Positions 1 to 64,000 of a stretch of DNA of 64,000 bases are shown piece after piece (the first letter of the stretch is position 1; each line of letters opens with the position of its first letter). Position numbers and translations under genes: made by a program. The notes under the pieces were generated by a model. The model worked only from the letters and a program-made list of their open reading frames with translations. It was not told the origin of the DNA and ran no database searches. The stretch is from contig OZ242260.1 of the NCBI GenBank assembly GCA_965207065.1, positions 2,400,001 through 2,464,000 on the forward strand. Reading direction: 5' to 3'. The DNA comes from a bacterium. Its GTDB lineage: Bacteria; UBA8248.

Positions 1-630
1 GCGATGATGAAAAGGATGGAGCGAGAAAGCGCTCCCGATGCTGATCGAACCCGAAGGTCGAGGGAGAGATGGCCCGGACCGAGAATTTCGCAACGGTCGC
101 GACGGCGCATGGGCTCAAACTATCAGGATGATGTATGGCGCTCTATCGGGGCGATGCAGAATAGGTTGGGCCGGGCCATGGGGGCGCGCGTTGCAGACGA
201 GCGCTCGCGCACGAGCCTCCAGTTATTATTGGAGAACAAGCGCCTCGCCTCCGCCCTGGCCGACTATGAAAAAGACTTGGGACGCCTGCTGGATGAGCAC
301 CCCGACGCCGTGGGCTATATCTTCGCCGTAAACGGCAAGATCAACAGCGGCGACGAGTTCGGAAGCGCCGGCTTGTTCCGGAAACTGTGGTCGCGGCAAC
401 TGAAGGCGGCGGCAACGGAGGCTGTCGCCGAAAAAGATGCGCCGAAGCGCAGGCAGCCGACGCTCGTCGATGTCGCCGCGTTCATCAACTCCACGCGCGC
501 AGAAAAGCCCGCCTTGAGAGCGATTCCGGGCGGCAATAATCTCGAGACGCGCAAGGCGAGCAAGTCGTATTACATGGAAATCCGGCGCGGGAACAACCGC
601 TGGGTGCACCGGACATACGTCGCCCACTAG
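1..630 (+). CDS. C-terminal part of a DUF6569/ARPP-1-like protein (probably 5'-truncated by the window edge)
   Basis: Segment SLQLLLEN...VGYIFAVNGKINSGDEFGSAGLFRKLW resembles this family from memory; followed by a terminator. Confidence 0.5.
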   Translation, partial: AMMKRMERESAPDADRTRRSRERWPGPRISQRSRRRMGSNYQDDVWRSIGAMQNRLGRAMGARVADERSRTSLQLLLENKRLASALADYEKDLGRLLDEHPDAVGYIFAVNGKINSGDEFGSAGLFRKLWSRQLKAAATEAVAEKDAPKRRQPTLVDVAAFINSTRAEKPALRAIPGGNNLETRKASKSYYMEIRRGNNRWVHRTYVAH

Positions 631-683
631 CCCGGAGACGGCCTTATCGGGCAGGAGACGCTCCGCCCGCCTTCTTTTGCATG

Positions 684-718
684 AACGCCCCGCACCCTTG
701 CGGGGCGTTTTTTCTTTT
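684..718 (+). terminator. Rho-independent terminator
   Basis: Perfect 11-bp stem AACGCCCCGCA/TGCGGGGCGTT, 4-nt loop, followed by a T-rich tract. Confidence 0.85.
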
Positions 719-801
719 CAAGACGTAAGGCCTGCTGTATTACATATTCATATCAATGTAGGATGCAGGCCTAGCCCGCCCCATTCGTAGAGACGTGCGC
801 C

Positions 802-2631
802 ATGCTCTCGACTCTGGACTGGTCGCTCATCCTCGCCTACATCGCCTTCGCGCTGGTGGTCGGCGCGCTCACCTCGCGCTCGGCGTCTAAGAGTCTGGCT
901 TCTTACTTCGTGGCCGGGCGCAGCCTGCCCTGGTGGTGGATAGGCATCTCCATGGTGGCGACCACCTTCGCCTCGGACACCCCCCTCGTCGTGGCCGGCA
1001 TCGTCGCCAAGCGCGGCATCTCGGGAAACTGGTTCTGGTGGGCGTGGGTCATCGGCAACGTGGGCGTCGCGGTATTCTTCGCTCCCCTGTGGCGGCGCGC
1101 GGGCGTGGTGACCGACGCCGAACTCATCGAGCTGCGCTACGGGAGCGGCCCCGGCGCGTTCCTGCGCGGCTTCAAGGCCATCTATTCCTCCCTCATCGTG
1201 AACCTCATCGTCATGGGCTGGGTGTTCCGCGCCATGGCGAAGATAGCCGCACCCTTCCTGCGGTGGGAGGAGATACTGCCCCCGAACTGGTGGGCGGTTA
1301 TCGAGGCGAACTGGCCCGCCGTACTCACGATGGGAAGCGTGAACGAGAGCGTAACGGTCGCCCTGCTCGTCTTGATGATTGCGCTCTATGCGAGCGCGGG
1401 CGGCATCCGGGGCGTCATGCTCACCGACCTGTTCCAGTTCGTCATCGCGATGACGGGCAGTTGCCTGTTCGCCTGGTACGCTGTCGAGGCCGTGGGCGGG
1501 CTTTCGGGCCTGAGCGCGAAGCTGGGCGAGATTTACGGCGCGGAGGGCGCGGGCAATATCCTCTCCTTCTTGCCGCCCGAGAGCGCGGGATGGGCGGGGG
1601 CGCAGGTGATATTGATATACCTCTTCGTGGTCTGGTGGGCGCACAACAACGCCGACGGCGGCGGCTACATCGGTCAGAGGCTCTGCTCGGCGCGCTCGCC
1701 GAGGGACGCCCAGGCGGGCGCTTTCCTCTTCACGGTCGGGAACTACGTCCTGAGGCCCTGGCCGTGGATTCTCATCGGCCTGGTGAGCCTGATCCTCGTG
1801 CCCAAGGGGATGGACGCCCTGCCCGGCACGATGGAGGCGAAGATTCTCGCCGACCGCGAGGCGGCCTATCCCCTCCTGATGGAGAAGCTATTGCCTGCGG
1901 GGATTCTTGGTCTCGTGTTGGTGGGCCTTCTGGGCGCGTTCATGAGCACGGTGGACACCCACCTGAACTGGGGGGTGAGCTACCTGGTGAACGACGTTTA
2001 TGCGCGCTTCATCAGAAAAGGAGCGGGCGCGCGGGAGGTCGTCTTCGTGAGCCGCCTGGGCGTGCTGATCATGGCGCTCGGCGCGTTCGCCGTGGCGGGA
2101 CAGATAAGCAGCCTCGAGGTGGCGTGGAAGTTCCACATCTCGCTCGGAGCCGGGCTGGGGCTTCCGGTGATACTGCGCTGGTTGTGGTGGCGGGCGAACG
2201 CATGGACGGAAATCTCAGGGATGCTGGCCGCGGGCGCGACCGCCCTCTATCTCCACTGGGAGGGTGAGCCGCCCGCGTTTCCCATTCTGCTGGCCGCGGA
2301 GGTAGGGGTTGGTTTTCTGGCGATGCTGATTGCCACTCTCATCACGAGGCCCGCAAAAGCAGAGGTTCTGAGAGATTTCTGGACGAAGGTCCATCCGCCG
2401 GGCGTATGGGGACGGGTGCGCGGGGAGGACAGGCGCGCAGCCCCCGTATTGGCCCTCGCGGGCCTTTGGCTGGCATTGAGCGTCTTCGTATTCGCCTTGA
2501 TGTTCCTGGTCGGGGCGCTGCTCGTCGGCACCTGGGGGCAGGCGGTCGGGCTCGCGCTCCTGGCGGGATTCTCCCTATGCACGGCGTGGGGGATCGATAG
2601 AAGATATCGCTACGGAATCCTGTTCGTGTAG
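802..2631 (+). CDS. Sodium:solute symporter (SSS) family transporter
   Basis: 609 aa, many TM segments; SYFVAGRSLPWW, SMVATTFASDTP, GGIRGVMLTD, GAFMSTVDT motifs. Confidence 0.9.
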   Translation: MLSTLDWSLILAYIAFALVVGALTSRSASKSLASYFVAGRSLPWWWIGISMVATTFASDTPLVVAGIVAKRGISGNWFWWAWVIGNVGVAVFFAPLWRRAGVVTDAELIELRYGSGPGAFLRGFKAIYSSLIVNLIVMGWVFRAMAKIAAPFLRWEEILPPNWWAVIEANWPAVLTMGSVNESVTVALLVLMIALYASAGGIRGVMLTDLFQFVIAMTGSCLFAWYAVEAVGGLSGLSAKLGEIYGAEGAGNILSFLPPESAGWAGAQVILIYLFVVWWAHNNADGGGYIGQRLCSARSPRDAQAGAFLFTVGNYVLRPWPWILIGLVSLILVPKGMDALPGTMEAKILADREAAYPLLMEKLLPAGILGLVLVGLLGAFMSTVDTHLNWGVSYLVNDVYARFIRKGAGAREVVFVSRLGVLIMALGAFAVAGQISSLEVAWKFHISLGAGLGLPVILRWLWWRANAWTEISGMLAAGATALYLHWEGEPPAFPILLAAEVGVGFLAMLIATLITRPAKAEVLRDFWTKVHPPGVWGRVRGEDRRAAPVLALAGLWLALSVFVFALMFLVGALLVGTWGQAVGLALLAGFSLCTAWGIDRRYRYGILFV

Positions 2632-2718
2632 GGTGAATTCCGAGTGAGGAGCGAGGAATTCTTCCGCCCGAAGCGGGAGGGACCGCCACCTGCAGGAAAA
2701 TGAAAGCGCAACACGAAA

Positions 2719-2746
2719 GTAGGGACAGGTCGCGACCTGTCCCTAC
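2719..2746. repeat. GTAG-type REP palindrome
   Basis: Perfect 28-bp palindrome GTAGGGACAGGTCGCGACCTGTCCCTAC, identical to 56054-56081; lies between convergent genes. Confidence 0.85.
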
Positions 2747-2814
2747 AGATTCGGGAAGAAATTGCTGCCGGTATCACGAACAAAGATCACACTCGATCGG
2801 CAGCCGCCTCCTGT

Positions 2815-3291
2815 CTACTCGTCCACTTCCTCGAATTCCGCCGTGTATTCGACTTCGATGCCGCGCTGCACGCTCTGGCTCGCCGGGCAGCCTTTCTCAT
2901 GCACGGCGAGGGCGCGCTCGGCGTCTTCGCGCTTTCCCTTGGGGATTCGGCACTTGTATTTGACCTTGATTTTCGTGACCAGGGCCATGCCGTCCACGTT
3001 CTCGATGATGCCTTCGACTTCAGCCACCAGGTTGTCGGGGCTGCTCTTTATCCCGCGCGCATCCAGCGCGCCTCCCATATTGCCCGTCAGTCAGCCGGCG
3101 ACGGCGGCCGCGAGGTGATCCAGCGTGGCCGGACGCTCCTCCTCGGGTTCCGCCTTGTAGAAGTTCTTGATGCCCCCGTGGATGCCGTAGGGGATCGGCT
3201 CGTCGGGGAAGGCGTCGAGATAGCCCGTCTTCATGCCCCTGCCGGGCTCCTTGACGATGCGGGCCTTGGTGACGTGAATGACTTCACCCAT
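2815..3291 (-). CDS. OsmC/Ohr-like protein, predicted selenoprotein (UGA at 3093-3091 = Sec67), 158 aa
   Basis: ORFs 3091..3291 and 2815..3078 are in frame: ...LDHLAAAVAG-(TGA)-LTGNMGGALDARGI...VHEKGCPASQSV; RBS AGGAG before ATG 3291. Confidence 0.8.
3055..3090 (-). promoter_or_regulatory. Candidate bacterial SECIS element
   Basis: GCGCGC-UGGAU-GCGCGC hairpin; apical loop starts 26 nt after the UGA and has G at loop position 2. Confidence 0.55.
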
Positions 3292-3389
3292 CTTGCGCTC
3301 CTTTTCGTGATGAGGTTTCGAAAAAATTCCTTGAATGATTCGACACCCGAGAGTAGCACCCTGCCGGGGCGAGGGGAACTCTCCGGGTC

Positions 3390-4298
3390 CTACATGATAA
3401 CGACGATGGTGCCTGCAACGGTCAAAAGCGCGCCCAGGACGAGCCGGGGCGTGATGTTCTCCATCTCGCGCAGGAATAGCCAGCCGAGCGCCAACACGAT
3501 GAGCGGCTGGGCGGAGATGATGGCCGTTACGCGTACGGCCAGCGTGTGGACGAACGCGAAGTTATAGAGCGGCACGGCGATCGCCTGGCACGCGGCTGCG
3601 GCGAAAATCCACCTCCACGCCGAAGCGGGGATGGGGCCGCGCGATTCCTCGCCCCTGCTCAGCGCCATCAGCATCGAGGCCGTGGCGGCTCCCACCCATA
3701 GTGCGATCGCTGCGGTGGCGAGCGGGTGGAGGTTCAGGGACGCTTTCTTGAAGAAGACGGCGGCCACGCCCCAGAGCAGCGAGGTGACGCCGGCGGAGAT
3801 CCAGCCGAACAGTTTCCATCTCGCGTTCTGGGCTTCGGTTTCCGGCTCCTGGGATGGTTCGGCCTGAACGATGAGCGTGATGCCGACAAGAAGAATCGCG
3901 AGGCCGGTGAATATGGAAATCGTCGGCGTCTCTCCCAGCATGAACGACGCCCCGACCGCCGTGACGACGGGATAGGTAAGCGCGATGGGTATGGAGCGGT
4001 TGGGCCCGATGCGGTGAATGGCGCGGTAGTAGAACGAACGCGATATGCCGATGTGGAAAAAGCCCGCCAGGAAGGCGAACGTCAGTGTGGTCGCTGTGAC
4101 GCCCCGAAAATCCTCCGCGGAGATGAAGAATACGGCGATGAGCGTCACGAGGGCCGCGTTCACGCTCGTCATGGCGGCGGTGACCTTGAGGACGGGTGCG
4201 TTCATGAGCGCGCGCTTGATGAAATAGACGAACACCGCCCAGGAAGTCGAGGCGATCGAGGCGAGCAATACGCCGTAGGCGTTCGATTCGAGGTTCAT
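3390..4298 (-). CDS. EamA/DMT family transporter
   Basis: 302 aa, about 10 TM in two repeats; YYRAIHRIG, FMLGE and LFLRE motifs. Confidence 0.9.
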   Translation of the reverse strand: MNLESNAYGVLLASIASTSWAVFVYFIKRALMNAPVLKVTAAMTSVNAALVTLIAVFFISAEDFRGVTATTLTFAFLAGFFHIGISRSFYYRAIHRIGPNRSIPIALTYPVVTAVGASFMLGETPTISIFTGLAILLVGITLIVQAEPSQEPETEAQNARWKLFGWISAGVTSLLWGVAAVFFKKASLNLHPLATAAIALWVGAATASMLMALSRGEESRGPIPASAWRWIFAAAACQAIAVPLYNFAFVHTLAVRVTAIISAQPLIVLALGWLFLREMENITPRLVLGALLTVAGTIVVIM

Positions 4299-4361
4299 TT
4301 CAGCAGAAGCGCGCAGGCGGATGCGCCGCGCGGCTGGGCCTTCGGGATGTGGCCAACGACG

Positions 4362-4985
4362 TTATTTGTCGGAATTGATGCAGAGCACCGCGCGCCAGTA
4401 GTCGAATATGTTCACGCGCTCCTGGCGTTCGAGTGTCAGGTTGTTCGCCTCGAGCAGGGGCTCCAGGTCCAGAGTAGTCTCCCAGCCGAATTTCTTGCAG
4501 ACCCCGTTGATGAGTTCTTCGAATTTGGCCAGCAGGAATTTCTTGCTCTTGAAATGGTTGATGAAGACGACGCGCCCGCCCGGCTTGCACACGCGGCAGA
4601 TTTCCGAGACGACCTTGTGTGGATCGGGGGCGGCGCTCACCACGTAGCAGGCGGTGACGCAGTCAAAGGTGTTGTCCTCATACGCCATGTTCTGCGCGTC
4701 CATCACGGCGAGTTCGACGTTTTTGAGGCTCATCTTGTGGACTTTCTCTTTCGCTTTCTCGAGCATTTTCGAAGAGATGTCGATGGCGATGATCTCCGAA
4801 GTCGACGGGTAAAGGGGCAGGGAGAGCCCGGTGCCCACGCCCACTTCGAGCAGCTTCTCGCCCGGCTGGAGGTCGAGCATGTCCACACCGACGTTTCGGC
4901 CTTCATGGAACACGTCCTTGAAGACGAGGTCGTAGAATTTGCCCCAGCGATCATATATCTTGATGACAGAGTCGGGTGATTCCAC
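4362..4985 (-). CDS. Class I SAM-dependent methyltransferase (phospholipid N-methyltransferase PmtA-like)
   Basis: LLEVGVGTG motif I, IDISSKML, RVCKPGG; GTG start at 4985 chosen on RBS GAGG. Confidence 0.85.
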   Translation of the reverse strand: MESPDSVIKIYDRWGKFYDLVFKDVFHEGRNVGVDMLDLQPGEKLLEVGVGTGLSLPLYPSTSEIIAIDISSKMLEKAKEKVHKMSLKNVELAVMDAQNMAYEDNTFDCVTACYVVSAAPDPHKVVSEICRVCKPGGRVVFINHFKSKKFLLAKFEELINGVCKKFGWETTLDLEPLLEANNLTLERQERVNIFDYWRAVLCINSDK

Positions 4986-5188
4986 TAGGCATCCCTCAAT
5001 CAAGTTTCCGCGCACGCAACTGCACGTAATCCGGTGGGCGAAAGCCGCACAATGCGTCAAAACGTCCGGCAAAATTCCCGGATGAAGCGATTCCCTTTCT
5101 TCCAACTTCGGAAGATATGCCATATTGTAAGAAAAAATGGAAATTTTTTCCAGATCAATCGGCAATGATGTTAACGGGAGAACAGGAC

Positions 5189-5974
5189 ATGGTGTGGAAA
5201 ACCATCGGTTTCGAGGAAGAAAACGGCTTGGCCCTGGTGCGGCTCAATCGTCCCGAAGCGCTGAACGCGCTCGACCTGCAGATGGCGCAGGACCTGTACG
5301 AGGTGTGCGAGCGATGCTGCGAACCCGATATCCGCGCGATGGTTCTGAGCGGGGCGGGACGCGCCTTCTGCGCGGGCGGGGATCTCAAGGAAATCGAGGG
5401 GCGTATCCGGGCGGGCGAGAGGATGGAGGAGTTCCTCTGGCCGGATTATCAGAAATCGCTCGCAAAACTCTACGAAGTTCGCTGTCCGACGATAGCGGCT
5501 GTCCATGGTTTCGCCGTAGGCGCAGGATGTGATATCGCTTTGGCCTGCGATATCCGTCTGGCGGGCGCAGGCGCTTCGTTCGGTCAGGTGTACTCCAGGG
5601 TCGGACTCGTCCCCGATTGCGGGGGCACGTTTTTCCTGCCCCGCGTCGTGGGAAGCGCGAAAGCCCTGGAGTTGATTTTGACGGGTGACGTCATCGACGC
5701 GGAGGCGGCGCTCTCAATCGGCCTCGTCCGCTCGGTTCATAATGACGACGCGCTCATGGAAGAGGCAATAGCTCTTGGGCGAAGGCTCGCAGAAGGCCCC
5801 TCGGTTGCGCTGCGCGCGGCGAAAAAGCTGATTCGCTCCTCAGGCGGCCTGGACGTAGCGACGGCGCTTCGCGCGGAGGCGGGCGCGCAGGCCGAGACGG
5901 TCGCCAGCCTCGATTTTCAGGAAGGAATCGCCGCTTTTCTGGAGAAAAGAAAACCCGGGTTCCAGGGTAAGTGA
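5189..5974 (+). CDS. Enoyl-CoA hydratase/isomerase family protein
   Basis: LNRPEALNAL, AFCAGGDL, AVHGFAVGAG, DFQEGIAAFLEKRKP. Confidence 0.92.
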   Translation: MVWKTIGFEEENGLALVRLNRPEALNALDLQMAQDLYEVCERCCEPDIRAMVLSGAGRAFCAGGDLKEIEGRIRAGERMEEFLWPDYQKSLAKLYEVRCPTIAAVHGFAVGAGCDIALACDIRLAGAGASFGQVYSRVGLVPDCGGTFFLPRVVGSAKALELILTGDVIDAEAALSIGLVRSVHNDDALMEEAIALGRRLAEGPSVALRAAKKLIRSSGGLDVATALRAEAGAQAETVASLDFQEGIAAFLEKRKPGFQGK

Positions 5975-6031
5975 CCGTCCCCGGCGATTCGGACCGGCGC
6001 CTCATCGTCATATAAAGGAAGCTTCTCGGGT

Positions 6032-6994
6032 ATGGAAGCATATTTCGCGAGTTTTCCCATCTGGGCGAACTTTCTCTTTTTCGCTGCGGGCCTCTTCATT
6101 ATCACGAAAGGCGCCGACTGGTTCACCGACGGCGCAGTGGGAGTCGCCGAGATCACGGGGATTCCCAAAGTGATCGTCGGCGCCACCCTGGTGAGTCTGG
6201 CGACGACGGCTCCCGAATTCAGCGTTTCCGTCATCGCTGCCTGGCTGGAACATCCAGCCACGTCCGTGGGCAATGCGGTCGGTTCCACCATCTGCAACAT
6301 CGGACTTATCCTGGCGGTGGCGTTCCTGCTCGAGCCCGTGTCCCTGGCCCGGGAAGATGTTCTGCCGAAAGGGCTCTTCATGCTGATGATGGGCGTGTTG
6401 CTCCTTACCCTGGGCTGGGACGGAAAAATCGCCCGCGTGGAGGGCGTGGTCCTGTTCGTTTTTGTGCCTGTTTATCTGTGGTTCACCATGAAGCGGGCGA
6501 CGTGGACGGATTTCGATATCGGGAGTGCGGTGACGGACCGGGAAAAGCAGCATGTCGGGCTGCTGTTCATCGCCGGATCGATCGCGGTCGTTCTCGGCAG
6601 CATTCTGCTCGTTCAGAACGCGGTGCATCTGGCCCGCGCCATGGGCGTCCCTGAACTCATCATTGCCCTCACGCTCGTGGCCATCGGCACCTCTCTGCCC
6701 GAATTGATCACGGCCGTTTCCGCATCCTTGAGCGGTCACGGGGATATGGCCGTCGGTAATGTGCTGGGAGCGAATGTACTGAACATCGCGTGGGTACTGG
6801 GCGGGGCGTCCCTCATCACTCCCTTGGGGATAGAGCACCAATCGTTCGTCCTGGATTTTCCATTCATGCTCTTGATGATGGTTTTGTTCGTGTTTTTTGC
6901 CGTATGGAGACGCAGACTGGGGAGCAGCGCAGGGCTGATGTTCCTTGCGGGATATGTATGCTATCTGGTGCTGATGTTCGCCTATTTTGTCTGA
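6032..6994 (+). CDS. Calcium/sodium antiporter (YrbG-like, CaCA family)
   Basis: Alpha repeats ATTAPE/GTSLPE and GNAVGS/GNVLGAN. Confidence 0.92.
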   Translation: MEAYFASFPIWANFLFFAAGLFIITKGADWFTDGAVGVAEITGIPKVIVGATLVSLATTAPEFSVSVIAAWLEHPATSVGNAVGSTICNIGLILAVAFLLEPVSLAREDVLPKGLFMLMMGVLLLTLGWDGKIARVEGVVLFVFVPVYLWFTMKRATWTDFDIGSAVTDREKQHVGLLFIAGSIAVVLGSILLVQNAVHLARAMGVPELIIALTLVAIGTSLPELITAVSASLSGHGDMAVGNVLGANVLNIAWVLGGASLITPLGIEHQSFVLDFPFMLLMMVLFVFFAVWRRRLGSSAGLMFLAGYVCYLVLMFAYFV

Positions 6995-7099
6995 GGGCCT
7001 CCGGCGCGGATAAAATAATTTTCTCTCCGCGCCGTTTGCCGGTATATTAAAGGTTGATTTTCTGGATTGTTCTCGAGGTTCGCAGGGAAAGGGAATGAG

Positions 7100-7954
7100 A
7101 TGGACATGAAGAGGATATTCACGCTGCTGGCGGCGGTTTTGTTTTTCGGTGGCCCGGACGCGGAAGGGGCGAGCCAGAAAACCAATCCCTCCATGAAAGA
7201 TATGGAACAGGTCGTCATCGAGGTGAACGAGCAGAAAATCACACTGGGTGAAATTGAAGCGAGGCTCGGTCGATTCGCTCCCGCCGTAAGGATCCGTATC
7301 CGCAAGAACAAGGGGCAGTTCCTCGAAGGTCTGGTTCAGGGGGAACTCCTGTACCAGGAAGCGGTTCGCCGGAAAATCGACGAATCTCCCGAGATTCAGA
7401 AAAGGATCGCGCGATTAAAGCGAAGGCTCGTCATTGAGGAGTTCGTGAGGCAGGGCGCCGGGACGACGGCCACGACCGATCGGCAGTTGCGCGATTTCTT
7501 CCTCGCCAACAAGGAACGGTTCCGCCGCAAGGAGTCGGTCACACTGGCCCACATCGTTCTCAAAACCGAGGAGGATGCGTGGGACGCCGTCGCGGAACTC
7601 AGAAAAGGGACGCCTTTTGCACAGGTGGCGAGGCGGCGCTCCATCTTTGAGGGCACGCGGGATTCGGGCGGGGTGATGGGCACGGCCGTGCGGGGCGCGC
7701 TGGAGAAAGCGCTTGAGGGCGTGGCGTTCAAACTGCCCATCGGCCAGCCGAGCGAACCGATTCGCACTTCCGTCGGCTGGCAGGTGATACGAGTGCTCGA
7801 ACGCGTCAATGCCGCCGACGCGAAGTTTGAGGACGTCAAGGAGGACGTAAGGCTCGTTTATTCCGAACTCAAGCGAAGCGAGAACTACAAGGCGCTGCTC
7901 AGGCGCTTACGCGAAGGAGCGAAGGTAAAAGTTCACACAGATCGGTTCAAATAG
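7100..7954 (+). CDS. PpiC-type peptidyl-prolyl cis-trans isomerase (exported foldase)
   Basis: Signal peptide; AHIVLK, FAQVARRRS, AFKLPIGQPSEPIRTSVGWQVI parvulin-like motifs. Confidence 0.85.
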   Translation: MDMKRIFTLLAAVLFFGGPDAEGASQKTNPSMKDMEQVVIEVNEQKITLGEIEARLGRFAPAVRIRIRKNKGQFLEGLVQGELLYQEAVRRKIDESPEIQKRIARLKRRLVIEEFVRQGAGTTATTDRQLRDFFLANKERFRRKESVTLAHIVLKTEEDAWDAVAELRKGTPFAQVARRRSIFEGTRDSGGVMGTAVRGALEKALEGVAFKLPIGQPSEPIRTSVGWQVIRVLERVNAADAKFEDVKEDVRLVYSELKRSENYKALLRRLREGAKVKVHTDRFK

Positions 7955-7979
7955 TCCGTCGCACGACCGGCATCGTGTT

Positions 7980-8043
7980 CTATTCACATTTTTTCCACAA
8001 TTTCTCCTCCGAATATCCCCGGCTCTTCCACGGCCTATCCACA
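7980..8043 (+). promoter_or_regulatory. Phased array of DnaA-box-like 9-mers
   Basis: 9-mers at 7980, 7991, 8002, 8013, 8024 and 8035 (11-bp period); TTTTCCACA matches TTWTNCACA exactly, two others have 1 mismatch. Confidence 0.6.
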
Positions 8044-8096
8044 AGAAATTGTGGTTTTGAGCAAAATAATTATTGACGCGGCACTATATCTTGTGG
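8039..8096. promoter_or_regulatory. Tandem NrdR-box-like operators overlapping the dcd promoter
   Basis: CCACAAGAAATTGTGG (8039-8054) and GCACTATATCTTGTGG (8081-8096), 42 bp apart, flanking TTGACG at 8073. Confidence 0.65.
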
Positions 8097-8359
8097 CTAA
8101 ATTAATTTTCTCGAAACATGGAGGTTTAAGCGATTGCCAAGCGCGTCTCTCGTTTTCGGACCGGAGAAACGCTTGTCGGGTCGCCCCCGTTTCGGGCGGA
8201 CAGGGGCGACCATCTGGGGGTGGGGGGAGTTGGTCTCCTCTCGCCCCCAGATATTATATGTCCGGGAATTTCACCCCCGAAATCTCGTGCATCGATCGTT
8301 TTCGGTTTTGGCTGGAATCCGGAATTTCACGAAGTGCCCCGGGAGGCGAGGTGCACGCG

Positions 8360-8914
8360 ATGTCGATCAAATCGGACAAGTGGATAACGAAGATGTCGCG
8401 CGAGCACGGGATGATCGAGCCCTTCGAGGACAAACAGGTGCGCGAGGGGGCCATCTCCTACGGCGTCTCTTCTTACGGCTACGACATCCGCATTGCCGAT
8501 GAGTTCATGATTTTCACGAACGTGAACTCGACCATCGTGGATCCAAAGAATTTCGACGAGCGCTCGCTCGTCAAAGTGAAGGCCGACACCTGCATCATCC
8601 CGCCGAATTCCTTCGCCCTGGCCAAGACGGTGGAATATTTTCGCATCCCCAGAAGCGTGCTCACCGTCTGCGTCGGCAAGAGCACCTATGCGCGCTGCGG
8701 CATCATCGTCAACGTTACGCCCTTCGAGCCCGAGTGGGAGGGCTTCGTCACCCTCGAAGTTTCGAACACCACGCCCCTGCCCGCCAAGATATATGCGAAC
8801 GAGGGCATCGCGCAGGTCCTGTTCTTCGAGAGCGACGAGGAGTGCGAGACCTCCTACGCCGACAAGAAGGGCAAGTACCAGAAACAACAGGGCCTCACCC
8901 TGGCGAAGCTGTAG
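8360..8914 (+). CDS. dcd: dCTP deaminase
   Basis: [48 protein letters not shown]. Confidence 0.96.
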
Positions 8915-8925
8915 GGGTCAATCGC

Positions 8926-8993
8926 GACAGATGATGGAGCGATTGACGAGACAGATGATGGAGCGATTGACGCGACCGGGAAGGGAGCGATTG
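8926..8993 (+). repeat. 24-bp tandem repeat (2 exact copies plus 1 degenerate)
   Basis: GACAGATGATGGAGCGATTGACG at 8926 and 8950; degenerate copy at 8974. Confidence 0.8.
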
Positions 8994-9229
8994 CTCTTTG
9001 TTATGTCATGCGGCCCCTCCTTCATCTGTCGGAGTTGACCTAAACCTCATCAGCCTTCGCTACTGAGGGCGCGGCTTCTGCGGTCTTCCCGCTCCCCGAA
9101 CCCTTTGTTTTTTTTTACTTTCGTGTTTCGCGCTTTGATGTTTCGCCATCCTGTTGTATGATGATCCGATACAACCCGCCCGTGAAGCGGACTCTCCTGC
9201 TTCATCGGAATTCACGGAGGGCGTCCTCG

Positions 9230-9715
9230 GTGCCCCAGGAACTCTCTCATATCGATGAGCAGGGCCGCGCCCGCATGGTGGACGTCGGGGACAAGGAGGT
9301 CACCCGCCGCGAGGCCGTGGCGCGCGGCCGCCTGGAGATGGCGCCCGAAACTTTGCGCTTGATTCTCGAAGGAGACCTGCCCAAGGGGGACGTGCTGGGC
9401 ACGGCGCGCATCGCAGGCGTGATGGCGGCCAAGCAGTGCGCGAACCTCATCCCGATGTGTCATCCGCTGCGAATATCGAGCGTGGAAATTGACTTCTCGG
9501 CGGATGAGCCGCTCGGCCTGTTGCGCATCGAGGTCAAAGTGCGCGCGCGGGACAGAACGGGCGTGGAGATGGAAGCCCTGACGGCCGTGAGCGTGGCCGG
9601 CCTGACAGTCTACGACATGTGCAAGGCGGTGGATAAGGGCATGGTGCTCTCGGATGTTCGGCTGGTGATGAAATCGGGCGGAAAGAGCGGAGATTTCATT
9701 CTGGACGAAGAGTAG
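9230..9715 (+). CDS. moaC: Cyclic pyranopterin monophosphate synthase MoaC
   Basis: LSHID..GRARMVDV, KGDVL, LIPMCHP, TGVEMEAL, YDMCKAVD; GTG start with GGAGG RBS. Confidence 0.96.
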   Translation: MPQELSHIDEQGRARMVDVGDKEVTRREAVARGRLEMAPETLRLILEGDLPKGDVLGTARIAGVMAAKQCANLIPMCHPLRISSVEIDFSADEPLGLLRIEVKVRARDRTGVEMEALTAVSVAGLTVYDMCKAVDKGMVLSDVRLVMKSGGKSGDFILDEE

Positions 9716-9862
9716 TCATTTTATAGCGTCTTGTCCTTGGGGAGACACCGCGCCTGACCCGCTTTCGCCCTTTACCCGGCGCTGCGGGCAACAAGCCTGG
9801 AGCCCGGCGCTTCACTCTCGGACGTGAATTGGATTCCGTCGGAAATTATGACGAAACAAAGC

Positions 9863-9871
9863 TGCTATAAT
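9863..9871 (+). promoter_or_regulatory. Extended -10 promoter element
   Basis: TGcTATAAT about 40 bp upstream of ATG 9913. Confidence 0.5.
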
Positions 9872-9912
9872 ATGCCATGGCAAATGAATAAGATGTTTCG
9901 GGGGAAACATAA

Positions 9913-10992
9913 ATGAAAGAGACCACAAAAAAGATTTCGATAGAGACGATACCTCAGGAGAAAAGGGCGGATTCAAACCGCCTGGGCTTGATTCTGGGCG
10001 CTCTGTTCATCATCCTCTGCGGCGTCATGGGAGGAGCGCTCGCCGAAGCTCTGGGCGTGGCGAGCCGCGCGGCCGGCATGGCCGCGGGCGCTTTGGCGGG
10101 CGTTGCGCTGCTGGCGCTCGCAAGGGAGCTCAGCAAGCTCAAGGTAGGCGTTCTGGCGGGCGGGGCCGCGGGTCTGCTCTTCGGCCTGCTGGCCGCCCTG
10201 CTGCTGTGCGCTCTCATCGGCGAGGCGTTTCCGCAGAACGTCCGTCCCCTGGCGGGCGCTTTCGTCGGCTTGCTTTTCAGCTGTATGGGTGTTTTTCTCG
10301 GTTCGGCGGCGGGAAGCCTGTATTCACCGACTCTTCCCGCTAAGGGAAAAGACGCGGGCGCCAAGAAGCACCATCACGCCATGATTCTCGATACCAGCGT
10401 CATCATCGACGGACGCATTGCCGATATTTGCGAGGCGGGCTTCGTGGAAGGTCCGATGGTGGTGCCCCAGTTCGTACTCAAGGAGTTGCAGCAGATAGCG
10501 GACTCGTCCGACTCCCTGAAGCGAAATCGGGGGCGCCGCGGCCTCGACGTGCTCCAGCGGATTCAGCAGAACCAGGATCTCGACATCGACATCATTGAGA
10601 CCGACTTCCCCCGCGTGAAGGAGGTGGACACCAAGCTCGTGCTCCTGGGAAAGGAGATATGCGGGAAGGTGATGACCAACGATTTCAACTTGAATAAGGT
10701 GGCCGAGCTTCAAGGGGTGCGGGTTCTCAACATCAACGAGTTGGCCAACGCGGTGAAGCCGGTCGTTCTTCCTGGTGAGGACATGAGCGTGTTCGTCATC
10801 AAGGAGGGTAAGGAGCATAACCAGGGCGTCGGATATCTCGACGATGGAACCATGGTGGTGGTGGACAACGCCAAGGGCCGTATCGGCGAGCAGATTCCCG
10901 TCTCCGTGACGAGTGTCCTGCAGACGACAGCCGGGCGTATGATTTTTACGAAAATACGAGATGAAGCCGAACTATCGCAAACCGGCGCTTAA
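9913..10992 (+). CDS. Membrane PIN/TRAM domain protein (YacL-like)
   Basis: N-terminal [41 protein letters not shown]; usual position before ispDF. Confidence 0.93.
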
Positions 10993-11725
10993 GCGCGCTT
11001 TCTCCTCTTCAGCTTTGCCGGGTCCCGATGAGACGGCGGCCATCGTTCCCGCCGCAGGCCGGGGCTTGCGCCTGCCCGGCGCAGTGGCCAAACAGTTTCG
11101 AAATCTCTCCGGAAAGCCCCTTTTTCATCATTGTCTGTTACGAATCGCGCGCATGGGCCTCGTGGGTCGGATCGTCGTGGCGGTTCCCTCCGGCTCGGAC
11201 CCGCCCGCACTTCCTGATGGGCTGGGCGCGGAGGTTCATCTCGTCGAAGGCGGCGCGCGCCGCCAGGATTCGGTGCGAAACGGGCTCGACGCCCTGGGCG
11301 ACGGCGTTTCCTGGGTGGTCGTACACGACGGGGCGAGGCCCCTGGTGACGCCCGAGCTCATGGAGAGATGCCTGCTCGGCGCGGCGGAGACGGGCGCCGC
11401 CATCGCGGCCCTGCGTGTGGTGGATACGGTGAAGGTGGGCGACGCCGATGGCTTCATCGAGGCGACGCGCCCGCGCGAGGGTCTGTGGCTCGCACAGACG
11501 CCCCAGGTGGCGCGGCGGGAGTTGCTCGTCCGCGCGATGGAGTGGGCGGACGCGAATGATTTCGAGGGGACCGACGAGGCGGCCCTTCTGGAAGCCATAG
11601 GCGTGCGGGTGAAGCTCGTGGAAGGAAGCGCGCAGAACATCAAGGTGACGTCCCCTGGCGACATGGAGCGCGCGGCGCGCCTGATGGAACTTGAACAAGG
11701 TAGGCAAGCGGAGGCTTCCACATGA
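10961..11725 (+). CDS. ispD: 2-C-methyl-D-erythritol 4-phosphate cytidylyltransferase
   Basis: [39 protein letters not shown]; start uncertain. Confidence 0.93.
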
Positions 11726-12204
11726 TTCGCGTAGGCGTAGGCTACGACGTCCACCGCTTCGAGGCGGATCGCAAGCTGATACTCGGCGGCGTGGAGATTC
11801 CCTTTGAGCAAGGTCTCTCCGGGCACTCCGACGCCGATGCGCTCATCCACGCGATCATCGACGCGCTTCTGGGCGCGGCGGCCCTGGGCGACATCGGCGC
11901 GCATTTCCCCGATACGGACGAGGCGTATCGCGGCGCGGACAGCCGGGAACTGCTCGCGCGCGTGGTGGCGCTTCTCGCAGAGCGCGGCATGAGGCCGAAC
12001 AACGTGGACTCCGTGGTCGTGGCGCAAAGACCGAAACTCGCTCCCCATATCCCCGCGATGCGCGAAGTCATCTCCTCCATTCTGGGAATCCCGCCCGATC
12101 GGGTGGGCATCAAGGCGACGACGGGCGAGGGGCTCGGCTTCGTGGGGCGCGAGGAGGGCGTCGCGGCGCACGCGGTTTGCACGATAAGCGTGGAGTCTCC
12201 TTGA
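11722..12204 (+). CDS. ispF: 2-C-methyl-D-erythritol 2,4-cyclodiphosphate synthase
   Basis: [28 protein letters not shown]. Confidence 0.96.
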
Positions 12205-12295
12205 CGCCCATCGGCGGGGCATGACAAATTTCTGCCCGGACGCGGCCCGGAACACATTTTACCCCCTTGACCATGCGGGTTCTGGAGAGATTCAT

Positions 12296-13759
12296 TTGGG
12301 ACTTCAGCTATACAACACGTTGACGAGAAAAAAAGAACCCTTCGAGCCCCTGGAAGAAGGCCGCGTGAAGATGTACGTCTGCGGGGTGACGGTGTACGAC
12401 CACTGCCATCTCGGGCACGCGCGCGCCGCCATCGTCTTCGACGTCATTCACCGCTATTTCGAATACCGGGGCTACGATGTTCTCTTCGTGTGCAACTTCA
12501 CGGACGTGGACGACAAGATCATCGCCCGCGCCCGGCGTCTCAAGATTCCCATCGGCGAGCTGACCGAAAAATTTATTGATGAATACTACACGGACATGGA
12601 TGCGCTCGGCGTACAGCGGGCGGACGCCGCTCCCCGCGCGACGGAGAACATCGAGGGCATGATCGAGATGATCGAGAAGCTCATCGAGAAGGGTATCGCC
12701 TACGAGATGTCGGGCAACGTCTATTACGACATCGATAAATTCGCAGGCTACGGCAAACTCTCGGGCCGCAATACCGAAGAACTCGAGGCAGGCCACCGCA
12801 TCGAGCCGGGCGAGGGCAAGCGCAACCCGCTCGATTTCGCCCTCTGGAAGGCGGCGAAGCCCGGCGAGCCCGAATGGGAGAGTCCCTGGGGGGCTGGCCG
12901 GCCCGGCTGGCACATCGAGTGCTCCGTCATGTCGAGCCGGTATCTCGGGGAGCGGTTCGATATTCACGGCGGGGGGGAGGACTTGGTGTTCCCCCACCAT
13001 GAAAACGAGATCGCGCAGAGCGAGGGCTGCTTCGGGCACGAGTGGGTGCGCTACTGGGTGCACAACGGCTTTGTGCAGATCAACCACGAGAAGATGAGCA
13101 AGTCGAAGGGCAACTTCTTCACCATCAAGGCGATCCTCGAGGACCACCCGGCCGAGGTGATCCGATATTTCCTGCTGGGGACGCACTACAGACACCCCGT
13201 GGATTACTCGGATCAGGTGGTCGGCGACGCGAGGAAAGGGCTGGACAGGCTCTACAACGTGCGGCTCAGGCTCGCCCGGAGCGGAGGAGAAGACTCGGGC
13301 GGCTGGCGCGAGCGGGTGGAGGAGGCGGTCGCCGCCTTCCGCGCGCAGTTCACGGAAGCCATGGACGATGACTTCAACACCGCGCGCGCCCTGGGGTATC
13401 TGTTCGACTTTGGGCGCCGGATAAACGGCTTCATCAATGAGGCGGGCGCGCTGCCCGAATCCGCCGCCGCACTTGCGAGCGAGGTCTTTGAAGAGGTGGG
13501 CGAGGTGCTGGGCCTGTTCACCCACCCGCCGGAGGAGTGGTTCCGAAACGCAGCGAGCGTCTCGTCCGCTGAAGTGGAGGAGGGCCAAAACGGCGTCTTG
13601 CGCGATGAGGAGATAGAAGCGTTGCTCGAACGCCGCGCGGAGGCGCGGGCGAGCAGGGATTTCCCGGAGGCCGACCGGATCCGGGAAGAACTCGCGGAGG
13701 CCGGCATCGTGTTGGAAGACAGCCCCGGCGGCACCCTCTGGAAGCGAAGGGTGCCGTGA
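12296..13759 (+). CDS. cysS: Cysteine--tRNA ligase
   Basis: YVCGVTVYD, HLGH, GRPGWHIEC, KMSKS; TTG start with GGAG RBS. Confidence 0.97.
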   Translation: MGLQLYNTLTRKKEPFEPLEEGRVKMYVCGVTVYDHCHLGHARAAIVFDVIHRYFEYRGYDVLFVCNFTDVDDKIIARARRLKIPIGELTEKFIDEYYTDMDALGVQRADAAPRATENIEGMIEMIEKLIEKGIAYEMSGNVYYDIDKFAGYGKLSGRNTEELEAGHRIEPGEGKRNPLDFALWKAAKPGEPEWESPWGAGRPGWHIECSVMSSRYLGERFDIHGGGEDLVFPHHENEIAQSEGCFGHEWVRYWVHNGFVQINHEKMSKSKGNFFTIKAILEDHPAEVIRYFLLGTHYRHPVDYSDQVVGDARKGLDRLYNVRLRLARSGGEDSGGWRERVEEAVAAFRAQFTEAMDDDFNTARALGYLFDFGRRINGFINEAGALPESAAALASEVFEEVGEVLGLFTHPPEEWFRNAASVSSAEVEEGQNGVLRDEEIEALLERRAEARASRDFPEADRIREELAEAGIVLEDSPGGTLWKRRVP

Positions 13760-13827
13760 TGTCTTGCGCAGGTGAGGCCCGTTGGTGCGCGCACCGCGTC
13801 TTCACGCTTCATCGAAGAGCATAGCAT

Positions 13828-14592
13828 TTGAAGCGCAAACCCGAATACGTCTGCGGCGCGCACAGCGTCCGGGCGGCTCTTGAGCGCGGGCCGGAGCGCG
13901 TCCGGCGGCTGTACGTCACCGCAGGGCGCCGGAACCGCAGCGTCTCCGAGGCGGTGCGGCTCGCCGAATCGCTCGGGGTTCCCGTCGAAGCCCTCGACAC
14001 CAGACAACTCACGCAGAAAGCCGCCACCGCGCAGCATCAAAACTTGGTGGCGGAGGTTCATCCCACGCAGCTTCTCTCGCTCGATGACTTAATCGAAGCC
14101 CAGCCCGCGTCGGCTCCGCCGATTCTGTTGCTCGACGGTCTGCAGGACCCGAGGAATTTCGGCGCGATCTTGAGGAGTGCGGCGGCCCTGGGGGCGGGCG
14201 GCGTCGTCTGGCCGAAGGATAACGCCGTGGGCCTTACGCCCGTCGCCTCGAAGGCGGCGGCAGGAGCGCTGGAGGTCGTGCCGCTCGCGCGTGTGACGAA
14301 TCTGGCGCGCGCCGTCTCGACGCTCAAAGAGGCGGGCTACTGGGCGCTGGCGGCGGACGCGCATGGGGATAAGACCCTCGGCGTCGATGAACTGCCCCGG
14401 CCCTGTTGCCTGGTGGTCGGGGCGGAGGGAAGGGGCGTGCGGCCGCTCGTGCTCAAAAACTGCGATGCGCGCGTGCGGATTCCCATCGAGGCGGGCGCCG
14501 TGTCCTCGCTGAACGCCTCGGTCGCCGCAGCGATCCTGCTGCACGGCGTGCGCGTAAACCCCTCGGAGGACGAGGACACGGCTCAGGCGTAG
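13828..14592 (+). CDS. rlmB: 23S rRNA (Gm2251) 2'-O-methyltransferase, TrmH family
   Basis: DPRNFGAILRSA, VGAEGRG, SLNASVAA; follows cysS. Confidence 0.9.
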   Translation: MKRKPEYVCGAHSVRAALERGPERVRRLYVTAGRRNRSVSEAVRLAESLGVPVEALDTRQLTQKAATAQHQNLVAEVHPTQLLSLDDLIEAQPASAPPILLLDGLQDPRNFGAILRSAAALGAGGVVWPKDNAVGLTPVASKAAAGALEVVPLARVTNLARAVSTLKEAGYWALAADAHGDKTLGVDELPRPCCLVVGAEGRGVRPLVLKNCDARVRIPIEAGAVSSLNASVAAAILLHGVRVNPSEDEDTAQA

Positions 14593-14680
14593 ACCTCTCT
14601 TATGAGCTCCTTGATATTTGAGAGCCGAACTATCGCCGCGCCCTCTTTGCTTTTCACTCCCCCAAAGAGGATAAAGGGGG

Positions 14681-14709
14681 TTGACAAGGTGGGCCGGTGG
14701 GCCTAATTT
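14681..14709 (+). promoter_or_regulatory. Sigma70 promoter of the tRNA cluster
   Basis: TTGACA-17 bp-TAATTT followed by a GC-rich discriminator. Confidence 0.7.
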
Positions 14710-14724
14710 AACCCGCCTTTGTTG

Positions 14725-14800
14725 GCTGGCGTAGCTCAGCTGGTAGAGCAGCTGATTTGTAATCAGCAGGTCGGAGGTTCGAGTCCTCTCGCCAGCTCCA
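14725..14800 (+). tRNA. tRNA-Thr(UGU)
   Basis: 76-nt cloverleaf, anticodon TGT, TTCGA loop, CCA end. Confidence 0.96.
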
Positions 14801-14965
14801 CGGCGGGACACGCCTCCCGGACCCCGCTACAGAAAATCCGGCTGGAGAACGCGCGCGTTTTCCCCTTTCGGGCTTTGGTGAATATCGCGGCTTCGGGGAG
14901 CGGATGGTTCCCGCGAGGTATTTTTGATAGTTTTTATAACCGTATTTGATGAACGGCGGTTTTCA

Positions 14966-15050
14966 GGGGAGGTTCCCGAGTGGCCAAAGGGATCAGACTG
15001 TAAATCTGACGGCTCAGCCTTCGGAGGTTCGAATCCTCCCCTCCCCACCA
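14966..15050 (+). tRNA. tRNA-Tyr(GUA)
   Basis: 85 nt with long variable arm, anticodon GTA, CCA end. Confidence 0.96.
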
Positions 15051-15097
15051 GCAGATGAATTGTCGAGACGACTAGGACACGCGCTTTGGGTTCAGAG

Positions 15098-15173
15098 GCG
15101 GGAATAGCTCAGATGGTAGAGCATCAGCCTTCCAAGCTGAGGGTCGCGGGTTCGAGCCCCGTTTCCCGCTCCA
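15098..15173 (+). tRNA. tRNA-Gly(UCC)
   Basis: 76 nt, anticodon TCC, CCA end. Confidence 0.96.
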
Positions 15174-15353
15174 GGATGATTCGAGGCTCTCGCCTTTTCT
15201 TGATATGAATTTCAGTCGTGTGGATTTCGGCTCCCGGGGTTGCTCTGGAGGGAATAAGCTGTATTATCCGCCCGGAACGAATACCGGGGTTCATCGTTCG
15301 CGGAGGTTGCTTCGCCTGAAACAAATGATGTTCGCACGCCCGGGACGCAGCCG

Positions 15354-15429
15354 GCCCACGTAGCTCAGCCGGCAGAGCACTTCCTTGGTAAGGAAGAGGT
15401 CACCGGTTCAAGTCCGGTCGTGGGCTCCA
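15354..15429 (+). tRNA. tRNA-Thr(GGU)
   Basis: 76 nt, anticodon GGT, CCA end. Confidence 0.96.
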
Positions 15430-15531
15430 GGGCAGGCGGAATTCATTGAAATTTTGAATTTTGTGCATTATCCTGCAAATCGCAAGAAACGCCTTGGAAT
15501 CCCTCGGGTTCGCAGATTTTCCCTTTGGCGA

Positions 15532-15561
15532 TGGACAAGGTTTCGTCCAAGCGGGTATAAA
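15532..15561 (+). promoter_or_regulatory. Putative promoter for tuf copy 1
   Basis: TGGACA-18 bp-TATAAA then GC-rich GGCGCG. Confidence 0.45.
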
Positions 15562-15656
15562 GGCGCGTTTTTCGGGAATGACAAGCAAGAGAGGAAATGG
15601 TTCCTCTCCCCAGAAAGATATTTTTAAGAATTTTCATCAGAAGGAGAAGGGAAGCC

Positions 15657-16835
15657 ATGGCGAAGGCGAAGTTTGAGCGCACGAAGCCGCACGTGAACGT
15701 AGGGACGATAGGGCACGTGGACCATGGGAAGACGACGTTGACGGCCGCGATCACGAAACACCTCTCTGCGAAGGGGATGGCGGAGGAGATCGGCTTCGAC
15801 GAGATCGACAAGGCGCCGGAGGAGCGCGAGCGGGGGATCACGATAGCGACGGCTCACGTTGAGTACGAGACGGACAACCGCCACTACGCGCACGTGGACT
15901 GTCCGGGCCATGCGGATTACGTGAAGAACATGATAACGGGCGCGGCGCAGATGGATGGCGCCATACTGGTGGTCTCGGCGGCGGACGGACCGATGCCGCA
16001 GACGCGCGAGCACATCCTGCTGGCTCGCCAGGTGGGGGTACCCTACATCTGCGTGTACCTGAACAAGGTGGACATGGTGGACGACGAGGAGCTTTTGGAG
16101 CTGGTGGAGCTGGAGGTCCGCGAGCTTTTATCGACGTATGAGTTCCCGGGCGACGACATACCGGTTGTTCCGGGTTCGGCGCTGAGAGCCTTGGAGGGGA
16201 CGGACACGTCTTCGATAGACGATTTGATGGAGGCGGTGGACGGCTACATCCCGGAGCCGGTCCGCGACGTGGACAAGCCGTTCCTGATGCCTGTGGAGGA
16301 CGTGTTTTCGATATCGGGCCGTGGCACGGTTGCGACGGGCCGTGTGGAGCGCGGGATCGTGAACGTTGGGGATGAGGTGGAGATAGTGGGCATCACGGAC
16401 ACGCGCAAGACGGTTGCGACGGGCGTTGAGATGTTCCGGAAGCTCCTGGACCAGGGCCAGGCGGGTGACAACGTAGGGGTATTGCTCCGGGGCATCAAGA
16501 AGGACGAGATAGAGCGCGGCCAGGTGCTGGCGCAGCCGGCCTCGATCATGCCGCACCTGAAGTTCAAGGGTGAGGTATACATACTGACGAAAGAAGAGGG
16601 TGGTCGTCACACGCCGTTTTTCAACGGCTACCGTCCTCAGTTTTATTTCCGTACGACGGACGTGACGGGTCTGGTGACGCTGCCTGAGGGTCGTGAGATG
16701 GTGATGCCGGGCGACAACGTATCGTTGGACGTAGAGTTGATAACGCCGATAGCGATGGAGCGCGAGTTGCGCTTCGCGATACGCGAGGGAGGCCGCACCG
16801 TGGGGGCCGGCGTCGTCACAGAGGTCGTCGAGTAG
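15657..16835 (+). CDS. tuf: Elongation factor Tu (copy 1)
   Basis: [39 protein letters not shown]. Confidence 0.99.
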
Positions 16836-16875
16836 AGCGGTCAGGCGGTCGTTTCAGAAGAATCAGGGCTTTCAC

Positions 16876-16951
16876 AGGCCAGTGGCTCAATTGGTAGAGC
16901 ACCGGACTCCAAATCCGGCGGTTGGGGGTTCGAGTCCCTCCTGGCCTGCCA
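16876..16951 (+). tRNA. tRNA-Trp(CCA)
   Basis: 76 nt, anticodon CCA, usual position before secE. Confidence 0.96.
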
Positions 16952-17009
16952 TGAACCCGGAGGGAGAGCCTGGGTTCAAAAGTCGGAAGCGGCTGCGGAG
17001 AGTGAATGG

Positions 17010-17225
17010 ATGAATAACAAGGTGATGGGCTGGATTCATCAGGGGCGCACCTTTCTGCGCGACGTGCAGAGCGAAGCGAAGCGCGTCACATGGCTCGGTA
17101 TGCGCCAGACGGCGGCGCAAACCGCCGTCGCCCTCGTATTCGTCTTCATCATTGCGATATATTTGGGACTCGTCGACTTGGCGTTGTCCCGGGCTGTCAG
17201 CTATTTCCTTAACTTCGGCTTCTAG
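17010..17225 (+). CDS. secE: Preprotein translocase subunit SecE
   Basis: FLRDVQSEAKRVTW plus one TM; synteny. Confidence 0.93.
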   Translation: MNNKVMGWIHQGRTFLRDVQSEAKRVTWLGMRQTAAQTAVALVFVFIIAIYLGLVDLALSRAVSYFLNFGF

Positions 17226-17241
17226 ATAACAGGAATCCAGT

Positions 17242-17769
17242 ATGTCCATGAACTGGTATGTAGTGCATACCTATTCGGGTTTTGAAAACAAGGTGAAGCG
17301 CTCGATCGAAGAGCAGTTTCGGGGGGAGACGTTCGAGGAGAAACTCGGCGAGATCGTGGTTCCCACCGAGCAAGTGGTGAAAGTGAAGGGCGGGAAGAGG
17401 CGTACGACCTCCCGGAAATTCTTCCCCGGCTACATCCTGATCCGGATGGAGTGCGACGAAGACACCTGGTATGTCGTCAAGAACACGCCGAAGGTAACGG
17501 GTTTTCTGGGCGGAACCTCCCCGAGTCCTCTCTCCGAAGCCGAGATGGACAACATCCTCAAGCAGATGAGCGGAGAGGCCGAGAAGCCCAAACCCAAGAT
17601 TGATTTCGAAAAAGGCGAGAGCATCCGGGTGATAGACGGGCCTTTCGTGAATTTCACCGGCGAGATCGACGAGGTTCACCCCGACAGAGGAAAACTCAAG
17701 GTCATGGTCAGCATTTTCGGCCGGGCGACGCCCGTGGAGCTCGAGATGCTCCAGGTGGAGAAGGTTTAG
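17242..17769 (+). CDS. nusG: Transcription termination/antitermination factor NusG
   Basis: WYVVHTYSGFE, FFPGY, KOW motif, SIFGRATPVEL. Confidence 0.98.
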   Translation: MSMNWYVVHTYSGFENKVKRSIEEQFRGETFEEKLGEIVVPTEQVVKVKGGKRRTTSRKFFPGYILIRMECDEDTWYVVKNTPKVTGFLGGTSPSPLSEAEMDNILKQMSGEAEKPKPKIDFEKGESIRVIDGPFVNFTGEIDEVHPDRGKLKVMVSIFGRATPVELEMLQVEKV

Positions 17770-17891
17770 GGAAGAAAAGGTTCATCGGGTGCGTGGCGCC
17801 GCGCCATTGCGCGTCGTTCACCGCGTCCGGGAAATAGAGACAGGCGAAGCCCGGGCGTAGTGTCAGGCTTTGATTGCTCCGAGAGGAAAAA

Positions 17892-18317
17892 ATGGCGAAA
17901 GAAGCGGTTGGCATCATCAAACTTCAAATACCGGCCGGTCAGGCGAACCCCGCCCCGCCCGTTGGCCCTGCGCTCGGCCAGCAGGGTGTGAACATTATGG
18001 AGTTCTGCAAGACCTTCAACGCGCAGACCCAGGGCAAGGAGGGCACGATCATTCCGGTCGTGATCTCGGTGTACGCGGACAAAAGCTTCACCTTCATCAT
18101 GAAGAGTCCGCCCGCCTCCGCTCTCCTCAAACAGGCTGCCGCCTTGGCGAAGGGTTCTTCCGAACCCGGGCGCGAGGGCGTGGGCAGCGTGACGCGCAAA
18201 CAACTCGAGGAAATCGCGGAGATCAAGAAAGAGGACTTGAACAGCGCCGACCTCGAAGGGGCCGTCCGGATCATCGAGGGTACGGCCCGCAGCATGGGAA
18301 TCGAAGTCAGCGGATAG
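17892..18317 (+). CDS. rplK: 50S ribosomal protein L11
   Basis: [20 protein letters not shown]. Confidence 0.98.
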
Positions 18318-18331
18318 TTTTTTGAGCGTAG

Positions 18332-18367
18332 GTGGGAGGCGTCCGCCCCGGGCGTCGTTCGAACCAC
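18332..18367 (+). promoter_or_regulatory. Candidate L1-binding autoregulatory RNA site
   Basis: GTGGGAG...ACCAC stem with an internal hairpin just upstream of the rplA RBS. Confidence 0.55.
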
Positions 18368-18385
18368 GTTGGAGGAGTCAGACAA

Positions 18386-19090
18386 ATGCCCAAACACGGT
18401 AAGCATTACAATAAAGCCCGGGAGCGAATCGATCGGGAACAACAGATTCCGCTCTCAGAAGCCGTTGGTCTCGTGAAGGAGATATCTTCGGCGAAATTCG
18501 ACGAGACCGTCGAGATCACCGCCAAGCTCGGCGTCGACCCGCGACATGCGGAGCAGATGGTGAGGGGAAGCGTCGTTCTGCCCAACGGCATCGGCAAAGA
18601 AGAGCGCGTCGTGGCGTTCGCCAAAGGCGAGAAGGTGGCCGAGGCCAAAGAGGCGGGCGCCGAATACGTGGGCGCGGATGATCTGGCCGAGAAGATTCAG
18701 GGCGGCTGGATGGAGTTCGACCGCGTAGTGGCGACGCCCGACGTCATGAGCGTCGTGGGCAAGCTCGGGCGGCTGCTCGGCCCGCGCGGTTTGATGCCCA
18801 ACCCGAAATCGGGCACCGTCTCCTTCGACGTGGGCCGCATGGTCAAGGAGATCAAGGCGGGCAAGGTGGAATATCGCGTAGATAAGGCGGGCATAATTCA
18901 CGCCCCGGTCGGAAAGGTGAGTTTCGAGGGAAAAGCGCTCTCCGAAAACATCTCGGCGGTGGTAGACGCGCTCGTTCGTGCGAAGCCCGCGGCGAGCAAG
19001 GGTGTGTACTTCAAGGGCCTCACAATTTCCAGCACGATGGGGCCCGGCGTGAAGGTCGACCACCAGTCTCTTCTCGCTGCGTTGAAATAA
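18386..19090 (+). CDS. rplA: 50S ribosomal protein L1
   Basis: [29 protein letters not shown]. Confidence 0.98.
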
Positions 19091-19102
19091 GGAGTCTCTG
19101 AA

Positions 19103-19663
19103 ATGGCGACAGCAGTTGTGGAGAAGGGGAGGCTGGCGACGGGCAAGGCGCCCCGCGACGATAAGGTCGAGGCGATAGAGACGCTTCAGACTCGCTTTAA
19201 CGAGAGCGCCTCATTGGTACTGTTCGATTATCGCGGGCTGAGCGTCGCGCAGATGACGACGCTCAGGCAGCAAACGCGCGAGGCGGGCGTTCGGCTCTCC
19301 GTCGTCAAGAATTCACTCACCGAGCGGGCGGTAGAAGGCACGGGTTTCGAGGAGTTGCGAGGAAGGCTCGTCGGGCCGATTTCCATCGTGACGACCGATG
19401 GCGATCCCTCGACGCCCGCCAAGATACTCAAGGATTTCGTGAAGGGAGAATCCGTCGGCGAGATCAAGGGCGGGGTTCTGGACGGCAGGTTTCTCGAAAC
19501 CGCCGAAGTGGAGTCGCTCGCGGATCTGCCCTCGCGCGAGGTTCTGCTCTCTATGCTGCTCTCCGCCATGCAGGCCCCTGTGGCGGGTCTGCCGAGAGTT
19601 CTGAACGGCGTCATTTCCCAGTTCATGAATGTTGTCGACGCTATTGCCAAAAAGAAAGAATAA
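19103..19663 (+). CDS. rplJ: 50S ribosomal protein L10
   Basis: DYRGLSV, VVKNSL, LADLPSRE. Confidence 0.96.
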   Translation: MATAVVEKGRLATGKAPRDDKVEAIETLQTRFNESASLVLFDYRGLSVAQMTTLRQQTREAGVRLSVVKNSLTERAVEGTGFEELRGRLVGPISIVTTDGDPSTPAKILKDFVKGESVGEIKGGVLDGRFLETAEVESLADLPSREVLLSMLLSAMQAPVAGLPRVLNGVISQFMNVVDAIAKKKE

Positions 19664-19774
19664 GTGTAATATTTCTGTTTGCCCTTAGAAGGGGGGCAAA
19701 CGGCGAAATTTTCCAAAATAAAATGGCCTTGATCTGGCCGATGGTTTATTGCGAATGCGAGGAAAGGGCGAATT

Positions 19775-20158
19775 GTGGCAACCAAAGAAGAAGTAATCGA
19801 TTTCATTGAAAACATGACGGTGATGGAGTTGAGCGAATTCGTCAAGGAGCTCGAGGATAAGTTCGGCGTAACCGCAGCCGCGCCCATGATGATGGCCGGA
19901 GCGGGAATGGCGGCGGGCGGCGACGCGGGCGAAGCGGCGGAGGAGCAAACCGATTTCACCGTCACCCTCAAAGCCTTTGGTTCGGAAAAAATCAAGGTCA
20001 TCAAGACCGTCCGCGAGTTGACCAACCTGGGTCTCAAGGAGGCGAAAGACTTGGTGGAAAGCGCACCCCAAGCCGTCGTGGAGGCGGTTCCCAAGGAAGA
20101 CGCCGATGCTGCTGCCGATAAACTCAAAGCGGTTGGCGCGGAGGTGGAAATCACATAG
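19775..20158 (+). CDS. rplL: 50S ribosomal protein L7/L12
   Basis: LEDKFGVTAAA, KIKVIK, LGLKEAKDLVE; GTG start. Confidence 0.98.
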   Translation: MATKEEVIDFIENMTVMELSEFVKELEDKFGVTAAAPMMMAGAGMAAGGDAGEAAEEQTDFTVTLKAFGSEKIKVIKTVRELTNLGLKEAKDLVESAPQAVVEAVPKEDADAAADKLKAVGAEVEIT

Positions 20159-20252
20159 GGCTCACCAGGGATGCCGATGGCCTGATCCCTGCCTTTCGCG
20201 GCTGGATCGGCGCTTTACTCGTATCGCCCCCACTTTCTTGAGGTGAGCCAAC

Positions 20253-23200
20253 ATGAGTGTAAAAAATGGCAAGAACGGCCGTCGGGTTCGTGAGGATTTC
20301 GCCTCGATACCTGCGGTTATTGATATTCCGAATTTGATCGACATCCAGCTATCTTCCTACGAACGATTCCTCCAATGGGACACGCATCCCTCCGAGCGCC
20401 GCACGGACGAGGGTCTCGAGGGCGTGTTTCGCAGCGTGTTTCCCATTTCCGATGCCGCCGAGAACGTAACGCTCGAATATCTGGGCTATGAAATAGGCGT
20501 CTGGGAGTCGAGGGGCAACGAATATCCCAACCTGGGCGGGCCCGGCGTGAAGGATGACGACGGGGTGGAGGTCTTCTGTCGGCAAAAGCACGAGGCCGAT
20601 GAATGCCGCCAGAGAGGGATGACCTACGTCGCGCCCCTGCGCGTCATGCTGCGCCTCACGGTGTATGAGAATGACGAACTGACCAAGGAGCGCCGCGTCC
20701 GCGAGGTGAAGGAGCAAAAGGTGTATCTGGGGGAAATCCCCCTGATGACGGAGAACGGCACCTTCATCATCAACGGCACGGAGCGGGTCGTCGTCAGCCA
20801 GATGCACCGTTCTCCGGGCGCCTTCTTCAGCGCGGACAAGGCGAAGCCCACCGCCAAATCGGCTTTCACGGCCCGGCTCATCCCCTACCGGGGAAGCTGG
20901 CTGGACTTCGAGTTCGACAGCAAGGAGTTGCTCTTCGTCCGAATTGACCGACGGCGCAAGCTTCCCGTCACCATCCTGCTGCGCGCGTTCGGCTTGGACA
21001 AGGACGACATTCTCAATTCCTTCTACCAGAGCGAGGAGCTCTTCTACGACGAGAAGAGAGAAACGTACTACAAGAAACTCTCCGAACTCATGGTGAACCA
21101 GAGGATTTTCGAGGACATTGTCCTTCCTGATTCAGGCGAACTCGTTCTGCGGGCGGGGCGCAAGTTCACGCGCGCCGCTCTTCGGAAGCTTCAGTCCGCG
21201 GGTGTGGAGACTCTGGAACTCAAGGATGAGGAAGTCGTCGGGGGCATTCTGGCCCAGCCGGTGGCCGATCCCGAAACCGGCGAGGTGCTGTTCGACACGA
21301 ACCTTGAGATCACGTCCGAGGTTCTCGCAGCCCTGCGTGATAAGAATATCCCCAAGCTTGCCATTCTCTACGTCTCCGGTGTGGGTGCGGACAGGACCAT
21401 CCGCGATACTTTGACGTCGGATAAATGCGAGGCGCAAGAAGACGCTCTCGTCGAGATATACAAGCGCCTGCGCCCGGGCGATCCGCCGACGAAAGAAACG
21501 GCGCGGCTCCTTTTCGAAAATCTTTTCTTCAATTCGAAGCGATACGACTTGTCGCGCATCGGACGCCTGAAGCTGAACACGAAACTGGGCCTGAACCTTC
21601 CGCTGGATCAGAGAACCCTGACGCTTAACGACGTCATTGCCACAGTCCGCTACATCATCGAGCTACGCCACGGCCAGGGGGCGGTGGACGACATCGATCA
21701 TCTCGGCAACCGGCGCGTACGCTCCGTGGGCGAGTTGCTCGAAAGCCAGTTCCGCGTCGGTCTCGTGCGCATGGAGCGCGCCATTCGCGAGCGACTGAGC
21801 ATCCAGGACATGGACAATCTGCTGGTGCGCGATCTGGTCAACTCCAAGATGATCACGGCGGCAGTGAAGGAATTTTTCGGTTCCAGCCAGTTGAGCCAGT
21901 TCATGGACCAGACGAATCCCCTCTCGGAGATCACCCACAAGCGCAGGCTCTCGGCCCTGGGGCCCGGCGGCCTGACGCGTGATCGGGCCGGTTTCGAGGT
22001 GCGCGACGTTCATGCTACGCACTACGGCCGCATTTGCCCGATCGAGACCCCCGAGGGGCCGAACATCGGGCTGATCGCCAGCCTCTCCACGTATGCGCGC
22101 GTGAATCAGTACGGTTTCATCGAAACGCCCTGCCGCAAGGTGGTGAACGGACGCGTGGGAGCATCGGTCGAATGGCTCTCGGCGATCGATGAGGACAAGT
22201 ACAAGATTGCGCAGGCGAATGCACCCGTAGACGAAAAGGGCAACCTCGTCAACGAATTTGTCTCGGCGAGGACGAGCGGAGAGTTCGTCATGGTGCCCAG
22301 CGAGCAGGTGGACTACATGGACGTCTCGCCCAAGCAGTTGGTGAGCGTGGCCACCTCCCTCATTCCCTTCCTCGAGAATGACGACGCGAACCGCGCGCTC
22401 ATGGGCTCGAACATGCAGCGCCAGGCAGTTCCCCTGCTGCGGCCCGAGGCGCCCTACGTCGGCACCGGCATGGAGGGAATCGCGGCAAGGGACTCGGGCG
22501 CGGTCGTCATCGCGCAGTGCGACGGCCGTGTGGCGAGCGTGGACGCGACCCGAATCGTGATTCGCGCGACCGAGCAGGCGGGAAACCTGGCCGAAGAGGG
22601 TGTCTACATTCACAATCTGGTGAAGTATCGCCGTTCGAACCAGAACACCTGCATCAACCAAAAACCCATCGTGCACGTCGGCCAGGCGGTGAAGAAGGGC
22701 GACATCATCGCGGATGGGTTCTCCACCGATCAGGGCGAGCTCGCTCTGGGCAGAAACATGCTTGTCGCCTTCATGCCCTGGAACGGTTACAACTTCGAGG
22801 ACGCCATCGTCATCTCCGAAAAGGTGGTGAAAGAAGACATCTACACTTCCCTGCACATCGAAGAGTTTGAAATCGAGGCGCGTGACACGAAACAGGGCCC
22901 CGAGGAGATCACGCGCGACATCCCGAATCAGAGCGAAGAAGCCCTCCGCGACCTCGATGAGAGCGGCATCGTTCGCGTGGGTGCGCGGGTCAATCCGGGG
23001 GACGTGCTCGTCGGGCGCATCACGCCCAAAGGAGAAACGCAGCTAAGCCCCGAGGAGAAGCTCTTGCGGGCCATCTTCGGCGAGAAGGCGGGCGACGTCC
23101 GCGACTCCTCGCTCAGGGTGCCGCCGGGAATCGAGGGGACGGTCGTGGAGGTGCGCGTCTTCTCCAGGCGCGGCGCGGAGAAGGACGCCCGCATGCAACA

Positions 23201-24299
23201 GATCGAGGATGCGGAGATCGAGAGGCTGGAGAAGGACTACGGCGATGAAATCAATATTCTGAATGACGAGGGCGACGCGAGAATCCGCTCTCTGCTCATC
23301 GGGCAGCGCGCCCTCGCCGACGTGGTTCACCCCAGAACGAGTGAGAGCCTATTTGCCAAGGGGGAGGAACTCGACGAGGAGGGCCTCGCGAAACTCAGCG
23401 GCGTCCACCTCCTGAGCCTGCCTGTCGATAAGGCGTTGCTCGAGCAGATCAAGACCCTGTCCGACCATACGAACGAGCAGGTCGAGCTGCTCGACAGCAT
23501 TCTGCAGGAGAAGATAGCCAAGCTTCAGCGCGGCGACGAACTGCCCCCCGGCGTCCTCAAGATGGCGAAAGTCTACGTGGCCATGAAGCGCAAGCTCCAG
23601 GTGGGCGACAAGATGGCGGGCCGTCACGGCAACAAGGGCGTCGTATCCATCATCGTTCCCGAGGAGGACATGCCCTATCTGGATGACGGCACGCCCATTG
23701 AGATTGTGCTCAACCCCCTCGGCGTGCCCTCGCGCATGAACGTCGGCCAGATTCTGGAGACGAACCTGGGGTGGGCCGCGAAGGTGCTGGGCAAACATTT
23801 CGCGACGCCGGTGTTCGACGGCGCGACGGAGCAGGACATCGTCCGCTATACGGAAGAGGCCGAGTTGCCGCCTTACGGCAAAACCCAGCTCTATGACGGA
23901 AAAAACGGCCAGCCCTTCGAGCAGAAGGTTACGGTGGGGATGATCTATATGCTCAAACTCCACCACCTCGTGGACGACAAGATTCACGCGCGCTCGACGG
24001 GCCCTTATTCTCTGGTGACGCAGCAGCCCCTCGGCGGCAAGGCGCAGTTCGGCGGACAGCGCCTCGGTGAGATGGAGGTTTGGGCGCTCGAGGCCTACGG
24101 CGCTGCCAAGACGCTGCAGGAGATATTGACGGTGAAAAGCGACGACGTTTCCGGCCGCACGCGGATTTACGAGTCCATCGTGAAAGGAGAGAACTCGCTG
24201 GAGGCGAGTCTGCCCGAGTCCTTCAACGTGTTGATGAAGGAGCTTCAGAGTCTCGCCCTTGATGTCGAATTGATAGAGAGCGGCGAGGCGCCGAGCTAG
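20253..24299 (+). CDS. rpoB: DNA-directed RNA polymerase subunit beta
   Basis: [33 protein letters not shown]; 1348 aa. Confidence 0.99.
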
Positions 24300-24383
24300 A
24301 CCTGAATTATTGAGCCTATTTGTTCGGCGGTTCCATCGGCCGTCGCCCAAGGGATGACGCACATACTCCCAAGGAGGGTTGAA

Positions 24384-28535
<4,152 letters not shown>

Positions 28536-28570
28536 CCCTTTGAAATACGTATTTTTTTCCTCGTCTAAGG

Positions 28571-28598
28571 TTGACAAGAGCGCGTGTCGGGCTATAAT
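28571..28598 (+). promoter_or_regulatory. Sigma70 promoter of the str operon
   Basis: Consensus TTGACA-16 bp-TATAAT plus GC-rich discriminator. Confidence 0.85.
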
Positions 28599-28796
28599 CG
28601 CCGCTTCGTTGTCTGGCGCGTGTGGTTCTTGAAGCCTCGGGGCCTCATAAGCATTTGAATTAATTATGGATATTTGGCTGTCCCATCTCGGGACCCAGCC
28701 GAAGTTGAAATAAATGGCCCCGAGATGAGGGCAAAGAACGCTTTGGTCTCGAAAGAGCAGGATTTATCGGGGCGGTTTTCTTAAGATTCGGAGTGA

Positions 28797-29171
28797 ATGG
28801 TGCCGACCATCAGCCAGTTGATACGTAAGGGACGCAAGCGGATTCAGACTAAAACCGACAGTCCGGCGCTGCGCAATTGTCCCCAGAAACGCGGTGTTTG
28901 CGTTCGTGTGTATACGACGACGCCCAAGAAGCCGAACTCGGCACTCCGGAAGGTCGCTCGTGTGCGCCTCACCAATGGCATGGAGGTGACCACCTACATT
29001 CCCGGAGAGGGACACAACCTTCAGGAACACTCCATCGTCTTGATTCGCGGCGGACGCGTGAAAGACTTGCCCGGTATTCGCTATCACGTCGTCCGCGGAA
29101 CGCTCGACAGCGTGGGCGTGGAGGCGCGTCGTAACGGGCGCTCTAAATACGGAGCAAAAAGGCCGAAGTAA
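28797..29171 (+). CDS. rpsL: 30S ribosomal protein S12
   Basis: [20 protein letters not shown]. Confidence 0.99.
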
Positions 29172-29213
29172 ACGGCGTTCTCGTTCAAGGTTCAGCAGGG
29201 AGATTTATTTTTC

Positions 29214-29681
29214 ATGGCGAGAAGAAAAAGAGCCACGAAAAGAACCGTTTTGCCGGATCCGAAGTTCAACGACCGGATGGTGACCAAGTTCATCAACTCC
29301 TTGATGCTCAAGGGGAAGAAAAGTCTGGCCGAACGTGTCTTCTACGGGGCGATGGACGTGGTGGAGGAGAAGATGAAGGAAGACCCCATCAAGGTGTTCA
29401 AGCGCGCCATGGACAACGTGAAGCCCGCTCTCGAGGTTCGCTCCAGGCGTGTGGGCGGCGCCACCTATCAGGTGCCCGTAGAGGTACGGCCCGACAGGCG
29501 CACGGCGCTCAGCATCCGCTGGATCATCCAGAACGCCCGGAGCCGGGACAGGAAGATTGCAAACGGCCTCGCCGCCGAGATCATGGACGCCGCGAACGAT
29601 ACGGGCGGCGCCGTACGCTTGAGAGAGAACACGCACCGTATGGCGGAGGCGAACAAAGCCTTCGCCCACTATCGTTGGTAG
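29214..29681 (+). CDS. rpsG: 30S ribosomal protein S7
   Basis: [24 protein letters not shown]. Confidence 0.99.
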
Positions 29682-29700
29682 GCTGAGGGAAGGAAAGACC

Positions 29701-31806
29701 GTGCCTAGCGAAGCGCTCAGGAAAACGAGAAACATCGGCATCATGGCGCATATTGATGCCGGCAAGACGACGACGACCGAGCGCGTCCTCTTCTACACGG
29801 GCAGGACCCACAAGATGGGTGAGGTCCATGACGGCGCGGCCACCATGGACTGGATGGCCCAAGAACAAGAGCGCGGCATCACCATCACGTCCGCGGCTAC
29901 GCGCTGCGCCTGGAACGATCACTTTATCAACATCATTGACACGCCCGGCCATGTGGATTTCACGGCCGAAGTGGAGAGAAGCCTGCGGGTTCTCGATGGC
30001 GCTGTGGCGGTGTTTTGCGCCGTGGGCGGCGTTGAGCCTCAAAGCGAGACAGTCTGGCGTCAGGCGGAGAAATACGGTGTTCCCCGCCTCGTGTTCGTCA
30101 ACAAGATGGACAGGACGGGCGCGGATTTTCAAAGAGTGGTGAATGAAATTAGAGAACGTCTCGCCGCAAACCCGCTCATGCTGCAACTGCCGATTGGGGC
30201 GGAGGAGAACTTCGCCGGCATGGTGGATCTGGTGACAATGAAAGCGCGGGTGTTCGACGAGCCGATGGGCGCATCCTACAAAGAGGCGGAAGTGCCCGAG
30301 GATATGCAGGAAGAAGCGAATGAATTGAGAGAAAAGCTCTTCGACACGCTCTCGATGTTCGATGACTCGTTGATGGAGAAATACCTGGAAGGCGAGGAGA
30401 TTTCTCCCGAGGAGATTCGGGCCGCGATTCGACAGGGAACGATCAGCGGCGAATTTGTTCCCGTCGTATGCGGCTCCGCGTTTAGGAACAAGGGCGTTCA
30501 ACTCCTGCTCGACGCCATCGTCGACTATCTCCCCTCTCCTCTCGAAATACCTCCCGTTCAAGCCGTTTTGTCAGATGAAGATTTAGAGTTGGGCAGAAAG
30601 CCCGAAGAGAGAGCACCCACGGACGATGACCCTCTCTGCGCGCTGACTTTCAAGGTAATGACGGACCCATATGTAGGCCAGTTGGTATTTATCCGCATAT
30701 ATTCCGGCGTGCTGAAATCGGGTTCCTCCGTATTGAATACGATTACCGGCAAGCAGGAGCGCGTAGGGCGTCTCATGCGAATGCACGCGAACAAGCGCGA
30801 GGAGATACAGGAGGCCCATGCAGGCGACATCGTCGCCGCCCTGGGCATCAAGCAGGCCAAAACGGGCCATACCCTCTGCACTCCTGCTCACCCCATCCTT
30901 CTTGAAAGTATCAACTTCCCCGAACCCGTCATCTCCATCGCCATCGAGCCGAAGACGAAATCCGACCATGACAAGCTCGGCAACGCTCTGGCGAGGCTCT
31001 CGAATGAAGACCCGACCTTCCGGGTGCGCACGGACGAGGAAACAGCGCAGACCATCCTCTCCGGGATGGGTGAGTTGCACCTGGAGATTCTGGTGGACAG
31101 GCTATTCCGCGAATTCTCGCTGGAAGCCAGCGTGGGCAAGCCCCAGGTCGCCTATCGGGAAACGATTCGGACTGAGGCCACTGCGCGAGGGCGTTTCGTG
31201 CGCCAATCCGGTGGACGCGGGCAGTTCGGGGATGTGGAGATCACCATCAGGCCGCTCGCTCCCGGCGACGGTTTTCAGTTCGTCAACAAGATTGTGGGCG
31301 GCGTGATTCCGAAAGAATACATTCCGGCAGTCGAGAACGGCGTCAGGGAATCCATGGAAAACGGCGTTATCGCCGGGTATCCGTTGCTCGACATCGAGGT
31401 CACGGTTTTCGACGGTTCGTTCCACCAGGTCGACAGTTCTGAAGTGGCCTTCAAAATCGCAGGCTCCATGGCCTTCAAGGAGGCCGCAAAGAAAGCGAAG
31501 CCGGTTCTGCTCGAGCCGATCATGGATATGGAAGTGGTGTGTCCCTCGGATTTTCTGGGCGACGTCATGGGAGACCTCACTTCCCGGCGCGGCCGGATTC
31601 GCGAGATGGATGACAGAGCGGGCGCCAAGGTAGTGAACGCCTCCGTCCCGCTCTCGGAAATGTTCGGTTATGCGACCGACGTTCGGTCGATGACTCAGGG
31701 CAGGGCGACCTATACGATGCAGTTCGGTCGCTATGAAGAGATGCCGCGCCAGCTCGCTGAGGAACTGATGGCGAAAAACGTCGGCACGGCGGTCGAAACG
31801 GTATAG
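29701..31806 (+). CDS. fusA: Elongation factor G
   Basis: [24 protein letters not shown]. Confidence 0.99.
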
Positions 31807-31876
31807 ATTGGTATTTCTGGAGAGGGCGGCCGTGAGCCGCCTTCTTTGAATTTTCATCAGAAGGAGAAGGGAAGCC

Positions 31877-33055
31877 ATGGCGAAGGCGAAGTTTGAGCGC
31901 ACGAAGCCGCACGTGAACGTAGGGACGATAGGGCACGTGGACCATGGGAAGACGACGTTGACGGCCGCGATCACGAAACACCTCTCTGCGAAGGGGATGG
32001 CGGAGGAGATCGGCTTCGACGAGATCGACAAGGCGCCGGAGGAGCGCGAGCGGGGGATCACGATAGCGACGGCTCACGTTGAGTACGAGACGGACAACCG
32101 CCACTACGCGCACGTGGACTGTCCGGGCCATGCGGATTACGTGAAGAACATGATAACGGGCGCGGCGCAGATGGATGGCGCCATACTGGTGGTCTCGGCG
32201 GCGGACGGACCGATGCCGCAGACGCGCGAGCACATCCTGCTGGCTCGCCAGGTGGGGGTACCCTACATCTGCGTGTACCTGAACAAGGTGGACATGGTGG
32301 ACGACGAGGAGCTTTTGGAGCTGGTGGAGCTGGAGGTCCGCGAGCTTTTATCGACGTATGAGTTCCCGGGCGACGACATACCGGTTGTTCCGGGTTCGGC
32401 GCTGAGAGCCTTGGAGGGGACGGACACGTCTTCGATAGACGATTTGATGGAGGCGGTGGACGGCTACATCCCGGAGCCGGTCCGCGACGTGGACAAGCCG
32501 TTCCTGATGCCTGTGGAGGACGTGTTTTCGATATCGGGCCGTGGCACGGTTGCGACGGGCCGTGTGGAGCGCGGGATCGTGAACGTTGGGGATGAGGTGG
32601 AGATAGTGGGCATCACGGACACGCGCAAGACGGTTGCGACGGGCGTTGAGATGTTCCGGAAGCTCCTGGACCAGGGCCAGGCGGGTGACAACGTAGGGGT
32701 ATTGCTCCGGGGCATCAAGAAGGACGAGATAGAGCGCGGCCAGGTGCTGGCGCAGCCGGCCTCGATCATGCCGCACCTGAAGTTCAAGGGTGAGGTATAC
32801 ATACTGACGAAAGAAGAGGGTGGTCGTCACACGCCGTTTTTCAACGGCTACCGTCCTCAGTTTTATTTCCGTACGACGGACGTGACGGGTCTGGTGACGC
32901 TGCCTGAGGGTCGTGAGATGGTGATGCCGGGCGACAACGTATCGTTGGACGTAGAGTTGATAACGCCGATAGCGATGGAGCGCGAGTTGCGCTTCGCGAT
33001 ACGCGAGGGAGGCCGCACCGTGGGGGCCGGCGTCGTCACAGAGGTCGTCGAGTAG
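31877..33055 (+). CDS. tuf: Elongation factor Tu (copy 2)
   Basis: Same 392-aa protein as copy 1. Confidence 0.99.
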
Positions 33056-33080
33056 AGCGACGGAAGGATAACGCGAGAAG

Positions 33081-33389
33081 ATGAGCCAGAAGATTCGGAT
33101 TCGACTGAAGGCATACGATCATCGCTTACTGGATCAATCCGTGGGCGAGATTGTCGATACGGTGAAGCGCACGGGCGCTTCGCTGGTGGGGCCGGTGCCG
33201 CTGCCCACTTCCATCAACAAGTACACGGTGCTGCGTGGCCCGCATATTGACAAGAAATCGAGAGAGCAGTTCGAGATCCGGACGCACAAGCGGCTCGTGG
33301 ACATTATGGAGCCCACGCAGCAGACGGTGGATGCGCTCATGAAGCTGGAGCTTGCCGCCGGCGTGGACGTCGAGATCAAGCTGAACTAG
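33081..33389 (+). CDS. rpsJ: 30S ribosomal protein S10
   Basis: [23 protein letters not shown]. Confidence 0.99.
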
Positions 33390-33402
33390 ACAGGATGATG
33401 TG

Positions 33403-34116
33403 ATGCAATTTTTACTTGGCCGAAAAATCGGGATGACTCAGGTGTTTTCGCCGGATGGCGGAGCGATCTCGGTGACGGTGGTCGAAGCGGGCCCTTGCAC
33501 TGTCTTGCAGCGCAAGACCGAGGAAAACGACGGCTATGCGGCCGTTCAAATCGGGTACATGCCCCGAAAGGAAAAGGGCCTCACAAAAGCAGCCCTTGGC
33601 CATTTCCAGAAAGCGGGTACGCAGCCGTTTCGCTATCTGAAGGAAGTACCGCTGGAAGATGAAGACGCCGAGCTCGAAGCCGGCAGCCTCATCGACGTGA
33701 CGATATTCGATCGCGGTGATCGCATCGACGTGACGGGCACGAGCAAGGGCCGCGGCTTCGCCGGCGTGATGAAGCGTCACGGATTCGGGGGCGGGCCTGC
33801 CTCTCACGGCGGCATGTTCGATCGCCTGCCGGGTGCGATGGGAGCATCGGCGTATCCCTCGAAGATCATCAAGGGCAAAAAGATGCCGGGCCAGATGGGG
33901 AACGAGAAAGTTACCACGCAGGGGCTTTTGGTGGTGGACGTCATCCCCGAGGAGAATCTGCTTCTGCTCAGGGGCGCCGTGCCCGGAGCGAACAATGGAT
34001 TCGTGCTCTTGCGCAAGAGCGTCAAGGGCAACAAGGGCGGATTGGAAAAACCGAAAGAGCAGGCCAGGAGCCTGAACCCCCTGAAGGCTTCGAAGCGGGC
34101 CGCACGAGGGAATTGA
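33403..34116 (+). CDS. rplC: 50S ribosomal protein L3
   Basis: GRKIGMTQ, SKGRGFAGVMKRH, KMPGQMG. Confidence 0.98.
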   Translation: MQFLLGRKIGMTQVFSPDGGAISVTVVEAGPCTVLQRKTEENDGYAAVQIGYMPRKEKGLTKAALGHFQKAGTQPFRYLKEVPLEDEDAELEAGSLIDVTIFDRGDRIDVTGTSKGRGFAGVMKRHGFGGGPASHGGMFDRLPGAMGASAYPSKIIKGKKMPGQMGNEKVTTQGLLVVDVIPEENLLLLRGAVPGANNGFVLLRKSVKGNKGGLEKPKEQARSLNPLKASKRAARGN

Positions 34117-34124
34117 GGAACGAG

Positions 34125-34751
34125 ATGCCCCGGATTGATGTGTATGACCTCGAAGGACAGGTAGTGGAGCAGATGGATCTGCCCGAGTCCGTTTTTGACG
34201 GTGAGGTGAAAATGCACCTGATCCACCAGATGGTGAAGGCGCAGCTCGCAGGAAAACGTGCGGGCACGCACTCGACGCTGACGCGCAAGGAAGTGCACGG
34301 CACGGGCGCGAAGCCCTTCAAGCAAAAGGGCGGGGGACGCGCGCGCGCGGGCGACGTCAAATCCCCCATATGGCGCCACGGCGGGGTCACCTTCGGCCCC
34401 AAACCGCGCGATTACAGCCAGAAGATGAACAAGAAGATGAAAAGCGGCGCGCTCAGGAGCGCCCTGAATTTGAAATGGAAAGAAGGAAAACTGCTCGTCG
34501 TGCGCGACCTCAATCTGCCTGAGCCTAAGACACGCCTGATGGCGGAAGTTATGGTGAACCTGAACCTGGGGCGCAAGGCGTTAATCGTAGATGATGGGAG
34601 CGAGCGGAATTTCGAGTTGGCGACGAGAAATATCAAGGGCGCGAAACCGATGAATCCCGAAGGCTTGAACGTATACGACATCTTGGGTCACGAGCACCTC
34701 GTTTGCACCAAGGGCGCGCTTGATGGCATTTCGGAAAGATTGGCGGGTTAG
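34125..34751 (+). CDS. rplD: 50S ribosomal protein L4
   Basis: KPFKQKGGGRARAG, GGVTFGPKPR. Confidence 0.98.
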   Translation: MPRIDVYDLEGQVVEQMDLPESVFDGEVKMHLIHQMVKAQLAGKRAGTHSTLTRKEVHGTGAKPFKQKGGGRARAGDVKSPIWRHGGVTFGPKPRDYSQKMNKKMKSGALRSALNLKWKEGKLLVVRDLNLPEPKTRLMAEVMVNLNLGRKALIVDDGSERNFELATRNIKGAKPMNPEGLNVYDILGHEHLVCTKGALDGISERLAG

Positions 34752-34754
34752 GTC

Positions 34755-35042
34755 ATGGAGAGTACATACATCATCCGCAGGCCCTGCGTGACGGAAAAAA
34801 GCATCGCGAGCTCCGAGGAAGCGAACAAGGTCGTCTTCGAGGTAGCCGTCGGAGCGAACAAGATAGAGATAAAAAAGGCGGTGCAGGAGTTGTTCGGTGT
34901 CACGGTGCTGAACGTGAACACGATGCGGGTGCCCGGAAAGAAGGTTCGCATGGGCCGCCATCAGGGCGCCAAACCAGCGTGGAAAAAAGCGATTGTGACG
35001 CTTCGCGAAGGCGATACGATCGAATTTTTTGAATCTACTTAG
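34755..35042 (+). CDS. rplW: 50S ribosomal protein L23
   Basis: [22 protein letters not shown]. Confidence 0.98.
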
Positions 35043-35059
35043 CTATTGAGACGAGTGCT

Positions 35060-35890
35060 ATGCCGGTAAAAAAATACAAGCCGACTTCCCCGGGGCGGAG
35101 ATTCCAGGACGTTCTCCTGCGGGATGAGATTACGACGGACCGGCCCGAGAAGTCCCTGACAAAGGGGCTGTCGAAATCCGGCGGGCGGAACAACCGGGGC
35201 CGCATCACCACCTACCAGAGGGGCGGAGGCCACAAGCGTCGCTACCGGGTGGTGGATTTCCGGCGCGAGAAAACCGGCGTGCCCGGCAAGGTGCGCTCCA
35301 TAGAATATGACCCGAACCGCTCCGCGCGGTTGGCGCTCATCGTCTATCTGGACGGAGAGAAGCGCTACATTATCGCGCCCGACGGCCTGGAAGTGGGCGC
35401 GACCGTCAGTTCCGGACCGGATGCTGAGATCCGCATCGGCAACGCGCTGCCCGTGGAGCGGATTCCGCTGGGTACCACGTGCCACAACATCGAGATGAAA
35501 CCCGGGCGCGGCGGACAAATCGCCCGCAGCGCGGGTGTGAGCGCCCAGCTCATGGCGAAAGAGGGAAATTACGCGCAGTTCCGGCTCTCCTCCGGAGAGG
35601 TGCGCATGATTCATCTGTCGTGCTACGCCACGATAGGCGAAGTGGGAAATTCCGACCACAGCAACGTAAGTCTCGGCAAGGCGGGGCGCAAGCGTTGGCT
35701 GGGTCGTCGTCCCAACGTCCGCGGCGTTGCCATGAACCCGGTGGATCACCCCTTGGGCGGCGGCGAGGGCAAAAGTTCTGGGGGCAGGCACCCGGTGACC
35801 CCGTGGGGCAAGCCGACCAAAGGATACAAGACGCGCAAGAAGGACAAGCCTTCTTCTAAATTCATCGTGCGGCGAAGAAAATCCAGGTAG
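35060..35890 (+). CDS. rplB: 50S ribosomal protein L2
   Basis: [20 protein letters not shown]. Confidence 0.99.
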
Positions 35891-35916
35891 CCGGATTTCA
35901 GGGAGATTGGATAGCA

Positions 35917-36201
35917 ATGCCACGTTCTCTTCATAAGGGCCCATTCATAGATGCCCACCTTCGCAAGAAGGTGGAGGCGATGGACGAGAGCGGCGATAAG
36001 CGGATGATCAGGACCTGGTCCAGGAGATCCACCATCATTCCGGATTTCGTTGGCCATACGTTCGCCGTGCACAACGGTAAAAAATTCATACCCGTGTACG
36101 TGACGGAAAACATGGTGGGTTTCAAGCTCGGAGATTTTTCCCCCACCCGCACGTTCCGCTCGCACTCGGGAATGACGAAGCGGCAGGTTACGCTGAAGTA
36201 G
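35917..36201 (+). CDS. rpsS: 30S ribosomal protein S19
   Basis: [20 protein letters not shown]. Confidence 0.99.
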
Positions 36202-36238
36202 GTATTGGTGGATTAGGCGAAACAGGCAAGGGAATGAA

Positions 36239-36574
36239 ATGTCCAAGGCGATTTTAAAATATTACCGCGCCAAGCCGCGGAAGACGCGCCAGGTAGCGGA
36301 TATGATTCGCGGCAGGCGGGTGGCGGACGCCCTGAATCTTTTGCGCCTGTCCACGCGTTCATCGGCCAAGGTGGTGGAGAAGGTTTTACTCTCCGCGCTC
36401 GCGAACGCTACCGACAAGGGGGAGCACGACGATCCCGAAGGTCTCATCGTGAAGAGTATTCGGGTTGACGAGGGGCCGATGCTCAAGCGGTTCCGGGCGC
36501 GCGCCCGCGGGCGCATCGGCCGCGTCAAACACAGAAGTTGCCACATTCGCGTGGATATCGGCGAAGCGAATTAG
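36239..36574 (+). CDS. rplV: 50S ribosomal protein L22
   Basis: [26 protein letters not shown]. Confidence 0.97.
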
Positions 36575-36584
36575 GGGGATACAA

Positions 36585-37247
36585 ATGGGTCAAAAAGTTC
36601 ACCCCATCGGTTTTCGGGTCGGCATTACCAGGGGCTGGAATTCGCACTGGTTCGCCAAACACAATTTCGGCGACCTGCTTCTGGACGATCAGCGCATCCG
36701 CAAGTACGTGAAGGAGCGCCTCTCGCACGCAGGCGTGAGCAACGTGGAGATAGAGCGAGCGAGCGAGCGCGCGCGCATCAACATCTGGACGGCTCGGCCG
36801 GGCATCATCATCGGAAAGCGTGGTGCCGAGGTGGACAGGCTCAAGGCGGATCTGCAGGAACTCACCGGCAACCAGGTGAACGTGAACATCAAGGAAGTGC
36901 GAAAAGCCGAGATGGACGCCCAACTCGTGGCGGAGAACATCGCTATGCAGCTTGAGCGTCGGATCGCTTTCCGCCGCGCGATGAAAAAAGCGGTGACATC
37001 TGCTCTTCGCTTCGGCGCCAAAGGTGTGAAAATTCAGTGCTCCGGCAGACTCGGGGGTGCGGAGATTGCGCGGACCGAATGGTACCGGGAGGGCCGGGTG
37101 CCGCTCCAGACCCTTCGCGCGGACATCGACTACGGCTTTGCCGAAGGTAAGACGACATACGGGATCATCGGCGTGAAAGTCTGGATATTCAGAGGCGAGA
37201 TGATCCGGCAAGCAAGAAGAACGCCTTCCCAGACCTTGGGTTCGTAA
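36585..37247 (+). CDS. rpsC: 30S ribosomal protein S3
   Basis: [29 protein letters not shown]. Confidence 0.99.
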
Positions 37248-37267
37248 CAGGCGCTTAGGAGCGAGAC

Positions 37268-37675
37268 ATGCTGCAACCAAAAAGAACGAAGTTCAGGAAG
37301 ACGCAGAAGGGTCGTCTGGACGGAAAGGCCCAGCGCGGCTCGACGCTCTCGTTCGGCTCATACGGGCTTCAGACTTTGGAGACGGCGCACATTACGGCGC
37401 GCCAGATCGAGGCGGCCCGTATCGCGATGACGCGCCACGTAAAGCGCGGCGGAAGGATATGGATACGCCTCTTCCCCGACAAGCCGATGTGCAAAAAACC
37501 GGCCGAGGTTCGCATGGGCAAGGGAAAGGGTTCGCCCGAGTACTGGGTGGCGCCCGTGCGCGCAGGCAAGATTCTCTACGAGATGGACGGAGTCGCCGAT
37601 GACATCGCACGCGAGGCGCTTCGTTTGGCCGCTCAGAAGCTGCCGTGCAAAACCAGGATTGTGAACTCTTCCTGA
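37268..37675 (+). CDS. rplP: 50S ribosomal protein L16
   Basis: [18 protein letters not shown]. Confidence 0.99.
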
Positions 37676-37688
37676 GGGGGATGATGGC

Positions 37689-37910
37689 GTGAAGTACAGC
37701 GAAGTCCTCGAACTGAGCGATGATGAACTCGGGTTCAAGGAAAAGGAGTTGCGTCAGGAGTTGTTCAACCTGCGCTTTCGCAAGGCGACGGGCCAACTGG
37801 ACAACACGGCGCGCATCGGATTGTTAAAGCGGGATATGGCCCGGGTGTTGACTTCTAAGCGTGAGCGCAATAGCGCGCAGTCCGCAGGCGCAGAGGGAGA
37901 AGTGTCGTAG
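37689..37910 (+). CDS. rpmC: 50S ribosomal protein L29
   Basis: ELFNLRF..ATGQL; synteny. Confidence 0.96.
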   Translation: MKYSEVLELSDDELGFKEKELRQELFNLRFRKATGQLDNTARIGLLKRDMARVLTSKRERNSAQSAGAEGEVS

Positions 37911-38171
37911 ATGAGTGAGGTTCGAGGCAGGCGTAAGGTCCGGGAAGGAAGGGTTACGAGCGACGTGATGGACAAGACCGTCACCGTCGAGGTGGTGCGT
38001 ATGTTCAAGCATACGACCTTCAAGCGTGTCGTGCGCAGGCGCAAGAAATATCTGGTTCACGATGAGGAGAACTCCCTCCATACGGGAGACAGGGTGCGTA
38101 TTATCGAAACGAGGCCGCTCAGCCGGAGGAAACGCTGGCGTCTTCTGGATGTAATTGAGCGCAGCAAGTAG
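37911..38171 (+). CDS. rpsQ: 30S ribosomal protein S17
   Basis: MDKTVTV, HDEEN, ETRPLS. Confidence 0.98.
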   Translation: MSEVRGRRKVREGRVTSDVMDKTVTVEVVRMFKHTTFKRVVRRRKKYLVHDEENSLHTGDRVRIIETRPLSRRKRWRLLDVIERSK

Positions 38172-38183
38172 GGAACGGGGAAA

Positions 38184-38552
38184 ATGATTCAGGTCGAAAC
38201 TATGTGCAGCGTGGCGGACAATTCGGGGGCGAAGCGCGCCCAGTGCATCAAGGTGTTGGGTGGCTCGCGCCGCCGGTATGCAAGAATCGGCGACATTATT
38301 GTCGTGGCCATCAAGGAAGCCGTGCCGAATAGTCCCGTGAAAAAAGGAGAAGTCAGGCGCGCCGTCGTCGTTCGGACCGTCAAGGAAACCGGACGCGAGG
38401 ACGGCACCTACATACGCTTCGACGACAATGCCGTCGTCATCATCAACGACGCGCGCGAACCGATGGGGACGCGCATTTTCGGGCCTGTGGCTCGCGAGTT
38501 GAGGCGTAAACGGTTCATGCGCATCGTTTCGCTCGCGCCTGAGGTTTTGTGA
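38184..38552 (+). CDS. rplN: 50S ribosomal protein L14
   Basis: [20 protein letters not shown]. Confidence 0.99.
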
Positions 38553-38560
38553 GGAACGAG

Positions 38561-38899
38561 ATGGGTTCGAATGCCAGGAAAACGCATGTGAAAAAGGGCG
38601 ACATCGTACAGGTGATCGCCGGCCGCGAGAAGGGAAAGACAGGCAAAGTGCTTCAGGTGCTTAAACATGAAAACCGCGTGATCGTCGAGAAGGTGAATAT
38701 CGTGAAGCGTCACACGAAGCCCAGCCAGGGTCAGCAGCAAGGGGGCATCCTGGAGCGGGAGGGCAAGATTCATATTTCCAACGTCATGCCAGTGGACCCG
38801 AAGACCAACCAGCCATCGCGGATTCGGAGAAAGCGGCTCGAAGACGGCGCGCATGTGCGTGTGACGCACCACAGCGGCGAATTGCTCGATACGGTTTAG
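38561..38899 (+). CDS. rplX: 50S ribosomal protein L24
   Basis: [17 protein letters not shown]. Confidence 0.98.
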
Positions 38900-38922
38900 A
38901 ACAGAGAAGGATTTTCATAGAA

Positions 38923-39474
38923 ATGGCGTACTTGCCCAGAATGTTGCAGCTTTATCGTGATGAAATCATGGAAAAACTCCGCAATGAGTTTGAATACGCC
39001 AACGTCATGCAGATTCCACGGCTTCTGAAAATCACGTTGAACATGGGACTTGGAGAAGCCGTTCAGAATGCGGCGACTCTCGAAAATGGTGTCGCCGAGT
39101 TGACGAACATCGCGGGTCAAAAGCCCGTCATCACCCGCGCGAGAAAATCCATCGCGAATTTTAAGTTGCGCGAAGGCATGCCCATCGGGGCGATGGTGAC
39201 GCTTCGCGGTGCGCGGATGTGGGATTTTATGGACCGGCTTGTGAATGTGGCGCTCCCACGCGTGCGCGATTTCAGGGGCTTGAGTCCGAAGTCCTTCGAT
39301 GGGCGCGGGAACTTCAGTCTCGGAATCCGTGAGCAGCTCATTTTTCCTGAAATCGATATCGACAAGGTGGAGAGAGCGCGTGGCATCGGGGTAGTTCTGA
39401 ACACGTCGGCGAACACGGACGAGGAGGGCAGGGCACTGCTTCGCGAGTTGGGCGTTCCCTTCCGGGTGAATTAA
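38923..39474 (+). CDS. rplE: 50S ribosomal protein L5
   Basis: [21 protein letters not shown]. Confidence 0.99.
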
Positions 39475-39484
39475 GAGGATATAC

Positions 39485-39670
39485 ATGGCGAAAAAGTGCT
39501 TGGTTGCGAAACAGAAGAAAACGCCTAAGTTTGGCGTGCGGGCGTATAACCGCTGCCAGCGTTGCGGGCGTCCGCGAGGCTACTTGAGGCGTTTCAAGAT
39601 TTGTCGAATCTGCTTCCGTGAATTGTCGCTCAAGGGTGAAATTCCGGGAGTCACGAAGTCGAGCTGGTAG
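39485..39670 (+). CDS. rpsN: 30S ribosomal protein S14, zinc-binding type Z
   Basis: 61 aa with CxxC...CxxC. Confidence 0.98.
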
Positions 39671-39686
39671 TCGGAGAGCGAAGAAT

Positions 39687-40088
39687 ATGAGCATGACGGA
39701 TCCCATTGCCGATCTTCTTACGCGCATTCGCAATGCGGTGCGCGCGGGTCACGATAACGTAGAGATACCGGGCAGCGAGCTCAAGGCGCGGGTCGTCGGT
39801 ATCCTCAAGTCCCAAGGCTATATCAAAGGATATGATATCGAGCCCGGGCCGACGGGCCAGACCCGGATAAAGGTTGATCTCAAACCGCCTCAGGATGGTA
39901 AACTGGTATTGAGCGGCCTCAAGCGCATCAGCAAGCCTGGCCTTCGCGTGTACGTGGACAAGGATTCGGTACCCAAGGTGCTCAACGGCATGGGGATCGC
40001 CATTCTCACCACTTCGCGAGGGGTGGTGACGGATGATGAAGCGAGGAATCTGGGTGTGGGCGGTGAAGTTCTTTGTGAAATTTGGTGA
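39687..40088 (+). CDS. rpsH: 30S ribosomal protein S8
   Basis: MTDPIADLLTRIRN, SKPGLRVY, GGEVLC. Confidence 0.99.
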   Translation: MSMTDPIADLLTRIRNAVRAGHDNVEIPGSELKARVVGILKSQGYIKGYDIEPGPTGQTRIKVDLKPPQDGKLVLSGLKRISKPGLRVYVDKDSVPKVLNGMGIAILTTSRGVVTDDEARNLGVGGEVLCEIW

Positions 40089-40098
40089 GGTGGTTTGA

Positions 40099-40644
40099 AT
40101 GTCACGCATCGGAAAAATGCCGATTCCCATTCCCTCGGGCGTGGAAGTGAAACTCGATGGACGCCACATCTCCGTCAAGGGGCCTCTGGGTGAGCTCGAG
40201 CTCGAGTTGCACCACAGGCCGAAGGTGGAAATTGATAATGGGAACATCGTCGTCTCGCGTGTCAGCGAATCGCGCCAGGACAAATCGCTGCACGGCCTCA
40301 CGCGTACGCTGATCGCCAATATGGTCGAAGGCGTGACGAAAGGGTTCGAAAAGGAACTCGAGATTATCGGCTTGGGGTATCGCGTCGAAGAGAGGGGCAA
40401 GGGAGTCGTCCTGAATGTGGGATATTCGCATCCGGTGAGCATTGAACCGATCGAGGGGATCACCTTCGAGGTGCAGAGCGACCGCAACCGGACGGCGATC
40501 AAGGTGAAGGGCATCGACAAACAGATGGTAGGCTGGGTGGCCGCTGAAATCCGCAAGGTGAAGCCCCCGGAGCCGTATAAGGGTAAAGGCATCCGCTATG
40601 CGGGCGAGACGGTTCGCCGCAAGGTCGGTAAGGCCGGCGTATAG
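40099..40644 (+). CDS. rplF: 50S ribosomal protein L6
   Basis: MSRIGK, PEPYKGKGIRY. Confidence 0.99.
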   Translation: MSRIGKMPIPIPSGVEVKLDGRHISVKGPLGELELELHHRPKVEIDNGNIVVSRVSESRQDKSLHGLTRTLIANMVEGVTKGFEKELEIIGLGYRVEERGKGVVLNVGYSHPVSIEPIEGITFEVQSDRNRTAIKVKGIDKQMVGWVAAEIRKVKPPEPYKGKGIRYAGETVRRKVGKAGV

Positions 40645-40661
40645 CGCAGGAGGTTTGAGAA

Positions 40662-41042
40662 GTGGGTCGACTGAGTAAGCTCGAGGCAAGGCTCAAGCGT
40701 AAGGTGAGAATCCGCAAGAAGAGCCGCGGAACGAGCGATCGTCCTCGATTGACGGTTTTCAGGAGCGGCGGACACATCTATGCCCAGGTCATAGATGATG
40801 TCTCGGGTGAAACCCTGGCTGCGGCCTCCTCGCGCGAGAAGGATTTCGCATCCGAAGCGAAGGAGGTCGAAAACGCGGGCGGGAACAACGTGGCGGGCGC
40901 CGTCATCGTCGGCAAGCTGCTGGCCGGTCGCGCGAAGGCCAAGGGCGTGGGAAAAGTGGTTTTTGATCGCAACGGCTATCTCTATCATGGCCGCGTGAAG
41001 GCGCTGGCCGACAGCGTGAGAGATACGGGGGTAAGTTTCTGA
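40662..41042 (+). CDS. rplR: 50S ribosomal protein L18
   Basis: [21 protein letters not shown]. Confidence 0.98.
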
Positions 41043-41719
41043 TGGCGCGAGACGGAAGAAGAGGCCGGGCCAGAGAGCCTGAGAATCCCGAAGAGCGTGA
41101 ATTCATCGACCGGGTCATCTACGTGAACCGCGTCGCCAAGGTGGTGAAGGGCGGCAGGCGCTTCAGTTTCAGCGCCCTGGTGACCGTCGGCGACAGAAAA
41201 GGACAAGTCGGCATCGGGATGGGTAAGGCGAACGAAGTGCCCGAAGCCATTCGCAAGGGCGTGGAGAAGGCTCGCAAGGCGATGGTGAAGGTGGCCCTCG
41301 ACCACGAGACCATTCCCCACAAGACCATGGGCAAATACGGCGCGGGCCGCGTGCTGCTCAAGCCGGCGGCGCGGGGAACGGGCGTCATCGCTGGTGGCCC
41401 CGTGCGCGCGGTTTTGGACGTCGCCGGGGTGCGTGACATATTGACGAAGTGCATCGGCACGAACAATCCGCACAATGCGGCCAAGGCGACGCTGCAGGGT
41501 TTGACTTCGCTGCGCAACAGGGAAGAAGTTCTCGCGCTCCGGGGAATCGGCGTCGAAGACGCCGCCGCCGATGGCGCAGAGGCGGAGGATGTTGAGCTGG
41601 TGGCTGTGGAGAGTGAGGTCGCAGCGGAAGACGCCGTGAATAGCGACCCCGTAACCGACGAAGCCGGTGACGACGGCGACGCAAGCGACGCCGAAGATGG
41701 CGGCGCGAAAGAAGAATAG
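41042..41719 (+). CDS. rpsE: 30S ribosomal protein S5 with acidic C-terminal tail
   Basis: [22 protein letters not shown]. Confidence 0.98.
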
Positions 41720-41727
41720 AGGAAAAG

Positions 41728-41916
41728 ATGGGGCAGGATAAGATTAAAATCACCTTGAAAAAAAGCTCGTCCGGCTCGAACCCGAAGCAACGCGCCGTTT
41801 TGCATGGGTTGGGTCTGAGGCGGATCAACCAGACGGTCGTCAAGGCGGACAACGCCTGTATTCGCGGCATGGTGTTCAAGGTCAAACATCTCATAGAAGT
41901 GGAGGAGGGGGCTTAG
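41728..41916 (+). CDS. rpmD: 50S ribosomal protein L30
   Basis: [24 protein letters not shown]. Confidence 0.96.
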
Positions 41917-41930
41917 CTCCCCGGATTCAT

Positions 41931-42439
41931 ATGTCCGAGAACGACGCGAAGCCAGAAAATTCATTTACGGGCCTGGGTGATTTGTCCTCCCCGGAGGGGG
42001 CGATGAAAACCCGGCGGCGCGTGGGCCGCGGTACGGGCTCCGGAAGGGGCAAAACCTCGACGCGCGGGCACAAGGGGCAGAAGTCGCGTTCCGGCTACAG
42101 TCGAAAGGTGGGTTTCGAGGGCGGCCAAATGCCGCTGCAGCGCCGCTTGCCGAAGCGAGGGTTCAACAACCGCTTCCAAAAAGAATTCTCCGAGTTGAAC
42201 GTGGGGCGTTTGGGCGTGTTGGCCGAGGGCGCGAGCGTCGACGCCGATGCCCTGCGTGCCGCTGGCTTGGTACGGAAAGTAGCCAAAGACGGCGTAAAGC
42301 TCCTGGGTGAGGGTGAGGTCAATCGAGCGATTCACCTCAAGGTCCAGAAGTGCAGTGGATCAGCTCGCCGGAAAATCGAGAGTGCGGGCGGCAGTGTGGA
42401 GATCGTGGCTCTCGCCTCGAAGCCGGAGGATAAAAGCGA

Positions 42440-42443
<4 letters not shown>
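41931..42443 (+). CDS. rplO: 50S ribosomal protein L15
   Basis: GRGTGSG, FEGGQMPLQRRLPKRGF. Confidence 0.98.
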
Positions 42444-43762
<1,319 letters not shown>

Positions 43763-43763
43763 C

Positions 43764-44393
43764 GTGAAAATTATTCTTCTAGGTCCTCCGGGTTCGGGAA
43801 AAGGCACCCAGGGCATTATTCTCTCGAAGGAACTCGAGATACCCGAAATCTCGACAGGAGATATGTTGCGCCAGGCGGTGGCGGAGAAATCGGCGCTCGG
43901 TCAGCAGGTGGGAGAAATCATCAACCAGGGTTGTCTCGTGCCCGATGACCTCATCATTTCTGTGATCGAGGAGCGCATTTCCCGGGTGGACTGCGGTAAA
44001 GGATTCATCCTGGATGGTTTTCCCAGGACGATTGAACAGGGCGAGGCCCTGGAGAAAGTCTTGCCGGACAGTGTGGATGTGGTTATCTATTTCAATGTGT
44101 CGAGCGAATCCGTGGTGGCTCGTTTGGCGGGTAGACTCACGTGCAGGAAATGCGGCGCCGTCTTTCCCATCATGGATACCTCGCTTTGCACCGTGTGTGG
44201 AGGAGACCTCTACCAGCGCGAGGACGATATGACGAGCACGGTGCTTCGTCGCCTGAAGCTGTATCGGGAGCATACAGAACCGTTGGTGGCGTTTTACCGC
44301 GACAAGAATAAGCTCGCGGAAATCGACGGTGAGGGCAGCGTCGAGGATATCGCGCAGAGGGTGGAGGAAGGTATTGCCCAGGTGCTTGCTTGA
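43764..44393 (+). CDS. adk: Adenylate kinase
   Basis: GPPGSGKGT, STGDMLR, LDGFPRT. Confidence 0.97.
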   Translation: MKIILLGPPGSGKGTQGIILSKELEIPEISTGDMLRQAVAEKSALGQQVGEIINQGCLVPDDLIISVIEERISRVDCGKGFILDGFPRTIEQGEALEKVLPDSVDVVIYFNVSSESVVARLAGRLTCRKCGAVFPIMDTSLCTVCGGDLYQREDDMTSTVLRRLKLYREHTEPLVAFYRDKNKLAEIDGEGSVEDIAQRVEEGIAQVLA

Positions 44394-45145
44394 TGGCTAT
44401 CATCCTTCGTTCGCGAAAAGAGATAGAGCGTTTGCGAGCCAGCAACCAGGTAGTGATGAGCGTCATGGCCGAACTTAAAAAAGCGATTCGACCAGGAATT
44501 ACGACTCTGGAGTTGGACGCCTTGGCGGAACGGATTATTCGCGGGCAAGGAGCCATACCTGCTTTCAAGGGGTATAGGGGCTATCAACACACGATATGCG
44601 CTTCGGTAAACGAAGAGGTGGTTCATGGGGTGCCCTCCGGGAAAAAGCTCAAGGACGGGGATATTGTGAGCGTGGATGTCGGGGCGAAATTGTATGGCTA
44701 TTTTGGGGATCATGCGGTTACCTTCCCTGTGGGCAACGTTGATCCCGGAGCCAATAAGTTGTTGAAATGCTGCGAGGAGTCGCTTTTCAAGGGCATCGAG
44801 CAGGCGAAACCGGGCAACCGGTTGTTTGATATTTCACACGCCGTGCAAAAGCACGCGGAAGGCGCCGGATTCTCGGTGGTGCGCGCCTACGTGGGACATG
44901 GAGTGGGAACGAATCTTCACGAAGAACCACAGGTTCCGAATTTCGGCGAACCCGGCACGGGTCCGGAGCTCAAGGCAGGCATGGTTCTCGCGATTGAGCC
45001 AATGCTGAACATGGGTGTTCATGACGTGAAGGTATTAAGCGATGAATGGACAGTCGTTACGGCGGACGAGAAACTCTCCGCTCATTTTGAACATTCCGTC
45101 GCCATCACCGAAGACGGCCCGGAAATTCTGAGCCTGGCCGCATGA
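44393..45145 (+). CDS. map: Methionine aminopeptidase type I
   Basis: [25 protein letters not shown]. Confidence 0.98.
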
Positions 45146-45429
45146 GAAGACCGCGTCGAGGGGGGAGCAGGAAGCAGAGAAAGCGCGATCAGGCTGAGCG
45201 CGAGGAAAGAGCTCCAAAAGAGGGCGTAATTGAGGTGGACGGAATCGTCGTGGAGCCGCTGCCGAACGCGATGTTTCGCGTTGAGCTTGAAGGCGGCCAT
45301 AAGGTGCTGGCTCACATCTCGGGGAAAATGCGGATGCACTTTATCCGGATTCTCCCGGGGGACAACGTCAAGGTGGAGCTGTCCCCTTACGATTTGACGA
45401 GAGGGCGGATAACGAGTCGGTACAAGTAG
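45142..45429 (+). CDS. infA: Translation initiation factor IF-1 with N-terminal extension
   Basis: [29 protein letters not shown]. Confidence 0.97.
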
Positions 45430-45458
45430 ATGTTTCAAGTGAGATTTGGAGTCAGGCC

Positions 45459-45572
45459 ATGAAGGTGAGAAGTTCGGTCAAACCAATGTGTGATAAATGC
45501 AAGGTCATCCGCCGCAAGGGTGTTGTGCGCGTCTTGTGCTCGAACCCCAAGCACAAGCAGCGGCAAGGCTGA
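45459..45572 (+). CDS. rpmJ: 50S ribosomal protein L36 (not in ORF track)
   Basis: Translated by hand: [37 protein letters not shown]. Confidence 0.98.
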
Positions 45573-45603
45573 GGCGGTGAAGAGAATTTAGAGGAGAACG
45601 TGA

Positions 45604-45978
45604 ATGGCCCGTATTGCCGGAGTTGATATTCCCAACGATAAGAACGTCAATATCGCTTTGACGTATATCTATGGAATCGGGCGAACTTCCGCGAACAAGA
45701 TAGTGGAAGAAGCGAAAATCGAAACCTTCTCCAAGGTGAAGGACCTCACTGAAGCCGAGGTGCAGACCTTGCGCGAGATTATCGAGCGCAGCTATGCGGT
45801 GGAAGGCGATTTGAGGAGCCGGATAACGATGAACATCAAGAGATTGATGGACATCGGCACCTACCGGGGACTCCGGCACCGACGCGGACTCCCCGTTCGC
45901 GGGCAACGAACACACACGAACGCGCGCACCCGCAAGGGACCGCGCAAGACGGTGGGTGCGAAGAAAAAGGACAACTGA
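45604..45978 (+). CDS. rpsM: 30S ribosomal protein S13
   Basis: [24 protein letters not shown]. Confidence 0.99.
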
Positions 45979-46016
45979 TCTTTCAATTTCGTCTCTTATA
46001 GGGCAGGAGATTTCAA

Positions 46017-46418
46017 TTGGCGCAAGCGGGCAGAGGAAAACGCGGTGGAAAGCGCCGTCGTGAGCGAAGAGCCATCGGTAAGGGCCAGGCTCATATACTG
46101 GCGACCTTCAACAATACGATGATATCGATTTCCGACACGGGCGGAAACGTAGTTTGCTGGTCAACGGCCGGTGGACAAGGCTTCAAGGGTTCCCGGAAAA
46201 GCACGCCTTTCGCCGCGCAGATGGCTGCTGCGGATGTCGCCAAAAAAGCGTTGGACCTGGGCGTGACTTCGGTGGAAGTGTACGTGAGTGGTCCCGGTTC
46301 CGGGCGAGAGGCGGCAATTCGCTCGCTGGCCGCGGCGGGGCTCGAGGTGAGTCTCATTCGTGACGTAACGCCTATTCCCCACAATGGTTGCCGACCGCGC
46401 AAGCGGCGTCGGGTCTAG
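46017..46418 (+). CDS. rpsK: 30S ribosomal protein S11
   Basis: [20 protein letters not shown]. Confidence 0.99.
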
Positions 46419-46443
46419 GTCTAGGCAAGAGGGAGTTTGAATT

Positions 46444-47076
46444 TTGGCGCGATACAAGGATTCGGTTTGTCGGCTTTGCCGAAGGGAAGGGATGAAGCTC
46501 TTCTTGAAGGGCGATCGCTGCATCGGCGATAAATGCTCTTTCGAGAAACGGAGCTTTCCGCCGGGGCAGCATGGCGCGGCGCGTACGCGGGGGAAGCTGA
46601 GCGAATACGGAATGCAGCTTCGCGAGAAACAAAAGGCGCGCCGGGTGTACGGCGTACTGGAGAAGCAGTTCCGGCTATATTACAAAGAAGCCGCACGGCG
46701 CAAGGGCGTCACCGGCGACAACCTGTTTTCACTGCTTGAATCCAGGCTAGACAACGTCGTGTTCCGGGCCAGTTTCGCGGATTCGCGCAATCAGGCGCGT
46801 CAACTGGTGATTCACAACCACATTCGTGTGAACGGCAGGAAGGTGAATCGCCCGGCGTTCGTCGTTCGCAAGGGCGACGTCGTCGAGATTAAAGAGAAAA
46901 GCAAGAAGAATGGGCTGATCGTGCAAAGCGCGGAAAAAGGGAAAGTGCGCGGCGCTCCCGCCTGGCTCGATGTGGACCACGCCGATTTTCAGGCGCGCGT
47001 CCTGGAGCCGCCCAGTCTGGTTGACTCCCAGATTGACATCAACGTGCAGCAGATTGTGGAACTGTATTCCAAATAA
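46444..47076 (+). CDS. rpsD: 30S ribosomal protein S4
   Basis: [21 protein letters not shown]. Confidence 0.99.
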
Positions 47077-47143
47077 ATAACAAGCTCGTTTCGACCAACT
47101 TGTTTCAAAAAGTGGTCAACCGCTAAACGGAGGACCAATAGAA

Positions 47144-48163
47144 ATGACAGCCACTGCTGATCTGGTCAAACCCACTGGCCTGGAGCCTCAGCCGGAAAGT
47201 TTGACCGATACTTTCGGCCGTTTTATCGCCGAGCCCCTGGAACGCGGGTATGGTGTTACGCTGGGCAATGCGCTCCGCCGCGTGATTTTGTCTTCACTGC
47301 AGGGAGCCGCTTTCACGGGTGTGCGCATCGAGGGCGTATTTCACGAGTTTTCGAGCATACCGGGCGTCATGGAGGATGTGACGGAAATCATCCTGAATCT
47401 CAAGGATGTCGTCATCGAAGTGGAATCGGAAACCTGGCCGGTTCACATGAATTACCAGCATACAGGATCCGCCGGCGTATTCAGGGCGGGAGATATCGAA
47501 GCCCCTGCGGGCGTGAAGGTGCTCACCCCCGACATCGAGATCGCCAACATGAACGAGGAGGCGGAACTCGAGGTGGAACTCGTGGCGAACATCGGTCGCG
47601 GCTACGTTCCCGCGGAGAGAAACGTGGATTTGACCCTCGGCCCTCAGTTCATCCCGATGGATTCCATCTTCTCTCCCATCCGCCGCTGCACCTTCCAGGT
47701 GGAGAAAACCCGGGTGGGCGACATTACGGATTACGACAAGCTGATTCTCGACGTGGAGACGAACGGAACCATCGCCCCCGTGGATGCGGTCGCCCACGCG
47801 GCGAAGATACTGAAGGACAATCTCCAGATATTCATCAACTTCGAGGAAGAGATTGCGCCCCAGGCGCCCAAGGTGGATGAGCGCAAGCAGAGGATTGTGG
47901 AGAGCCTGAGCAGAAGCGTGGAAGAACTCGAGCTTTCGGTTCGCAGCTATAACTGCCTGAAAAACGCGCGGATCCGCACGCTGGGCGAGCTGGTGCAAAA
48001 GACCGAAGCCGAGTTGCTGAGAACCAGGAATTTCGGGCGCAAGAGTTTGAATGAAATTCGTGATATTCTCACGGGAATGGGTTTGTCTCTCGGAATGGAT
48101 TTAAGCTATATGGATCTCACGCCGCGCGATCTGAGCGGGCAGGATGATTCCGAACAAGAATAG
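47144..48163 (+). CDS. rpoA: DNA-directed RNA polymerase subunit alpha
   Basis: [26 protein letters not shown]. Confidence 0.99.
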
Positions 48164-48174
48164 GACATAGATAG

Positions 48175-48597
48175 ATGCGGCATAAATGGCACGGCAGGAA
48201 ACTGGGGCGCACCTCGAAACATCGCGATGCGATGACGAGGAACATGGTAACTTCCCTGATCGACGAGGAGAGGGTGCGGACTACGCTGGCCAAGGCCAAG
48301 GAGGTTCGTCGCCATGCCGAGCGCATCATCACCACGGGCAAGAAAGGCACGCTCCATGCGCGGCGGCAGGTCGCCTCTTATCTCAAGACCCCGGCCGCGG
48401 TCGCCAAGCTCATGGATACCATCGCCCCGAGATATGCGGAGCGGCCGGGCGGCTATACGCGGATTCTGCGCCTCCCTCCCCGGCAGGGAGACGCCGCGCC
48501 CATGGCGCTCCTCGAGTTGATCGACAGAGACACCACCAGGGAACAGGAAAGACAGGAACGCCGCCAGAAGAGAAAAGAGGCGCAAGGGGAATCGTAG
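48175..48597 (+). CDS. rplQ: 50S ribosomal protein L17
   Basis: RKLGRTSKHR, RPGGYTRI, GDAAPM. Confidence 0.98.
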   Translation: MRHKWHGRKLGRTSKHRDAMTRNMVTSLIDEERVRTTLAKAKEVRRHAERIITTGKKGTLHARRQVASYLKTPAAVAKLMDTIAPRYAERPGGYTRILRLPPRQGDAAPMALLELIDRDTTREQERQERRQKRKEAQGES

Positions 48598-48623
48598 GGG
48601 GTTCCCGAGATGAGAGACTCCTG

Positions 48624-48654
48624 AAAGGAGAGCCGCCGAGGCTCTCCTTTTTTT
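48624..48654 (+). terminator. Rho-independent terminator ending the alpha operon
   Basis: AAAGGAGAGCC/GGCTCTCCTTT stem plus T-run. Confidence 0.9.
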
Positions 48655-48670
48655 GTTTAGCCGAGACGAG

Positions 48671-49111
48671 ATGGAGAGAGAACCATTGTCTGACCCGAGA
48701 GGACGCCCGGATGCGGATGGCTGTTTCGTATGCGGCCCCGCGAACCCGATTGGCCTGAAAATCACTTTCCGGCTCGATGGCGACGTCTGCCGCGCCGAGT
48801 TCACGCCTGAGTCCGTCCACCAGGGCTACGACGGCGTGACGCACGGTGGCATTGTCTTCAGCGTTCTCGATGACGTGATGGCGAACTGGCTTTTCCTCAA
48901 AGGGATGCGCGCCTACTCGGCGAGAAGCGAAATCCGCTATCGCGACCCCCTCCCGGTCGGCACTCCCTTGCTGCTCGAAGGAAGGCTGAAGAAGAAAAAA
49001 GGCAGGTTCGTCGTCCTGGAAGGAAAGGCGATCAGGGCGGAAGACGGCCGGCCCGTCGCCGAGGCGGAGAGCACGTTTCATGTCGTGGAAGAGGAGGCGG
49101 AGGGTCCATGA
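48671..49111 (+). CDS. PaaI-family hot-dog thioesterase
   Basis: [28 protein letters not shown]. Confidence 0.88.
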
Positions 49112-50223
49112 GAATCGGGCTGCTCAGGGAAATCAAACAGGATGAATACAGGGTCGCCTTGACGCCTGGCGCGGTGGAGGCTCTCGCCGAGGCGGGCCAC
49201 GCCGTGATGGTGGAAAAAGGCGCCGGTCTCGACGCCGGCATAGCGGATGCGGAATACGAGGCGGTGGGTGCGCGGGTCGTTTCAACAGCCGAGGAACTCT
49301 GGGCGGAAGGGGAGATGGTCGTCAAGGTCAAGGAACCCCTGGAGCCGGAGTTTCCGCTGATGCGCGAGGGGCAGATTCTGTTCGCTTTTTTGCATCTGGC
49401 CGCCTGCCAGCCCCTTGCGCGCGCGCTGGCTGAGAGCGGAACCTACGGCGTCGCGTTCGAGACGGTCACTTCGCCCGATGGCGTTTTGCCCATCTTGCAG
49501 CCCATGAGCGAGATAGCGGGCAGGATGGCGGTTCAGGAAGGAGCCAAGTATCTCGGGAAAAACCTGGGGGGACGCGGCGTATTGCTGGCCGGGGCACCGG
49601 GCGTTCCCCGGGGGAACGTGGTCATCCTCGGAGCGGGCATCGTGGGAAAGAACGCGGCAAAAATAGCGGTCGGCATGCACGCGGGCGTCACGGTGTTCGA
49701 CATTAATCATGCGCGTCTCGAGTATATCGACGATATTTTCGATGGCCGGGTCAAGACGCTGGTGTCCACGCGTTTCACCATACGTGAAGCCCTGCGCGAG
49801 GCGGATCTGGTCATCGGCGCCGTTCTGGTGCCGGGCGGGCGCACGCCGGTTCTGGTGTCGCGCGAGATGCTGCAGGAGATGAACGCAGGCGCCGTCATCG
49901 TGGACGTGGCGGTGGATCAGGGCGGCTGCGTGGAGACGATACGCCCCACCTACCATTCGGATCCCACCTACCTCGTCGACGGCGTCGTCCACTACGGCGT
50001 GGCGAACATGCCGGGGGTCGTCCCCCGCACGAGCACCATCGCGCTCTCGAACGCGGTGCTGCCCTATGTCCTGGAACTGGCCAACTCAGGCTTGAAAGAA
50101 GCGGTTGCGCGCAATCCGCACCTCGCAGATGGCCTGAACGTGGCCGAAGGGCGCATCACCCACGCGGGCGTGGCGCAAGCCCTGGGCATGGTGGGCGCAA
50201 ATGTGCGGGAAGAGTTCGACTAG
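49108..50223 (+). CDS. ald: Alanine dehydrogenase
   Basis: [45 protein letters not shown]. Confidence 0.95.
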
Positions 50224-50927
50224 GCTGGTTCTGCAATTGTAACGGTTGCGTTTTCGGATGATTTCTTGATGAGGTCCAGCACGAAATTCCCCTGAATTTC
50301 CAGGTGTCTGATCACCAGGCGCTCGGCGCTTCTTCCGTCGCTATCGATAATGGCCTGGAGTATTTCCTCATGTTCGGCCATGGAATTTTCGAGACGTCCG
50401 GGCGCGTGTAGCGTCACCACACGGGTCTTCATGATCTGCTGCCTCAGGTTCTCGATGAGTCCCTGGAGTCTCGAGTTCTCGCAAGCGCTCGTGATGTGGC
50501 GGTGAAAATCGCGGTTGGCCGCCCAGTAGGCATCCACCTCGCCGCGCTCATAGTGGTGCTTCAACTGCTCGAATAATTCATGGAGCGTTTCGTTCGTCCT
50601 GCCTTCGCGGAGGTTCGGGGTCGCGAGGCGCGTGGCGAGTCCCTCAAGCACGCTGGTGATGGCGTAGATGTCCAGAACCTCATCCTCGCTCACGAGGCTC
50701 ACGTGCGCCCCCTTGTGTGGTACGACGGTGATGTAGCCTTCCGCCGCGAGTTCCCGGAAGGCTTCTCGGAGCGGGGTTCTGCTCACGCCCATCGATTCGG
50801 TGAGCGTCGTTTCGACCAGCTTGTCCCCCGGCTGGAAGATGCCGCTCAGGATGGCGTCTTTAATTTGTTCCGACACCATCTTGCTCAGGGATTTGGGTTT
50901 TTCGATCTGGACGCCAGGTATCCGCAA
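50220..50927 (-). CDS. GntR-family (FadR/FCD) transcriptional regulator
   Basis: GVSRTPLREA HTH; FCD N..FH and EH..I motifs. Confidence 0.93.
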   Translation of the reverse strand: MRIPGVQIEKPKSLSKMVSEQIKDAILSGIFQPGDKLVETTLTESMGVSRTPLREAFRELAAEGYITVVPHKGAHVSLVSEDEVLDIYAITSVLEGLATRLATPNLREGRTNETLHELFEQLKHHYERGEVDAYWAANRDFHRHITSACENSRLQGLIENLRQQIMKTRVVTLHAPGRLENSMAEHEEILQAIIDSDGRSAERLVIRHLEIQGNFVLDLIKKSSENATVTIAEPA

Positions 50928-51007
50928 CTCAATTCCCCCATGAGCCCTTACACGGGATCAACGCTCTGATGCCGGAGTAATTCGTGAAGATGTTCATCTC
51001 TCCTGCC

Positions 51008-52198
51008 TCACACCACGCTTTTTTCCCGAAGCGCCTTTCTTTGCGCCTCATCCATGCCGAGGACGGATTCGAGCACCTCGTCGGTGTGCTGTCCCAGCGT
51101 GGGCGGCGGCGTGCGCACGGCGCCCGGGGTCTCGGATAGCTTGATGGGCACGCCGGTCACCTTCGTGGGGCCGGCGACGGGCACGTCGACGTCCACCACC
51201 ATCTCGCGCGCGAGAATCTGAGGCTCGTTCAGCACCTGTTCGAGATTGTTGATCGGGCCGCACGGGACGCCCGCGCTCCGCAGGGCATCGAGCGTTTCTC
51301 CCACCGTCTTCTCCGCGAAGAAGGCGTCGAGAATCTCCTGGAGCTCCAGGCGGTTGTCCACCCTGTCCTTGTTGATGGCGAATTTGGGGTCTTCCTTGAT
51401 GTGCCCCAGCCCCATCGCGTCGCAGAACCTGCGCCACAGGCTGTCGTTGCCCACGCCCAGGTTGAAGTATCCGTCCCTGCACTCATAGGTCTCATACGGC
51501 GTGATGGAAGGATGCTTGTTCCCCCGCCTGGGCGGAAGCTTTCCGGTTCCGAAGTAGTTGTTCGCGTGGTAGGTGAGCAGGGCCACCTGCCCGTCGAGCA
51601 TACCGACGTCGACCATCTGCCCCACGCCCGTTTTCTCGCGGTGGTAGAGGGAGAGCAGAATTCCCTGGGCGGCGAGCATTCCCGCCGTGATGTCCGCGAT
51701 GGATGCGCCTACCTTGCTGGGCGGAGCGTCGGGCTCTCCGGTGATGCTCATGATTCCGCCTTCGCCCTGGATGACCACGTCGAAGCCGGGCTCGCTTTTC
51801 CGGGGGCCGGTCTGGCCGAAGCCTGATAGCGAGGCGAATATCATCGCGGGGTTGATGCGGTGGATCTCCTCCCAGGGAAAGCCGAGTTTCTCCAGCGCTC
51901 CGGGCCTGAAATTCTCCACCATGACGTCGCTGTTGCGAATCAGATCGCGCAGAAGCTCCTTGCCGCGCTCGTCCTTCAGGTTGAGCGTGAGGCTTTTCTT
52001 GTTGCGGTTAATCGAGATGAAGTACGTGCTCACCCCGTTCAGAAATGGAGGACCCCAGCCTCGTGTGTCGTCCCCGCCGTCGGGATTTTCGATCTTGATG
52101 ATTTCCGCGCCCATATCGCCCAGCATCATGGTGCAATACGGGCCTGCGAGAATTCGCGTCAGGTCGACTACCCGGATGCCTTCCAGTGGTCCAGCCAT
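51008..52198 (-). CDS. Class III CoA-transferase (CaiB/BaiF family)
   Basis: PLEGIRVVDL, AGPYC, NRNKKS, ENFRPG, SGFGQTGP. Confidence 0.95.
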   Translation of the reverse strand: MAGPLEGIRVVDLTRILAGPYCTMMLGDMGAEIIKIENPDGGDDTRGWGPPFLNGVSTYFISINRNKKSLTLNLKDERGKELLRDLIRNSDVMVENFRPGALEKLGFPWEEIHRINPAMIFASLSGFGQTGPRKSEPGFDVVIQGEGGIMSITGEPDAPPSKVGASIADITAGMLAAQGILLSLYHREKTGVGQMVDVGMLDGQVALLTYHANNYFGTGKLPPRRGNKHPSITPYETYECRDGYFNLGVGNDSLWRRFCDAMGLGHIKEDPKFAINKDRVDNRLELQEILDAFFAEKTVGETLDALRSAGVPCGPINNLEQVLNEPQILAREMVVDVDVPVAGPTKVTGVPIKLSETPGAVRTPPPTLGQHTDEVLESVLGMDEAQRKALREKSVV

Positions 52199-52211
52199 GA
52201 AGTTCTCTCCG

Positions 52212-53335
52212 TCAGGTTCGGATGAGTGAAATCAGCACGCCGGCCGCTATCGCCGAGCCGATGACGCCCGCCACGTTGGGGCCCATCGCGTGCATGAGCA
52301 GAAAATTCCCCGGATTCTCGTCGGCGCCCACCTTCTGGACGACGCGGGCCGCCATGGGAACCGCGCTCACGCCCGCCGCGCCGATGAGGGGGTTGATCGG
52401 CGTGCTGCTGAACGCGGCCATGATCTTGCCGAAGATCACGCCGGTGGCCGTACCGATGCCGAAGGCGATGAAGCCGAGCAGGAGAATGCCGATGGTTTCC
52501 CACTTGAGGAAAGTCTCGGCCGTCATCGAAGCGCCCACGGAGACGCCGAGGAATATCGTGACGATGTTGAGCAGCGCGTCTTCGGAGGTCTTCAGGAGCC
52601 GCTCGACCACTCCGCATTCGCGGAAGAGGTTCCCGAGCATGAGCATCCCGATGAGGGGCGCCGCCGAGGGGAGCAGGAGGCCCGTGAGCAGCGTCGTGAT
52701 GATGGAAACAGGATGCGTACGGGCTTTTCGATATCTTTTAGCTGCATCATCTCCCGCGAGCGCTCCTCGCTGCTGGTGAGCGCTTTCATGATGGGAGGCT
52801 GGATCATCGGCACGAGCGCCATGTAGCTGTAGGCGGCCACGGCGATGGGACCGAGCAGGTGCGGCGCCAGCTTGGACGCGGTGTAGATGGCCGTGGGGCC
52901 GTCCGCCCCGCCGATGATGCCGATGGCGCCGGCTTCCGAGAGGTTGAAGCCCAGGAATATGCTCCCGAGCAGGGTGGCGAAGATGCCGAACTGCGCCGCC
53001 GCTCCCAGGAGCAGCGTCTTGGGGTTCGCCAGCAGCGGGCCGAAATCCGTGAGCGCCCCGATGCCCATGAAGATCAGGGGCGGAAATATGCCCGCCTTCA
53101 CCCCGAAGTAGAAGTATTGGATGAGGCCGCCTGTATCGAAAATGCCGGTTTCAGGCAGGTTCGAGAGCAGCATGCCGAACCCGATGGGCACCAGGAGCAG
53201 GGGCTCGAAGCCCTTCTGGATGGCCAGGTAGAGCAGAAGGCATGAAATCGCGAGCATGAGGACGTCGCCGAAACCCAGTGACGAAAACCCGGTGAGGGAG
53301 ATGAATTCGGCGACCGAAGAGAACAGTTGGCTCAT
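52212..53335 (-). pseudogene. Na+-translocating decarboxylase beta subunit (OadB/MmdB-like); 1-nt deletion near 52704 (pseudogene or sequencing error)
   Basis: [10 protein letters not shown] and [11 protein letters not shown] in one frame; [18 protein letters not shown] and [13 protein letters not shown] in another; span is 1124 nt = 3n-1. Confidence 0.85.
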
Positions 53336-53739
53336 GAGATCTCCATGAGCAATTGAGAGGCTTCCACCTTATCGCCCTTGTGCACATGAACCGCCTGAAC
53401 CGTACAATCGGAATCCGCCCGGATCACGTTTTCCATCTTCATGGCTTCCAACACCAAAAGCGTATCCCCGGCGCGCGCCGAATCGCCCGGGGCCACCGCG
53501 ACGGACAAGACCACGCCCGGCAGGGGGGCGAGTATCTTCCCGCCGGCGCTCGTCGCCTTGGGGGCGGGTTTGCGCGCGGCGGATGGACGGGGAGCGGAGG
53601 GTGCGGCCTTCTCCTCTTCTTCCACCTGGACGCGATGTGTCTGCCCGTCTACCGTGACCTCGAGTTCGCTCGAGCCGGGGCCACGCTCGACGCTCACCGC
53701 GTAGCGTTTCCCGTTGATGGTCAGATGGAAATTTCTCAC
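53332..53739 (-). CDS. Biotin carboxyl carrier subunit (MmdC-like)
   Basis: EAMKM biotinylation motif, Ala/Pro linker. Confidence 0.93.
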
Positions 53740-54056
53740 CGACGCCTCCGCTGGCTGAGATGTCCTGCACGGGCGGTTCGCGCCCAGACGGAATTTGCAT
53801 TCCGGCGCACCGGGGGCACGTATACCTCGGGCGCTTCTGTTTCCAGAAAGTAACCGGCGGCGGCAGCCAAGACGACGTCCAGGTCGTCGTTCTCAGGCGT
53901 TGTTTCGGTCTCCTCCGCGTCCGCACCGGCTTTCCGCCGCCCGGAGCCTACGAATCTCTCCAGAAGCAGGATGACCACCATCAGCACGACCAGGGAGCCG
54001 AAGACGACGCCCATGCCGATGGTCGTCAGCAAGATTCCGGGTATGAATGAATCCAC
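53736..54056 (-). CDS. OadG/MmdD-family membrane anchor subunit
   Basis: GMGVVF..L TM, VLAAAA, W...AR motif; operon context. Confidence 0.85.
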   Translation of the reverse strand: MDSFIPGILLTTIGMGVVFGSLVVLMVVILLLERFVGSGRRKAGADAEETETTPENDDLDVVLAAAAGYFLETEAPEVYVPPVRRNANSVWARTARAGHLSQRRRR

Positions 54057-54072
54057 GGGGAAATCCTTATCC

Positions 54073-55635
54073 TTACAGCGGAATGTTTCCGTGTTTTTTT
54101 TCCGGCCGCACCTCGCGCTTGTGCGCGGTCATCTCGAGAGCCCGGATGAGCGCGCCCCGCGTGTGGCGCGGCTCGATGATGACGTCCACGAGACCGTATT
54201 TCGCGGCCGTGTAGGGCTTGGCGAAAAGCCTGCGGTATTCCTCTATCTTCTCCCCGCGGACCTTGTCGGGGTCCTCGGCCTCGCCGATCTCGCGCCGGAA
54301 GATGATGTTGGCTGCGCCCTCGGGACCCATCACGGCGATCTCCGCGAACGGATACGCGAGAACGCGGTCGTAGCCCAGTCCGAACCCGCTCATCGCGATG
54401 TAGGCGCCGCCGTAGCTCTTGCGGACGATCAAGGCGATTTTCGGCACGTTCGCCTCGCTGTAGGCGAAGAGCACCTTGGCCCCGTGGCGGATGACGCCGC
54501 CGTATTCCTGCTGGGTGCCGGGCAGATAGCCGGGCACGTCCACGAAGTTGACAAGGGGCAGGTTGAAGGCGTCGCAGAAGCGCACGAAGCGCGCGAGCTT
54601 GTCGGAGCTGTCGATGTCCAGGACGCCGGCCAGGTGCGTGGGCTGGTTTCCCACGACGCCGACGGGTCTTCCCTTGAGACGCGCGAACCCGACGACGATG
54701 TTTTTGGCGAATTCCGCATGGACCTCCAGGAAATCGCCGTCGTCGAAGACGTTTGTCACCAGGTCGCGGACGTCGTAGGCGGTTGTGGCTTCCGCGGGGA
54801 CGATGCCGTCGAGCTCGGGGTTTTCATCCGATGGCCACTCGCGCGTATCGGACAGGGGAGGATCGTCGAGGTTGTTCGAGGGGAGGAAGGAGAGCAGTTT
54901 TTTCACCATCTCGAAGCATTCGCGCTCGTCTGTGGCGAGAAAATGCGCGTTCCCGCTCGTCGAGCAATGCACCGCGCCGCCGCCCAGCTCCTCGACGGAT
55001 ACGTCCTCTCCCGTCACCGCCTTGATGACTTCCGGCCCGGTGATGAACATCTTGCTCAGCCCGTCGACCATGAAGACGAAGTCCGTGATGGCGGGTGAGT
55101 AGACGGCCCCTCCCGCGCAGGGACCGACGATGATCGAAATCTGGGGAATCACGCCCGACGCCTGGGTGTTGTTGTGGAAGATTTGCGCGTAGCCGTGAAG
55201 CGCCAGGACGCCCTCCTGGATACGCGCGCCGCCCGAATCGAGAATGGTGACAATGGGCGCGCCCGCCTTCATGGCGAGTTCCTGCATCTTCACGATTTTT
55301 TCGGCGTGCATCTCTCCGAGCGAACCGCCGAGGGCCCCGAAATCCTGTGAGGCCACGAACACGAGTTGGCCGTTCACGTGTCCGCTGCCGGTGATGACGC
55401 CGTCGCCTGGGGACCGCCGCGCATCCATCCCGAAATCCGTCGAGCGCGTCTCCACGAAGAGGTTGAGTTCCGAGAAGCTGTCGGGGTCGAGCAGGAGGTC
55501 GATGCGCTCCCTGGCGGTCAGCTTGCCCTGCTTGTGCTGGCGCTCTCTCGCCGCCTTGCCGCCGAGCGCCTGCGCCTTGGAGGTGAGCGCTTTCAGTTCA
55601 TCGATGGGATCTGGTCGTTCCGACTCGGGCGGCAA
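54073..55635 (-). CDS. Acyl-CoA carboxyltransferase (methylmalonyl-CoA decarboxylase alpha / PccB-like)
   Basis: GKLTARERI, DSGGARIQEG, GPCAGGAVYSPA, RKSYGGA, KKHGNIPL; TTG start with AGGAG RBS. Confidence 0.95.
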   Translation of the reverse strand: MPPESERPDPIDELKALTSKAQALGGKAARERQHKQGKLTARERIDLLLDPDSFSELNLFVETRSTDFGMDARRSPGDGVITGSGHVNGQLVFVASQDFGALGGSLGEMHAEKIVKMQELAMKAGAPIVTILDSGGARIQEGVLALHGYAQIFHNNTQASGVIPQISIIVGPCAGGAVYSPAITDFVFMVDGLSKMFITGPEVIKAVTGEDVSVEELGGGAVHCSTSGNAHFLATDERECFEMVKKLLSFLPSNNLDDPPLSDTREWPSDENPELDGIVPAEATTAYDVRDLVTNVFDDGDFLEVHAEFAKNIVVGFARLKGRPVGVVGNQPTHLAGVLDIDSSDKLARFVRFCDAFNLPLVNFVDVPGYLPGTQQEYGGVIRHGAKVLFAYSEANVPKIALIVRKSYGGAYIAMSGFGLGYDRVLAYPFAEIAVMGPEGAANIIFRREIGEAEDPDKVRGEKIEEYRRLFAKPYTAAKYGLVDVIIEPRHTRGALIRALEMTAHKREVRPEKKHGNIPL

Positions 55636-55657
55636 CGTTCTTCTCCTGAAAATGTAT

Positions 55658-55669
55658 ATTGCATACAAT
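55658..55669. promoter_or_regulatory. Candidate GntR operator
   Basis: Near-palindrome ATTGTATGCAAT (minus strand) 16 bp downstream of TTGACT (55691-55686). Confidence 0.55.
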
Positions 55670-55881
55670 CAGCTTTGAGCCGCAAAGTCAAGGGTTTTCA
55701 AGAGCCTTGGGAGATGTTCTTGGGGAAAAACCGGCGCGGCGGGGGGTCAACCCCGACTGAGGAAGGAGGGGCTGAACGACCGGGGAGGGAGGAGGTATTA
55801 TTCCTCCTGCAGAGTGTCAACAAAACACTCCCCCTTGAGGGTTGTTGGAAAAGCCCCTCCTCGCTCGGAATTGATCTACGC

Positions 55882-56024
55882 CGTCATTCCGGCGAAAGCC
55901 GGAATCCATTCTAATGCAGAATGACGATGTTCCGGCTTTTCATCTCCCCGTCATTGGCGGGAACCAATCAGAAAAGAAAAAAACAAAGGCAAACAAATGG
56001 ATTCCGGCTTTCGCCGGAATGACG
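55882..56024. repeat. Inverted pair of CGTC-type REP palindromes
   Basis: CGTCATTCCGGCGAAAGCCGGAATCCA (55882-55908) and its exact reverse complement (55998-56024). Confidence 0.88.
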
Positions 56025-56053
56025 ATGCGTTTGCTTGGTCGATAAACAAGAAT

Positions 56054-56081
56054 GTAGGGACAGGTCGCGACCTGTCCCTAC
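56054..56081. repeat. GTAG-type REP palindrome
   Basis: Identical to 2719-2746. Confidence 0.85.
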
Positions 56082-56380
56082 CAAAACATAATCGCTCGCT
56101 CCTCGGAGGGGGGACGACACCGGAATGACGAACAAAACTGTATTCACACGTAGCCGGGCGGCCCCCTATCGCCGCCCGTATCGGATATGTCCATCCCTGT
56201 GGTTGCGCTTCACAGGGGCAGGCACGGGAGCAGGACAACCCCTCATCGGGGTTGTCACTACGGTCTTTATATATGGTTGTAGCGCAAGGGCCGTTCGCGA
56301 ACGTGGGGCGTTCATAAACGCCCCGCCCCGGAGAAACAAGCGTTTCACGAAGCACACACACGCCATCCGCAGGCGTCGCC

Positions 56381-57304
56381 TCAGGATGCCATTTCCCATT
56401 CGGGGATGCCTGCGTGGAGGAGTTGCCCCGGCAACTGGCGATCCAGGATTTTCTCCGCGTGGGCGACGGCTTCCAGGAGTTTCGGCAGGTCGACCCCGGT
56501 ATCGACCCCCATCTCGTGCAGCATGTTGATCGTGTCCTCGCTCGAGATGTTGCCTGTGGCGCGTGGGGCGAAGGGGCAGCCGCCCAGGCCGCCGATGGAG
56601 GTGTCGAACGTATCGACGCCGACTTCCAGACCCGCAAGCAGGTTGGCGAGGCCGGCTCCCCTCGTGTTGTGGAGGTGGAGCGCGTAGCGGACGGAGGGGA
56701 ATTTGTCGCGGATGTGATTGGTGAGCCTCTTGATTTCGGCCGGGTTCGACATGCCCACGGTGTCGGCCAGGCCGATCTCCGCACAGCCCATGTCCACGTA
56801 TTCGCCGACCACCCACTCGACGTCCTCGTAGGAGATGCGCCCCTCATACGGGCAGCCGAAGGTGGCGACCACGCCGCCCCTGAGCTTGAGCCCCGCATCC
56901 AGCGCCATCCTGGCCACTTCGCGGGCGACGCCGAGCATTTCCTCCCGGCTCGCGCGGATGTTCTTCAGGTTGAACGTCTCGCTGGCGGCGACGAACAGCA
57001 TGACGCCGTCCAGATCGCATTCGAGCGCGCGCTCCATGCCCCGGACATTGGGGACCAGGGCTTCGTACTCGGCGTGGGGGCTGCGCTTGCAACCCGCCAG
57101 CACCTCCTGCGCGTCCCGAAGCTGCGGGACGTGTTTGGGGCTCACGAAACTCGTCACCTCGATGCGGCGGACGCCCGCGTCGGTGATGGTGTCCAGAAGC
57201 CTTATCTTGTCCTCGGGCGTGATGTACTGCTTTTCGTTCTGGAGGCCGTCCCGCGTGCCTACCTCGACGATATCGACCTTCGTGGGGAGACTCATCGCAT
57301 TCAT
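56381..57304 (-). CDS. Hydroxymethylglutaryl-CoA lyase family (DRE-TIM) enzyme
   Basis: EVGTRDGLQNE, SFVSPK.VPQ, HLHNTRG, GGLGGCPFAP.ATGN. Confidence 0.93.
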   Translation of the reverse strand: MNAMSLPTKVDIVEVGTRDGLQNEKQYITPEDKIRLLDTITDAGVRRIEVTSFVSPKHVPQLRDAQEVLAGCKRSPHAEYEALVPNVRGMERALECDLDGVMLFVAASETFNLKNIRASREEMLGVAREVARMALDAGLKLRGGVVATFGCPYEGRISYEDVEWVVGEYVDMGCAEIGLADTVGMSNPAEIKRLTNHIRDKFPSVRYALHLHNTRGAGLANLLAGLEVGVDTFDTSIGGLGGCPFAPRATGNISSEDTINMLHEMGVDTGVDLPKLLEAVAHAEKILDRQLPGQLLHAGIPEWEMAS

Positions 57305-57334
57305 TCTCCTGCGTAAGTTAAAGGTTTGATTCCG

Positions 57335-58438
57335 CTATACGGCATCCCTCGCCATCTTCTCGACACGCGCGGGGATGCCTTTGGCTCCGTGTCCGGCCGC
57401 ATCCGCCAGCGTGAACTCGCCGCCCGAAATGGAGTGGCTCCACTCGGCGTAAGGTTCCTCATTAAGCAGATGGGCGAGTTCTTGCGCCCTGTCCGCGGTC
57501 TCGAGCGAGAGGGCGAGGGCGAAGCCCGCCGATTTGGCGATGTAGGATTCATAGGGAGAGCTGAGCAGGGCGGGCTTGCCTGCGCCGTCGAACACCCGCG
57601 CCACCTCCCAGGCGTTCCGGGGACCGCCGAATTTCGCGATCTTGATGACGGCGACGTCAACGGCATCCGCGTCGACGAGGCGGCGCGCGTCGTCGATGGA
57701 GAAGAGCGATTCATCCAGGGCGACCTGCATCCCCCGGGCGCGGATTTCCCTGAACACGTCGAGGCATTTTTCTTCTGAGGGAAGCACGGGCTGCTCGAAG
57801 TGCTCGAGGCCGATCGCGATCATCCTGTCCGTGAAGCGCAGGGCCTCCTCGGGCGTGAACCCGCCATTGGCATCCGTCCTCAGCTTGATGCCGGGTCCGA
57901 ACCGCTCGCGCAGCCTTTCGATGCGCTCGGCGTCCGCCTCCATATCGACGCCCGATTTCACCTTGAGGGTCCTGACTCCTTGCGCCACGAGCGGTTCGGC
58001 CTTCCTGACGGCTTCATCGGGAGGGAGGAGGCCGATGGGGGCGTCGAGCGTGACGGCGTTTCTCTTGTGCCCGCCGAAGACCTGTGAGAAGGGCGCCTGG
58101 CTGGTTTTGGTGGACAGGTCGACCGCGGCGATTTCGAGAGCGGTGCGCGCGGCGCCCATTCCCTTGAAATCCACCGTCTCATCGAACGCGGCGAGCAGCT
58201 CATCCGCTTCCATTCCCCGTATGCGGGGGGCGGATTCGCGGAGTACGGCCGCCATCTCCGAGCCGGTATCTTTGGTGATGTACATCAGAGGCGCCGCCTC
58301 GCCCCAGCCTTCCAATCCTTCGTCGTTCGTTAGGCGGACCACGACGCGCTCAAGCAAAGACGCGCCCCCGTAGCGGTTCCTGGATCCCTGATCGACTTCC
58401 ACGGCGGTATCCCAGACCGTTATCTCCTGAATCGGCAT
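57335..58438 (-). CDS. Enolase superfamily, muconate-lactonizing enzyme / dipeptide epimerase subgroup
   Basis: GWGEAAP, KVK, DAN, EQP, DES and second Lys (IKIAK). Confidence 0.88.
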   Translation of the reverse strand: MPIQEITVWDTAVEVDQGSRNRYGGASLLERVVVRLTNDEGLEGWGEAAPLMYITKDTGSEMAAVLRESAPRIRGMEADELLAAFDETVDFKGMGAARTALEIAAVDLSTKTSQAPFSQVFGGHKRNAVTLDAPIGLLPPDEAVRKAEPLVAQGVRTLKVKSGVDMEADAERIERLRERFGPGIKLRTDANGGFTPEEALRFTDRMIAIGLEHFEQPVLPSEEKCLDVFREIRARGMQVALDESLFSIDDARRLVDADAVDVAVIKIAKFGGPRNAWEVARVFDGAGKPALLSSPYESYIAKSAGFALALSLETADRAQELAHLLNEEPYAEWSHSISGGEFTLADAAGHGAKGIPARVEKMARDAV

Positions 58439-58559
58439 GAACGTATCTCCTGTGTGAACGGAAGGCCGGGGCCTTGTTGATTGAGGGGTTTTTGAAAAAG
58501 CCTTTACTCTTATGATTCGGGGTATGTAGCCGACCGGGTAGGGCGTTCGACTCTGATTT

Positions 58560-58693
58560 GTAGGAGTCGCATATATGCGACCCATGCGGACGAACCAAAA
58601 CCACGCTCATGGCAATATCCCCCCGCCCGAATCGCGTCCATGACCCCCAAAGGGCGGATATCAAATCATGGGTCGCATATATGCGACCCCTAC
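58560..58693. repeat. GTAG-type REP doublet
   Basis: GTCGCATATATGCGAC cores; GTAG at the left end, CTAC at the right end. Confidence 0.85.
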
Positions 58694-58904
58694 ATCCCTC
58701 TCTCGTTATTTCCGCCCAATCGGGTCTGACACCGGAATGACGGCGGTGATGAATTCCGACCTGTCCCTACAAAACCATCGCACTCCCAACGAGGACTTTT
58801 TCATCGGGCATTCCCCTTGGGATACCCGACCCCTCAAGGGGGGAGGGATTGTGTTATCTCCTCCCTCATCCGCACTCCGCCCCTTCGTCTCCTTCCGGCA
58901 ACGC

Positions 58905-59426
58905 TCATTCGGGCGCATAGATCCGGATGTCCGGCAGGGTGCGGTATGCCTCGTCGCAGTCAAGCCCGTAGCCGACCACGAAATGATTGTCGATGGTGAA
59001 GCCCACGTGGTCCGCGTGGATATCGACTTCTCTCCTCTCCGGCTTGTCCATCAACACGCACGTCCTGAGAGAGGCGGGGCGCTTATCTCCAAGAATATCC
59101 AGGGTTTTCGAGAACGTGTGCCCCGTATCGAGAATGTCGTCGATGAGCAGGACGTTCCGCCCCTCGATGTCGCCCAGGTGCCTGGCGTCGATCTCCACGC
59201 GGCCCGTGCTTTGCGTTCCTTCCCCGTAGCTCGAGGCCGTGAGGAAGCCGAGCGTGGTGTTGCGCTCAAGGGCGCGGGCGAGGTCGACGCCGAAGATAAT
59301 CGCGCCTTTCAGTATCATGACGACGTGAACCGGCCCGTCGGGCTGCACCGCGTTGATCTCGGCGGCGAGTTCGGAAAGACGGCTCTGTATGTCCGCTTCC
59401 GGTATCAGTATATCGGTTGCAGGCAT
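58905..59426 (-). CDS. hpt: Hypoxanthine phosphoribosyltransferase
   Basis: ILKGA, SSYG, LLIDDILDTGHT, FVVGYGLD. Confidence 0.93.
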   Translation of the reverse strand: MPATDILIPEADIQSRLSELAAEINAVQPDGPVHVVMILKGAIIFGVDLARALERNTTLGFLTASSYGEGTQSTGRVEIDARHLGDIEGRNVLLIDDILDTGHTFSKTLDILGDKRPASLRTCVLMDKPERREVDIHADHVGFTIDNHFVVGYGLDCDEAYRTLPDIRIYAPE

Positions 59427-59429
59427 CGT

Positions 59430-60572
59430 CTACTCGAGCACGGCCAGCAGAAGACGCTTCAGGTCCTCCTGGGTCGAGGGGACCGGATTCGTGTTGACCT
59501 GGTGGCTTTCCGCCGCGTCTTTTGCCAGTACGTCCAAATCCTCGTTCACGACGTCCGCTTCTCTCAGGCTGCCCGGTATGCCGATATCCGTGTTGAGTTC
59601 GCGGATGGCGTCTATCGCCGCCTCGGCCGTATGTGGAGCGCCTTCTTTGAGCAAGGGCGCCATACGCGCGTAGGCCTCCCGCATGACGGGGAGGTTGAAT
59701 TCCATGACGGGCGGCAGGAAGATGCCGTTCGCCGTGCCGTGATGCAGCCCGTGGTAGGCGCCGAGCGGATGCGCGAGCGAGTGCACGATGCCGAGGCCCG
59801 TGTTGGTGAACGCGCGTCCCGCCAGCATGGCCGCGAGCGATATGCCGTCGGCGGCTTCCGGATCCGAGGGGTCGTCCACGTAGGCTCTGCCGTGCTTTCC
59901 GATATAGGTGATCGACTGAAACGCAATCGCCTCCGTCCAGGGGTTGGAGGCGGGCGAGCCGACCGATTCGATGGCGTGGGTCAGGGCGTCCATCATCGCG
60001 CCGGCGGCGATGTGGGAGGGGAGCTTGGCCAGGAGCGCCGAATCGACGACCGCGAGTTTCGCGAAGAGCGAGTCGTCCGCCAGGACGGTTTTGATCATGA
60101 GCTTCATGTCCGTGACGATGGAGCTCATGGTGACTTCGCTGCCCGTGCCCGCCGTGGTGGGAACGGTGATGAGCGGCGGGCCGGGTTTCGTGGCTTTGCC
60201 GCGACCGTAGTAGTCGCTCGGAACGCCGCCGTTCGCGACGATGGCCAGCGTCGCCTTGGCGGTGTCCATCGTGCTGCCGCCGCCTGCGGCGATGAAGCCG
60301 TCGCACCCGTTATTGTTGAAGAACTCGCGGGCCGCGAGGATGCTGGCGTCCGAGGGATTCGCCTCGGCCTGATCGTAGAACTGGTAGTCGATAGAGTCGT
60401 CTTCGAGGCCTTTGATGACCGAATCGAGCGCGCCGCTCGACGCGAGTCCCGGGTCGGTGACGAGCATCGGTCTGGCCATCCCCAGGCCCTTGGCTTCCTC
60501 TCCGACCTGGGTGGCTTCTCCGCGACCGAAGCGGACGCGCGGGCCGGATGCAATCTGAAACGCTTTCAACAT
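59430..60572 (-). CDS. Iron-containing alcohol dehydrogenase
   Basis: GGGSTMDTAK, VPTTAGTGSE, DALTHAIE, HSLAH...HG. Confidence 0.94.
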   Translation of the reverse strand: MLKAFQIASGPRVRFGRGEATQVGEEAKGLGMARPMLVTDPGLASSGALDSVIKGLEDDSIDYQFYDQAEANPSDASILAAREFFNNNGCDGFIAAGGGSTMDTAKATLAIVANGGVPSDYYGRGKATKPGPPLITVPTTAGTGSEVTMSSIVTDMKLMIKTVLADDSLFAKLAVVDSALLAKLPSHIAAGAMMDALTHAIESVGSPASNPWTEAIAFQSITYIGKHGRAYVDDPSDPEAADGISLAAMLAGRAFTNTGLGIVHSLAHPLGAYHGLHHGTANGIFLPPVMEFNLPVMREAYARMAPLLKEGAPHTAEAAIDAIRELNTDIGIPGSLREADVVNEDLDVLAKDAAESHQVNTNPVPSTQEDLKRLLLAVLE

Positions 60573-60602
60573 GAATACACTCCTTCGCTGCTCGTATGAG
60601 GA

Positions 60603-61223
60603 TTATTGGAATTTACGAAGCATGGATTCGTAATCTTTTTCCGTGTCGATGTCGAGAAAGATATCATCATTGGGCAGGTGGTGAAATACGATCGCCCCCG
60701 GAGATTCGTTTTCCAGTCTCCGGATGATGCCCCGGCCGCCCGCATCGCCGCTCGCATGCAGCAGTTCGTCTTTGAGATCGGCTGAGAACAGCGCGGGGTT
60801 TCCGCGCCTGCCCTTGAAGGCCGGCGCCGCGACCTGTGCTTCGGGCCGGGACCTCTCATAGAGGGAAATCACCTTGTTCACGATTTCCGGCGTCAGCAGG
60901 GGCTGATCGCCCAGGACGAACAGGTAGGCGTCGGTATCTTCAGGCGCGGCCTTGATTCCTGCGATCATGCTCGTGCTCTGCCCCTCGGCGTAGCGGGGGT
61001 TGTGTGTGAGGCGCACGTCGAGATCTTCCACGGCCTCTTTCACCATCGCCTCCTCATGGCCCGTCACGAGGATGACCACTGAAACCGCGCTCGCGAGCAC
61101 CGCCTTCGCCGTCCTGCGGATGACGGTCTCATCCCCGAGGGGCAGGAGGAGTTTGTTCCGCCCCAGGCGCTTCGAGAGGCCTGCGGCGAGCAGGATCGCC
61201 GTAATGCGGCGCGCGTCCGCCAT
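60603..61223 (-). CDS. MocA-like molybdenum cofactor nucleotidyltransferase
   Basis: ILLAAGLSKRLGRNKLLL, LGDQP, GNPALF, GDAGGR, DIDT. Confidence 0.88.
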   Translation of the reverse strand: MADARRITAILLAAGLSKRLGRNKLLLPLGDETVIRRTAKAVLASAVSVVILVTGHEEAMVKEAVEDLDVRLTHNPRYAEGQSTSMIAGIKAAPEDTDAYLFVLGDQPLLTPEIVNKVISLYERSRPEAQVAAPAFKGRRGNPALFSADLKDELLHASGDAGGRGIIRRLENESPGAIVFHHLPNDDIFLDIDTEKDYESMLRKFQ

Positions 61224-61347
61224 GGGAGTTCTCCGAAAGCAAAAAAGGACTGGAGTCTGGTCGGCATGGTAAGGAGGCGTGCTTCCCCGTGTCAATTCCA
61301 GGTGGGCGGGGTTGTTGAGAAAGTCCGAGGAGGGAGTTCGTGGTTTT

Positions 61348-61415
61348 GTAGGGGCCGCATAAATGCGGCCCTTTTGGTGGGATATTGGTGCGGGGCGCAT
61401 ATATGCGCCCCCTAC
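61348..61415. repeat. GTAG-type REP doublet
   Basis: GTAGGGGCCGCATAAATGCGGCCC and GGGGCGCATATATGCGCCCCCTAC. Confidence 0.85.
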
Positions 61416-61536
61416 ACACATTCACATCCGTCGAATCAAACTGCAGAGCCGGGACTTTTTTAACAGCCACGACAAGGGGGGGTAGGGGGGGTTGGTTTTC
61501 AACAATTCATGGCGGGCGCGCCCTCAAGCCATTCCG

Positions 61537-61565
61537 TTGACAAGGCTTCACCCCGACTCTAATAT
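61537..61565 (+). promoter_or_regulatory. Sigma70 promoter for the cyclase operon
   Basis: TTGACA-17 bp-TAATAT. Confidence 0.6.
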
Positions 61566-61723
61566 CAAAAGCGCTCAAAACCCACGAATTATCCCAGATG
61601 AAACCCGGAAACGGGCAAGTCGTTTCGCCGGTTTTGGCCTGATTCAACAGATATGCTTCATGCAGCGAATCGCAAGGATTCGAACAGTTCACCTATAGCG
61701 GAACATGCCGGAGGAGAATCACC

Positions 61724-62437
61724 ATGGCGTACAAGAATCACGAAATCGTTGACCTCTCACAAGACATCTACCAGGGACAGCCCGTGTTCGTGGGGCACCC
61801 CGAGACCTGGCGCTGGACGAACATGACGCACGAGGAAAGCGCCGCCAGCGGCCGCTTCAAGAGCGAGATGAGCTATTACTCGGGCATCATCCAGTTCTGC
61901 GAGCATGGCCCGACGCACGTGGATTCCATCAGCCATCTCGACCCCTCGCCCGACGCGCCGCACATCGACGAGATGAACTTCGATTCCTTCTACAGCCGGG
62001 GCATCGCGATTGATTTCGAGAACGTCGAGGACAACAGCTACATCGACGCGGACGACGTGAAGCGCAGGCTCGACCATTACAATTACGAGCTAAAGCCGGG
62101 CGATACGCTCCTCTACACGTACGGGCACTTCAAGCGCCACCATCCGACGCCGAAGTACACGACGGCCTACGCAGGCTGGACGCGCGAAGCGGCCGAGTAC
62201 GTCTACGGCGAGTGCGGGGCCATCAACGTGGGCACCGACGCCCCGAGCATGGACATGGCTTCCAGCCCCGACTATCCCTGCCACCTCGTTTGCCGCGAGC
62301 TGGGCCGCACGAACACGGAGAACCTGTGCAACATCGAGCTGGTGGTGGGCAAGGAGTTCCTCTACATCGGGCTTCCGCTCAAGATTACGGGCGGGTCGGG
62401 CTCGCCGATCCGGGCGATCGCCGTACTGAACGCCTGA
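61724..62437 (+). CDS. Cyclase family (kynurenine formamidase-like) metal-dependent hydrolase
   Basis: EHGPTHVDSISH (HxGTHxDxPxH variant), GTDAPS, ENL, GGSGSPIRAIA. Confidence 0.9.
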   Translation: MAYKNHEIVDLSQDIYQGQPVFVGHPETWRWTNMTHEESAASGRFKSEMSYYSGIIQFCEHGPTHVDSISHLDPSPDAPHIDEMNFDSFYSRGIAIDFENVEDNSYIDADDVKRRLDHYNYELKPGDTLLYTYGHFKRHHPTPKYTTAYAGWTREAAEYVYGECGAINVGTDAPSMDMASSPDYPCHLVCRELGRTNTENLCNIELVVGKEFLYIGLPLKITGGSGSPIRAIAVLNA

Positions 62438-62458
62438 TTCGGTTCATGCGAGGCGAAC

Positions 62459-63493
62459 ATGAAAGCCCTGGTGAAACAGGCGAAAGGGCCCGGCAACATG
62501 GCGCTATTGGACGTTGCGGAGCCTCACGCCGGTCCCGGTCAGGTGAAGGTGAAAATCGCCCACGCCGGCATCTGCGGCACGGACGTGCACATCGCCTCGG
62601 GCGAATTTTTTCACTATTTCCCGCCCCTGGTGCTGGGGCATGAGTTTTCGGGCGAAGTGGTGGAAACAGGTCCGGGCGTCGAGGGAATCCCTTTGGGCGC
62701 GCGGGTGACGGCCGAACCGACGAAGTCGACGTGCCGCGCCTGCCCGCACTGCATCTCGGGCCGCTACAACCGGTGCGAGGAGCGCGACATCGCGGGCGTG
62801 GTGAGCAACGGCGCGTTCACCGATTACGTGGTCACGCGGGCGGAGTCGATTCACCGCCTGCCCGAGGGCGTGAGTCTCAAGGCAGCCGCGCTCTCCGAAC
62901 CCCTAGCGGTCTGCGTTCACGGGGTGTGCGAGCAGTGCAGCGTGCGCGAGGGCGATTTCGTCCTCGTCATGGGGCCGGGCGCGATCGGCCTGGGCTGCGC
63001 CCAGGCGGCTCTCGCCCACGGCGCGCGGGTGATGGTGGCCGGGGCCGGTAAGGACGCGCACAGGCTGGCGCTCGCCAGCTCGCTCGGCGCGGAATGGACG
63101 GTGAACGTGGAGACCGAAAACGTCCTGGAACGGGCTCTCGCGGTCACGAACGGCTGGGGGGTCGACTTGGCGGTCGAGGCAGCGGGGGCTCCCGGTGCGC
63201 TCGGCGTTTGCGTCGAGGCGGTCAAGAAGGGCGGAGAAATCCTCCAGGTGGGCCTGCCCGGCGCGCCCGTTCCCGTCGATATGGACAGGCTGGCGTTCAA
63301 GGAGATCCGCCTGGTCGGCACGTTCGGGCAGAAGCGCTCCGCGTGGCTGCTGGCGCTCAAGTTACTGGAAGAGGGCAGGGTCGACGCCGAGGCGATGGTA
63401 TCTGATATGCTCGCGCTCGATGAGTGGGAGAGAGGATTCGACATCATGGCGCGCGGGGCCGGGCTGAAGGTGCTCCTGGCGCCCGACGGGTAG
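62459..63493 (+). CDS. Zinc-dependent medium-chain dehydrogenase (sorbitol/threonine dehydrogenase-like)
   Basis: GICGTD, GHEFSG, CxxCxxC...C, GPGAIG. Confidence 0.93.
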   Translation: MKALVKQAKGPGNMALLDVAEPHAGPGQVKVKIAHAGICGTDVHIASGEFFHYFPPLVLGHEFSGEVVETGPGVEGIPLGARVTAEPTKSTCRACPHCISGRYNRCEERDIAGVVSNGAFTDYVVTRAESIHRLPEGVSLKAAALSEPLAVCVHGVCEQCSVREGDFVLVMGPGAIGLGCAQAALAHGARVMVAGAGKDAHRLALASSLGAEWTVNVETENVLERALAVTNGWGVDLAVEAAGAPGALGVCVEAVKKGGEILQVGLPGAPVPVDMDRLAFKEIRLVGTFGQKRSAWLLALKLLEEGRVDAEAMVSDMLALDEWERGFDIMARGAGLKVLLAPDG

Positions 63494-63559
63494 GGGGTTT
63501 TGGGGAAGGCCAATGCAATCACGATTGACGCGAAGGGTGTGGCGAATGGAGTTGATTTT

Positions 63560-63625
63560 GTAGGGGTCGCATATATGCGACCCGACCAGGTTGCGATATG
63601 TGGGCCGCATATATGCGGCCCCTAC
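63560..63625. repeat. GTAG-type REP doublet
   Basis: GTAGGGGTCGCATATATGCGACCC and GGGCCGCATATATGCGGCCCCTAC. Confidence 0.85.
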
Positions 63626-63917
63626 ACACCCTTCGACAAGGCGGTATCCCGTCGCCGTCATACCGGCATTGCAGGGTTTTTCAACATTCCCTCCTTTATC
63701 GGTCGGGAATGACCCTCTAGGGGGGCGTGTACCTTGCTCTTTCGTTGGAAGATTCAATCCTCGTTCACCAGAGGCTTTTTCAACCGCCCCGATAGACGAG
63801 GGACGGAGAACAGCGGCGCTTTTCCGGGAGTCGCGGGGATACCACAACGACGCGGACCCGTTAAAAATGAGAGATATTCGGACTAACCAGGAGCGTTCAC
63901 TTTAGGGGATTTTTCAC

Positions 63918-64000
63918 ATGAGCATCGACGGAAAAGAATTCAGAACAGCCCTCGGCAGGTTCGCGACGGGCGTCACGGTCGTCACCGCGAAAACCGAAAC
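63918..64000 (+). CDS. Flavin reductase family protein, N-terminus (runs off the window)
   Basis: Translated by hand: MSIDGKEFRTALGRFATGVTVVTA. Confidence 0.85.
   Translation, partial: MSIDGKEFRTALGRFATGVTVVTAKTE

Follow-up and report, generated by a model that had tools for sequence, protein, structure and literature searches.

Does the in-frame TGA that separates two short open reading frames at positions 2815 to 3291 of this DNA end a gene, or does it encode selenocysteine (Sec)? The locus lies on the reverse strand of a stretch of 64,000 nucleotides, the whole of which is called the window here, and a preliminary description had proposed that it is a hidden selenoprotein gene, OsmC-like and interrupted at the position of a catalytic Cys. 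From the sequence of the locus, its relatives and its genome we infer incorporation of Sec at the UGA and conclude, with a probability of about 0.9, that 2815-3291 is one gene encoding a predicted OsmC-superfamily selenoprotein. The features of the gene are the following.

2815..3291, reverse strand: complete coding sequence of the predicted OsmC-superfamily selenoprotein (ATG at 3291-3289, UGA at codon 67, TAG at 2817-2815)
3091..3093, reverse strand: in-frame UGA, putative Sec codon U67 (conserved TGA, Cys in homologues, alignment to 1qwi and 1ukk)
2887..2889, reverse strand: TGC codon of Cys135 in the GCPASQSV motif, at the position of the second active-site Cys (alignment with E. coli OsmC Cys125)
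3298..3304, reverse strand: Shine-Dalgarno-like AAAGGAG, with the ATG 6 nt further on (read from the sequence)
3055..3071, reverse strand: SECIS-like hairpin (stem GCGCGC 3071-3066, loop UGGAU 3065-3061, stem GCGCGC 3060-3055)

Reading frame and conservation of the TGA

The split OsmC-like frame had been described exactly: in the sequence and the ORF list, a 66-aa ORF (3091-3291, reverse strand) ends in a TGA at 3093-3091, the frame stays open beyond it, and an 87-aa ORF (2815-3078, reverse strand) follows in the same frame. When the TGA is read as a residue, 2815-3291 gives a product of 158 residues with a single TGA (U67) and a TAG stop, which reads ...ATLDHLAAAVAG-U-LTGNMGGALDARG...HEKGCPASQSV..., the residues after the U being LTGNMGG. 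The Pfam OsmC model matches residues 53-149 of this product and thus crosses the TGA (E 6.8e-13, 49.3 bits versus a cut-off of 27.5). A promoter scan of window positions 2500-3500 found none.

We considered and rejected a sequencing error at 3091-3093. One independent DNA contig (run X5, 23,176 nt) spans the whole stretch at the locus; the four differences listed for it all lie outside 3091-3093, and it keeps the TGA; TGC or TGT, which the preliminary description had named as a sign against a Sec codon, was not seen in its place. A contig of 335 nt from an RNA library (X15, window 2821-3155) also bridges the TGA, with DNA carry-over being possible in such libraries. The stretch is present in sequencing runs that include sponge metagenomes. 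As a separate observation, RNA-library contigs from two different studies (X16 and X17, window 2769-3075) both end at 3075, 4 nt upstream of the hairpin in gene orientation; this is possibly an assembly break at a T/C polymorphism at position 3079.

A six-frame search of 61 genomes, that of the window and 60 relatives, found strong matches in 43 of them, 44 matches in all; these are 52-99% identical, come from the genus, family, order and class and from one more distant genome, and contain exactly one TGA each. In 17 genomes the search gave no match. In all 44 extracted copies, one of which is cut by a contig end, the TGA is the homologous codon (number 67 or 65), and the residues around it read ATLDH..AVAG-U-[LM]TG. 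Four further, weak matches in the same search (E 6.7e-5 to 7.5e-4) are other OsmC paralogues. In a scan with one genome per GTDB species, the column also holds TGA in 80 out of 80 loci, these being the best 80 of 163 confirmed relatives; this species-representative set overlaps the 61 genomes and is not independent of them. Pairwise dN/dS between the gene and 12 orthologues was 0.03-0.33 over codons 2-66 and 0.05-0.39 over codons 68-158, and, judged from these ratios, purifying selection acts on both halves. Distant orthologues have TTA, CTA, CTT or TTT where the 87-aa ORF begins with ATG, so the start of that ORF is not conserved.

Standard gene callers, as had been foreseen, divide the gene: its pieces of 66 and 87 aa are recorded separately, and the 87-aa pieces of relatives carry the titles 'OsmC family protein' or 'hypothetical protein'. 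These records agree with a TGA that is a true stop, the locus then being a pseudogene or two small genes of 66 and 87 aa, and table 11 callers give exactly these two ORFs, which public collections hold as separate proteins; we nevertheless consider this next to impossible, since a nonsense mutation would not last at one codon in all 44 copies, the most divergent at 52% identity, while dN/dS stays well below 1 to either side of it, the ATG of the second ORF is not conserved, neither half alone forms the OsmC domain that the Pfam match spans, and the full-length model is predicted to fold at pLDDT 97. The Pfam match, the conservation of the TGA, the dN/dS ratios on both sides and the unconserved ATG therefore argue for one gene and not two.

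The gene is widespread, and the databases display the same fragmentation. An exhaustive search of 1.84 billion representatives gave 402 proteins at E <= 0.001, and among the best 150 of these, which were examined, 72 span column 67, 28 cover only the N-terminal part, up to residue 66, 29 only the C-terminal part, from one of residues 68-73 onward, and 21 fit no class; the 28 N-terminal and 29 C-terminal pieces represent a gene stored as two fragments. The 72 spanning proteins carry at column 67 a C in 56 cases (for example P0023, P0031 and P0122), R in 4, S in 4, G in 3, W in 2, D in 1, A in 1 and a gap in 1, which leaves 16 of the 72 without Cys among these best 150 of 402. The preliminary description had expected C or U at residue 67 of homologues, and this is what the 56 Cys-bearing spanning proteins and the TGA of the 44 orthologous copies display. 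At the column of the second Cys, 48 of the 53 spanning homologues aligned there have Cys. Some full-length database 'proteins' were set aside as uninformative artefacts, namely P0002, which is frameshifted, P0025, with R at the column and a degenerate sequence beyond it, P0003, which has G, and P0101, which has W.

Selenocysteine machinery, genetic code and hairpin

The genome consists of one contig of 4.48 Mb, and a search of it found the complete machinery for Sec. A selA gene (579 bits) adjoins selB (386 bits), both above their curated cut-offs, as is selD (334.5 bits), and a tRNA-Sec scores 75.9 bits, also over its cut-off, with the anticodon tca according to ARAGORN. The presence of selA, selB, selC and selD bears out the earlier suggestion that the organism uses selenocysteine. 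The selD gene (G000:C1:543537-544499, reverse strand) has itself one in-frame TGA, at match codon 10, followed by a GGUCC-GGA-GGACC hairpin, and its product is probably a Sec-containing selenophosphate synthetase.

Bacterial SECIS elements, as passages of PMC1088965 describe them, are stem-loops that closely follow the UGA and have a G in their small apical loop. The candidate hairpin of the gene agrees with this description: its GC-rich stem of 6 bp begins 19 nt downstream of the UGA, the right place for such an element, and its small loop contains G. The hairpin coincides with the strongest synonymous suppression in the gene. Synonymous diversity over codons 73-78 is 0.072 versus a mean of 0.39 over 151 columns (43 distinct orthologues), the lowest value of 152 six-codon segments, and none of 100,000 random six-column sets was as low. 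Over 31 distinct sequences, 98.9% of the hairpin cells are paired, with four of the six pairs invariant and two varying one-sidedly from GC to GU; no compensatory change was found in any of the six pairs in these sequences, and covariation is uninformative here. The 71 nt around the UGA fold no more stably than shuffled sequences do (minimum free energy, z 0.48), and an Rfam scan of the window at gathering thresholds found nothing at the gene and only five tRNAs elsewhere. In the clade labelled Rokuibacteriota/Methylomirabilota, nt 14-33 after the UGA form another hairpin, CGCUAGC-CGGGGC-GCUAGCG, which has a G-rich loop; 0 of 12 pairs are changed on both sides there, and covariation is again uninformative. 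Short GC hairpins with GGA or GUA loops also stand at comparable distances from the TGA in selD and in three NF041052 paralogues of the same genome. We propose that UGA codon 67 would be decoded as Sec by the organism's SelA, SelB, SelD and tRNA-Sec, and that decoding may be directed by this GC-rich hairpin, which has a G-containing apical loop and lies 19 nt downstream within the coding sequence.

The UGA might be read as a standard amino acid (Trp, Gly or Cys), through a reassigned code or near-cognate suppression. In its favor, P0101 and P0125 have W at the column and P0003, which lies deep within the TGA-bearing clade, has G; some annotation pipelines thus translated such genes by other codes. 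TGA is an ordinary stop in this DNA, however: among 32 non-overlapping long ORFs of the window, 10 end in it, it is also the terminal stop of several orthologues, and the code is therefore not reassigned. The Cys of 56 of the 72 spanning homologues is the classic Sec/Cys pairing, the genome has a full Sec machinery whose selD carries an in-frame TGA of its own, and a constrained hairpin stands at SECIS distance; we thus regard decoding as a standard amino acid as very improbable. The claim that the UGA encodes Sec draws its support from the conserved TGA, the Cys-bearing homologues, the full Sec machinery and the independent DNA contig.

Fold, neighborhood and possible chemistry

The AlphaFold2 model of the product (mean pLDDT 97.0, pTM 0.89) was built from a 54-row alignment of Cys-bearing rows only, in which the invariance of C67 is by construction. 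Its top PDB matches in Foldseek are T. thermophilus OsmC 1ukk (E 9.5e-10) and then E. coli 1nye and 1qwi, followed by Ta0195 and other OsmC-like and Ohr structures, with a probability of 1.00 for 1ukk, 1nye, 1qwi and 2onf. This OsmC fold and a Pfam score above the gathering score place the protein in the OsmC/Ohr superfamily PF02566. Phmmer alignments match U67 with Cys59 and C135 with Cys125 of E. coli OsmC, which are the two active-site cysteines of that enzyme according to passages of PMC5113044; the two positions that the preliminary description had assigned, the UGA as first Cys and the CP motif as second, are thus those of the E. coli enzyme.

Peroxidase chemistry is reasonably probable for the protein, judging from this active-site alignment. 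Sec67 would sit at the first active-site Cys position, on the central helix, and Cys135 at the second, and the protein would act as a two-residue (Sec/Cys) hydroperoxide reductase in which Sec67 attacks the peroxide and becomes a selenenic acid, Cys135 resolves this to a selenenylsulfide, and a thiol donor reduces the selenenylsulfide bond. We infer the assignments of substrate and reductant in this scheme.

The genes upstream are the following.

3390..4298, reverse strand: EamA-family transporter, upstream neighbor (Pfam EamA E 2.8e-29; upstream in 11 of 24 loci compared)
4362..5165, reverse strand: class I SAM methyltransferase, upstream neighbor (Pfam Methyltransf_11 E 3.3e-23; upstream in 15 of 24 loci)

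The order methyltransferase, EamA transporter, Sec-OsmC gene (the first two at 3390-5165, reverse strand) is kept in much of the family, and in some genera the methyltransferase stands directly upstream of the gene without the transporter. No thioredoxin, lipoyl or other reductase gene is conserved beside the Sec-OsmC gene in the 24 loci compared.

The protein could also be an OsmC-fold selenoprotein that is no hydroperoxide reductase, for example a redox or sulfur/selenium-transfer protein or a partner of the methyltransferase and the EamA transporter. The synteny of these two genes would suit such a role, as would the scores of the protein, which lie below the cut-offs of both the OsmC model (TIGR03562, 28.9 bits versus 85.8) and the Ohr model (TIGR03561, 21.3 bits versus 88.85). 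The superfamily includes members without known activity, and the catalytic Arg of OsmC sits in a Gly-rich loop, as passages of PMC5962072 report; the putative counterpart of that loop in the Sec clade reads YG[IVM]HGG (YGIHGG in this gene), with a nearly invariant His38 and no Arg seen. Against this, the Sec or Cys at 67 and Cys135 are retained and aligned with Cys59 and Cys125 of OsmC, and the closest solved folds are OsmC peroxidases, so that we regard a function other than hydroperoxide reduction as rather unlikely. Because the protein scores below the OsmC, Ohr and NF041052 cut-offs, the enzymology of OsmC and Ohr is not confidently transferable to the predicted Sec/Cys peroxidase.

Several other elements of the window were recorded, beginning with a repeat downstream of the gene.

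2719..2746, no strand assigned: perfect 28-nt palindrome (12 pairs), terminator-like and also a dispersed REP-like repeat, about 70 nt past the stop

This palindrome has two copies in the window (2719-2746 and 56054-56081) and occurs at 44 places in the genome with up to 2 mismatches, the reversed control giving 0; in the sponge metagenome run X5 the word depth climbs from about 62 to some 8000 across it. Elsewhere in the window, a cluster of five tRNA genes lies at 14725-16948 (forward strand), and two EF-Tu-like matches that are sub-threshold with the selB model lie at about 15693-16547 and 31913-33019; together these look like a translation-gene region with duplicated tuf. An ORF at 4-630 (forward strand) matches Pfam ARPP-1 (ARG and Rhodanese-Phosphatase-superfamily-associated Protein domain, E 1.3e-17).

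Place among OsmC-type selenoproteins

That OsmC-like selenoproteins had been reported in bacteria, as the preliminary description stated, agrees with passages of PMC1088965 (Zhang et al. 2005), where they appear among Sargasso Sea sequences as COG1765/PF02566 proteins with the motif UxxT, and with passages of later surveys; the same motif is given for the family in those of the GOS study of 2008 (PMC2398784) and of the reviews PMC9312934 and PMC13188914. Going by the shared UxxT motif, the family of Zhang et al. would correspond to NCBIfam NF041052, 'OsmC-related (seleno)protein'. We rejected membership of the present gene in this published family, since it scores 19 bits versus a cut-off of 95 with NF041052 and its motif is U-L-T-G. 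The same genome holds three true NF041052 members elsewhere (173, 156 and 154 bits; motif GFULLTQ), and from the score, the motif and these three members the gene, with its AVAG-U-LTG, belongs to a separate Sec-bearing clade. The genome has in addition one other TGA-bearing OsmC gene of a different type (GHAGUGLYT) and three Cys-type OsmC genes, which brings the OsmC-domain genes with an in-frame TGA to 5 of 8. The TGA-bearing ones outside the window are at 2567485-2567913, 1353923-1354348, 786633-787028 and 430521-430913 of G000:C1.

A FastTree phylogeny of 146 distinct rows (96 TGA-bearing, 40 Cys and 10 other; truncated proteins left out, midpoint-rooted) places all TGA rows in a smallest group of 98 tips, the exceptions being P0122 (Cys) and P0003 (G), with a basal support of only 55. 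The G of P0003 is probably a TGA translated by another code. By record titles, the clade comprises MAGs labelled Nitrospinota/Nitrospinaceae, Candidatus Tectomicrobia, Rokuibacteriota/Methylomirabilota/NC10, Acidobacteria and Armatimonadota.

We tentatively suggest that this Sec clade of the OsmC superfamily is undescribed as such: it stands apart from the UxxT family and has no curated model, Sec appears fixed in every genome examined, two alternative in-gene hairpins occur, the sponge-associated genome has five TGA-bearing OsmC-type genes, this one included, and the chemistry may be unlike that of OsmC, with His for Arg in the loop that is the putative counterpart. The OsmC passages of PMC1088965, PMC13188914, PMC9312934, PMC1976440 and PMC2398784 give only UxxT (one gives no motif), which is not proof of absence in print, the scope of this comparison being those passages; the term 'OsmC' is absent from the main text of the BSepDB paper (PMC13326102).

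The gene is, on the reading preferred here, a mis-annotated selenoprotein of a known kind, from a clade outside the curated models searched, and since no NCBIfam model covers it, model-based annotation is not expected to recognize it. Selenoproteins of the OsmC type are already known. The gene opens no new principle of recoding. The OsmC superfamily would gain a second Sec-bearing lineage, and perhaps a third if the gene at C1:430521 is counted. The lineage appears to invest heavily in Sec-based redox enzymes, which fits passages of the BSepDB paper (PMC13326102) in which UBA8248 MAGs, under the names Nitrospinota or Nitrospinae, figure in the top ten of bacteria by number of selenoprotein genes.

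Among known systems, the UxxT family, as passages of the sources on it describe, resembles the present gene in belonging to PF02566, in having Sec where the central helix starts, in place of the first conserved Cys, in an in-gene hairpin after the UGA and in the existence of Cys-containing homologues; its NF041052 members read U-L-L-T, whereas this gene reads U-L-T-G and has hairpin types of its own. The OsmC proteins of E. coli and T. thermophilus (1qwi, 1nye and 1ukk) are the best fold matches (E 9.5e-10 to 3.2e-9, TM 0.69-0.77), and the best sequence match is 1ukk (E 5.8e-5). OsmC is a Cys-based hydroperoxide reductase with only 19-22% identity to the protein, which in contrast has a predicted Sec in place of the Cys and, ahead of the helix, an N-terminal region that is longer, at about 55 residues. 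Ohr shares the fold and the two-Cys layout (Foldseek 6eb4, 1n2f and 1zb9, E 2.8e-7 to 4.2e-6), whereas the protein falls under the Ohr cut-off of TIGR03561.
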